Assembly: GCA_048940445.1 (NCBI GenBank)
Contig: JBHLON010000033.1
Coordinates: 1 to 34,463 of the forward strand
Source of the DNA: Promethearchaeota archaeon
Lineage (GTDB): Archaea; Asgardarchaeota; Lokiarchaeia; Sigyniarchaeales; SOKP01
DNA length: 34,463 nt
Reading direction: 5' to 3'
The translations under genes and the position numbers were made by a program. Under the pieces are notes generated by a model. It was not told where the DNA came from. It worked only from the letters and a program-made list of their open reading frames with translations, and made no database searches. The number at the start of each line of letters is the position of its first letter. Positions within the stretch are counted from its first letter, which is position 1. Below are positions 1 through 34,463 of this stretch, piece by piece.

Positions 1-346
1 TCAGGATGCTCCTTTTTATCTATAGGTGAACTACTATAGAAAATAGAAGGACCGATTATTGAATCAAAATATGATAAGCATAAGATTGATTCACTAGAAA
101 CATTTGATGGAATAGGAATTGACTTGCTAGACATATTAAGGATGAAATTATAATACTTATCTAAATTATATAAAAGATAACCTCAATTTTATTTCAAACT
201 GTTTTTGTTAGTCTTAATCATCCATTTTATTTATTTATATTTTTAAAAAATAATATTAATAGAAATTTCTAATAAATGATGTTTTCTGGGGAATTATAAT
301 ATTTTATAAAAATCAAATTTTAATGTTTCAAAACTCTTAAAAACAT

Positions 347-802
347 ATGGATTCTGATACTCAGAATAATGAATTCAATTTAGCGATGAAAAATCTCTTT
401 CACGGAAAAGTTATGGAAAGAGCCACTGCTGCTATTACACTAGGTCATCTTAAGGAAGGTAGAGCAATAAACTTACTTGTTAAAGCGTTGAATTCAGAAA
501 ATGACCCTATAGTTATAAATAGAATTATTGAAGCAATGGGTGAGATAAAGGATCAAAAAGCAACCATATCAATAGTTGAATTCTTAAAAACAGAATTGGA
601 AAAACCAGAAGTTGAACAGGATAAAACACGTTTATTTTTAATCATCGAAAGCTTGATGAAGATAGGGGATAAAAGAGCATTACAACATTTAGGAGTTCTT
701 TTAGAGAGTTGTGATGCAGATATTAGAAGACTAACTGAAGAAGCTTTTGAGTGTATAGATCCAAATTTCAAACAAAATTTAAAAAATATTAAAAGTAAAT
801 AA
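347..802 (+). CDS. HEAT/PBS-lyase repeat protein
   Basis: Repeated helical units RATAAITLGHL..AINLLVKAL, RIIEAMGEIKD.KA, IIESLMKIGDKRALQHL typical of PBS-lyase HEAT repeats. Confidence 0.85.
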   Translation: MDSDTQNNEFNLAMKNLFHGKVMERATAAITLGHLKEGRAINLLVKALNSENDPIVINRIIEAMGEIKDQKATISIVEFLKTELEKPEVEQDKTRLFLIIESLMKIGDKRALQHLGVLLESCDADIRRLTEEAFECIDPNFKQNLKNIKSK

Positions 803-846
803 TTATTAAATTTAAAAAGCTAAAAATAGAATAAGGAGTGAAACCA

Positions 847-1164
847 ATGTTCCCTGAATTTATTTCAAAATTCTTTAAAGATGTTAATGGCGAAAAAGAC
901 ACGCATGATGTAAGTATTTTCACATTAAGTACCTGCCAATGGTGTAAGAAATGCAAGGCTTATTTAAATGATAGAAATATAAAGTATAAATATATAGATA
1001 TTGATCAGATAAGTTATGAAGACAAAGCTAAAATATTAAAATATTTAAGAGAAAATTATAAACCAGATAGAATGGCTTATCCATTTTTGGTTTGTGATGA
1101 TAAATTTGTAGTAGGTTATAACCCTAATAAGTACGAAGAAGTAATGAAGGATGGTGATAGATAA
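847..1164 (+). CDS. Glutaredoxin/NrdH-like redoxin
   Basis: FTLSTCQWCKK (CxxC), cis-Pro motif YPFLV, VVGYN; ATG at 847 follows a GGAGTG SD-like motif (track start 838 GTG is the alternative). Confidence 0.9.
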   Translation: MFPEFISKFFKDVNGEKDTHDVSIFTLSTCQWCKKCKAYLNDRNIKYKYIDIDQISYEDKAKILKYLRENYKPDRMAYPFLVCDDKFVVGYNPNKYEEVMKDGDR

Positions 1165-1165
1165 A

Positions 1166-1537
1166 ATGAATATGGAAACCATTGAAGGAATGAAAGAATA
1201 CGTTAACAAGGTTAGTGAAAAAAATAAATGGCTTTTAAATAAGGATCAAAATACACTTAATGAATTAATAGATGGATTAGTAGCAAATAAAAAGCGATAT
1301 GGATATCAATCTTGCCCATGTCGTCTTGCTTCTGGAAAACGTGATTTGGATCGTGATATAATCTGTCCATGTGATTATGCTCCATTAGATGTGAAAGAAT
1401 ATGGTGCTTGCTATTGCAATTTATTCATGCGTTCTGACTTTTATAAGGCTATTGATAAAGAATTTGTACATGTGCCCGAGAGAAGACCTGTTGAAAAGGA
1501 AAAAGCAGTGTTAGAATTCTTTAACGAAGAAAAATAA
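1166..1537 (+). CDS. Ferredoxin:thioredoxin reductase catalytic (beta) subunit-like protein
   Basis: YG..CPCR, IICPC and G.CYC.LF motifs of the FTR catalytic chain; ATG 1166 follows GGTGAT (track start 1151); adjacent to the glutaredoxin gene. Confidence 0.92.
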   Translation: MNMETIEGMKEYVNKVSEKNKWLLNKDQNTLNELIDGLVANKKRYGYQSCPCRLASGKRDLDRDIICPCDYAPLDVKEYGACYCNLFMRSDFYKAIDKEFVHVPERRPVEKEKAVLEFFNEEK

Positions 1538-1629
1538 ACTTACTTGTTTCTTTTTTCTATATTTTTCTCTGTTATATTCAATTTTTTATAAATATAATCC
1601 TTAAATATTACTTTTTCTCTTTTCTTATT

Positions 1630-1785
1630 ATGCCAGAAAAAGAAATTGATGATGATGAACTAGAAGAAGAATTAGAAAAGGCTTTCAAGGATAATGAAGT
1701 AAAACGAGATCACTGTGGAACACCATTACCAAGTAATAAAGAAGTTGGGATTCAAAGAACGAATGTAAAAGTTAAAAAAAAATAA
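1630..1785 (+). CDS. Small hypothetical protein (51 aa), acidic N-terminus and basic C-terminus
   Basis: Read by hand: MPEKEIDDDELEEELEKAFKDNEVKRDHCGTPLPSNKEVGIQRTNVKVKKK*; purine-rich coding-like composition; below the ORF-track cutoff. Confidence 0.5.
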   Translation: MPEKEIDDDELEEELEKAFKDNEVKRDHCGTPLPSNKEVGIQRTNVKVKKK

Positions 1786-1839
1786 TTGAAGAGCTTAAAA
1801 ATTAATTGTATCTTTTTCTTTTTATAAATAGCATAAATT

Positions 1840-2892
1840 TTAATCCATTAATGTTAATTTTGTGATTGCTCCAATTTCATTAAATTCTGAAGCTTCCATT
1901 CTTAATTCTTTCCCTGTTATTTTATTTGCAATGGATGCTGCAAAAATAGCCCATGGACATACTGCATTAGTTAATTCTTCCTTCGTCATTACGCTTCTTA
2001 CTTGTGAGGTTGAGCAATTTACAGATTCTATAGTAAATGATTTATCGGACTCCCATTTTACTTTTACTTTTTCAGCCATACCAATTCTTTCCGCCATTTT
2101 CATAAACTCTCTCAGAGCATCGGGAAGATTCATTTTTTCAAGTTTTTTCATATCAAAACCCGACATTGCCATCATTTTTTCAATAAATTCATAAGTTCTA
2201 GGTATAACATATTTGAAAAGAGTTGGAGTACCGAGCAACTCTTTCGCAGATTTTTCATAACCAAAAGTTACTCCATGTAATAGGAATGCAATCTGATTAA
2301 ATGCAAAGCGGGCTCTTTCTTTCATTCGCGAGTCTTTTCTAAATAAAACTAAAAGGAATAGCCCTAATCCTATAATAAATGGAATAATAGCTGCCCAGAT
2401 AAATGTTCCAGGTACAATAACCACAGAGATCCCCAACGAGGTCCAAGCTGGAATTACAACATAATAAAAATTATAAAGACTAGTCCAATGCGCTAAACTC
2501 CATCCTAAAATTCCAATTGGCCCAATATACATTCCATATAAATAAATTTGATCTTTTTTAAATCGAGCAATGCTAAATTTAAAAGTGACAAGAATAAATG
2601 CTATTAAACCTCCGATCCACACATGAGTCCACACTCCAGAAGGTTTTAATAGATTAGGATCAGATGCTGTAATATGTAAATATAATGCGTACATACACTG
2701 AGCAAATAATAAGTAAAAAATCGAAATCTCTATCCATCCATATCTTTTATGGTATTTTACAACGATAAAATCAGTTTTCATAAGATTTAAATCCCTAATA
2801 TTATATAAACCAATGAATCCATTTGCAAGGGCAAAAGAGTAACCTATGATAGTTTGTAAAATCATTAATTCAGTAAATAATTGAAGAACCAT
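1840..2892 (-). CDS. Membrane protein (~5 TM, His-containing) fused to a C-terminal V4R-like domain
   Basis: Hydrophobic helices over the first ~185 aa; C-terminal F.IES.NC....CPW motif resembling V4R/methanogen output domains. Confidence 0.65.
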   Translation of the reverse strand: MVLQLFTELMILQTIIGYSFALANGFIGLYNIRDLNLMKTDFIVVKYHKRYGWIEISIFYLLFAQCMYALYLHITASDPNLLKPSGVWTHVWIGGLIAFILVTFKFSIARFKKDQIYLYGMYIGPIGILGWSLAHWTSLYNFYYVVIPAWTSLGISVVIVPGTFIWAAIIPFIIGLGLFLLVLFRKDSRMKERARFAFNQIAFLLHGVTFGYEKSAKELLGTPTLFKYVIPRTYEFIEKMMAMSGFDMKKLEKMNLPDALREFMKMAERIGMAEKVKVKWESDKSFTIESVNCSTSQVRSVMTKEELTNAVCPWAIFAASIANKITGKELRMEASEFNEIGAITKLTLMD

Positions 2893-2984
2893 AACTAAGT
2901 TTCCCTCAGATTAATTGAATAAATATTAAAAGGGTTACAAATAAAACAATTTCTTTTTGTTTATATAATAATTCCATTTATAAA

Positions 2985-4091
2985 TTATTTCAATTGCCTA
3001 AAAATGTTAATGCAAAGATCCTGAATAAAAGTGAACTCGCTAAAATCTTTGACATCTCCTATCAAAATTAGGGCAAAATTGTTAAAGTTAAGACATATCG
3101 TAGCGATTCTTTCCCCCCCCATTACCGTATTAAATAACTTTTTATTATATACATCCTCACTTACTTTTTTTGATGATGTTAGAAGGCTGATAGCTTCAGG
3201 AATATAATTGGAACAATCATAAGTAGTGTCAAATACTTTATAGTAGAAGATCTTCCCAACTAAATCAACCAAAAAGAGTTGTTTTATCTTTGGATTCCAT
3301 TTAATTAATTCAAACTTTTCTTTTAGTTTTTGGGGTTTCCTAACATACTTGTCTTTCTCCTTAAAGAATTCTAAATCAAGAAACTCTACTTTAAAATCAT
3401 TAAGCAGTTTAAATTGTTTAACAATTATAATTTTTTTTCTTGGTTCAACAATTAGGTTTTCATTTTGAACTGTGTTAATTAGTATCCATCTTAAATTTTC
3501 ATTAAGATTATTCTGATATAACAGGTTACCAGAATTTAATAATAATGGAATGAGAAAACTGATTTTATCTTTATTTACATAATCTTTTGCATGGATAAAA
3601 AATATTGAGCCACTTCGAGGTTCTATTAAAATTATCGATTTTAATATGTCATTACTATCTATTCTTTGAATAGAGTCAGATAATAAATCCATTCCGTGTG
3701 AATACATAATTTGTGTTATTTCCTTTTTAAAACCATGAAACTTAGTAACTTCTCCATCAAATTCTTTATTCAATTCATTGCTAAAAGTTTCTAAAAATCG
3801 TTTCTGTACGTCATGAATAATTGAATGTAAAAGCTCGATTAAATCCTCATTTTTAGTAGTAATTACAAATGTAAGCTTTTGTAATTTTTCATAGGATTTT
3901 TCAAAAATAATCTGTGTCTCCCTTAATTTAAGAGACTTAATATCTTCTCCTCTTTCGACAGTAGCAAAACTATCTATCGCAGACAAAAATCCGCTAAATA
4001 AATCAGGTTTATTTTCCTTTTTACTTATATCAGAAGCCCAATGAAATAATAATGCTCCAGTTTGATTTATTATCAGTATATTATCTATCAT
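2985..4091 (-). CDS. Longin-domain protein with two further roadblock/longin-like domains
   Basis: N-terminal IDNILIINQTGALLF..LFSGFLSAIDSFA..F...F longin pattern; the beta-hairpin pattern recurs as LKSIILIEPRSGSIFF and IKQLFLVDLVGKIFY. Confidence 0.7.
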   Translation of the reverse strand: MIDNILIINQTGALLFHWASDISKKENKPDLFSGFLSAIDSFATVERGEDIKSLKLRETQIIFEKSYEKLQKLTFVITTKNEDLIELLHSIIHDVQKRFLETFSNELNKEFDGEVTKFHGFKKEITQIMYSHGMDLLSDSIQRIDSNDILKSIILIEPRSGSIFFIHAKDYVNKDKISFLIPLLLNSGNLLYQNNLNENLRWILINTVQNENLIVEPRKKIIIVKQFKLLNDFKVEFLDLEFFKEKDKYVRKPQKLKEKFELIKWNPKIKQLFLVDLVGKIFYYKVFDTTYDCSNYIPEAISLLTSSKKVSEDVYNKKLFNTVMGGERIATICLNFNNFALILIGDVKDFSEFTFIQDLCINIFRQLK

Positions 4092-4251
4092 AATTCACTG
4101 ATTTCTTATTAAAAACAATTTATTTTAGTTTTTATTAAATAACTTTTATACTATTATAAAGAATTACTTTAATATTCAAAAATTATATTCTAATATAATT
4201 TATGAACTTTTTTTTCATAAGTTTATCCAGTTTAGTTAGAAGGTATAAATA

Positions 4252-5235
4252 ATGGAGAGAAGGATTAAAGGAAGAAAAAATTATCCTACTGAGGAAGTTG
4301 ATCCAAGTAACTTTATAAAAGATGAAAAAGTAAAACAAATGGTTGAAAACATTGATAGCGTTAAATTTGTCCAAGATGATTATTACAAGCTTTACAATTG
4401 TGTACACTGTGGAGAATGTGAGACAGAGAAAGAAAGGATATTGTTAAAAGAAAAATTTATAGCAGAGGGCTATACTTTCGAAGAAAAAAATGAGATGATT
4501 GAAAATTTTAAAAGGTTTAGGAGCCCTTACCCTTCAAATGAGATGCGAATAAAAAGGCCAGATGAAATTCCTGAGAATTCAGATACTCTTTTCTTTATGG
4601 GATGCCTTTCTACTATAAGAATTCCAAAATATACGGAACATGCTCTTCAATATTTAATTAAACAAAAAGTTGATTTTACAATTTTAGACACGGAAATATG
4701 CTGTGGATGGCATCTATTGGTAAGCGGATTAAGAAAGGAATATGAGACCTGTAAAAAAGAAAATATAGAATTATTTAAAAAGTTTGAGAAGATTATCTGT
4801 TTATGCCCCGCTTGTTATGATCTTTTTAGAAAAGATTATGCTAAGGATATGGATAAAGATATTAAAATCGAATATATTGCAGATTATTTGAAACCATCAG
4901 AAACAGAAAAGTCTGGAAAAATAGGAATTCAACATCTCTGCCAACTTATGAATCGTGGAAGAGAAGGAGTGGATATACTAATAAATAAAGTACTTGAGAA
5001 AAGTGGATATGAAGTTATTGATATTCCACACTGGTGTTGCGGGGGTGGAAGCGGATATATGGGACGTACTGATGTGATTGAAGCCATTGCTAAGAAAAGA
5101 ATGGAAGATTTTGATAATTCCGGAACTGACATTTGTACAACTTACTGTCCTAGCTGCTGGTGGATCCTACGACGATTCAGCAAGAAATTTAGAATTCGCC
5201 CTAAAGTAAGGGACATTTTTGAATTAATAATTTAA
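4252..5235 (+). CDS. Fe-S oxidoreductase with two CCG domains (HdrD/GlpC-like)
   Basis: CVHCGEC; FFMGC..CCG..CPAC and HLC..CCGGG..CPSC CCG-domain motifs. Confidence 0.88.
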   Translation: MERRIKGRKNYPTEEVDPSNFIKDEKVKQMVENIDSVKFVQDDYYKLYNCVHCGECETEKERILLKEKFIAEGYTFEEKNEMIENFKRFRSPYPSNEMRIKRPDEIPENSDTLFFMGCLSTIRIPKYTEHALQYLIKQKVDFTILDTEICCGWHLLVSGLRKEYETCKKENIELFKKFEKIICLCPACYDLFRKDYAKDMDKDIKIEYIADYLKPSETEKSGKIGIQHLCQLMNRGREGVDILINKVLEKSGYEVIDIPHWCCGGGSGYMGRTDVIEAIAKKRMEDFDNSGTDICTTYCPSCWWILRRFSKKFRIRPKVRDIFELII

Positions 5236-5265
5236 ATTTACTAATTGCTTTTTTAAATAAAGAAA

Positions 5266-6294
5266 TTAAATCTCTAATTTAATTAGATCAGAAGATAATT
5301 TAGAAAATATTTCTTCAATATTTTCTCCTGTTAAAGCAGAAATTTCGAAATATTGAATATCCATTGTTTTTGCTAATTTCACTGCATCAGCTGGATTCAC
5401 GATTCTATCTTTAGTTAAATCGATCTTGTTTCCGACTAGATAACCATCCAATTTATTTTTGGTAAGTAGATAATTCTTGAGATCTTGATGCCACTTTAGG
5501 AGATTAGCAAAAGATCCTGGATTGGTTACATCAAAAACTAAAAGAAATGCACTCGCACCCTCATAGAATTGCTTTCTAATAGTTTCAAATTTTTTTTGAC
5601 CACCAATATCCCAAAATACTAGTTCTATCACATTATTCTGTATAACAAATCTCTTTTTAGTAATATTTAAAGCAACGGTGGGTATATAACCGCGCATAAA
5701 AACATTATCTGTAAATTTAAGGACGGTTGATGTTTTACCTACTGCTGGATCTCCTAAAATTATGACTTTGAATTTCTTCGTTGGCTCTTCCTCAAGAATT
5801 TTATCAATTTCTGGCTTTTTTTCTGCTTTTGAAACAATATTACTTTTAGAACGTAAATAATCTACAGTTTCCTGGAGATTATCATGTAATCTAATAATTT
5901 CTTCAAATGTTTTTTGATTATCCAAATTCTTTTCTTCATATTCAATAATTCTTTGAACAGTTTCAGTGAAGTATTTATCAATATAGCTCAGATATCTATA
6001 AAAAATAATATCATCTTCTTCTTTAAATAAGAAAATTATAGCAGACTTAGCAGTCTCCAGTCTTTGGCTGTTATTACGTTCAAAATATTTAATTAAAATT
6101 TTAGTCTTTAGCTGTTTGAAGGGGTAAATTAATAGAATTTCAGGAATAAATGCTTGATCGGTTGAAAGGATATCACTACATTTCAGTTCTATTAATTTTC
6201 TAATTTCCTCTGGGAAATCTATTGGATACCAGAAAAACGATTTTGGCTTATTTAAATCAATATAAAAGATTGCGGGGACTAAATCTAAATTCAT
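5266..6294 (-). CDS. Rab/Ras-like small GTPase with ~170-aa N-terminal (uDENN/longin-like) domain
   Basis: G1 GDPAVGKT, G2 YIPT, G3 WDIGGQ, G4 NKID, G5 SAL; the N-terminal fold assignment is inferred. Confidence 0.9.
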   Translation of the reverse strand: MNLDLVPAIFYIDLNKPKSFFWYPIDFPEEIRKLIELKCSDILSTDQAFIPEILLIYPFKQLKTKILIKYFERNNSQRLETAKSAIIFLFKEEDDIIFYRYLSYIDKYFTETVQRIIEYEEKNLDNQKTFEEIIRLHDNLQETVDYLRSKSNIVSKAEKKPEIDKILEEEPTKKFKVIILGDPAVGKTSTVLKFTDNVFMRGYIPTVALNITKKRFVIQNNVIELVFWDIGGQKKFETIRKQFYEGASAFLLVFDVTNPGSFANLLKWHQDLKNYLLTKNKLDGYLVGNKIDLTKDRIVNPADAVKLAKTMDIQYFEISALTGENIEEIFSKLSSDLIKLEI

Positions 6295-6384
6295 ATCGAA
6301 CAGTTTCAGAATATCTTAGGCTTTTGTATAATAAAGAATAACTTATTATTTATATTTGATTGAGTTTATGTTATTAGGGAGATA

Positions 6385-9135
6385 TCAGAGTGATACCGCA
6401 AATGTGAGGATATCTTGAGGATTTGATTTGAATGAAAAAGAGTTTCCATCTTTAATTTCTAACTTTCTTATAGGTTCTTCCAATAAATTTACTAATTTCA
6501 CTTTTTTTATTGGTGAATAAAATGTTATTTTGCCTTTTCTTCTTTTATTTGATGTTTCACATATTCTAATAATAATTTCATTCTGATTTTCTTCTGCCTT
6601 TTTTATTGAGTTAATTAAAAAACAATCAGGTTCTACTTTAATGAAGCTAAATTTATCTGGCATATTCCCTTCTTGTCTTTTTAATAATTCAGTAAATAAT
6701 GGAATATTATGACTTAAAGCCACTGTAGTAATGTTGCCTTTTTCACATCTTTCACTATGAAATAAAATAGAATATTTAAACTCATTTTTTGTGAGTTCTA
6801 AAGCTTTAGGGATGTCATAAAAAAGTCCAAGTATCATGGGAACTGCACCAGGAAAAATATTTGCTACATGACCAGTACTCCTCAGTAAAGTTAAGAACAT
6901 AATATCCTTATTTTTTCCAAGTTCGTATTCAGGAAGCCCATAATTAATTAAACTTAACCCTTTATTATTATTATCTGAAATGTCCATCCAGTTAACAACA
7001 GGAAAGATCCGATCATACTGAGCAAACTCTTTTTTAACATCTATCCATGCTTTCCCAATTTCTGGTTTGATATCTCTTTCAATAAATCCATAAGGGATTT
7101 CAGAATAAACTATAGGATTTTTAAAGTTTACCGGAAAGCAAGCCTGTATTAAAACATTTTTTATTTTGTTCTTGAACTTCGTAAGGAAATCAATACGATC
7201 CGTTTCAAAGTTGTATAAAATAATATATTGAGTAATCTTATTAATTGGTTTGAAAAACCATTTATTTTTACATTTTAATTTTGACTTTAATCGAATCGCT
7301 GTTCTTACTGGCCCATTTTCTATGAGCTCAAGTTCATTCTCATAGGTTGTAAAAAAATTTTTAGGAATTTTTCCATGAAGATAACTATCTCCTCTATCAG
7401 TTGATATTCTTAAGTCATTAATAAAAAATTCTGAAGAACTAATCTTGAAGTCATTCTTTTTGTCATAAATAGATTGAAGTTTATTTTTCTCAAATTTCAA
7501 TTTAAACCTGTTATTTTGTACTTCAATTACTTCATTCTGGGAAGAATATTTGATTGATACCAAATTCTTATTTACTCCACTATTTTTTCTCTCATATTTT
7601 TTGATTTGGTAAACTTTATATCCAATTGATGGAATTCCTGAAGCTTTTATGACGTATAGATTTTCATTAGAGTTAATAAGATCTTTTTGGTATGGTACTT
7701 CATTTTCTTTCTCATCAAAAATTTTAAAATATTTATGATTATCTGGGATCTTAATATAAGTAGTGTCAGATCGCGAAATAGAAATTGGATTAAAGACAAG
7801 TAGTGGAATAGAATCATCCGATAATCGTGAAGTATTTATTAGTGTTATTAATGAATTTATTGCTTTTTTATAAGAGTTTTGTAATTGAATTTCTGATAAT
7901 TTCAACATGTTCATTATATTCGAAAAGACAGCATCCACATGACAGCCAGGTATTCCATCATGAAAGTCGCAACATAATATCCTCCATATAGCTTTATGAA
8001 TTTTATCTTTAGGATAGATATAATCCTTATTGTAAACATTTGAAATCGTAGCATAAGTCTCAGCTAAATAGAACATATTTTCTAATCTTCTTATTTTTTG
8101 TTTAAGTTGAATTCTTGAACTAAACGTCCCTACAAACTTATCCGGAATCCCACTGAATTCATAATTTTTTATTTTTCCGAATTTCTTTTTAGTTTGTGAT
8201 AATTCACGAAAAAAATCACTAGGTAAAGCAATTTTTAGATTATAATCTCTATTCTTTTTCTGTAAATAATCAACGGCATCCAAAACATTAGTACTTGGAG
8301 GAAGATTGTCATCTCCATTTAGAATAAGGATATTGTTAGTTGTAGCATTTTGTAACCTTTTATCAATTGCATATTTTAAACCTGCTCCCAAATCTCCTAC
8401 TTTACTGGGTATCCCTATTTTTAAGCTATTTAATTTTTGAACGATGATTTTAATAGGAGGAAATAGTTTCTTTAGAATTTCATACACTTTAAAATTCTGT
8501 GGAATAAGATTTAATGTGAAAATAGCAGGAAAAACTGGAAATAATGGTGGAAAAAAAGAACCACTAAAAGGGAGGGGTATCCATCTATAAGTTCTAGACA
8601 TAAAATGAGCTAATACTTTAGACCCATTAGGAGCCTCCCATAAAAATTCTGAGGGTAAATTCCGATTTCTTGCTCCTCGAACAAAAATGAAATATTTAAA
8701 GCCTGATTTTTCGAAAATTTGAGGTAATTGAGCTGATTGCCCAAAAGAGTCTATTAGATAGCCTATTTTTGGGATTATTCCAAAATATTTTTTAAAATAC
8801 ATTTTGCCATAAAGAATTTGCCTTACTAAAGATTCTCCATTTGGCAATAATGTATCTGGAGCAACTACCATTCCACCTACTAGTTCTATTCTTTTTCGTT
8901 GTACATGTTCTATTAATTCATTCATCATTTCTGGATAATGGACTTTAAAATATTCAATCGCCATGGCAGAATCAATGACAAATTTAAATTTGGGATGCTT
9001 ACGCATAATCATTATTGCTTCTTTTATAATCCTTGCAGATTTAGCACCCATTCTGTCAGCAGTGTCACACCATGCCCAATCATAATGGAAATTTGGACAA
9101 ATATACACATTAATTTTTGATAGTTTCAAACCCAA
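6385..9135 (-). CDS. Glycoside hydrolase family 38 alpha-mannosidase
   Basis: HYDWAW Zn motif, GESLVRQ.LYG, IDSFG nucleophile, FHDGIPG, EIPYG, LTLLRS; start may be TTG 9129. Confidence 0.93.
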   Translation of the reverse strand: MGLKLSKINVYICPNFHYDWAWCDTADRMGAKSARIIKEAIMIMRKHPKFKFVIDSAMAIEYFKVHYPEMMNELIEHVQRKRIELVGGMVVAPDTLLPNGESLVRQILYGKMYFKKYFGIIPKIGYLIDSFGQSAQLPQIFEKSGFKYFIFVRGARNRNLPSEFLWEAPNGSKVLAHFMSRTYRWIPLPFSGSFFPPLFPVFPAIFTLNLIPQNFKVYEILKKLFPPIKIIVQKLNSLKIGIPSKVGDLGAGLKYAIDKRLQNATTNNILILNGDDNLPPSTNVLDAVDYLQKKNRDYNLKIALPSDFFRELSQTKKKFGKIKNYEFSGIPDKFVGTFSSRIQLKQKIRRLENMFYLAETYATISNVYNKDYIYPKDKIHKAIWRILCCDFHDGIPGCHVDAVFSNIMNMLKLSEIQLQNSYKKAINSLITLINTSRLSDDSIPLLVFNPISISRSDTTYIKIPDNHKYFKIFDEKENEVPYQKDLINSNENLYVIKASGIPSIGYKVYQIKKYERKNSGVNKNLVSIKYSSQNEVIEVQNNRFKLKFEKNKLQSIYDKKNDFKISSSEFFINDLRISTDRGDSYLHGKIPKNFFTTYENELELIENGPVRTAIRLKSKLKCKNKWFFKPINKITQYIILYNFETDRIDFLTKFKNKIKNVLIQACFPVNFKNPIVYSEIPYGFIERDIKPEIGKAWIDVKKEFAQYDRIFPVVNWMDISDNNNKGLSLINYGLPEYELGKNKDIMFLTLLRSTGHVANIFPGAVPMILGLFYDIPKALELTKNEFKYSILFHSERCEKGNITTVALSHNIPLFTELLKRQEGNMPDKFSFIKVEPDCFLINSIKKAEENQNEIIIRICETSNKRRKGKITFYSPIKKVKLVNLLEEPIRKLEIKDGNSFSFKSNPQDILTFAVSL

Positions 9136-9152
9136 TTCACTCTATTTTTACT

Positions 9153-9533
9153 TTAATCATAATAAAGGAAGTACGTAAGCCAACTAATCGAGCATATAGA
9201 GATATTAAGGATAAAATCAAATATAAATCCAAAATTACTAACAAAATTGAAAATTGATATGATTACCAAAAATAAATAATAAATTCCGCAGTATAATATA
9301 AATACAAAGAACAAAATACCTCCCCAACCCCATTTATCAGTTTTCTTCCTTAAAAATTCAAATGCAACACTCAAACCAAGAATGGGCCAAACTAAACTGA
9401 TCAAATCAAGAATGTATTCATTAGAAGTAATAATTAATATTATTAAATCTGGTAAGAATTTTAATAACAATAAAACACATAACAAAATGATTAAAAACCC
9501 ATAAACCAGATAATACTTTCTTTCATAATTCAT
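9153..9533 (-). CDS. Small multi-pass membrane protein
   Basis: About 4 hydrophobic segments; co-oriented, immediately upstream of the GH38 gene. Confidence 0.6.
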   Translation of the reverse strand: MNYERKYYLVYGFLIILLCVLLLLKFLPDLIILIITSNEYILDLISLVWPILGLSVAFEFLRKKTDKWGWGGILFFVFILYCGIYYLFLVIISIFNFVSNFGFIFDFILNISICSISWLTYFLYYD

Positions 9534-9722
9534 ATTAATATCTTATATCTTAAAGAATTAAAATGATTTTTTATTCTCAGGTATTTTTTAATTATTAATT
9601 GAGATAAAGGTTAAGTTATGGAAAGTTGAGTTTTACGTATATGAGTTTATAATTTAAACGAAAAAAAATTTTAAATTTGAATTCAAATAATCATAATAGG
9701 AGAAATTAAATAGGTTGATTTT

Positions 9723-10415
9723 GTGATGTTTTCTTCAAACGAGATTGAAAATATTAAACGAGAAATGGGAAAATTAAAGAATACAGTTGTTTTAAAACTA
9801 TTCACTGATTTTAAAACTGAAACTGATGGTTCAAAGAATCGAAATTGTGCGGCATGTCAAGGAACATATACATTATTAAGAACCTTAGAGGAATACTCGA
9901 ATGGAAAATTAAAAATTGAAGAGTATTCCATTGTAGAGAACAAAGATATATCTAAAAAGTACGATGTAACCCGTATACCTGCTATAATATTCACTGATGA
10001 AGATGATAAGGAAGTCATTCGATATTCTACTCATCCCACTGGAGCAGAATTTGTACCTTTTCTAAATAGTATTCAGTATTTTTCTGGAGTAAGACCTTTT
10101 TATGAGGATCAAATCCTAACAAATCTTAAAAAAATCCCAAAATCACAAATTAAAATTTTTATTACACAGACTTGTCCATATTGCCCCCAAACTGTTCCTG
10201 TTCTTACATTATTTGCCATTGTATCAAAAGGAAAACTTACTGTGGATGTTATTGATGTTGATCTAAATCCAGAAATTGCAATCGCGTATCAGGTACAAGG
10301 AGTTCCTCATACTGTTATAAATGAAAAAGAAAATATTTATGGAATGTTTACTCCACAGGATTTATTAGATGCCTTAACAAAGGGTCAACGAGATTTTGGT
10401 GGAATGTATGCATAA
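9723..10415 (+). CDS. Protein disulfide oxidoreductase (PDO, two thioredoxin folds), paralog 1
   Basis: N-terminal CAAC and C-terminal CPYC; RIPA and GVPH cis-Pro motifs. Confidence 0.9.
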   Translation: MMFSSNEIENIKREMGKLKNTVVLKLFTDFKTETDGSKNRNCAACQGTYTLLRTLEEYSNGKLKIEEYSIVENKDISKKYDVTRIPAIIFTDEDDKEVIRYSTHPTGAEFVPFLNSIQYFSGVRPFYEDQILTNLKKIPKSQIKIFITQTCPYCPQTVPVLTLFAIVSKGKLTVDVIDVDLNPEIAIAYQVQGVPHTVINEKENIYGMFTPQDLLDALTKGQRDFGGMYA

Positions 10416-10436
10416 TTATAATCTAGAAAAAATGAG

Positions 10437-11129
10437 GTGGTAAAAATTTCACAGGATGATAAATATAAAGAGATTATCAAGAGAGAAATGGCAAAATTAT
10501 CTAGACCAGTCAGAATAAAAGTATTTACCTCCCAAAAAGCGTTACCTGATGGGACAAAGATAAAAGCATGTATGGATTGTGGACAATTTATGAGCCTATT
10601 AAGAGTCTACGAAGAAAATTCGAATGGGATGTTAAAAGTTGAGGAAATGTCAATTGATGACAATCCCAAATTCGCTACGCAGTTTGATATTCAAAGAGTT
10701 CCAACAATTCTATTTGTTGATGATGAGGGAAGAGAATATATCCGATACTTAGCAGCCCCTCAAGCTGGAGAAATTCAGCCATTTGTTCAATCATTATTTG
10801 TATTTGCTGGAGCTCCTAATTACTATGAGGCTACTATAAAACAAAATTTAGATAGGATAGGACCATCGACTATTAAAGTGATTATTACAAATTCTTGTCC
10901 TTATTGTCCGACTGTAGTAGCAATTGCAAACCAATTTGCAATTGCGACACATGGAAAAGTCAGATCAGTAATCATTGATATTAATTCAAATCCAGATATT
11001 GGTCAATATTATGACGCTGCAGGAGTTCCATATACAATAATTAATGATAAGAAGACTTTAGTAGGTATGGTTGGTGCAAATGAAATTTTACGGGCTTTAA
11101 TTGGAGGGAATATTCGTGTTCAATATTGA
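10437..11129 (+). CDS. Protein disulfide oxidoreductase (PDO), paralog 2
   Basis: CMDC and CPYC; RVPT and GVPY; colinear with paralog 1 (both 230 aa). Confidence 0.9.
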   Translation: MVKISQDDKYKEIIKREMAKLSRPVRIKVFTSQKALPDGTKIKACMDCGQFMSLLRVYEENSNGMLKVEEMSIDDNPKFATQFDIQRVPTILFVDDEGREYIRYLAAPQAGEIQPFVQSLFVFAGAPNYYEATIKQNLDRIGPSTIKVIITNSCPYCPTVVAIANQFAIATHGKVRSVIIDINSNPDIGQYYDAAGVPYTIINDKKTLVGMVGANEILRALIGGNIRVQY

Positions 11130-12054
11130 AAATATTGATCTAGATAAAATTTATGATATTATTATTTTGGGAGGTGGTCCCACTGCCATTGGTTGTGCAA
11201 TTTATGCTGCTCGATTCGCAATGGATGTATTAATTATAGGAAAAGTATTTGGTGGATTAATTGCAACCACTCATCTCGTGGAAAATTACCCAGGAATAAC
11301 CTCTACGAGTGGTCAGGGATTAATGGACATGTTTAAGGATCATATGAATTCATTAAATATACATTATATTTCAGATGAGATAAAAAGCATAGAAAGGCTA
11401 GATGATAATTTTATTTTGCATTCTTTCTTTCAGAAGTTTAGGGCGTATAGTATTTGTATAGCAACTGGCTCAGAAAGGAGAAAATTGGGTATTCCCGGAG
11501 AAGAAGAATTTGCGGGTCGAGGTGTGTCATACTGTGCTACTTGTGATGGCCCTTTTTATAAAAGTAAAACAGTTTGTGTAATAGGAGGAAGTGATTCCGC
11601 TGCAAAAGAAGCTTTATTTCTAGCCCAGAATGCTCAAAAAGTATACATAATTTATCGGGGAGATGATATAAGAGCAGAACCTATTAACAAAAAACGTGTA
11701 CTTGAAAATAAAAAGATTGAGATCATTTATAAGACAAATGTCGTTGAAATTAAGGGCCAAAACAACGTAAAATCCGTAATTTTTGATAATGGGAAAGAAT
11801 TGAATCTTGATGGGGTATTTATTGAAATAGGTTCAATTCCGAATTCAGATTTAGCTAAGAGAATTGGCATAATCACAAATAATAAGGGTGAAATTGAGAT
11901 TAATAGAAAATCTGAGACTAATATACCCGGAATTTATGCTGCTGGAGATGTTGCAGATGCTCCTTTTAAACAAGCAATTACTGGTGTTGCCGAGGGTGTT
12001 ATTGCTGCTTATTCGGCTTTTGAATATTTAAAAGATATAAAAATTGAATATTAA
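11116..12054 (+). CDS. trxB: Thioredoxin-disulfide reductase
   Basis: GGGP FAD motif, ENYPG, ATG, GVSYCATCDG active site, GGSDSA, GIYAAGD; GTG 11116 follows GGAGGG (track start 11101). Confidence 0.95.
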   Translation: MFNIENIDLDKIYDIIILGGGPTAIGCAIYAARFAMDVLIIGKVFGGLIATTHLVENYPGITSTSGQGLMDMFKDHMNSLNIHYISDEIKSIERLDDNFILHSFFQKFRAYSICIATGSERRKLGIPGEEEFAGRGVSYCATCDGPFYKSKTVCVIGGSDSAAKEALFLAQNAQKVYIIYRGDDIRAEPINKKRVLENKKIEIIYKTNVVEIKGQNNVKSVIFDNGKELNLDGVFIEIGSIPNSDLAKRIGIITNNKGEIEINRKSETNIPGIYAAGDVADAPFKQAITGVAEGVIAAYSAFEYLKDIKIEY

Positions 12055-12256
12055 TTTATATTTTGCACTGATTAATCCTACTATTCTTCATTTTCTTGGA
12101 TTTTTTATTATTAAAAATCAACCTGTTATCTGTAGAGATGAAGCTGGGTTATTTGAAACATAAACCGTAGTATTCATAACTTTAAATTCATTTGGTCTTG
12201 GAAATCCTAACAGTATAATTCCAGTTTAATTAGATTAAAAATAAGGAAAAAATAAT

Positions 12257-12565
12257 TTATTCGATTTTTACATCAATTGCATTCTCCATCGGATTCTGAA
12301 ATGGTACGTCAACTTTTAGAATGCCATTCTTGTAAACTGCTTTTGTCTCTTCTGCTTTTACAGGGCAACATATAACATAAGATCCAACATATATTGTATT
12401 ATCTGTTTCACCTTTAATAAAAAATGAGTCTTCATGAATTTTTAAATTAATAGTATCTTTCTCTACACCCGGTAAGGTTATTTCAATGTGATAATTTTCA
12501 TTTTCATCATCAGCCCATGAACAAACATCTGGGGCTAAAACATATTTTTCTTTCTCATCTGTCAT
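12257..12565 (-). CDS. Hsp20/alpha-crystallin family small heat-shock protein
   Basis: LPGVEKD.I and A.YKNGIL.V..P motifs. Confidence 0.92.
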   Translation of the reverse strand: MTDEKEKYVLAPDVCSWADDENENYHIEITLPGVEKDTINLKIHEDSFFIKGETDNTIYVGSYVICCPVKAEETKAVYKNGILKVDVPFQNPMENAIDVKIE

Positions 12566-12716
12566 AGATTATTCCTCATATAAAATTATTGATTTTTTTC
12601 TATTAATCCATACTAAAATTGAGACTTTAAACATTTGGATCATAATGTATAAAAAATAATGATTTTGGAATAATTTTTCAAAAATCAAATGAAGATAATG
12701 TTTTAAATTATAAAGT

Positions 12717-13385
12717 TTAAAAATTAACTAATGGTACAGACCCATTGTAATATAATTTTACACCATCAAAACTAATTCTTGCTGTGATTATAGGAATATG
12801 TTGAGCGTTTGCCTCAGATAATTTTTTGGAAAATTTGGGATCCATATCCCAATTTGGGCTAAATTTCAAGGCACTACGGAATATTAAAAATAGAATAATC
12901 CCATCATTTTTAATTATTTCGTGAACATGTCTAGTACCTCTTTCAGTGGGAGCATCAGGAAATAAAGCAATTCCTTCTTTGACGAGCGTAACTCCTTTTA
13001 CTTCTAAAGGTACTTTATCTAACATAAAATCTATCCTACTATTACCTAAAGGTATTTCTTTCTTAATTTCTTTAACAGCTGACAATTTGGGTATATATTT
13101 AAATATACTTTTTGCTATTTTTGAATGAAGTGCTGTATCTATTAAGATCCATTCGTCTTCAGCTTTAACAGCTTTTATATAATATTTTAATTTACCGTAT
13201 GAATGCGTAAAAAGTATTTCTGATCCTTTGATCAATAATTCTTTTAAGCGTCCTGGATCATGAACATGTGCTAATTCTATTTTCTTTTCAAATTCTATTT
13301 CAGCAACAAATCTATTAGGACGAGATAGAAAGATTCCTTTATTTAGATTAGAGATATCAAATATCGGAATATTTATTGAGTTCAT
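12717..13385 (-). CDS. sfsA: DNA/RNA nuclease SfsA
   Basis: RPNRF, HVHDPGRL.ELL, SRIDF, EVKGVTL, FPDAPTERG.RH. Confidence 0.95.
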   Translation of the reverse strand: MNSINIPIFDISNLNKGIFLSRPNRFVAEIEFEKKIELAHVHDPGRLKELLIKGSEILFTHSYGKLKYYIKAVKAEDEWILIDTALHSKIAKSIFKYIPKLSAVKEIKKEIPLGNSRIDFMLDKVPLEVKGVTLVKEGIALFPDAPTERGTRHVHEIIKNDGIILFLIFRSALKFSPNWDMDPKFSKKLSEANAQHIPIITARISFDGVKLYYNGSVPLVNF

Positions 13386-13483
13386 TCTTTTCAGTGATTA
13401 ACATTATTAAATAAGAATTTAAAACCAAATTATTATAAACTATAATCTAAATAGATAAAAATAAATTTAATTTAAGTTATTTA

Positions 13484-13723
13484 ATGAGTAAGGCAAATAG
13501 TCAGCCTAATATTGAAAGTTATCGATTTCATCACATTGACATTAATAAATGTAAGCAGTGTAGAGATTTTTCATGCGAAGAAGCATGCTTTAGAGGAATT
13601 TATAAAGTTTTAAATAAGGAAACTGAACCAAGAAGCATTGTTATTGAAGAAAGGGAAGATCGATGCGTTAAGTGCCATATTTGTACGACTACATGTAAAT
13701 TACGAGCAATAACCATCGATTAA
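13484..13723 (+). CDS. 4Fe-4S dicluster ferredoxin
   Basis: CKQC....CEEAC and CVKCHICTTTC. Confidence 0.88.
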   Translation: MSKANSQPNIESYRFHHIDINKCKQCRDFSCEEACFRGIYKVLNKETEPRSIVIEEREDRCVKCHICTTTCKLRAITID

Positions 13724-13855
13724 TTCTTATAAAACTCATTAAGTTCTTTTTAGTCTCTTATCTTTATCTAAACTTTAGTAAAAATTATAAATAATAAATT
13801 AAAGAAATCATTAATCAAATTATATAACCATTGAAGTTTTTATGAGGTATTTTAT

Positions 13856-14395
13856 ATGCTTTCAGAAAAATTAAAACTTGATGATATTGATAGGCAAATT
13901 ATTACATTAGTGCAAGAATCCCCTAATTTAACCCACACAGAAATTGCGGAAAAGATCAATCGTTCTCAACCCACAGTCGGTATGCGTATAAAGAAACTTG
14001 AAAAAGAAGGAATCCTTCAATTTCAACCAGGTATTAACTTTAAAAAAGTAGAGTTACACCTAGCAACTGTAGAAGTAAATACACGTAGTCCTGATGAAGT
14101 TTTAGATATGGGGAAATGTTGTCCGTTCATGCTAAATGCTTTCAGATTAAGTGGAGAGCATAACATCTGTATACTTCTTGCTAGTTCAAGTTTAACTAAA
14201 CTTGATGCCGTTGTTAATTATCATTTTAGAAAAAATCCGGATGTGAGCTCAGTTTCTATGGAGATCGTAACAGATATAGCAAAAGATTTTGTACTCCCTA
14301 TTGATTTCGATTCTGAAAATCATGAACCAAATGAAGAGGTTGGATGCGGAGAGAAATGTAAATATAAATTAGCAAAAATGAGAGGAGAGATTTAG
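13856..14395 (+). CDS. Lrp/AsnC family transcription regulator (Cys-rich)
   Basis: LDDIDRQII, EIAEKI.RSQPTV..RIKKLEKEG HTH, followed by a RAM domain (SGEHN). Confidence 0.92.
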   Translation: MLSEKLKLDDIDRQIITLVQESPNLTHTEIAEKINRSQPTVGMRIKKLEKEGILQFQPGINFKKVELHLATVEVNTRSPDEVLDMGKCCPFMLNAFRLSGEHNICILLASSSLTKLDAVVNYHFRKNPDVSSVSMEIVTDIAKDFVLPIDFDSENHEPNEEVGCGEKCKYKLAKMRGEI

Positions 14396-14435
14396 TACTA
14401 TATCATCAATTAGATTAATAATAGAAGAATAGAGA

Positions 14436-15011
14436 TCATTCTTCTCCTTCTTCTTCAATCTGATCAAATTTAAATTTAGGAAGATTCACATTTAGATTGC
14501 ACTTTGGACCACAATTATTAGAATGAAAATCAAATTTTTCAATTTGAAAATCAATTGGTACCACAAAATCATGTACTGATTCTATTAAAATATTTGTCTT
14601 CACATTAATTACATTTGGATCTTTTCTAAAACAAATATCTACTAACCTTTCAATTGTTTGTAGATCTGAAGCTGAGACAAAACATAAAAGGTTAAATTCA
14701 CCAGATATTTTAAATGCATGGTTAATAAAAGGGCAATTCTTTATTTTTTCAACAATTGTTTCTACATCTTTTGTTGAAATAAATACTATCGCTACTTTGA
14801 TATCAACTTTCTTAATATTAAAACCTACTTGTTTAGTCAATAAATTTTTTCTTTCTAATTTGATGATCCGGGCACCTATCGCTGGTTGACTTTTTTCAAC
14901 CTCAACCGCTATTTGACTATGAGTGATATCGGGATTCTTTTCAATCATTTCAATGATTTTATAATCATCATCATCAATATCTAATAATTCTTTAAAGGTT
15001 TTTTTAATCAT
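14436..15011 (-). CDS. Lrp/AsnC family transcription regulator (Cys-rich), paralog
   Basis: IDDDDYKII, QIA..V.KSQPAIGARI.KLE HTH; SGEFN; colinear with 13856..14395. Confidence 0.92.
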   Translation of the reverse strand: MIKKTFKELLDIDDDDYKIIEMIEKNPDITHSQIAVEVEKSQPAIGARIIKLERKNLLTKQVGFNIKKVDIKVAIVFISTKDVETIVEKIKNCPFINHAFKISGEFNLLCFVSASDLQTIERLVDICFRKDPNVINVKTNILIESVHDFVVPIDFQIEKFDFHSNNCGPKCNLNVNLPKFKFDQIEEEGEE

Positions 15012-15450
15012 GATTTCATTCTCTTGTTTTTTGGATAAATTACTTTATTTATCTCTTGTTGCTAGAGAATAAATTCTAATTTAAATTTTGTTTCTATGAA
15101 TATAAAATTAAATGTTTCTTAATATTAAAAATTATGAATAGTTATCCGTAAGCTCTTTTATTTTATAAATCATTCCCTAGTAATTCTTATAATAATTTAG
15201 ATCTTGAATTTAAATAACATATTGCAGCTTCAATTTTTTATATCTTTTTATTATATTTATCCATTTATATTCTAAAAATCTGTATAAAATAGTTCATAAC
15301 AAATATAATAAATAAAATGGTTTTAATTGAAATTATTAAAAGATCAGACGATCTTATATACATTGATATTTAAATAATTTTGAAGATTTTTATAAAGTTT
15401 AAATAATTAAATCCACATCTTAATGAGAAAAATTTAAAAGTTTGAAATGT

Positions 15451-16353
15451 ATGGACTTTCTAATCATAACATCATCTGAAGATATCGCCTCAATGAATAT
15501 ACGTAATAAATTATTAAATTCTGAGGATTATTCATTCGAGGAAGTCAACTTTAAATGGAAAAAAAATAAGATTTTAAAGTTGAATGAATATAGACTGGAT
15601 AAAAATAATAATTTGCATATCGAGAATAACAACGTTTATCTAGGAATGACGCATGAGCGAATGATATTTATGGATGATCTAGAACTTAAAGGAATGGGAT
15701 TTAATCCAGATTTCATTATATTCGCGAGCCGACATGCTTCTAAGTCAGCAAGACCTGCTTTACTAACCCATACTACAGGTAATTGGAGTAAAAAAGCAGA
15801 TTTTGGGGGTCAGCCAGAGGAGTTATCCAGATCTAGTGCTCTATTGCATAAAGCAGGATTTCTTTCCTTATTAAAACAAGTAAAAGATGACTTTTTAAAA
15901 CATTATGTTATCGATATTGAAGTAACTCATCATGGCCCAACAAACTTGAAAACTCCATTAATTTTTATGGAATTAGGAAGTAGTAGAAAAGAATGGGAGG
16001 ACGCATACGCTGCTAAGATTGTAGCAGATGCTATAATATATTCTATCTCCAAATATTTAGAACTTGAAGAGACTAGCGATTATAAGATTGGATTAGGATT
16101 TGGTGGATCTCACTACGCTCCAAACTTTAATAGATTAATAGTCAAGGAAAATATTGCTTTATCGTTTATTTGTCCAAAATATTTCCTTCAAAATCTTAAT
16201 CACGATACTGTTGAAAAAATGATTTTAAATACATACGAAAATATTAATTTCTTTATACTAGATTGGAAAGGTATGAATTCAGATGACAAAAAACATCTTA
16301 TACCAATTTTAGAGGATTTTGAAATCCCTATAAAAAAAACTAAAGATATTTGA
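15451..16353 (+). CDS. dtdA: D-aminoacyl-tRNA deacylase (archaeal DTD2/GEK1 type)
   Basis: D.AS.NI, IFASRH.S, LTHTTGN, EVTHHGPT, F.ELGS...W, GFGGSHY; ATG at 15451 (track start 15442 TTG). Confidence 0.95.
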   Translation: MDFLIITSSEDIASMNIRNKLLNSEDYSFEEVNFKWKKNKILKLNEYRLDKNNNLHIENNNVYLGMTHERMIFMDDLELKGMGFNPDFIIFASRHASKSARPALLTHTTGNWSKKADFGGQPEELSRSSALLHKAGFLSLLKQVKDDFLKHYVIDIEVTHHGPTNLKTPLIFMELGSSRKEWEDAYAAKIVADAIIYSISKYLELEETSDYKIGLGFGGSHYAPNFNRLIVKENIALSFICPKYFLQNLNHDTVEKMILNTYENINFFILDWKGMNSDDKKHLIPILEDFEIPIKKTKDI

Positions 16354-16358
16354 GGTTC

Positions 16359-17225
16359 TCACTTTTGTTCTTCTTTAACTTTCTCGTAATATTTTATTAA
16401 ATTTTGAAATACATAATGAGAGGCAACATATCCTTGGGTTGCTGCTTTTTCTAAAAACTTATTTAAATAATCGGGGAACTTAGGATTTCCCTCTACTGTC
16501 ACATTTAATTCTCTTATATTATAGAAACTTCTCCAGAAGAGAGTTGGCCATTCGACTAATGAGCGAATTGTTTGATTATATTTCTTATTACCCTCTTCGG
16601 ATAATTCTATTTCTTTATTAATCGTGTAATAAAAATATTTTCCTCTTTTCCTTTTCCTAATGATTCCATCTAAACTAATTTTTTTTAAAGTTCTACGTAG
16701 GTCTGGTGTTTTTAGGTCAATTCTAATTCTATTTAGGTTATTTATAATTTCCTTTTCTCTCATTTCTTTTAATTTCATCATTAAGTAATTTCTAGCAATT
16801 AAATTGTATTTTAAAGGGACAGATTCATGATCTAATTCATTGTATTGAATCAAATCACCAAGTATTTTTTTAGCTACTAAATACTTCAAAATTAATTGAT
16901 CTTGGATACTAAATTCTTCTTTAAATTTCTGAGAATTAAAATAAGATTGATAAAGGGTAACTAACAAACTTTTAATACTATGAAATCCATCTTCAAAAGC
17001 AAGCCGTACATTATTTAGTACTTTGATTCTGTAGTCAATGTCGGTTAAAAATTTTTCTTTTTCAGCTTGTATTTGACGCACCAAATGGGGATTTTGATTA
17101 ATTTCTTTTAAATTCTCATCCCACTCTTTCTTAAACCTATAGGATTGAGTTTTTGCGATTCCTGAAAGCTTATACACAACTTCATAAAGCTTATTGAGAA
17201 AACCTTGTTCATCAAGATCAGTCAT
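16359..17225 (-). CDS. Hypothetical protein, helical N-terminus with possible winged-helix segment
   Basis: Long ORF; LRRTLKKISLDGIIRKRKRGKYFYY resembles a wHTH recognition helix plus wing. Confidence 0.6.
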   Translation of the reverse strand: MTDLDEQGFLNKLYEVVYKLSGIAKTQSYRFKKEWDENLKEINQNPHLVRQIQAEKEKFLTDIDYRIKVLNNVRLAFEDGFHSIKSLLVTLYQSYFNSQKFKEEFSIQDQLILKYLVAKKILGDLIQYNELDHESVPLKYNLIARNYLMMKLKEMREKEIINNLNRIRIDLKTPDLRRTLKKISLDGIIRKRKRGKYFYYTINKEIELSEEGNKKYNQTIRSLVEWPTLFWRSFYNIRELNVTVEGNPKFPDYLNKFLEKAATQGYVASHYVFQNLIKYYEKVKEEQK

Positions 17226-17411
17226 ATAATAATAACCCTAACCTTACCTATCTACAAATTTCTGTAATTTAATAATTATTATTCTCTAAAAATTTTTAAA
17301 TGTTTAATTAGAGTTAACAAGAAATAAATAATGTATTAATAATTAAAAATTAAATTATTTGTAGATAAGACCAATTGCTTTTAATATTGAAAAAAATAAA
17401 TACTTATTATT

Positions 17412-17894
17412 TTAATCTTTGATTTCTTTAGGGTGCTGATAAAATATAACAAGACTGATGATGAGTAATATTGCGATTGTAATATCTCCAATTAAGTGTA
17501 ATATTAGAACTTTATTTATAAGTTCTGCTACGTTAAGGATTTTTATTGCCCGAATTTCAAGGATTAAAGATAATCCTATGAATACTAAAAATATTATATT
17601 GAGCGGTTTACATCTTTTGAGTACAAGCGTTAAGATACCAAAATAAAATGAGACAATGAGACAAATTATCTCTATTATTATCATCAATATCCAGAAAATT
17701 AATACGGTAAAAGCTACTGCAACTGCACCTATTATAGCTTCTGCTAAATTAGAGACTGTTATATCAATCCCAAAGTTGAAAAGAACAAATAGCGCTTATT
17801 ATCCATTTTGCGCGAAAGCCATTACTAAAATAGTTATGGAAAAGATGATGATAATGATTCCTGCTACAATTTTTAAACTTTCTAATGATCACAT
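17412..17894 (-). pseudogene. Disrupted multi-pass membrane protein
   Basis: One frame reads M*SLESLKIVAGIIIIIFSITILVMAFAQNG**ALFVLFNFG..IIGAVAVAFTVLIFWIL into track ORF 17412..17687; in-frame TGA at 17889-17891 and TAA TAA at 17796-17801. Confidence 0.65.
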
Positions 17895-18018
17895 TTAGAG
17901 ATTGGATTATAATGAACCTTAAGATATATTTTGATTTAAGAATTAATATCACAATTTTTATGAAATGAGAAATACCTCTAAATCATACGTATAAAATTGA
18001 AGAAAAGGAAAAGAAATA

Positions 18019-18405
18019 TTGAAAATAGATCATATTGCTGTTAGTGCAAACTCAGAAGAAGAAAGCGATAGATTTTTTATTAACCTACTAGGATTGAAAA
18101 AAGATAAAATTTTTACTGTTAGTGAAGATTTAATGGAAAAATTTTTTGGAATAAGAAAACAACAAATGGTTGCAAGATATTCCAATGAAGATGTCAAATT
18201 AGAAGTTTTTATCACTAATAACAATAATATCTTAAAAGATAAATACACTCATGTTTGCTTTATTATTAAGGATAGAGACTACATTATGGTTAGGGCCAAG
18301 AATTTGGGTTTTGAAGTTATAAAAGTCGCTCGAAAAGGGAGTGATAATTACTATCTTTTTATCAAGGATTCATTTGGAAATTTATATGAAATTAAATCAC
18401 AATAA
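18019..18405 (+). CDS. VOC/glyoxalase family protein
   Basis: IDHIAV, FF..LLGL, LEVF, THVCF, FIKDSFGNLYEI. Confidence 0.92.
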   Translation: MKIDHIAVSANSEEESDRFFINLLGLKKDKIFTVSEDLMEKFFGIRKQQMVARYSNEDVKLEVFITNNNNILKDKYTHVCFIIKDRDYIMVRAKNLGFEVIKVARKGSDNYYLFIKDSFGNLYEIKSQ

Positions 18406-18457
18406 AGCTTTTTAAGTTAATTATTTATTTAAACAATAGGATAGGGTTATTATTTAA

Positions 18458-19264
18458 TTGCCTAATGAATGGAGGATGATAAAGCTGCCGAAATCTTATA
18501 AATTAAAACTCATACTAGGTGGAGCTCAAGGCTCAGGAAAAACTTCATTCATAAGTGATAGAATAGAAAATGACACACCAATTGGAGTCTCCTTTAAACC
18601 AATAGAATGTTATGCAAATGAATCAGATTCTTACAAATTTGTAATATGGGATTTAAAAGATAGAGCACGATTTAGATTTTTATTTCCATTATTTTGTCGA
18701 GGAGCATGTGCAGGTTTATTATGTTTTGATGTATCTGATAAAAATTCTTTTCTTGAATTAGAAAGATGGATAAAGATTTTTAGACTAAGCGCAGGTGATA
18801 TCCCTATTTTCTTAATTGGAACGAAAGATGATTTAGAACGTAAAATTTCGAATCTTAAGATTGAACAATTAATTCAAAAATATCATTTAGAAGGTATTTA
18901 TTATACATCTATTTATAGGGAAGAAGATAAGAAAGCGGAGATCTTTAAATATATTGTAGAAAAAATTGAACCCGATTACCACTTAGAGAATTTTACATTA
19001 TTTACACCTAAACAACTTGATACCGAAGAATATAAAATTTTTGTTAAATATTTTTCAACTTGTCCTATATGTAAAAGAGAGAATCATCCTGAAAGTTTAA
19101 AAGATTTCTATATAAGTAAAGATCCAAAAATGATTAAGTTGAGAGAACAGTTACTTTTTATACTTGAAAATTTAGACACAATTCACATGGACATAAAACA
19201 TCTTTCAATTGGAATGCCCTGTTGTAACTGCTATAAAAATATTTTTGAAAGAAATTATTTTTGA
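18458..19264 (+). CDS. Divergent Rab-like small GTPase with C-terminal Cys (zinc-binding) domain
   Basis: G1 GAQGSGKT, G3 region WDLKD, G4 TKDD; C-terminal CPIC..H..CCNC. Confidence 0.85.
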   Translation: MPNEWRMIKLPKSYKLKLILGGAQGSGKTSFISDRIENDTPIGVSFKPIECYANESDSYKFVIWDLKDRARFRFLFPLFCRGACAGLLCFDVSDKNSFLELERWIKIFRLSAGDIPIFLIGTKDDLERKISNLKIEQLIQKYHLEGIYYTSIYREEDKKAEIFKYIVEKIEPDYHLENFTLFTPKQLDTEEYKIFVKYFSTCPICKRENHPESLKDFYISKDPKMIKLREQLLFILENLDTIHMDIKHLSIGMPCCNCYKNIFERNYF

Positions 19265-19337
19265 CTCTGCTTGACTTCCTATTTTTCATATAAGATCTAT
19301 TTTTAAAGTCTAAAAATAAGCAATTTTAGGTGTTAAT

Positions 19338-20147
19338 CTAATCATCCCAGACAGGTGACCCCAATAAATGTTCAATACGAGTCCTACGTGGTCGAACAAA
19401 CTTTGTATGATTTTCTTTCCTTTGGAGGAGTAAAGATTGTTCTAAATCTTCTGCATTTATCAACTGTACTTCTATATCTCCCTCATTCAGCGAAATGTGG
19501 TTGAAACTTGGATTTTCTGCAGCACGAACTTTATCAGAAGTTGAAGTTCCGCAATATAAGAAAGTAGTGGGCCCTATTACATAAGCATGTGGTACATGTT
19601 TATGTCCATGACATACTAGGTCTACTCCAAATATTTGAGTGAATTCAATAAGTTCTCCAGCATCTGGATAAGTATTGTGCTTTCTTCCACTATAGGGAAC
19701 GCCAATTGTATGATGATGTAGAGCAATCACCCGATTTTCTAAATTCTTATTGAATTGTCTCCCTAGCCAATCTAATTGCTCATCTCCTATGAGACCCTCA
19801 GATGAATCATCTCTAGCAGTACATAGTCCTACAATCAGAGTATCTCTCTCTTCAATTATTAGTTTTGAGCGTCTAGGACCAATAAAACGCTCAAATTGAA
19901 TCAAACCACTAGATTTTGCATCATGGTTACCTGGTATTGCCATGAAATTTTTAGATACGTCTTTGAGTTTTTCTAAATAAGGCATAAACGCTTCAAATTG
20001 TTTAAATCTACCCTTATGTACTATATCTCCTGTTACTAGAACTGCATCTGGTTTATTCTTTTTGATGAAATGTAAAATATTATCAAAATATTCGTCTCTA
20101 AATTCACTTCCAAAGTGTAGGTCACTTATTTGTGTGATTTCAACCAT
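19338..20147 (-). CDS. Calcineurin-like metallophosphoesterase (CpdA/Icc-like)
   Basis: SDLH, TGD, PGNHD, LHHH, GHKH motifs. Confidence 0.93.
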   Translation of the reverse strand: MVEITQISDLHFGSEFRDEYFDNILHFIKKNKPDAVLVTGDIVHKGRFKQFEAFMPYLEKLKDVSKNFMAIPGNHDAKSSGLIQFERFIGPRRSKLIIEERDTLIVGLCTARDDSSEGLIGDEQLDWLGRQFNKNLENRVIALHHHTIGVPYSGRKHNTYPDAGELIEFTQIFGVDLVCHGHKHVPHAYVIGPTTFLYCGTSTSDKVRAAENPSFNHISLNEGDIEVQLINAEDLEQSLLLQRKENHTKFVRPRRTRIEHLLGSPVWDD

Positions 20148-20333
20148 AAGATATCAACTGTAATAAATAAATATTATTTAACTAATTATTATTATTATTT
20201 AGAATATAATTAATAAGACTTTAAAGAGTATAAAAAATTTTGTGTTTAATCAATCTTCTATTATTTTATAATCAAATAGGGAAAGCAATAAATATTTCTA
20301 AGATTTTTGGATTAGATCTTAAATTTTATGCAA

Positions 20334-20474
20334 TCAATTAAGTTGATTATTTTCTTCTTGGAGAATCTCATTTAGAATTTGATTGTCTCGGCAATCTAAA
20401 CACATATCTTTTATTTTTAACGTACGGAATTGTCCGCAAACTGAACAATAAAATTCCTTAAAAATGGGTTTCAA
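20334..20474 (-). CDS. Zinc-finger micro-protein (46 aa)
   Basis: Read by hand: TTG start after GGTGAT; MKPIFKEFYCSVCGQFRTLKIKDMCLDCRDNQILNEILQEENNQLN*; CxxCG and CxxC. Confidence 0.72.
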   Translation of the reverse strand: MKPIFKEFYCSVCGQFRTLKIKDMCLDCRDNQILNEILQEENNQLN

Positions 20475-20612
20475 TAAATCACCAAATAGTCCAATTTATT
20501 TTTATAATAATATCTTCTAATACTAATTAAATAAAATTTGATTAAAAATTTAAATTGTTACGACATAATATATAGATACTATATAATCTATATAGAAGAA
20601 AGGATTAACAGT

Positions 20613-23585
20613 CTAAGATTTTTTCTTATTCATAATTTTTTGAGAAAGATATTCTACTACATTATCTATATTACCATATTTCCTATCAATAAATCCTTGA
20701 CCGTAATCAGATTTTCCCCCTCCTTTACCTTCAAAAATTCTAATTTCGTTTTTTATAAATTCACCCATGTTTAATGATGAATTCTCTAGGGCCTTGGACC
20801 CAATCATACCGGTAATGGTTATTCCTTTGTTATCTTCATTAAAGAGCAATGTTATTAGATTATTATTAAATTTAAGGACATTAGAACTAATATTTTGGAT
20901 ATCTTTTTGATTTAAATTTTTAAATTTTTCAATTATAATCTTTGATCTTCCAAAAGATATAGCCTTTTCTAGAAGTTTTTCTCTGTAATCATCACTTAAA
21001 TATCTTTTAACTTGTTCTAATTTCTTCCTTGCCTCGGCCCATTCATCATAAAACTTTTTAATCTTTGATGGGACTTTCTCTTTCTTCACATTCAGAATTC
21101 TTGATAATTCACTAAGTATATCTCCTTTAAACTTATCGTATGAACTCAATTGCATATCATCTTTACTATATATGCCAGTTTGAAGAGCTTTATTTAATTT
21201 CTTCCATTTACCTATTAATTCATTTACTCTTCCCACGATATTTTCTTTAGGAATATTTAAAAATTTCTGCAATTCTTTGATAGCATTAACTTCCTTTTTC
21301 TGTAATTCTTCTGTGGCTTTACCAGCTGTAAATGTAAGTCTTACAATTCCATCTTGAACTTTTTGAGACTTCACAATCTTTATCTTTCCAGTCTCATAGG
21401 TATTATTTAAATGCGTTCCTCCACAAGCTTCCACATCAACACCTGGTATTTCCACTATTCTTAAATTTTTTCCAGGAGCAGCACCACCTTGGTATATTGA
21501 CATACCATATTCATATTCTGCTTCTGATCTGGGTATAAATGATAAATTTAAATCAATTTTTTTCTCTACTATTTGATTAGCCTTATTTTCTATTTCTTTA
21601 AGTACATTATCAGGAATCTGGGTATAATGGGTTATGTCTAAATGAGAATATCGTAAAGTTTTTTTTGCGCCTGCTTGATTTACATGTTCTCCCAAGATCT
21701 GTCGTGCTGCTGCATTTACAATATGAGTAGCGGTATGATGTTGAGAAAGTTGAGTTCTCCAAGATTTATCTACATCAACAATTACAGTTTCACCTTCCTT
21801 AAACGATGGCTTTTTTTCCATGGTATGAACGATATAATTGCCTTGTTTAAAGACATCTTTGAATTTCTCTCCATTGATTGTACCAATATCATGTAACTGA
21901 CCTCCCGAAGTTGGATATGCTACAGATTGATCCAAAATTACATAATTATTAATAATTTTTAGTACAGTAGCTTTATTTGAGGTTTTAGTATAGTCATAAT
22001 AATAAAGGGATTTAGTTTCTTTTTCTGGAATATTTGATAAGTCTAATTGAATCTCTTTTTGTGTAGCATAGCCTTGTTCTTGTTTTTCATGACGATCAAC
22101 AACTAATCTATAAAAATTATCAGGAACTTTTATAGAGATATTAAATTTCTTTGCCGTTTCTTTAACTAATTCAGGATTTATTCCCTTGGAATCATATAGT
22201 TCGATCAGCTTTTCTGTTGATATAGGACCTTTTTTTAGCTCATTCTCCAAGATTCTTTTCGCTTCTTCTTTATTCGCATAGTACTTTTCTTTTTCATATT
22301 CTAGGATTTCTCTAATCTCATCTAGATGCTCAGAAACCTCAGGAAATATTTCTTTTAATTCTTGAGCATGCCATTCGCAAATTGTTGGAATTTCTATGTT
22401 CCACTTAAATTGATCAATAAAACTTATAGCACGTCTGAAGATAACACGTAGGTTATAACCACCTCCAACATTCGAAGGAAGTTTTCCATCATGAATCGCA
22501 AAAAGCAAGGTTCTTGCATGTTCAGCAATTGAATAAAGAGCTGTCATAGGTATAATTTTATTCTGTATTTCTTTAACATCGATTTTTAATTCCTCTGCAA
22601 CTTTTTGCCATGCTAATTCCATATCATCAACCTCGTCAATGTTTAAATAAGCGGAATATTTCGAGAATTCATTGTACAAATCTAAATCCAATTCAAACTT
22701 AGTTAAATCACGTAATCTTGATAAAACATAGGGAAAGGTGGCTTCATAAATATTGGGAGTTCCTTGAGAAAACCAAGAAACTCTCTCCTGACCGAGGCCC
22801 ATATCTAAAACTTTAAGTTTAAGTTCTTTAGGGCCCTCTATCTTTTGTTCAAACATCATATAAACTTGATTAAAAAGCTCTACTCCTCGACTGAAAAATT
22901 CTAAACTGCATCCAAAATTACCACCCCCCGCCCATGAATCTTCGTGAATAGTGATTTCTTCCTTTGGAAGTCCTACAACTTTATGAATAAAATCATGTAT
23001 ATCAATAAAAAATTCATTTTGATTCCACTCTTCTTGTGAAACAAATGCATGTTGCCCTATCATGACAAATCCAGTATTGTGCGATCCTGTGATACCTACA
23101 TTTTCAATGTCATTAAATCTTAAACAAAATTGAGGGATGAGTAATTTCTTAGCAGGAGGTTCAACCTCGCCCGTTACAACGTATGGCTGGAAAGCTGAGA
23201 TTGATGCAATCGTGAATTCAGAGGTTGGATTCCATCTTGCTACACAAGGATATCTATTTATTGGTTTATAACCTCTGGGCTCTAATAGTTCTACGATTTT
23301 CTTCCATACTTCTATAAATGATAATTTTACTTTTGACGGATTATCATTGACAACTTGAAACCCACCAGAGCAAGTGGGATCACCGCATACGGTTCTTTCC
23401 TTAATTACAGTCCAAAAAAATGTTCCACATCTTTTACATTGTTTTCGCATATAACCTAGGGTTTGAAGTTCGTTTGTTGGAAAAAATTTATTGGGATTTT
23501 TTGATGCAATTTTCTTGAATATTGTTTTAAGTTCTTTATCAGTATATGCTTTCTTAAGTTCATTTTGTTCTTTTTGTGATAGCAT
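20613..23585 (-). CDS. alaS: Alanine--tRNA ligase (archaeal type)
   Basis: N-terminal C..CG..FWT..CGD..C; ARW..FTIASI..FQP; editing motifs HTATH and CGGTH; C-terminal GKGGGK; ATG 23585 after AGTGAT (track start 23609). Confidence 0.97.
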   Translation of the reverse strand: MLSQKEQNELKKAYTDKELKTIFKKIASKNPNKFFPTNELQTLGYMRKQCKRCGTFFWTVIKERTVCGDPTCSGGFQVVNDNPSKVKLSFIEVWKKIVELLEPRGYKPINRYPCVARWNPTSEFTIASISAFQPYVVTGEVEPPAKKLLIPQFCLRFNDIENVGITGSHNTGFVMIGQHAFVSQEEWNQNEFFIDIHDFIHKVVGLPKEEITIHEDSWAGGGNFGCSLEFFSRGVELFNQVYMMFEQKIEGPKELKLKVLDMGLGQERVSWFSQGTPNIYEATFPYVLSRLRDLTKFELDLDLYNEFSKYSAYLNIDEVDDMELAWQKVAEELKIDVKEIQNKIIPMTALYSIAEHARTLLFAIHDGKLPSNVGGGYNLRVIFRRAISFIDQFKWNIEIPTICEWHAQELKEIFPEVSEHLDEIREILEYEKEKYYANKEEAKRILENELKKGPISTEKLIELYDSKGINPELVKETAKKFNISIKVPDNFYRLVVDRHEKQEQGYATQKEIQLDLSNIPEKETKSLYYYDYTKTSNKATVLKIINNYVILDQSVAYPTSGGQLHDIGTINGEKFKDVFKQGNYIVHTMEKKPSFKEGETVIVDVDKSWRTQLSQHHTATHIVNAAARQILGEHVNQAGAKKTLRYSHLDITHYTQIPDNVLKEIENKANQIVEKKIDLNLSFIPRSEAEYEYGMSIYQGGAAPGKNLRIVEIPGVDVEACGGTHLNNTYETGKIKIVKSQKVQDGIVRLTFTAGKATEELQKKEVNAIKELQKFLNIPKENIVGRVNELIGKWKKLNKALQTGIYSKDDMQLSSYDKFKGDILSELSRILNVKKEKVPSKIKKFYDEWAEARKKLEQVKRYLSDDYREKLLEKAISFGRSKIIIEKFKNLNQKDIQNISSNVLKFNNNLITLLFNEDNKGITITGMIGSKALENSSLNMGEFIKNEIRIFEGKGGGKSDYGQGFIDRKYGNIDNVVEYLSQKIMNKKKS

Positions 23586-23783
23586 TGTAATCACTAATCG
23601 AGTGTTCATTTGTTATTCATGTAATAAAGAGATAAATAAACATTTACCAAAAACTTTTTGTTTATGTGAATTAACCATTTATTTTTTCAGTCGACACTTT
23701 AGTAAAAAATAAATTTATCCAAAAATGGTAATTATTTACATAAAATTTAATCAAAAAAAAATTAGATGTGAGGATGAAATTAA

Positions 23784-24086
23784 ATGGCTCATATGATGGT
23801 TACAGGCTGGTACCCTCCAAATAAAGCGAGAGAATTATTGAAGGTTTATATGTCAAAAGATAAACCAACATATCCTGATTTCGTAAAGAAAATTCATCAC
23901 TGGACTGTAGTGTCTTCAAATGGTGATTATAAAACATATGCTGTATATGAATTTCCAGACGGTAAAGTAAAAGAAACATTAAAGGCAATTGGTAAGAGAT
24001 ATTCCTTATACGCTACAGTAGAGGGTTATAGATATTATCCTGAAATATTATTGGATGCAGAAGAAGCAATAAAAATATTACAATAA
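23784..24086 (+). CDS. Hypothetical small alpha/beta protein
   Basis: Clean ORF with GAGGA SD-like motif; alternating beta/alpha pattern suggests a ferredoxin-like fold (inference). Confidence 0.7.
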   Translation: MAHMMVTGWYPPNKARELLKVYMSKDKPTYPDFVKKIHHWTVVSSNGDYKTYAVYEFPDGKVKETLKAIGKRYSLYATVEGYRYYPEILLDAEEAIKILQ

Positions 24087-24093
24087 TTTTTAT

Positions 24094-24543
24094 TTAATCT
24101 TTTTTTTCTAATTCTAAAATTTGAAGTCTTGAATAACCATCTTTTATAAAGTTATAATCCAGAAGTTCCATTTTTTCTGGAATTATTTTTAAAATTAGTT
24201 TTCTTTTTCCACGAACAATTTTTTGGGCACTCTTATACTCCTTGACCCCTTCTGATAAAAAAATTAATCTATCTCTTCCAGATGCAGTAATTTGCATTCC
24301 CTGTATCTTACCTTCTGACATTGGAGTATAAATTCCAATACTTACAATTGGATTTTGTTTGATATTATCTATTTTCCTTCCTGGTGTGGGTCCAATATAT
24401 ATATTAAAATTGTCACCATTCTTATCTACATAAAAATCCATTGGAGTTGCTCGAGGAACATTATTGGAACATGTACATAACACGAGAACTTTTCTCTTAT
24501 CTAGAAATTCATGAATTGCTTTTTTAAGAACTGAATCTGGCAT
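24094..24543 (-). CDS. Pyridoxamine 5'-phosphate oxidase-like FMN-binding split-barrel protein
   Basis: LCTC....PRATPM, RK..NI..NP.VSI, GMQI. Confidence 0.88.
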   Translation of the reverse strand: MPDSVLKKAIHEFLDKRKVLVLCTCSNNVPRATPMDFYVDKNGDNFNIYIGPTPGRKIDNIKQNPIVSIGIYTPMSEGKIQGMQITASGRDRLIFLSEGVKEYKSAQKIVRGKRKLILKIIPEKMELLDYNFIKDGYSRLQILELEKKD

Positions 24544-24617
24544 TTTTTTTGCAATAGTTAATCAACTCATTAATATTATATGTTATAGAAAAGGAGTAGA
24601 TGCCTTTTAAATGATTT

Positions 24618-25757
24618 TTAATGATTTAAAAAGGCGGGTTTGGGAAAATCCGTTCCTTCAATAGTAGAAGTTACATATGGAGATATCGGACCTCTCCCTA
24701 AAGCCATTATTCTTATTTTTGATTTTAGTGAAGGATCAAGAGCAGTCCCGAATTTAAGCGAGGCTTCTTCGGGAATTTCACTTGAAATTGTAGCGATTAT
24801 CTTGTCGATTTTGGATAAAGAGATTTTATGGTCGCCTGTTACTGATACAATACATTTATCGACTTGCATAGGATCAGGTTCTAATAGAGGATTATGCAGA
24901 GCTAGTTTAGCCTTTTTAATCAAGTCTGATCCGTCCCCAAAAGATTCTGTAATACCAATCAATCCGCTAGGAATTTTATCTTTTTTCTCAAAAACTTTCC
25001 TAACATCAGCATAATCAATATTTATCAAACCACAATTATTAATGAGATTAAGAATTTCACGAATGCATCTAATTAAAACCTCGTCCATAATTTTAAACCC
25101 AGTCAGGATTGGAATGTTTTCATTAAATCTTAGAAGATTATCATTAGGAATAGGTATAAGACAGTCAGTGTATTGAATTAATTCCTCAAGTCCCGATTTA
25201 GCCCTTTTTTTTCGCTCTTTTCCTTCAGAGGTAAATGGAATTGAACAGAAAGTAACCACAGTTGCATTATTTTTCTTGGCTTCTCTTGCCACTATAGGAG
25301 CAGCACCAGTCCCAGTCCCTCCACCTAAACCAAATGTTAAGAAAACAACATCTGCTTTCAATGTTTCTGACAATCTTTCTATATCTTCTTCGGCCGCTGT
25401 AGCCCCAATATGAGGGTCGTTTCCAGATCCTAATCCATTACAAGTTTCCTTGCCTATTAAAAGCTTTTTATTAGCATTAGAATAATATAGGTCATGAGCA
25501 TCGGTATTTATATTTAAAGTTTCTACGAAATCATTTCCAATATCTTGCATTCTTGATACAGTATTATTCCCTGCTCCGCCAATTCCTACAACAGTACTTC
25601 TAATCTTTAGAATTTTTATTAGATCAGATAGATATTTATCATCATCTAGGTTTAAGGATTGATTATTTTTATTATAACGAGCAATTTCATTAAAACGAGA
25701 TCTAACTGATATTCTTGATTTTGCAAGATCAGTTAAATCATATTCTTTATCATTCAT
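24618..25757 (-). CDS. ftsZ: Cell division protein FtsZ
   Basis: VVGIGGAGNN, INTD, G.GSGNDP, tubulin signature GLGGGTGTG, PF.SEG, T7 loop INIDYAD. Confidence 0.97.
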   Translation of the reverse strand: MNDKEYDLTDLAKSRISVRSRFNEIARYNKNNQSLNLDDDKYLSDLIKILKIRSTVVGIGGAGNNTVSRMQDIGNDFVETLNINTDAHDLYYSNANKKLLIGKETCNGLGSGNDPHIGATAAEEDIERLSETLKADVVFLTFGLGGGTGTGAAPIVAREAKKNNATVVTFCSIPFTSEGKERKKRAKSGLEELIQYTDCLIPIPNDNLLRFNENIPILTGFKIMDEVLIRCIREILNLINNCGLINIDYADVRKVFEKKDKIPSGLIGITESFGDGSDLIKKAKLALHNPLLEPDPMQVDKCIVSVTGDHKISLSKIDKIIATISSEIPEEASLKFGTALDPSLKSKIRIMALGRGPISPYVTSTIEGTDFPKPAFLNH

Positions 25758-25798
25758 TTAATAAACCTTTCAGGTTTTATTCCTTGATATATAATATC

Positions 25799-25853
25799 AG
25801 TATTATATCGGAATAATATAAGCAAGTATTATTCTTGTATTATGGATGTATTA
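25799..25853. promoter_or_regulatory. Array of GTATTA direct repeats upstream of ftsZ (candidate operator)
   Basis: GTATTA at 25800, 25826, 25837 and 25848; the last three are exactly 11 bp apart. Confidence 0.5.
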
Positions 25854-26075
25854 CCTTGTCTTTTGATTTGGGTTGATTTTTATATCATCAACCTTATTTT
25901 TACCTGCTTTTCACTCAAAATCCCACTTTTTATTAAAATTACATCTCTAGATGAAAGAAGAGGGTCTAATTAAGAACTTACAATTTGTTCATGTGAAAAG
26001 TATGAATATTAATTTAAGAATTAAATTTATAAGATTAAATTTTCATTTGGAATTTAGTAAGGGGTTTTAATTAAA

Positions 26076-26315
26076 ATGGAAATTGATTATAATAAAGAGA
26101 GTAGCGCAAAATCGGGAAATAATTCAGAGAGTAAACAATCTGTTATAAATGTTAGAGCTATTTTAAGTTGTCCTTCTTGTGGGTATAAAAAGAAATTTAA
26201 AAATCAATTTTCTCGAGATCAATTAGAGCTCTTGATAGTAGCTGTCAAAATTTTCGATTTTATGACATGTAGTTGTGGTGAATTAATAAACTTAGATTTA
26301 GAGTTTAATTTTTAA
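26076..26315 (+). CDS. Small zinc-ribbon protein
   Basis: CPSCG and CSCG pairs; divergent from ftsZ. Confidence 0.75.
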   Translation: MEIDYNKESSAKSGNNSESKQSVINVRAILSCPSCGYKKKFKNQFSRDQLELLIVAVKIFDFMTCSCGELINLDLEFNF

Positions 26316-26353
26316 ACCGTATACTTTTTTTAAGAATTTTAATAGATTTATTC

Positions 26354-27664
26354 TTAAAGATTTAGCTTAATGTTTCCATATTTTCCTCCTCCCCCAGGAA
26401 TATATTGAATTTCATCATTTCGAAATGCATTTATTACTGCTGCAATATCCTTATCAAATTTTCCTAATTCTGATAAGGGAATATCTAATAATATTGAAAA
26501 TTCGGTTCCTAAGTGAGTAATAATTTGATTATATAGATCTAAAACGGTTTTACTATTAACACTTTTAATTCCTCTGACAGATCTAATAATATCAATTAGC
26601 GGAATTGCATTGATATATTTAGGGCGATGTTCTGGACATTTTGGCTTATTATAAGATGCGATGCTGTCAATTCTTTCACTCACTCCTAACTTAATTTTAA
26701 AATTTTTATGAAATTCTTCTTTACATGCTAAACAGCTAACATTTTCCTTTATAACTTGATTAATGAATTCTTTTCTAGATTTGAGAGGATCAGCTGAAAT
26801 AAATGTTATAAAGTTCTTTGTTATGGCATATTTAGAAAGTATCCCAACCTCTGCCTTTTTACTTTTTTTAAATGATATTCTTCTTCTGCATTTATAACAA
26901 AACATTGTATAATATTTCCCCAATTTAGGATGTAAACCAACATTTAAGACAATCTTTCTTCCACCTTTCCTTTTTAAAGCTAACTCTACTTCTCCAAATG
27001 AGGGATTATCTATCTCTAGCTTATTAAATTCTCTACCTAAAGATCGTGGGTCTTGGGAATGAGCATCACTATTACTTAAAAAAGTTATGTCTTTTAGTGA
27101 TTCCAATCGATCAGCTAATTCAGTATTTGCAGATAAACCTAATTCTAAGAAGGATACTTTTTTAAAAGCACTCTGGTAACATTCTTCTAGAGTTTTATAT
27201 CTATTTTGACGAAAAATAGCTTTAAATGGCGTAAAGGCGTGAGCAGGTCCTATCAAACCTCCCATATCTGTTATCAAATCAACAAGGTTCTCAGGAGCTA
27301 AATCGACTCGTGGACGCCCCCCCCATTTATCAAATAAGTTTTTAGAATGCCTTTTTAACTTATTTTGAGCTGCTTTAACCGAATCAAAATCGGGGAATAA
27401 TACCACATGATGAATACTTTCTTTATCCTCTATCTCAGTCTGTAAAATAAATGATATGTCCTTATAATAATATGCTTTATGAATATCTCTCTTAAGATTA
27501 TTTTCTAAATACTTAAGCCAATCAGGTTGCAAAATGTCCCCTGTACCTAAGATATGTAGTCCTTTCTTTAAGCAAGTTTCTCTCATTGTATCTAAATTTA
27601 ACGATTTAGATACAGCAATAGAGTGGGGTGAGTGTATATGAAGATCACAATTAAATAAATCCAT
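26354..27664 (-). CDS. Endonuclease Q family (PHP domain, TIGR00375-like)
   Basis: DLHIHS, GTGD, HH, GRP, GPAHAFTP, ELGLS, NSDAHS, LGREFN, GKY..CxxC..CxxC..GV..RI, PGGGGKYG. Confidence 0.92.
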   Translation of the reverse strand: MDLFNCDLHIHSPHSIAVSKSLNLDTMRETCLKKGLHILGTGDILQPDWLKYLENNLKRDIHKAYYYKDISFILQTEIEDKESIHHVVLFPDFDSVKAAQNKLKRHSKNLFDKWGGRPRVDLAPENLVDLITDMGGLIGPAHAFTPFKAIFRQNRYKTLEECYQSAFKKVSFLELGLSANTELADRLESLKDITFLSNSDAHSQDPRSLGREFNKLEIDNPSFGEVELALKRKGGRKIVLNVGLHPKLGKYYTMFCYKCRRRISFKKSKKAEVGILSKYAITKNFITFISADPLKSRKEFINQVIKENVSCLACKEEFHKNFKIKLGVSERIDSIASYNKPKCPEHRPKYINAIPLIDIIRSVRGIKSVNSKTVLDLYNQIITHLGTEFSILLDIPLSELGKFDKDIAAVINAFRNDEIQYIPGGGGKYGNIKLNL

Positions 27665-27718
27665 GATTGTTCAAAATTTCGATTATTAAAAGAGAAGGTT
27701 AATATATCAAATGATTTG

Positions 27719-28774
27719 TTATTTAAAACTGATTTCTCTGCATTTTTTGGCTTTATCAAACTTATTCAACTTTTCATAACAAAAAGCTAAGCTCTCGTAA
27801 AAGTCTAAATTTTTAGGTTTTAGTTTAAGGAGTTTTTCAAACTGTTGAATTGCTTTTTTATACTCTTTTTTAATACTGCAATAAATTTCCGCTAACTTTA
27901 ATCTTGCATTAAAATTAGTCGGTTCCTCATCTAAAACCTTTTGATAATAATAAATGGCATTATCATAATCTTTTAATGCATGATAACTAAATCCTAAATT
28001 CTCAAATAAAATTGGTTCATCAGGAGTAATTTCTAATGCCTTTTTAAAACAAATAATTGAATCATTGTACTTTTCTTTAAGATTAAAAGATAACCCTAAA
28101 TCATTCCAAGCTTCAATAAATAGAGGATCAATTTCAACTGCTTTTTTATAATAATCTATTGCTAAATCATAATTATTTAATTCATATGCAATATCAGCTA
28201 ATTCACACCATAAATCGGCATTATCTGGCTCAAGTTCTAGTGCTCTTTTATAGTAAAAGATAGCAGTATTATAATCATTTATATCATAATAAAGCGTAGC
28301 AAGATTATTATATAGTAAAACGTCATCAGGATTGATCTTAATAGCTTTTTCATAGCATTTTATTGCTTTCTCATTTTGTTTCTGTTTCCGATAGATTAAG
28401 GCAATATTATTCCAAACATCTGTATTACTGGGTTCAAGTTCTAAAGCTCTATTATAATATTTTAATGCTATTTGATAATTATTTTGGTCATCATAAGCAA
28501 ATCCTATATTGTAATATATAGTTGCATCATTAGGTTCTAATTCAAGTGCTTTTTTATAGTAAAAAATCGCATTCTCTAATTCTCCCTTCATTGAGAATGC
28601 TAAACCGATATTATTTAATACTTCAGAAAAATAAGGATTAATTTCCAATGCTTTTAGATAACATTCTATTGCTTTATCAAAGTTATTATCATTATAATAT
28701 GCATCTCCCAAATTGATCCAAGCATCAGCGTCTTTTGGATCCAATCTAACAATTCGTGTGTATCTATCAATCAT
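27719..28774 (-). CDS. Tetratricopeptide repeat protein (~10 TPRs)
   Basis: 34-aa repeats of W.NLG..Y....A...Y.KALE..P across the whole protein. Confidence 0.96.
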   Translation of the reverse strand: MIDRYTRIVRLDPKDADAWINLGDAYYNDNNFDKAIECYLKALEINPYFSEVLNNIGLAFSMKGELENAIFYYKKALELEPNDATIYYNIGFAYDDQNNYQIALKYYNRALELEPSNTDVWNNIALIYRKQKQNEKAIKCYEKAIKINPDDVLLYNNLATLYYDINDYNTAIFYYKRALELEPDNADLWCELADIAYELNNYDLAIDYYKKAVEIDPLFIEAWNDLGLSFNLKEKYNDSIICFKKALEITPDEPILFENLGFSYHALKDYDNAIYYYQKVLDEEPTNFNARLKLAEIYCSIKKEYKKAIQQFEKLLKLKPKNLDFYESLAFCYEKLNKFDKAKKCREISFK

Positions 28775-28836
28775 ATTTCTTAATTATTAATTCTAAATAT
28801 TTTAATGATTGATTCCTCTTATTTTTTTAGAATAGT

Positions 28837-29871
28837 TCATTTTAAAATAATCATTTTATCAATTTTTTGATCTGTCAGTAAAATTCGATAGTATTCTTTG
28901 TTTTTTCTAAAAGTGACTCTTTCTAATTTACCTTCAACTAAAACCGTCTCTCCTTTAATAGCCTGCTCACAGAATCTCCCTCTATAAGATGCCACTTCAT
29001 AAATGTCATCTAGATTAATTTGATCTGTATCAATCTTATTAATTTTTAATGGTTTTATTTTATAGGAACAAGGGGTAAAAATCGCATTTAAAGAATCACT
29101 AATTTTTGCCTCAATCTCGATTCTTCCCATATTCTTATATAAATAGTCGTAATAGGTTCCTTTCCAGTCATTGGGGCTTTTTAAATATCTAATAAAAAAT
29201 TCAAACCCCTTATACATACCTTGATGTAATTTCCGTCTTTCAAATTGCAGAAACTTATCAAATGGTATAGCTGAACCACCTGCTCTCCATTGGTAATGAG
29301 ACAAATATTCTTGCTGAGTAAATTTTCTGCAATACATATCATTACTTAAGATAGTTGCTAGATTTTCTTGAAAATTTAGACTTGTTTCAGTTCCATAAAT
29401 TATTAAATCAATATCAGATTTTTCCCTACTCAATCCAACCATTTGGGATCCTGTTATACCAATTGCATGTTTCGGGATACCTCCTTTTTCAATAAATAAT
29501 TTGCACATCTCGATTGAACACTTTTCAAGATGATTAGTTTTTGTTTTCCTACAGAGGTTTTGATAATATTCAAGCGGAGAATAAATTTTTTTTATTTCCC
29601 TGTTTCTAACACCTTGGAGCTCGATGTCAAACTGATTAGAAAAAAAAAGAAATTTTGGATAGTTTTTTCTTAAGAATAAGTATCTCTCTGTTAAATCATA
29701 AATTTTTTTATATTTTTTTCCATACTTAATGCGATCCCCATCTGAACTTGGATAGAACCGAATAAAGCATACTTTACGATCAGGTGGATGATGGATTCCT
29801 TTTACATCGAAGAAAAGATTATTATTTCTTGTTTCGATATAATCTCCTTCAATTCCTTTTGGAATTTTCAT
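28837..29871 (-). CDS. Pol-beta superfamily nucleotidyltransferase (archaeal COG1665-like)
   Basis: GITGS..SDIDL.IYG motif; N-terminal EGD....F.VKG..HP; C-terminal OB-like segment. Confidence 0.85.
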   Translation of the reverse strand: MKIPKGIEGDYIETRNNNLFFDVKGIHHPPDRKVCFIRFYPSSDGDRIKYGKKYKKIYDLTERYLFLRKNYPKFLFFSNQFDIELQGVRNREIKKIYSPLEYYQNLCRKTKTNHLEKCSIEMCKLFIEKGGIPKHAIGITGSQMVGLSREKSDIDLIIYGTETSLNFQENLATILSNDMYCRKFTQQEYLSHYQWRAGGSAIPFDKFLQFERRKLHQGMYKGFEFFIRYLKSPNDWKGTYYDYLYKNMGRIEIEAKISDSLNAIFTPCSYKIKPLKINKIDTDQINLDDIYEVASYRGRFCEQAIKGETVLVEGKLERVTFRKNKEYYRILLTDQKIDKMIILK

Positions 29872-29892
29872 AAGGGTCCCGGAATGAAATAA

Positions 29893-30975
29893 TTAATATT
29901 TTGAAGGAGTTTTTGATTTTATTTTATATTTTGGTATCTCTTTAACCTTTCTTAATTCATTCTCAAATACTCTTTTTTCTTTAAGAAATCTCTCTTTGTC
30001 ATTCTCTAATTTTTCTCTTTCCCTTCTAATAGTATCTTTTTCATTACTAATATTTACCTTTTCTTTTTCTAATTGTTTTATTTCATTGTTTAATCCTTTG
30101 TATTTATCTTCTAATCCACTGATTTTATGTTCTAATGAAAAAAATGTGTTTTCTGCCTTTGGGACTTTCTTATCTAACTCACTTAATCTTGCCTCTTGTG
30201 TTCGTTTCTTCCGTTCTAAATCTTTTACATCATTTTCAACTTTGTCTCGAAATTTTTCTAAGTCTGTTCTTTTCTTTTCAATTTCACGATTTTTATCTTT
30301 TAGGTCTTTTCGTTTATAACGTAATTTTTCTTTTTCATCCTTTAATTTTCTTCTCTCATCATTGATCCTATTTTTTTCATCAACAATTTCTTTTTTCATA
30401 TCACCTATTTCTTTTTTCAGATTGTCTCTATCTTTACCCAATGCTTTTGTCTCATTTCTTAAATCAAGCAGTTCAGCTTCTAATTTTTCAATGGTTCTCT
30501 CTAAAGCTTCCTCTCTCCTTTCCATTCCTGGAATTTTAGTTTTTATTTGTTTAATGTGCGACTCTGCTCTTTCTTTTTCTTTTCTTAAGTCATCCTTATC
30601 CTTTTCTAACGCAGCTTTTAATTTACTTAGTTCGGTATTCTTTTGATCTAATTCTCGCTCTTTTGAATCTAGATCATTTCTATATTGTTTTACTTCATTT
30701 TTCATTCTTTGTAATTCATTTTGTAAGTTTCCATGTTGATCTAAAAGGTCTTTAACTTCAAGTTCTTTTTCTTTTCTTTTCTTTTCAAGATCTTTAATAT
30801 TATCCTTATATCCTTCAATTTTTTCGATTAATTTTTCCCATTCAACTTTCTCTTTCTTTAATTTTACTCTTTCTTGCTTTATCTGTTTCAATAATTTAGC
30901 ATCTGGAACAATATCTAATGTTTCTTCTGGTGTTTTTTCTCGAATTTGATATTTAGGTATTTTATTTTCTTTCAT
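29893..30975 (-). CDS. Long coiled-coil protein with matching IPKY..KTP end motifs
   Basis: ~320 aa of K/E/R-rich heptads; N-term KIPKYQIREKTP and C-term EIPKYKIKSKTP; no ATPase motif and no TM segment. Confidence 0.85.
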   Translation of the reverse strand: MKENKIPKYQIREKTPEETLDIVPDAKLLKQIKQERVKLKKEKVEWEKLIEKIEGYKDNIKDLEKKRKEKELEVKDLLDQHGNLQNELQRMKNEVKQYRNDLDSKERELDQKNTELSKLKAALEKDKDDLRKEKERAESHIKQIKTKIPGMERREEALERTIEKLEAELLDLRNETKALGKDRDNLKKEIGDMKKEIVDEKNRINDERRKLKDEKEKLRYKRKDLKDKNREIEKKRTDLEKFRDKVENDVKDLERKKRTQEARLSELDKKVPKAENTFFSLEHKISGLEDKYKGLNNEIKQLEKEKVNISNEKDTIRREREKLENDKERFLKEKRVFENELRKVKEIPKYKIKSKTPSKY

Positions 30976-31155
30976 TGTATCTATTTAATTATTCTTTCTT
31001 AATATTTAGATAATTAAGCAATATTTCTAAATTTTTTGTACCTAAATGACATATTTTATGATTTATTTATATATTAAGAGAATTATTATTTATATACAAT
31101 ATATTGAGATTAAGTTTAAAATTATTTTAATTATCTGTATTTAGGTGGTAAATCT

Positions 31156-31533
31156 ATGGGTTTTGATGAAGAATTTGATGATGAATTTGATGAAGATTTA
31201 GATGAAGATTTAGATGAACCTTCTACTAAAACTCCTACTGAAGAGGTTAAATCCAAGACCCCTAGTGTAAAACCAGTTGTTGAAGGAAAAAAGATTTCAG
31301 TATTCTTTTTATCAACTATAGGACCTGGGGAGAAAAAGCAAAAACTTTTAGTTTATACAGGAAACAAAATAGGAGAAATAAAAAAAACTGTAGCTAATTT
31401 ATTTGGTCTAGATCCTGCAGATTTTCATTTGTCTTCTGGAGGGGTTACTATGGAAGAAGATGCTGCATTAGCTGAATATAATGTAGCAGAAGGAGATGAT
31501 ATTTTATTAATTCCAGCAAGTACAGCGGGTTAG
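31156..31533 (+). CDS. Ubiquitin-like protein 1 (acidic N-tail, ends LIPASTAG)
   Basis: IGEIKK..FHLSSGGVTMEED..L.EYNV..GDDILLI parallels ubiquitin IENVKA..QRLIFAGKQLED..L.DYNI..ESTLHLV; terminal Gly directly before the stop; AGGTGG SD-like motif. Confidence 0.88.
   Translation: MGFDEEFDDEFDEDLDEDLDEPSTKTPTEEVKSKTPSVKPVVEGKKISVFFLSTIGPGEKKQKLLVYTGNKIGEIKKTVANLFGLDPADFHLSSGGVTMEEDAALAEYNVAEGDDILLIPASTAG
31162..31218 (+). repeat. 12-bp imperfect tandem coding repeat, (F/L)D(E/D)(E/D) x ~5
   Basis: tttgatgaagaa tttgatgatgaa tttgatgaagat ttagatgaagat ttagatgaa. Confidence 0.85.
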
Positions 31534-31579
31534 ACATGCCTGGACGATGTGAACAAGTGACTTATTGAAAGTTAAATTT

Positions 31580-32386
31580 TCATTTTTTTTCTTTTCTGGA
31601 AGGAATTAAGACAATCTCATCGTCATCATCTAAGTTATATTCAACCATTTTCAAATTTTCTTGTAAGATTAAACCTCCAGACGAGAGTACAAAATTACTT
31701 AAATCGTAATTGAATAGAACTCCCAGTTTCTCCTTGATTTCATTTACTAACTCAGAAGTTTCAATAATAATTATTTTAGTTTTTTCACCAGATTCGATTA
31801 AAGATCTGACATAAACTCGTATTCTATCTTGCATTCCAATATTTATTTTAGGGGGAGTGAAGATAATTAGTTGATCAGGATTATCTTTATTCTTTAACAT
31901 ATCCTCAATTAATTGCTTTCTTTCTTGAGGAGAAAAATACAATAATTCCCTTAAAAAAAAAATTTTGTCCATTTTTGAAAGATTTAGAAGATCAATTTTC
32001 TCCAATTCTTCTAAATTAAAAACTGAGAAGAGATAATCATCCATTGAGGGTATCTCATTATATGATTCATGTGAATTTGCATAGTTATCTATTAGAGGCA
32101 TTGCATCAAAATAATCCTCAATAAATTCACTTGTTTTTTTCCTTAATGATTTTTGTTTAGGCATAAATTTAGGTTTTGTAATCCTTTTATTAGGGACATA
32201 TTTAGACTTTTTTATAATATAAAAAGTACCAGTAGATACTACTGCTACACTACTAATCGTAAAAATAAGATAAAAAGGGAAGGATTCTATTTTTAATAAG
32301 AACAGAATTAGATAAACCAATATGAACATTGTATAAAGAGTAATAATTCCTATAATTCTAAATCTTTTTATCATGATTTTTTTCAT
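31580..32386 (-). CDS. Two-TM membrane protein with C-terminal ubiquitin-like domain lacking a terminal Gly
   Basis: Two N-terminal hydrophobic helices; C-terminal SGEK..VNEIKEKLG.LF....F.LSSGG....EYNL..DDEIVLIPSRKEKK aligns with the neighbouring Ubls. Confidence 0.85.
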   Translation of the reverse strand: MKKIMIKRFRIIGIITLYTMFILVYLILFLLKIESFPFYLIFTISSVAVVSTGTFYIIKKSKYVPNKRITKPKFMPKQKSLRKKTSEFIEDYFDAMPLIDNYANSHESYNEIPSMDDYLFSVFNLEELEKIDLLNLSKMDKIFFLRELLYFSPQERKQLIEDMLKNKDNPDQLIIFTPPKINIGMQDRIRVYVRSLIESGEKTKIIIIETSELVNEIKEKLGVLFNYDLSNFVLSSGGLILQENLKMVEYNLDDDDEIVLIPSRKEKK

Positions 32387-32448
32387 TTCTTTACAATTTT
32401 CTAATTTTTTATTTAAAATTTAAATTCAGTTGGTATAAATTTGAAATT

Positions 32449-33126
32449 TTAGTTTGATCTATTATTGATCAATTTGAGAATGTAATGATATTTTTCTAAA
32501 TCTAATTCAAATAAAGGTCTTTTATTTTCCTTTTCAACATTTATAATTTTTAAATTAGTTAAGACCTTTATGTACTTCTTAACTGTATTATAATTTTTTT
32601 TCAATTCTTTTGTGATTTTTGTTAATTTTACTTTTTTATTTTCTACTTTCATGAATTCAATTATTTCTTTTACGATATCTTGATTGAGATAATAATAAGG
32701 CTCATCTAATTCTGGATTTGAATCATATTCAAAAACAACTCGTTGATTTTCAATCTTTCGTGATCGTGTAAGTTGGAATTTCTCTAAGCATGATAAATGC
32801 CACAGAGCTTGATTACTCCCAATATTTATAGCTTTCATGATCTCATTAATATTTGATGGATTTTTTTTGATGTAATTGTATATTTCATTTCTTATTGGAT
32901 GTTCAATTATATTATTTTTCATTAGTTTTGTTCCAGGAATTATTATTCGTTTTTTGATTAGATTCTTTATGATTTTCTCAATCTTATTTCTATTTAAGTA
33001 AGGATAAGCTCTCGATCTATTATTAATAAAAGATATAATATTCTCTAATGAAAAGAAAGGTTTCTTATTTAGGTATTCTTTTACTAGTTCAAGAACAACA
33101 GAATCAACTTTATCTGGAGAACTCAT
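32449..33126 (-). CDS. Tandem winged-helix transcription regulator (ArsR-like/COG3398-like)
   Basis: R.EIYNYI..NP..INEI......WHL..LE.F and a second HTH LTKITKELKKNYNTVKKYIK.L. Confidence 0.82.
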   Translation of the reverse strand: MSSPDKVDSVVLELVKEYLNKKPFFSLENIISFINNRSRAYPYLNRNKIEKIIKNLIKKRIIIPGTKLMKNNIIEHPIRNEIYNYIKKNPSNINEIMKAINIGSNQALWHLSCLEKFQLTRSRKIENQRVVFEYDSNPELDEPYYYLNQDIVKEIIEFMKVENKKVKLTKITKELKKNYNTVKKYIKVLTNLKIINVEKENKRPLFELDLEKYHYILKLINNRSN

Positions 33127-33389
33127 AAGATATAATTTTTATTTTGTTTATAAATTTAATTTAGACATCCAAATCTTCTCTCTAAAACGATCTTTTCTAG
33201 TTCATATATATTATTAGATATTCATTTAATTTATAGATATATCTTAGAAAGAGCCAAGCTTCAATGCTATTTGTTTCTAAAGAAGTTGATAAAAAGTTCA
33301 AAATCATTCCAATTGGTTTTATAATATCTTGTTATTGCAATTTTATTAAGTTTAATTAAAAAAATAACAAAATAACGAAAGTGATATAA

Positions 33390-33716
33390 ATGAGTTTTAA
33401 AGATGAATTTGATGAAGATTTAGAACCTGTTAAATCTAAAACACCAGTATCTAAAACTCCTGCTGCGGGAAAGAAATTAACTTTATATTTTATGTCAACA
33501 ATCGGACCTGGTGAAAAAAAGGAAAAATTAATCGTAAATGATGCTAATCAAGTGAATGACATCAAACAAACTTTAGGAAATCTATTTGGACTCGATCCTG
33601 ATGAATTTCATTTATCATCTGGTGGTGTTACTATGGAAGAAGATAGTCAATTAAGAGATTACAATCTGAGTAATGGTGACGACATTCTTTTAATTCCAGC
33701 AAGTACAGCTGGGTAA
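33390..33716 (+). CDS. Ubiquitin-like protein 2 (acidic N-tail, ends LIPASTAG)
   Basis: 56/82 identical to Ubl1 over the beta-grasp domain (hand count); directly upstream of the E1 gene. Confidence 0.9.
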   Translation: MSFKDEFDEDLEPVKSKTPVSKTPAAGKKLTLYFMSTIGPGEKKEKLIVNDANQVNDIKQTLGNLFGLDPDEFHLSSGGVTMEEDSQLRDYNLSNGDDILLIPASTAG

Positions 33717-33748
33717 ATTTTTATATTTTTCTTCATAATGTATAAATT

Positions 33749-33778
33749 AAGGGCAATTAGCCCCTTTTTTTTTCTTTT
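33749..33778 (+). terminator. GC hairpin plus oligo-T between the Ubl2 and E1 genes
   Basis: GGGC-AATTA-GCCC followed by C, T9, C, TTTT. Confidence 0.55.
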
Positions 33779-33798
33779 ATTTATTAAAGGTGACTATA

Positions 33799-34463
33799 AT
33801 GAATAATAAATCAGAGTTTTTTGGCAAGGGATTATCAAGCGAAGAAAGAAATTTGTATGATCGCCAATTTCGCCTTGAAGGATGGTCTCAGAAAATAGTA
33901 AAAAACTCGAGAATATTAATTGCGGGTGTGGGAGGTTTAGGATGTGAGATTGCTAAGAATTTAGCTATGTTAGGTATAGGTCACTTAGATCTTGTAGATT
34001 TAGATATTATTGAATATTCTAATTTAAACCGACAAATACTTTTCACAGGGGTAAAGGTCGGTGTCCCTAAAGCGATTGCAGCTGCTAAAAAGTTAAAAGA
34101 AATAAATCCCAACATTATTGTTAAGGGATATCACACTTCACTTGAGAGACTAGATCCTGCAATTTATCAAGTAGCTGATGTGGTCATAGGAGGCCTTGAT
34201 TCAATGAATGCGCGTTTAAACTTAAATGCCCAATGTATAAGATTTAGAAAGCCATTAGTAGATGGAGGAGTCTCTGGTTATCATGGTCATATATATACAA
34301 TTTTTCCCTATCAGAATGCCTGTTATGAATGTGACCCGCTGCCTGTAATGGAAAGTGATGAAATGGCAGCATGTACTGTTGTTGGCATACCTCGTAAGAG
34401 AATTCATTGTGTTTTTAAGGGAGATATGGCATTTAAAGAAAAATTTGATAGAGATCCAAATCC
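33799..34463 (+). CDS. Ubiquitin-like activating enzyme E1 (ThiF/UBA family, UBA2/UBA3-like), 3'-truncated by the window end
   Basis: Read by hand; ATG after AGGTGA; YDRQ, GVGGLGCE, VDLDIIEYSNLNRQ, GLDS..AR, DGG, CYEC, then AACTVVGIPRKRIHC; open to the window end. Confidence 0.95.
   Translation, partial: MNNKSEFFGKGLSSEERNLYDRQFRLEGWSQKIVKNSRILIAGVGGLGCEIAKNLAMLGIGHLDLVDLDIIEYSNLNRQILFTGVKVGVPKAIAAAKKLKEINPNIIVKGYHTSLERLDPAIYQVADVVIGGLDSMNARLNLNAQCIRFRKPLVDGGVSGYHGHIYTIFPYQNACYECDPLPVMESDEMAACTVVGIPRKRIHCVFKGDMAFKEKFDRDPN

What the first reader, a model, noticed from the sequence alone, without database searches (positions are those of the whole stretch)
29893..33461. Shared KSKTP linear motif links the coiled-coil protein with both Ubl tails
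Seen: coiled-coil C-term KIKSKTPS and N-term IREKTPEE; Ubl1 STKTPTEEVKSKTPS; Ubl2 PVKSKTPVSKTPA. Each of the three proteins has two KTP copies in a predicted disordered region, written with different codons, so conservation is at protein level. Inference: a common recognition site. Options are a conjugation-acceptor lysine (VKSK/IKSK recalls the psi-K SUMO consensus, and SUMO chains form on N-tail lysines) or a proline-directed Thr phosphosite. This would make the coiled-coil protein a substrate and the tails chain-forming sites.
Basis: partly seen in the sequence, partly recalled or inferred. Interest (0 to 1): 0.72.

Follow-up and report, generated by a model that had tools for sequence, protein, structure and literature searches.

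The report
Shared lysine motif, Asgard ubiquitin-like operon
In this Asgard (Lokiarchaeia) archaeon, two ubiquitin-like tags and the rod-shaped protein encoded next to them share a short, strictly conserved Lys-Thr-Pro motif in their floppy ends; it probably marks where the tag is attached (or where a tagging enzyme docks), which would name a first natural partner for this eukaryote-like system, but this is untested.

Summary
Observation confirmed. All six KTP copies are at the stated places, in predicted disordered ends, and use different codons.

KTP alone is at chance in this proteome (161 seen, 153 expected). The six-residue form psi-[KR]-[ST]-K-T-P is not (5 seen, 0.58 expected; 3 of the 5 in this locus).

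The main evidence is conservation. In 40 related loci spanning seven families of the class, the motif sits in the Ubl N-tails. It also sits at both ends of the divergently transcribed coiled-coil protein, even where the rod is only 22-34% identical.

- The central Lys is never Arg (432 K, 0 true R).
- Thr is replaceable in about 10-30% of copies.
- A non-conjugatable membrane Ubl paralogue lacks the motif (0 of 27).
- The motif is almost private to these two protein families.
- One closed genome without the operon keeps only a decayed remnant of the rod gene.

Best reading (about 0.4): an acceptor-lysine code, analogous to SUMO but not the psi-K-x-E consensus. The main rival is an enzyme-docking motif (0.3). 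A Thr-Pro phosphosite is unlikely to be the conserved function.

I found no published description. This scan flagged the same motif before in at least seven other genomes. Nothing here is tested by experiment.

The parts
29893..30975 (-). Coiled-coil protein (CC), 360 aa. Three long helices (residues 25-145, 151-269, 274-344) with disordered ends that carry the motif.
   Evidence: ORF. Only generic coiled-coil Pfam hits, all below cut-off. AlphaFold2. Syntenic orthologues in 33 of 40 related loci.
30928..30945 (-). CC N-terminal motif copy, IREKTP (residues 11-16).
   Evidence: A slightly looser motif form (-2 K/R/H/Q/A/N; -1 S/T/E/A/D) is present in 24 of 25 genus orthologues and 5 of 8 other-family orthologues. 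One more (L063) has it upstream of the first ATG.
29905..29922 (-). CC C-terminal motif copy, IKSKTP (residues 352-357), three residues before a terminal Tyr.
   Evidence: The same looser form is present in 22 of 25 genus and 8 of 8 other-family orthologues, and is multiplied in some, e.g. IKTKTPGIKTKTPGIRTKTPR.
30529..30546 (-). Internal degenerate copy, IKTKIP (residues 144-149), at the first helix break.
   Evidence: Conserved as IK[TS]K[IL]PGME throughout the genus. Coordinates computed from residue numbers.
30160..30177 (-). Internal degenerate copy, LDKKVP (residues 267-272), at the second helix break.
   Evidence: K-[IV]-P-x-x-E is conserved across families. It may be a plain helix N-cap. 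Coordinates computed from residue numbers.
30976..31155 (.). 180-bp divergent intergenic region between CC and Ubl1, presumably holding both promoters.
   Evidence: Gene coordinates. The divergent CC/Ubl arrangement is kept across families. No promoter analysis was done.
31156..31533 (+). Ubl1, 125 aa: acidic N-tail, two motif copies, ubiquitin-type beta-grasp ending ...LIPASTAG.
   Evidence: Pfam ubiquitin E=2.6e-5, 24.3 bits against a 25.4-bit cut-off. Orthologues.
31219..31236 (+). Ubl1 motif copy 1, PSTKTP.
31246..31263 (+). Ubl1 motif copy 2, VKSKTP.
31580..32386 (-). Membrane-anchored Ubl paralogue, 268 aa. It ends ...LIPSRKEKK, with no terminal Gly, and serves as an internal control without the motif.
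   Evidence: 0 of 27 orthologues have K-x-P ahead of the beta-grasp.
32449..33126 (-). Putative double winged-helix protein. It belongs to the genus-specific insertion between Ubl1 and Ubl2.
   Evidence: Weak Pfam wHTH hits, all below cut-off. Found only in genus loci.
33390..33716 (+). Ubl2, 108 aa: short acidic tail, two overlapping motif copies, beta-grasp at residues 29-103, ends ...LIPASTAG.
   Evidence: The nearest fold is Caldiarchaeum ubiquitin. The nearest sequences in the PDB are ubiquitin itself.
33429..33446 (+). Ubl2 motif copy 1, VKSKTP.
33444..33461 (+). Ubl2 motif copy 2, PVSKTP. Its Lys22 and Pro24 are at least 90% conserved across the whole family alignment.
33790..34463 (+). 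N-terminal half of the ThiF-type E1, cut by the contig end. The operon continues on contig C70 with the rest of E1, an E2, a JAB protease and a membrane RING-like protein.
   Evidence: Pfam ThiF 2.6e-51. Continuation on C70. Pfam domain calls for E2, JAB and RING come from relatives.

Best explanation
The motif psi(-3)-x-[S/T/E](-1)-K(0)-T(+1)-P(+2) is a short linear motif dedicated to this Asgard ubiquitin-like system.

Shown here: the operon is Ubl, E1, E2, JAB protease and a membrane RING-like protein, with the coiled-coil gene transcribed divergently.

Inferred: the invariant lysine is the site to which the Ubl's C-terminal Gly (...STAG) is attached, and the E2, or the E2 with the RING protein, reads the motif. 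On that reading the copies in the Ubl's own disordered N-tail are chain-forming sites. The copies at both disordered ends of the coiled-coil rod would make that protein the system's dedicated, co-inherited target. The logic is that of SUMO, where one consensus occurs on SUMO2/3 and Smt3 tails and on substrates, but the sequence code here is different.
For: 1. Conservation far beyond the surroundings.
- K22 and P24 of Ubl2 are at least 90% conserved across a 44-sequence family alignment, like core residues, while their neighbours vary.
- 163 of 185 distinct Ubl tails have KTP and 177 of 185 have K-x-P.
- CC orthologues only 22-34% identical keep the motif at both ends, often multiplied.

2. The lysine is chemically irreplaceable. 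In K/R-x-P contexts there are 432 Lys and 0 genuine Arg, although Arg makes up 15% of K+R in these tails.

3. The motif tracks conjugation competence. The membrane Ubl paralogue without a terminal Gly lacks it in 27 of 27 orthologues.

4. It lies in disordered, accessible ends and is not docked in cis on the beta-grasp.

5. It travels with the Ubl domain, about 8-15 residues before the first strand. This holds in tandem poly-Ubl proteins and in fusions to Zn-ribbon/coiled-coil, Roadblock and CDC48_N-vWA domains.

6. Genetic linkage.
- The divergent CC/Ubl-E1 arrangement is kept across families.
- In family f4 the CC sits directly upstream of a vWA-Ubl fusion instead.
- A closed genome (G044) with no Ubl match and no operon-type E1 keeps only a roughly 25-codon relic of the CC 3' end behind stop codons.

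7. Established knowledge (mine, not tested here): SUMO2/3 Lys11 and Smt3 Lys11/15/19 in the N-tail are consensus sites read by Ubc9.
Against: - No experiment or complex model shows the lysine is modified. Multi-chain modelling was not available.
- The motif is almost private to two protein families: 5 strict hits in this proteome, and chance-level DNA-pattern counts in five relatives. A general acceptor consensus would be expected on many substrates. Privacy fits a dedicated docking pair just as well.
- Strict Lys conservation can also come from a tight reader pocket.
- In Hodarchaeales-labelled loci the Ubl tails carry the motif but no coiled-coil neighbour was seen. The tail motif therefore has a role that does not need the rod.
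- The related sequences are not independent, so the counts overstate the support.
Confidence: 0.4

Rival explanations
1. The motif is a non-covalent docking site for one component of the cascade: the homodimeric ThiF-type E1, the E2, the JAB protease or the membrane RING protein. The Ubl tail uses it to be recruited. The rod carries copies at both ends and acts as a scaffold, tether or competitor rather than a substrate.
For: - The motif is private to two partner proteins, as a dedicated docking pair would be.
- Tandem copies suggest avidity.
- It is present on Ubls fused behind large domains and in lineages without the rod.
- It is absent from the non-conjugatable paralogue, which would not need enzymes.
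- It lies in disordered ends.
Against: - Lys is never exchanged for Arg in 432 instances. That is unusual for a purely electrostatic contact.
- AlphaFold2 does not dock the tail onto the Ubl domain in the monomer model.
- No candidate reader domain was identified.
- JAB carries no conserved copy of the motif, and E1, E2, JAB and RING carry no KTP in the loci inspected, so there is no sign of competing self-binding.
Confidence: 0.3
2. The invariant Lys, or the motif as a whole, is read or modified by something outside the operon. Examples are another lysine modification, or a receptor such as the proteasome, Cdc48 or ESCRT machinery that recognises both the tag and the rod.
For: - Strict Lys and Pro conservation.
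- Some Ubl fusions carry a CDC48_N-like domain.
- Asgard ESCRT-I proteins bind ubiquitin (PMC9192718).
Against: - No such gene is conserved next to the locus. Only CC, Ubl, E1, E2, JAB and RING are kept across families.
- Co-loss of the CC with the operon ties the motif to the cascade itself.
Confidence: 0.13
3. The motif is a proline-directed Thr phosphosite that switches the tails on or off.
For: - Thr-Pro is present in about 70-90% of copies, depending on protein and end.
- At least one intact KTP is kept in 163 of 185 tails.
Against: - Thr is replaced by V, A, I, H, K, Q, L or Y in many copies while Lys and Pro stay fixed.
- Whole Ubl1 tails in four species have only KAP, KSP or KVP.
- One Ubl subfamily (VSTAG type) uses K[VASH]P throughout.
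- No kinase is linked to the locus.
Confidence: 0.07
4. There is no shared function. K-x-P would be a helix-capping or linker feature of the rod, and the Ubl tail would be a K/S/T/P-rich linker that resembles it by convergence.
For: - Nearly every proline in the rod lies in a K-x-P context.
- The two internal copies sit exactly at helix breaks followed by Glu, like N-caps.
Against: - The terminal copies share six positions with the Ubl tails across class-level divergence.
- The motif is almost absent from the rest of the proteome.
- It never arises at both ends in shuffles.
- The two genes are linked and lost together.
Confidence: 0.05

Closest known systems
SUMO pathway: the psi-K-x-[D/E] consensus read by the E2 Ubc9, and chains through consensus lysines in the N-tails of SUMO2/3 (Lys11) and yeast Smt3 (Lys11/15/19). 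This is from my own knowledge, not tested here.
   Same: - A short lysine-centred motif occurs both in the modifier's disordered N-terminal tail and on another protein.
- Tail copies are repeated, e.g. EEVKAKTP x3 in some Ubl1 orthologues, reminiscent of the repeated EVKP units of the Smt3 tail.
   Different: - The sequence code differs: hydrophobic residue at -3, Ser/Thr at -1, Thr at +1, Pro at +2, and no acidic residue required.
- The beta-grasp is ubiquitin-type, not SUMO-type.
- The motif is private to one partner protein instead of being spread over hundreds of substrates.
- Modification of the lysine is not shown.
Archaeal eukaryote-like ubiquitin operon of Caldiarchaeum subterraneum (Ub, E1, E2, small RING E3, Rpn11; PMC5654768, PMC6043591) and the Asgard ubiquitin clusters (PMC9192718).
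   Same: - Same gene set and order: Ubl, ThiF E1, UQ_con E2, JAB and a RING-like protein.
- The best structural match of Ubl2 is Caldiarchaeum ubiquitin.
- Some orthologues carry short C-terminal extensions after ...STAG. I infer that a protease, most plausibly the JAB enzyme, removes them.
   Different: - The Ubl ends in Ala-Gly, not Gly-Gly.
- It carries an acidic N-tail with the K-T-P motif.
- The RING protein is polytopic-membrane.
- There is a conserved divergent coiled-coil partner gene. I found no mention of the tail, the motif or the partner in the papers searched.
Operon-encoded dedicated targets of bacterial ubiquitin-like systems, e.g. CD-NTase conjugation in type II CBASS (PMC10449767, listed).
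   Same: A small conjugation operon with a neighbouring gene as the likely single, dedicated target.
   Different: - Different enzymes and modifier.
- No shared linear motif between modifier and target is known there.
- Target status here is only inferred.

Membership tests
Archaeal/Asgard eukaryote-like ubiquitin operon (Caldiarchaeum type) | Ubiquitin-type beta-grasp modifier with an exposed or processable C-terminal Gly | tested here: met
   - Pfam ubiquitin for Ubl2 at 25.9 bits, cut-off 25.4.
- AlphaFold2 beta-grasp at residues 29-103.
- Foldseek top hits are Caldiarchaeum ubiquitin, E=4.8e-8.
- PDB profile hits are ubiquitin.
- ...STAG is invariant, with or without short extensions.
Archaeal/Asgard eukaryote-like ubiquitin operon (Caldiarchaeum type) | Adjacent ThiF-type E1, UBC-fold E2 and JAB/Rpn11-like protease | tested here: met
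   - E1: ThiF 2.6e-51 in the window.
- E2: UQ_con 1.9e-25, and JAB 2.5e-13, in the syntenic relative L031.
- The same genes lie on G000 contig C70, which overlaps the window's end.
Archaeal/Asgard eukaryote-like ubiquitin operon (Caldiarchaeum type) | RING-type E3 | tested here: inconclusive
   The gene after JAB encodes a polytopic membrane protein with a Cys-rich C-terminal finger. The Pfam RING hits in L059 are below cut-off: zf-RING_16 at 20.7 bits against 27.4.
SUMO-type consensus acceptor site (psi-K-x-[D/E]) | Hydrophobic residue directly before the acceptor Lys and an acidic residue at +2 | tested here: not met
   Position -1 is S, T or E. The hydrophobic residue is at -3. Position +2 is Pro in every instance.
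SUMO-type consensus acceptor site (psi-K-x-[D/E]) | The same site on the modifier's N-tail and on substrates | tested here: met
   The motif is on the Ubl N-tails and on both CC termini across families. This is analogy only, because substrate status is not shown.
SUMO-type consensus acceptor site (psi-K-x-[D/E]) | The lysine is covalently modified by the modifier | not testable with these tools
   This needs reconstitution or proteomics. The only indirect evidence is that Lys is never Arg and that the motif is absent from the non-conjugatable paralogue.
SUMO-type consensus acceptor site (psi-K-x-[D/E]) | Consensus used on many different substrates | tested here: not met
   - Strict motif: 5 hits in 3403 ORFs, 3 of them in this locus. 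Relaxed motif: 16 against 7.65 expected.
- DNA-pattern counts are at control level in five relatives.
Proline-directed phosphorylation site ([S/T]-P) | A phosphorylatable residue always precedes the Pro | tested here: not met
   Position +1 is Thr in about 70-90% of copies, depending on protein and end, and otherwise S, V, A, I, H, K, Q, L or Y. Lys and Pro are fixed.
SIM-type Ubl-interacting motif (hydrophobic core with acidic flank that adds a strand to the beta-grasp) | A core of 3-4 hydrophobic residues, docking on the Ubl domain | tested here: not met
   The motif has a single hydrophobic position. AlphaFold2 leaves the tail undocked, with pLDDT below 50 for residues 1-23. Binding in trans could not be modelled.

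The most novel reading that the evidence does not exclude
The K-T-P motif would be an enzyme-read 'attach here' code of an Asgard ubiquitin-like system. The tag would polymerise through its own tail lysines and be attached to both ends of a dedicated coiled-coil rod, at a membrane-bound RING ligase. That would give the first natural substrate and first acceptor consensus for archaeal eukaryote-like ubiquitylation. It would also show that SUMO-style consensus-directed conjugation and tail-linked chains existed in the archaeal relatives of eukaryotes.
Probability: 0.35. Interest if true: 0.82.

Novelty: new variant of a known kind. Interest (0 to 1): 0.62.

Why it matters
Asgard and Caldiarchaeum ubiquitin-like operons have been reconstituted in vitro. 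As far as I could find, their natural targets and any site specificity are unknown.

A conserved, nearly private lysine motif shared by the tag and a co-inherited neighbour gives a concrete candidate partner and a simple test: K-to-R mutants in a five-protein reconstitution.

If the lysine is the acceptor, this would be an archaeal counterpart of consensus-directed, tail-linked conjugation, which is so far known from SUMO. That would bear on how eukaryotic Ubl specificity arose. If it is a docking motif instead, it still names the first dedicated accessory protein of the system.

Tried and rejected
- KTP alone as the signal: rejected, because it is at chance in the proteome.
- Two other strict-motif carriers in G000:
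  - The OST3/6-like membrane protein (C61:88238-88750) keeps the segment EKIK[SGDV][KR]TPW in 30 orthologues, but Lys and Arg interchange there and the segment belongs to a longer family-specific block. I treat it as unrelated.
  - The C101 membrane protein has no Pfam family. Its orthologues were not followed.
- Other operon proteins as motif carriers: JAB has no conserved copy, and E1, E2, JAB and RING carry no KTP in the loci inspected.
- UFM1 kinship of the ...IPASTAG end: Pfam, PDB profile and fold searches all point to ubiquitin.
- Function of the rod: Pfam gives only sub-threshold generic coiled-coil hits. The ESM Atlas search gave nothing above noise, best score 0.80.
- The search for related loci returned only close Promethearchaeota relatives, and one contig look-up was too short. 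The wider range therefore rests on the representative search and NCBI labels.
- Covariation between motif variants in the Ubl and in the CC: no clear pattern.
- Modelling of complexes was not possible (single-chain tool, two jobs).

Full report
**What is in the window.** The window is a whole 34,463-base contig (C68) of a 3.64-Mb, 28% G+C assembly. Close relatives are labelled Promethearchaeota (Lokiarchaeia) in NCBI.

The finding's span holds these genes:
- a 360-aa coiled-coil protein, CC (29893-30975, minus strand)
- divergently, Ubl1 (31156-31533, plus strand)
- a membrane-anchored Ubl paralogue without a terminal Gly (31580-32386, minus strand)
- a putative double winged-helix protein (32449-33126, minus strand)
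- Ubl2 (33390-33716, plus strand)
- the first half of a ThiF-type E1 (33790 to the contig end)

The operon continues on contig C70 with the rest of E1, a UBC-fold E2, a JAB protease and a polytopic membrane protein with a C-terminal RING-like finger (Pfam on relatives). This is the known eukaryote-like archaeal ubiquitin operon type (PMC5654768, PMC6043591, PMC9192718). Ubl2's predicted fold matches Caldiarchaeum ubiquitin best, and its profile hits ubiquitin in the PDB.

**The observation.** The six KTP copies use different codons. All lie in ends that AlphaFold2 leaves disordered: CC residues 1-24 and 345-359, flanking three long helices, and Ubl2 residues 1-23, ahead of a confident beta-grasp.

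**Chance within this genome.** KTP alone is not enriched (161 observed, 153 expected in 3403 ORFs). Because Ubl1 and Ubl2 are paralogues, 'two KTP each' would by itself be weak evidence. The longer shared form [IVLM][KR][ST]KTP is rare: 5 observed against 0.58 expected, with 3 of the 5 in this locus. Shuffles of a genus CC orthologue (L031) gave a slightly looser motif at both ends in 0 of 20000 trials.

A search of 61 related genomes found the Ubl in 49. I fetched 40 syntenic loci.

Ubl tails:
- The Ubl tails keep the motif throughout the genus and in six other families of the class.
- A search of 1.8 billion representatives found it ahead of STAG-ended Ubl domains labelled Hodarchaeales, Sigynarchaeota, Heimdall- and Thorarchaeota. 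Those labels are as given by NCBI.
- In a 44-sequence alignment, Lys22 and Pro24 of Ubl2 are at least 90% conserved, as well as core residues, while the flanking tail varies.

The coiled-coil gene:
- It lies divergently next to the Ubl in 33 of the 40 loci. One further locus has a truncated copy, three loci are cut by contig ends, and three lack it.
- Orthologues only 22-34% identical in the rod still carry the motif at both ends, often two to five times in a row.

**The consensus.** The motif is psi(-3)-[K/R or variable](-2)-[S/T/E](-1)-K(0)-T(+1)-P(+2).

**What the substitution pattern says.** Across 249 distinct tails, the position before x-P is Lys 432 times and never a genuine Arg, although Arg is 15% of K+R there. 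Thr at +1 is replaced by V, A, S, I, H, K, Q, L or Y in roughly 10-30% of copies, depending on protein and end. Whole tails and one Ubl subfamily use K[VASH]P only. Lys and Pro are therefore the required residues. A phospho-Thr cannot be the conserved function. The V/I-adjacent Lys that recalled the SUMO psi-K is the variable one.

**Links to conjugation.**
- The membrane Ubl paralogue, which cannot be conjugated because it has no terminal Gly, lacks K-x-P ahead of its beta-grasp in 27 of 27 orthologues.
- The motif travels with conjugatable Ubl domains, about 8-15 residues before the first strand. This holds in tandem poly-Ubl proteins and in fusions behind Zn-ribbon/coiled-coil, Roadblock and CDC48_N-vWA domains.
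- The motif is nearly private. In G000 the only other strict carriers are two membrane proteins. One is an OST3/6-like protein where Lys and Arg interchange, so it is probably unrelated.
- The relaxed motif is only mildly enriched (16 against 7.65). DNA-pattern scans of five relatives are at control level, with hits falling inside the CC genes of four. Scans for paired KTP copies also hit the CC and Ubl genes.
- JAB has no conserved copy, and E1, E2, JAB and RING carry no KTP in the loci inspected.

**Genetic linkage beyond synteny.**
- In family f4 the CC sits directly upstream of a CDC48_N-vWA-Ubl fusion, not beside the free Ubl.
- In the closed genome G044, no Ubl match and no operon-type E1 orthologue were found. 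Only a relic of the CC 3' end remains behind stop codons (...NDLENHLRDINSKTPGIRTKTPYY).
- G037, G050 and G053 also lack the operon-type E1. The double-KTP scan, which has limited sensitivity, found no intact rod with paired motifs in G037, G050 or G044; the G053 and G056 hits were not inspected.
- Conversely, two Hodarchaeales-type loci have motif-bearing Ubls but no rod next to them. The tail motif is therefore older and wider than the partner.

**Mechanism.**
- Shown: a conserved, disordered, Lys/Pro-centred motif, private to a ubiquitin-type tag and its co-inherited neighbour, and absent from the non-conjugatable paralogue.
- Inferred, my best reading at about 0.4: the lysine is the acceptor read by the E2 or E3. 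That gives tail-linked Ubl chains and modification of both rod ends. This is the same logic as SUMO, but it is not the psi-K-x-E consensus.
- Main rival, about 0.3: a docking motif for a cascade enzyme, with the rod as a two-ended scaffold or competitor. The privacy of the motif and its presence without the rod in Hodarchaeales fit this at least as well.
- Only the never-Arg lysine tips the balance towards the acceptor reading. I could not model complexes, so the choice remains open.

**Prior notes and literature.** This scan has flagged the same motif in at least seven other genomes, with the same SUMO-like reading. Those are unchecked AI notes on related DNA and are not independent support. 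Here I re-tested conservation, the K/R asymmetry, co-loss, and whether other neighbours carry the motif (they do not in this lineage). Full-text searches found papers on the operon type but none mentioning the tail motif or the coiled-coil partner.

**Verdict.** It is a new variant within known ubiquitin-like systems, of good interest, and directly testable in vitro.

Noticed in passing
L188:5067-5160 (-) = G044:C1, about 594067-594160: A closed relative genome has no Ubl match and no operon-type E1. It keeps a roughly 25-codon relic of the coiled-coil gene's 3' end (...NDLENHLRDINSKTPGIRTKTPYY*) behind in-frame stops, between a 502-aa gene and a 326-aa gene with Cys-rich clusters. This suggests the rod decayed after the operon was lost.
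   Followed up: partly
window 31156-33716: The segment membrane-Ubl, double wHTH, Ubl2 is a genus-specific insertion between Ubl1 and E1. Other families have a single Ubl directly before E1.
   Followed up: partly
window 28837-29871 (-): A 344-aa protein with weak Pol-beta-type nucleotidyltransferase hits starts 21 bases after the CC stop on the same strand. It is syntenic throughout the genus but not in other families.
   Followed up: no
window 29893-30975 (-): All seven prolines of the rod follow a residue pair ending in I/V/T, and four of the seven are in K-x-P. The two internal ones (IKTKIPGME, LDKKVPKAE) sit exactly at the helix breaks, giving a three-segment rod of about 120, 119 and 71 residues.
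   Followed up: partly
G000:C61:88238-88750 (+) (L071:2001-2510): An OST3/OST6-like membrane protein has a conserved N-terminal segment, GSETVFEKIK[SGDV][KR]TPW[IV]FG. It looks like the motif but tolerates Arg, so it is probably a different element.
   Followed up: partly
P0121, P0122; P0126/P0127/P0130/P0138; P0124; P0151 and L186:692-2449; P0139: The STAG-type Ubl also occurs in several other architectures:
- tandem poly-Ubl precursors, each unit with its own acidic tail and motif
- fused behind a Zn-ribbon plus coiled-coil domain
- fused behind a Roadblock/LC7-like domain
- fused behind CDC48_N plus vWA
- fused behind a HerA-like ATPase (this last one without the motif)
   Followed up: partly
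alignment A1, C-terminal columns; L057, L062, L065, L066, L068, L070: G000's Ubls stop right after ...STAG. Many orthologues carry 1-5 extra residues (up to about 14 on one Ubl fusion), so they would need a processing protease, most plausibly the JAB enzyme. The Ala-Gly end is invariant.
   Followed up: no
G040:C234, G044:C1:3322498-3323817, G037:C57, G050:C1:1594513-1595823, G053:C69: A second, longer E1 paralogue (open frames of 532-573 aa, about 40% identical over the adenylation domain) is present in all five family-f2 genomes checked, whether or not they have the Ubl operon.
   Followed up: no
L190:3318-4193 (-) = G037:C71: In a genome without the operon, a protein that I judge by eye to be gelsolin-like (no family search run) carries SVKTPAVKTPS in a Ser/Pro-rich linker. 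This may be chance or an unrelated use of KTP.
   Followed up: no
L196:2124-3248 (+) = G000:C70: The RING-like protein of the operon is a polytopic membrane protein with a long Ser/Thr/Arg-rich linker before the Cys-rich finger. The ligase step is therefore probably membrane-bound.
   Followed up: no

Follow-up and report, generated by a model that had tools for sequence, protein, structure and literature searches.

A membrane-anchored ubiquitin-like protein of Lokiarchaeia as a candidate tether of an adjacent wHTH regulator

TM-Ubl, a membrane-anchored ubiquitin-like (Ubl) protein of a member of the Lokiarchaeia, probably acts as a membrane anti-regulator: its helical middle domain, here called the tail domain, is predicted to bind and hold a wHTH regulator encoded directly upstream. 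On the basis of the sequence comparisons given below we assign this reading a probability of about 75%. In this reading a transmembrane signalling system is split into two proteins, of which TM-Ubl would be the membrane-bound one. Because the middle domain appears to be the partner module of the wHTH protein, the tether is better supported as primary role than a scaffold of the HERP/TMUB type. Lokiarchaeia are relatives of the archaeal ancestor of eukaryotes, and the gene lies in a window of 34,463 nucleotides, which is the whole stretch of DNA that was analysed and to which positions without a contig or locus name refer.

The ORF at 31580-32386 (−) is open over 268 aa from its first Met. TM-Ubl homologues begin at the second Met (32374), and we therefore place the gene, from its probable true start, at 31580..32374 (−) with a product of 264 aa; the ORF runs four codons further. 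Hydropathy, structure model and conservation indicate a two-helix membrane hairpin (residues ~7-54, 32213..32356 (−)) with helices at about residues 7-28 and 32-54, the second of which is the best-conserved segment of the protein and contains many small residues. The basic cytoplasmic linker recognized in the alignment (residues 55-77, 32144..32212 (−)) is weakly kept, with a column conservation of 0.70. The tail domain (residues 78-165, 31880..32143 (−)) reaches 0.76 in its first half and 0.87 in its last helices, and these helices hold most of the invariant residues outside the Ubl domain. The latter (residues 184-264, 31583..31825 (−)) was identified by alignment, Pfam PF00240, model and tree; it has a Lys-rich, Gly-less end and is as conserved as the tail (0.86 over 125 sequences). 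A near-invariant Pro-Pro is located just N-terminal of it. The search yielded 311 homologues at E ≤0.001, where named mostly Promethearchaeota or Lokiarchaeota proteins of 261-279 aa; one apparently chimeric sequence (P0157) was excluded from the deep alignment. Hydropathy, model, alignment and these homologues confirmed the domain order of the sequence-only reading, i.e. two TM helices, a basic linker, a helical middle domain and a Ubl domain.

Residues 184-258 of the Ubl domain match PF00240 with 26.7 bits (cut-off 25.4) and share 36-38% identity with the free Ubls on either side. The model of the domain resembles ubiquitin-fold structures, the best being 6fno, ubiquitin of Caldiarchaeum subterraneum (TM by target 0.80). 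All motifs noted at the outset (GEK, IK, LF, F.LSSGG, YN, LIP) are present in the Ubl alignment. The protein ends in IPSRKEKK, with IPSR-K almost invariant and the Gly of the modifier absent; a Gly anywhere in the last 14 residues was found in 3 of 120 homologues, and one in register with the Gly of the modifier in 1 of 120 (P0115). TM-Ubl therefore shares the beta-grasp fold of conjugatable type I Ubls and lacks their C-terminal Gly, and by its membrane anchor and cytoplasmic Gly-less UBL it belongs to the class of integral UBL-domain membrane proteins. Its description as a membrane-anchored, non-conjugatable paralogue of the modifier ending in PASTAG stands, given the hairpin, the Gly-less end and the degree of identity. 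In an unrooted Ubl-domain tree (87 columns) the TM-Ubl domains form one side of a long branch (100/100); judged by this tree, the domain had one origin. The IP-x4-G end of the modifier had suggested UFM1, for which Asgard homologues have been described (PMC12962969). The profiles speak against this identity: the Ufm1 profile PF03671 had no match in the source genome at E ≤10 and matched none of 24 family members, whereas all 24 match PF00240. In relatives the same Ubl is also fused behind other domains, namely a roadblock-like domain (by eye), a CxxC zinc-ribbon and a protein of 480-520 aa (L034:2583-3506, L038:3621-4454, L035:2866-3648, L037:4332-5156, L061:2264-3718, L063:238-1794, L064:8703-10658). 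Many of these fusions keep the terminal Ala-Gly and could therefore be conjugatable multi-domain modifiers.

A profile of the tail domain gave 125 representatives (50% clustering), mostly with the domain at the extreme C-terminus of membrane proteins of up to 2081 aa, the outer parts of which are beta-helix, laminin G, propeller-like or Ig-like. Of the 92 proteins with room upstream, 84 have a TM helix on the N-terminal side of the domain and none on the C-terminal side, and among the tail-domain proteins examined the domain was never seen ahead of a TM helix. For 42 large single-pass members, N-glycosylation sequons per 100 aa amount to 3.5 before and 0.7 after the TM helix, while K/R residues number 41 before and 183 after. 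By these features the domain serves many Loki surface glycoproteins as their cytoplasmic tail, and the Ubl domain behind it therefore lies inside the cell. Homology to these proteins (TM position, sequons, K/R) in this way settles the topology check in favour of a cytoplasmic Ubl, and a hairpin that anchors TM-Ubl with both ends in the cytoplasm is well supported. Small residues are modestly enriched in the inner half of the last TM helix of tail proteins (0.40 vs 0.31 in control single-pass proteins), and such a helix would suit dimerisation or intramembrane cleavage.

The model of the tail domain shows a confident three-helix core with pLDDT values of 86-91 over the last helices. The domain has no Pfam family, no PDB sequence match, no Foldseek match at E ≤0.001 and no Atlas match by features; VIA gave a best Z of 4.4 (rmsd 4.3, 88 aligned). 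These missing structural matches do not amount to a new fold. At E ≤1e-4 the domain hardly occurs outside the Loki family of the source genome (46 of 54 genomes); the sister family has weak copies. Of the 125 representatives, 34 have a RING-like zinc finger on the cytoplasmic side, immediately ahead of the tail (P0133, P0149, P0150, P0164 and 30 others; see also L058:3206-7606). These large single-pass surface glycoproteins are receptor-like and might combine ligase and regulator-binding functions. An adaptor role in which the tail of TM-Ubl binds the tails of such RING-bearing receptors was set aside, as the source genome has one other, weak tail gene and genus g3 has many tails without TM-Ubl. 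Stand-alone tail proteins of 82-95 aa without membrane anchor also occur (L087:2031-2309, L103:3150-3437, L104:3133-3381, L105:8739-9002) and are possible soluble anti-regulators.

The cognate regulator gene at 32449..33126 (−) encodes a multi-wHTH protein of 225 aa with ArsR / HVO_0163-like HTHs. It ends 74 bp upstream of the TM-Ubl gene and has the same orientation, so that the two cognate genes are adjacent and co-oriented like those of anti-regulator / transcription factor pairs. A gene upstream of one tail surface protein is homologous to this regulator (38% identity, E 1e-45), and the tail-wHTH pairing is repeated in most loci examined. Counted with profiles that were seeded from neighbouring genes, and with kin that are not independent, 92 of 108 tail genes are accompanied on their own strand by a regulator no more than about 700 bp from the estimated gene ends, and a tail gene accompanies 91 of 97 short regulators; for the 72 tail genes without a Ubl, chance alone would give about one such pair. 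A larger set comprises 214 distinct soluble regulators, of which 201 adjoin a tail gene; most exceptions are near locus ends. Furthermore, four genes of one genome (G080, L304-L307) encode ectodomain, TM helix, tail and wHTH in one frame, the tail ending 10-13 aa before the wHTH. The products of 1000-1553 aa are candidate one-component transmembrane transcription factors; with tail and HTH in one chain they demonstrate functional linkage and not inhibition. The initial description of TM-Ubl was thus right about an anchored cytoplasmic Ubl paralogue and missed the role of the middle domain, which pairing, fusions and covariation point to as the partner module of the adjacent wHTH protein.

Regulators fused straight to TM helices (L097, L099) have no tail domain, and none of 17 members of this longer wHTH class adjoins a tail gene. 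A more distant wHTH subfamily (L110:3409-5470, L111, L112) is found beside multi-TM proteins instead of tail genes. Two loci (L086:7376-8583, L113:2948-4212) have two tandem wHTH genes, one of them truncated, before a surface protein. At G000:C46:3-1589 in the source genome and in L081, L084 and L085 a conserved zinc-ribbon multi-TM protein with degenerate tail-like repeats at its end is followed by a wHTH paralogue of about 290 aa, and this pair also occurs in a genus without other tail-wHTH pairs.

Covariation was analysed in 179 non-redundant tail-wHTH pairs (about 137 effective sequences). No single inter-protein coupling exceeds the controls in this set. The top couplings form a cluster that joins tail profile positions 52-86 (residues 128-162) to wHTH positions 100-119 (residues 97-116, 32779-32838 (−)), which comprise the first HTH with the putative recognition helix. 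The cluster holds 11 of the top 30 couplings, whereas 70 swaps of partners between close relatives gave 5.6 on average and never more than 8; the swaps preserve phylogeny and the scan statistic is corrected for box choice. When the TM-Ubl pairs were removed, the cluster held in four of five settings and faded at the top-100 setting. The clustered covariation is suggestive of a direct tail-wHTH contact. Taken with pairing and fusions, it is consistent with a tail that binds the upstream-encoded wHTH protein, probably over its first DNA-binding HTH, and the bound regulator would be kept at the membrane and off DNA.

HERP (HERPUD1) and Usa1, which have an N-terminal UBL, scaffold the Hrd1 ligase, and TMUB1 is likewise an integral UBL-domain membrane protein. 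A comparable scaffold or decoy, in which the Ubl recruits E1, JAB, an AAA ATPase or the proteasome beside a multi-TM RING ligase while tail and regulator are passengers of the cassette where the fusion originated, appears unlikely as the explanation of TM-Ubl. Such a function would fit the conserved cytoplasmic Gly-less Ubl, the multi-TM RING-like protein encoded in the same cluster, a beta-sheet face that in the alignment is kept and is more hydrophobic than that of the free modifier, and the RING-like fingers of other tail-domain proteins. Passengers, however, should not behave as tail and regulator do: of 36 TM-Ubl loci, 35 keep the regulator adjacent, and conservation is among the highest in those tail helices that covary with it. 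Moreover, genus g3, which is rich in RING-tail proteins, does not have TM-Ubl. The scaffold and tether roles are not mutually exclusive. Like HERP, Usa1 and TMUB1, TM-Ubl has a non-conjugatable cytoplasmic ubiquitin fold attached to a membrane hairpin and belongs to a system that includes a RING-like ligase of the membrane; unlike in HERP and Usa1, its Ubl is C-terminal, is derived, in one family, from a Loki modifier and accompanies a regulator-linked domain. Homology to HERP, Usa1 or TMUB was rejected, as the Ubl belongs with the Loki PASTAG family, matches to the ubiquitin family are generic only and the domain order differs from that of HERP and Usa1. The likeness is an analogy only.

It is quite unlikely that TM-Ubl is instead a membrane-tethered co-activator or assembly site, where the tail keeps the wHTH protein folded, dimerised or positioned on DNA at the membrane without any release, and the Ubl is a degradation or docking tag of the complex. 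Single-chain ectodomain-TM-tail-wHTH and TM-wHTH genes do exist, so the regulator family can be permanently tethered unless cleaved, and transmembrane transcription regulators are common in archaea according to survey passages of PMC10269533. Nevertheless, the putative recognition helix is part of the wHTH segment that covaries, which fits occlusion better, and the small soluble tail-only proteins (L087, L103-L105) also argue against a co-activator at the membrane.

The tether gene is embedded in a ubiquitin-like gene cluster. The free modifier Ubl-A (31156..31533 (+)) is convergent on it, and Ubl-B (33390..33716 (+)), divergent from the regulator, is the first gene of a Ubl-E1-E2-JAB-membrane RING operon; both modifiers end in PASTAG. 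The following E1 gene (ThiF family, 33790..34463 (+)) is cut by the contig end, and the remainder of E1, then E2, JAB and the multi-TM RING-like gene form the start of contig C70; gene order across window and C70 agrees with intact contigs. The Ub-E1-E2-RING-Rpn11 operon type is already known from C. subterraneum and Asgard archaea (passages of PMC5654768). The present cluster resembles it in having Ubl, E1, E2, JAB and a RING-like gene and differs in that the modifier ends Ala-Gly and the RING-like protein is multi-TM; no such regulator cassette is mentioned in those passages.

Where the cassette is absent, a single Ubl gene stands directly before E1-E2-JAB-RING and a coiled-coil gene diverges from it, whereas in loci with the cassette the Ubl gene is doubled and the wHTH gene followed by the TM-Ubl gene lies inverted between the copies. 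A free Ubl is divergent upstream of the cassette in 45 of 50 loci and convergent downstream in 45 of 50. Judged by gene order, wHTH and TM-Ubl thus form a two-gene cassette that was placed between the two copies of a duplicated Ubl gene. The Ubl operon of most Asgard lineages searched lacks it, and in genome G062 the cassette is apart from the main operon (L051 vs L068). Both free Ubls have repeated KTP motifs in their acidic N-terminal arms, and so does the divergent coiled-coil protein (29893-30975) at each of its ends; Asgard loci conserve this pairing. An FtsZ/tubulin-family gene (24618-25757 in the window) is never more than a few genes away from the ubiquitin cluster in several relatives (L037, L051, L053, L056). 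A second ubiquitin-like system was found in the source genome at G000:C110:18969-23823, with a Ubl ending in VIGG, an E2-like gene, E1 and JAB, and a multi-TM RING-like gene nearby.

Of the 151 genomes of the order, 90 have full-length TM-Ubl; they belong to a single Loki family (34 of 41, 49 of 53, 3 of 8 and 3 of 6 genomes in four genera, plus the source genome), and a search of 19 genomes from other families gave none. The free PASTAG-type modifier has a much broader distribution that extends to several other Asgard families, while genus g3 has many tail-domain proteins, including many RING-tail proteins, and no TM-Ubl. With these 90 genomes and the 311 homologues, TM-Ubl is neither a chance ORF nor a one-genome rearrangement, and the proposed co-occurrence of a conserved TM-Ubl with the PASTAG modifier is borne out by the free Ubl that flanks it in 45 of 50 loci per side. 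A lineage-specific accretion, i.e. an inverted Ubl duplicate fused to a tether cassette that regulates something other than the ubiquitin operon and with the Ubl affecting stability only, is very unlikely: the restriction to part of one Loki family, the fusion of the same Ubl to several unrelated domains in relatives and the long branch would agree with it, but the high conservation of the Ubl, its single origin and the fixed position between two modifier genes do not.

The regulator cassette and the Ubl-E1-E2-JAB-RING operon have the region 33127-33389 (263 bp) in common. Between regulator and Ubl-B it contains a conserved non-coding element of 26 bp (33295..33320), a candidate operator or promoter element, which could be anchored in 39 of the 47 cassette loci; in one such locus its score is low. 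Most loci without the cassette give low scores as well, and those loci belong to other genera. The element is not palindromic and has no convincing second intergenic copy in the source genome, where a regulon scan gave only one other strong match, inside a coding gene on C134.

These features allow the tether reading to be extended. Other members of the tail-domain family would receive their input through a large extracellular domain, in place of which TM-Ubl has a copy of the modifier of the operon. The built-in Ubl may serve as the input, making the tether a standing client of a modifier-recognising protease or unfoldase or of E1, E2, the membrane RING protein or JAB. The state of the tagging system would then set the amount of free regulator, and the freed protein would act on the divergent promoter region of its own cassette and of the Ubl-E1-E2-JAB-RING operon, by activation or repression. 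We rate the chances of a tether with some coupling to the Ubl system as even. The odds fall somewhat short of even for the whole loop, in which the Ubl ties the fate of the tether to the tagging or proteolysis system and thereby regulates the Ubl operon. More doubtful is a wider view, in which Lokiarchaeia have a kinase-free transmembrane signalling family (variable ectodomain, TM helix, tail, cognate wHTH) and one branch swapped its ectodomain for a built-in copy of the modifier. A feedback loop at the membrane would thereby have arisen, in which flux through tagging or proteolysis controls Ubl-E1-E2-JAB-RING transcription, a prokaryotic counterpart of Nrf1 or Rpn4 control that evolved independently.

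In Bacillus subtilis the membrane protein SdpI sequesters the transcription factor SdpR, which has an ArsR-type HTH. The tail-wHTH pair seems to work most like such membrane sequestration systems, SdpI-SdpR and the RsgI-SigI anti-sigma pairs of Clostridium thermocellum (PMC10328401, PMC12203970). As in these, two adjacent genes encode a membrane protein and a factor thought to be held by it; paralogous pairs with variable extracellular domains and a conserved, here putative, cytoplasmic binding domain recall RsgI, and the ArsR-like HTHs of the regulator recall SdpR. Unlike in RsgI-SigI, the factor is a multi-wHTH protein and not a sigma factor, and TM-Ubl bears a Ubl and lacks an ectodomain. 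The tail domain showed no homology to SdpI or RsgI, and assignment of the wHTH protein as SdpR was rejected (model NF033789, 25.2 bits vs a cut-off of 100). The one-component transmembrane transcription regulators in survey passages of PMC10269533 have the same architecture as L304-L307, L097 and L099, whereas the TM-Ubl/wHTH system is split into two proteins; those passages do not mention Asgard archaea. The proposed logic also resembles the Nrf1/NFE2L1 proteasome bounce-back (PMC3896944), where the fate of a membrane-held factor is set by the ubiquitin and proteolysis system whose genes it controls. There is no homology, Nrf1 is itself the membrane protein, and the loop is inferred in our case.

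In the literature searched, which covered few subscription papers, there was no description of TM-Ubl, the tail domain or the tail-wHTH pair, and nothing on how Asgard archaea regulate ubiquitin-like systems or on membrane-bound transcription and ubiquitin in Asgard archaea. Tail domain and wHTH protein are a small soluble pair with a candidate DNA target of 263 bp, and both pair and target are open to in vitro work that needs no culture of the organism. The restricted range of TM-Ubl marks it as a parallel invention rather than as the ancestor of HERP or Nrf1. Should the loop be real, an Asgard lineage would have co-opted ubiquitin-fold domains as integral membrane regulatory modules, independently of eukaryotes.

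Follow-up and report, generated by a model that had tools for sequence, protein, structure and literature searches.

An Ala-Gly-ending ubiquitin-family protein and its E1 operon in Asgard archaea, a probable second ubiquitin-type cascade

To our knowledge, the archaeal ubiquitins studied so far all end in Gly-Gly. The ubiquitin operon architecture of Caldiarchaeum is biochemically active; its JAB protein trims the ubiquitin precursor, which is activated only after this cut (PMC5654768, PMC6043591). A Helarchaeia operon of the same architecture is also active (10.1101/2023.07.25.550441). Gly-Gly ubiquitins of the ESCRT pathway are described from Asgard archaea (PMC9192718), and Asgard homologues of UFM1 are treated in PMC12962969.

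Here we describe a family of Asgard ubiquitin-like proteins (Ubls) that end in Ala-Gly, as found in a window of 34,463 nucleotides that makes up one contig (C68) of a Promethearchaeota archaeon genome of 93% completeness. The literature searched holds no Asgard family that combines an Ala-Gly end with an N-tail and a membrane RING protein (the Ufm1 set of PMC12962969 was not compared by sequence), and the tagging system is apparently unstudied so far.

Two ubiquitin-like proteins with a common Ala-Gly end

The gene for Ubl2 (33390-33716, + strand; 108 aa) is the first of an E1 operon. The protein has an N-tail (aa 1-26) that is acidic, then K/T/P-rich, and disordered, followed by a ubiquitin-fold core (aa 27-108) in which Ala-Gly stands directly at the stop codon. 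Its 125-aa paralogue Ubl1 (31156-31533, + strand) has a longer acidic tail and the same C-terminus, ILLIPASTAG followed by TAA or TAG. The common ending reported in the first-pass annotation is thus present in both open reading frames, and the disordered N-tail that it described is there as well. An assembly error at the stop codons was considered and there is no sign of one, contigs from three other studies spanning both with no change listed (a fourth run is possibly the source). Pro103, Ala104, Ala107 and Gly108 of Ubl2 correspond to ubiquitin positions 71, 72, 75 and 76.

The cores of Ubl1 and Ubl2 are identical at 56 of 82 positions (68%), and the last 13 residues, encoded in Ubl2 at 33675-33713 (+ strand), do not differ at all. 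The two genes have 10 differences within their final 45 nt, with synonymous changes, and the identity of the tails is therefore not the product of a recent duplication or of gene conversion. It had been taken to imply selection on the tail. However, a second block of 13 residues is also identical (core 47-59), and the probability of such a run is 0.11 anywhere in the pair and 0.004 at the very end, so the pairwise identity is a weak argument when taken alone. The case for a selected tail comes instead from the family alignment, in which the final nine columns are 93% conserved in 36 diverse members as against 66% elsewhere, with I-P-x-S-x-A-G invariant. Ala-Gly is likewise invariant, in 120 of 120 close homologues and in all 36 diverse rows, from Lokiarchaeia to Hodarchaeales. 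Selection on the tail is thus borne out on this broader basis, and the terminal Gly, whose loss among homologues had been named as an argument against a modifier, is retained throughout.

The core scores above the PF00240 cut-off, and 36 of 36 family members match that profile. A model of Ubl2 (pLDDT 92) superposes on ubiquitin (6nyo_E) with a Z score of 14.3 and an rmsd of 1.4 over 78 residues, placing its last Gly on Gly76; its top Foldseek match is Caldiarchaeum ubiquitin (TM 0.84), and the top matches among the 50 listed are of the ubiquitin/ISG15/NEDD8 type. Profile comparison gives 93% for Asgard Gly-Gly ubiquitin, 75% for ubiquitin and 2-5% for UFM1. These searches, which the annotation had suggested, agree with its description of the core as ubiquitin-like, and the profiles place the family with ubiquitin-type proteins. 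Nonetheless, the family departs from ubiquitin proper in several respects. First, every row ends in Ala-Gly where ubiquitin has Gly-Gly. Second, the equivalent of Ile44 is Ser in 35 of 36 rows. Third, Lys48 is replaced by Val, Arg or Ile, and Lys63 by Asp or Asn. Finally, the equivalent of Arg72 is Ala, Val or Ser, and never Arg.

The same genome encodes a Gly-Gly ubiquitin on another contig (C62), and the two families coexist in the genomes of many relatives. We considered whether Ubl2 is the Loki ubiquitin of Hatano et al. (PMC9192718), and rejected this identification because that Gly-Gly family is represented here by the C62 gene. Judged by its sequences, the Ala-Gly family is a predicted ubiquitin-family tag of Asgard archaea, second to the Gly-Gly ubiquitin. 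Standard di-Gly proteomics would miss it, since its computed trypsin remnants are 19 and 48 residues long.

A third copy of the domain is part of a membrane protein encoded at 31580-32386 (- strand); it has a basic end without Gly and is not conjugatable. This Gly-less membrane Ubl is kept in about 50 Loki loci and is a possible decoy or docking site. Elsewhere, the Ala-Gly Ubl is fused to Roadblock, HerA-like ATPase, Cdc48N-VWA and CxxC-bearing C-termini (P0235, P0249 and P0327; L127:10072-11814; L145:6583-7506); the Gly is still terminal, so whole fusion proteins could be conjugated as units. About 20 loci (L047-L126) have a stand-alone Ala-Gly Ubl with no E1 nearby, and one (L141) has the Ubl with a short RING gene only. 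The Gly-less domain, together with the fusions to HerA-like, Roadblock and VWA C-termini, would suit a non-conjugated adaptor whose tail is retained for binding only, yet in the free copies and almost all of the fusions Ala-Gly is terminal or stands a few residues from the end, and the Ubl directly precedes E1; we hold an adaptor to be highly unlikely.

The E1 operon and its gate

The window contains the N-terminal 224 aa of the E1 (33790-34463, + strand), with a ThiF domain, a CxxC motif, an invariant Tyr169 and a putative catalytic Cys195 (34372-34374, + strand). The gene runs past the end of the window. An exact overlap of 77 nt links the window to contig C70, which carries the rest of the gene and then the genes for the E2, the JAB protein and a membrane protein that has a RING-like domain at its C-terminus; cofactor genes adjoin the end of the operon. 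Ubl, E1, E2 and JAB thus lie in one cluster with intact motifs, the make-up of an archaeal ubiquitin-type operon. The cluster, including the membrane RING-like gene, is common to Lokiarchaeia, Hodarchaeales, Heimdallarchaeaceae and Borrarchaeum-like loci, and the catalytic motifs of its enzymes are intact in all loci compared. Of 301 Asgard genomes sampled, 122 gave a member of the Ala-Gly family. In one family (f9, 76 of the 301 genomes) the queries used matched neither the Ala-Gly family nor either of the Gly-Gly ubiquitins; should f9 be Thorarchaeia, this would agree with the absence of ubiquitin reported for that group.

The operon E1 is nearest to the E1s of the canonical pathways, scoring 136 bits with UBA2, 134 with UBA1 and 125 with UBA3, as against 61 with UBA5 and 38 with ATG7, and it is collinear with UBA3 over residues 32-330. 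The E2 matches canonical UBC enzymes and has the HPN...Cys arrangement. The RING-like domain is of the form C4-H-E-C2, with Glu as the sixth ligand and a conserved Trp; RING Pfam matches are weak, and so are those of its model to U-box and RING chains (best E 0.007). A single terminal Gly, together with a locus that encodes both a RING-like protein anchored in the membrane and a Ubl bound to it, would also be expected of an ATG8-like tag joined through the membrane RING protein to a membrane lipid or another non-lysine group. Such a role is very unlikely given the low ATG7 score of the E1 relative to UBA2, the canonical E2 and the ubiquitin/ISG15/NEDD8 fold matches.

Several further genes were noted. 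The same genome has a second long E1, cut by a contig end (C138:16599-18040; UBA1 145 bits, UBA3 95, UBA2 89), a second E2 that stands alone (C52:3944-4453), and a third cassette (C110:21574-23784) with a short JAB, a 293-aa E1, an E2-like protein and a Gly-Gly Ubl on the opposite strand. Within the window, a double winged-helix protein encoded at 32449-33126 (- strand), divergently from Ubl2, is a possible regulator. Between Ubl2 and E1 lies a hairpin followed by a T-run (33749-33766, + strand), near chance level in the scan, through which the tag might be transcribed in excess of the enzymes. A promoter scan at the locus gave chance-level hits only, and a search for RNA data sets covering the locus listed none. 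An FtsZ-like gene (24618-25757, - strand) and a gene for a small CxxC protein (26076-26315, + strand) are syntenic in relatives (L005, L007).

The fit of the tail to the E1 was examined in a complex model of the Ubl core, an E1 from a close relative (two copies), ATP and Mg, which scored 0.70 where the best control scored 0.00; the mark is reached by 58 of 80 solved pairs and by 2 of 110 mismatched pairs, and the runs share at least 96% of contacts, with a partner pLDDT of at least 85. The modelled terminal Gly contacts E1 residues 49, 50, 135, 137, 160 and 161, which lie in its glycine-rich loop and GLD motif; core Pro77 packs against residues 165-167 and 304-306. The first-pass annotation had named a tail that fails to reach the E1 active site as an argument against its proposal, and in the model the Gly lies in the nucleotide pocket. 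E1-Ubl complexes have already been solved, and the pass may therefore derive from those known structures; the model is to be read as likeness, not binding.

Position 72 of ubiquitin is a known E1 gate (Uba1 Gln576, Uba3 Arg190; PMC3731359). At this gate the operon E1 carries an invariant Tyr in place of the Gln of UBA1, and this residue, Tyr169, is outside the confident contacts of the complex model. In the UBA1-like E1 on C138 the residue that faces Arg72 is Gln; this type of E1 and Gly-Gly ubiquitin stand apart from the Ala-Gly operon, in relatives too. A tag that never carries Arg72, with a Tyr gate in one E1 and a Gln gate in the other, suggests two insulated cascades. Human E1s take Ser at position 75, and residues other than Gly there block transfer beyond E1 or E2 (PMC3731359). 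The E2 and E3 here would have to be adapted to Ala75. Because the later human steps refuse Ser75, a natural Ala75 cascade is worth testing, and this one is small enough for rebuilding in vitro.

The first-pass annotation also proposed that the modifier needs no maturation protease. This holds for the products of Ubl1 and Ubl2, and was rejected for the family as a whole. First, 1-4 residues follow the Gly in 81 of 120 close homologues and likewise in 24 of the 56 copies directly upstream of E1, and some of these tails arise where the stop codon has lost a single base. Second, there are head-to-tail precursors of two and three units, each ending at Ala-Gly. Third, the operon encodes a JAB. Being born mature is thus a property of the Ubl1 and Ubl2 copies only. 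In the head-to-tail genes (P0197, P0198, P0277; L208-L210) every unit comes with a separate acidic tail and a K-T-P motif; their contigs are about 1.2 kb long and without neighbour genes. By analogy with Caldiarchaeum, the JAB here most likely trims the precursor likewise and also removes the tag.

We consider it probable, with good though not full confidence, that Ubl2 and Ubl1 are the tags of another canonical cascade of the ubiquitin type, which Asgard archaea have in addition to, and apart from, the Gly-Gly ubiquitin of the same genomes. From the observed sequences, gene order, conservation and fold model we infer conjugation and all of its chemistry, including a selectivity rule and an acceptor motif. 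The operon E1, probably a homodimer, would adenylate the terminal Gly and load the tag onto Cys195, from which it would pass to the E2; the membrane-anchored RING-like protein would help its transfer to a target lysine, and JAB would remove it and, in the tailed relatives, also cut the precursor behind its Ala-Gly. With a small residue other than Arg at position 72, facing the Tyr of the E1, the P-x-S-T-A-G tail probably keeps the cascade apart from Gly-Gly ubiquitin.

Relationship to UFM1 and to sulfur carriers

UFM1 ends in IPRD[RK]VG, and the IP-x4-G spacing that the annotation had taken as UFM1-like is formally the same in the Ala-Gly family. It is not diagnostic. Val70-Leu71 of ubiquitin stand at the same distance from Gly76 as Ile-Pro does from the last Gly of the family, and two ThiS-family proteins of the same genome end in P-x4-G; because the Pro is shared with these, Pro71 is probably an old beta-grasp trait. 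The resemblance of the last strand to the ThiS/MoaD proteins of the genome (GD-x-h-x-h-h-P-x4-G), as well as the cofactor genes after the operon on C70, might also speak for a sulfur carrier, or for a SAMP/Urm1-like tag that needs E1 alone. However, E2, RING and JAB are conserved together with the Ubl, the core scores 24 bits on ubiquitin as against 5 on a ThiS protein, and Gly-Gly ThiS proteins as well as a MoeB-like E1 are encoded elsewhere in the genome. Moreover, only 2 of 36 members match PF02597 (ThiS/MoaD), faintly (E 0.067), and the family has an E2 in its operon and no Gly-Gly end. We judge a sulfur carrier to be exceedingly unlikely.

A further reading is that the family is of UFM1 type, or an intermediate between UFM1 and ubiquitin, on the lineage leading to the UFM1 of eukaryotes. 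Beyond the single Gly and the Ile-Pro at positions 70-71, the family aligns colinearly with UFM1 across 73 columns, with a single gap and an equal beta1-beta2 loop length, and its pairwise E value to UFM1 is 0.02, compared with 0.9 for ubiquitin against UFM1. In the family tree, which is unrooted and built on 83 columns with long branches, a branch of UFM1 and a Njordarchaeales family joins among the Ala-Gly rows, and a group of Ala-Gly proteins and UFM1 is not rejected (p-AU 0.14). Nonetheless, the best tree keeps the Ala-Gly family within the ubiquitin clade, and the hhalign probability is 2-5% for UFM1, where Asgard Gly-Gly ubiquitin reaches 93%. PF03671 picks up no member, the family lacks the R-D that is invariant in UFM1, and the operon E1 is nearer to UBA2, UBA1 and UBA3 than to UBA5 and is paired with a canonical E2 with HPN. 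It is instead the Njordarchaeales Ubl family, found with PF03671, that matches UFM1 (89.5%, E 2e-6 by hhalign; our positive control); among ubiquitin-like PDB chains it matches UFM1 only, and it groups with UFM1 in the tree (99/98). That protein (L147:1501-1812, L148-L152) ends in [RK]D[LV]LG plus 1-6 residues, and adjoins an E1 of 270 aa that matches UBA5 best among PDB chains. UFM1 is absent from the best 50 matches listed in each of three fold searches, which by itself excludes nothing, and in the genome of the window, 93% complete, PF03671, PF08694 and two alignments gave neither a UFM1 nor a UFC1 above the cut-off. We regard a UFM1-type origin as quite improbable: profiles, partner enzymes and tree all point away from the UFM1 mosaic proposed earlier, and the description as an ancestral-type modifier has weak support. 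The UFM1 spacing and the protease-free state add nothing to the significance of the locus.

The N-tail motif and comparison with known systems

The N-tail of Ubl2 contains a VKSKTP motif (33429-33446, + strand), also present in Ubl1 (31246-31263, + strand), which is a candidate acceptor lysine or docking motif. S16-K17-T18-P19 is invariant in 45 close rows, and hydrophobic-x-[SET]-K-[TVI]-P occurs in 120 of 144 distinct N-tails, mostly of close Loki relatives and also of Hodarchaeales and Heimdallarchaeaceae. A nearby coiled-coil protein (29893-30975, - strand), a candidate substrate or partner, carries hydrophobic-x-[SET]-K-T-P at both ends (30945-30928 and 29922-29905, - strand), in up to three tandem copies. 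A proteome-wide enrichment of K-T-P was considered and set aside, as it is mostly explained by the locus itself and the pattern was picked after the locus had been seen. Outside the locus K-S-K-T-P is rare (2 against 0.9 expected) and other carriers of the K-T-P motif are unrelated enzymes, so the motif is not a general acceptor code. Nonetheless, since the family has no equivalent of Lys48 or Lys63, the motif lysine is the strongest candidate site for building chains and choosing targets, and a role in binding or phosphorylation is equally open. As part of the proposed cascade, this lysine would possibly be a preferred acceptor, giving chains through the N-tail as in SUMO2/3, where Lys11 provides the analogy, with the coiled-coil neighbour as a target.

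NEDD8 carries Ala72, as Ubl2 does, and SUMO has a disordered, Lys-bearing N-tail. The best match of the operon E1 by bit score is UBA2, here in a single-gene E1. Both NEDD8 and SUMO end in Gly-Gly, unlike the Ala-Gly family, and the acceptor consensus of SUMO is psi-K-x-E rather than hydrophobic-x-S-K-T-P; the disordered tail and a conserved lysine motif are present, yet the motif differs. We raise as an unlikely but not negligible idea that this is an old second cascade of Lokiarchaeia and Heimdallarchaeia (including Hodarchaeales), SUMO/NEDD8-like and maybe sister to that branch. Its further part, that a UBA2/UBA3-like E1 excludes Arg72, an N-tail lysine is the acceptor for chain building and a short consensus marks targets such as the coiled-coil neighbour, we put forward just as tentatively. 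If true, ubiquitin and a SUMO/NEDD8-like pathway would have parted before eukaryotes arose.

UFM1 (PF03671) shares with the Ala-Gly family a single terminal Gly, Ile-Pro five residues earlier and short tails beyond the Gly, and differs in its use of UBA5 and UFC1 where the Ala-Gly operon has a canonical E1 and E2. The closest profile match is to the Asgard Gly-Gly ubiquitins (HeimAB125_14240, OdinLCB4_14240, Lokiarch_37670; PMC9192718), which have a similar beta1-beta2 loop motif and short tails past the Gly, whereas the Ala-Gly family has Ser at Ile44 and lacks Lys48, Lys63 and Arg72 equivalents. An Ala-Gly cascade beside Gly-Gly ubiquitin, in lineages near to eukaryotes, would mean parallel and insulated modifiers in Asgard archaea. 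The operon of Caldiarchaeum subterraneum (CsUb, E1, E2, a small RING protein and CsRpn11; PDB 6FJ7, 6FNO) has the same set of Ubl, E1, E2 and JAB genes, with a RING protein in the place of the RING-like one. The Asgard locus differs from it in the Ala-Gly end, a disordered N-tail of 26-43 aa, a membrane-anchored RING protein and the presence of two or more paralogues. The architecture is already known, and it is the combination of the Ala-Gly end, the N-tail and the membrane RING that the papers searched do not describe.
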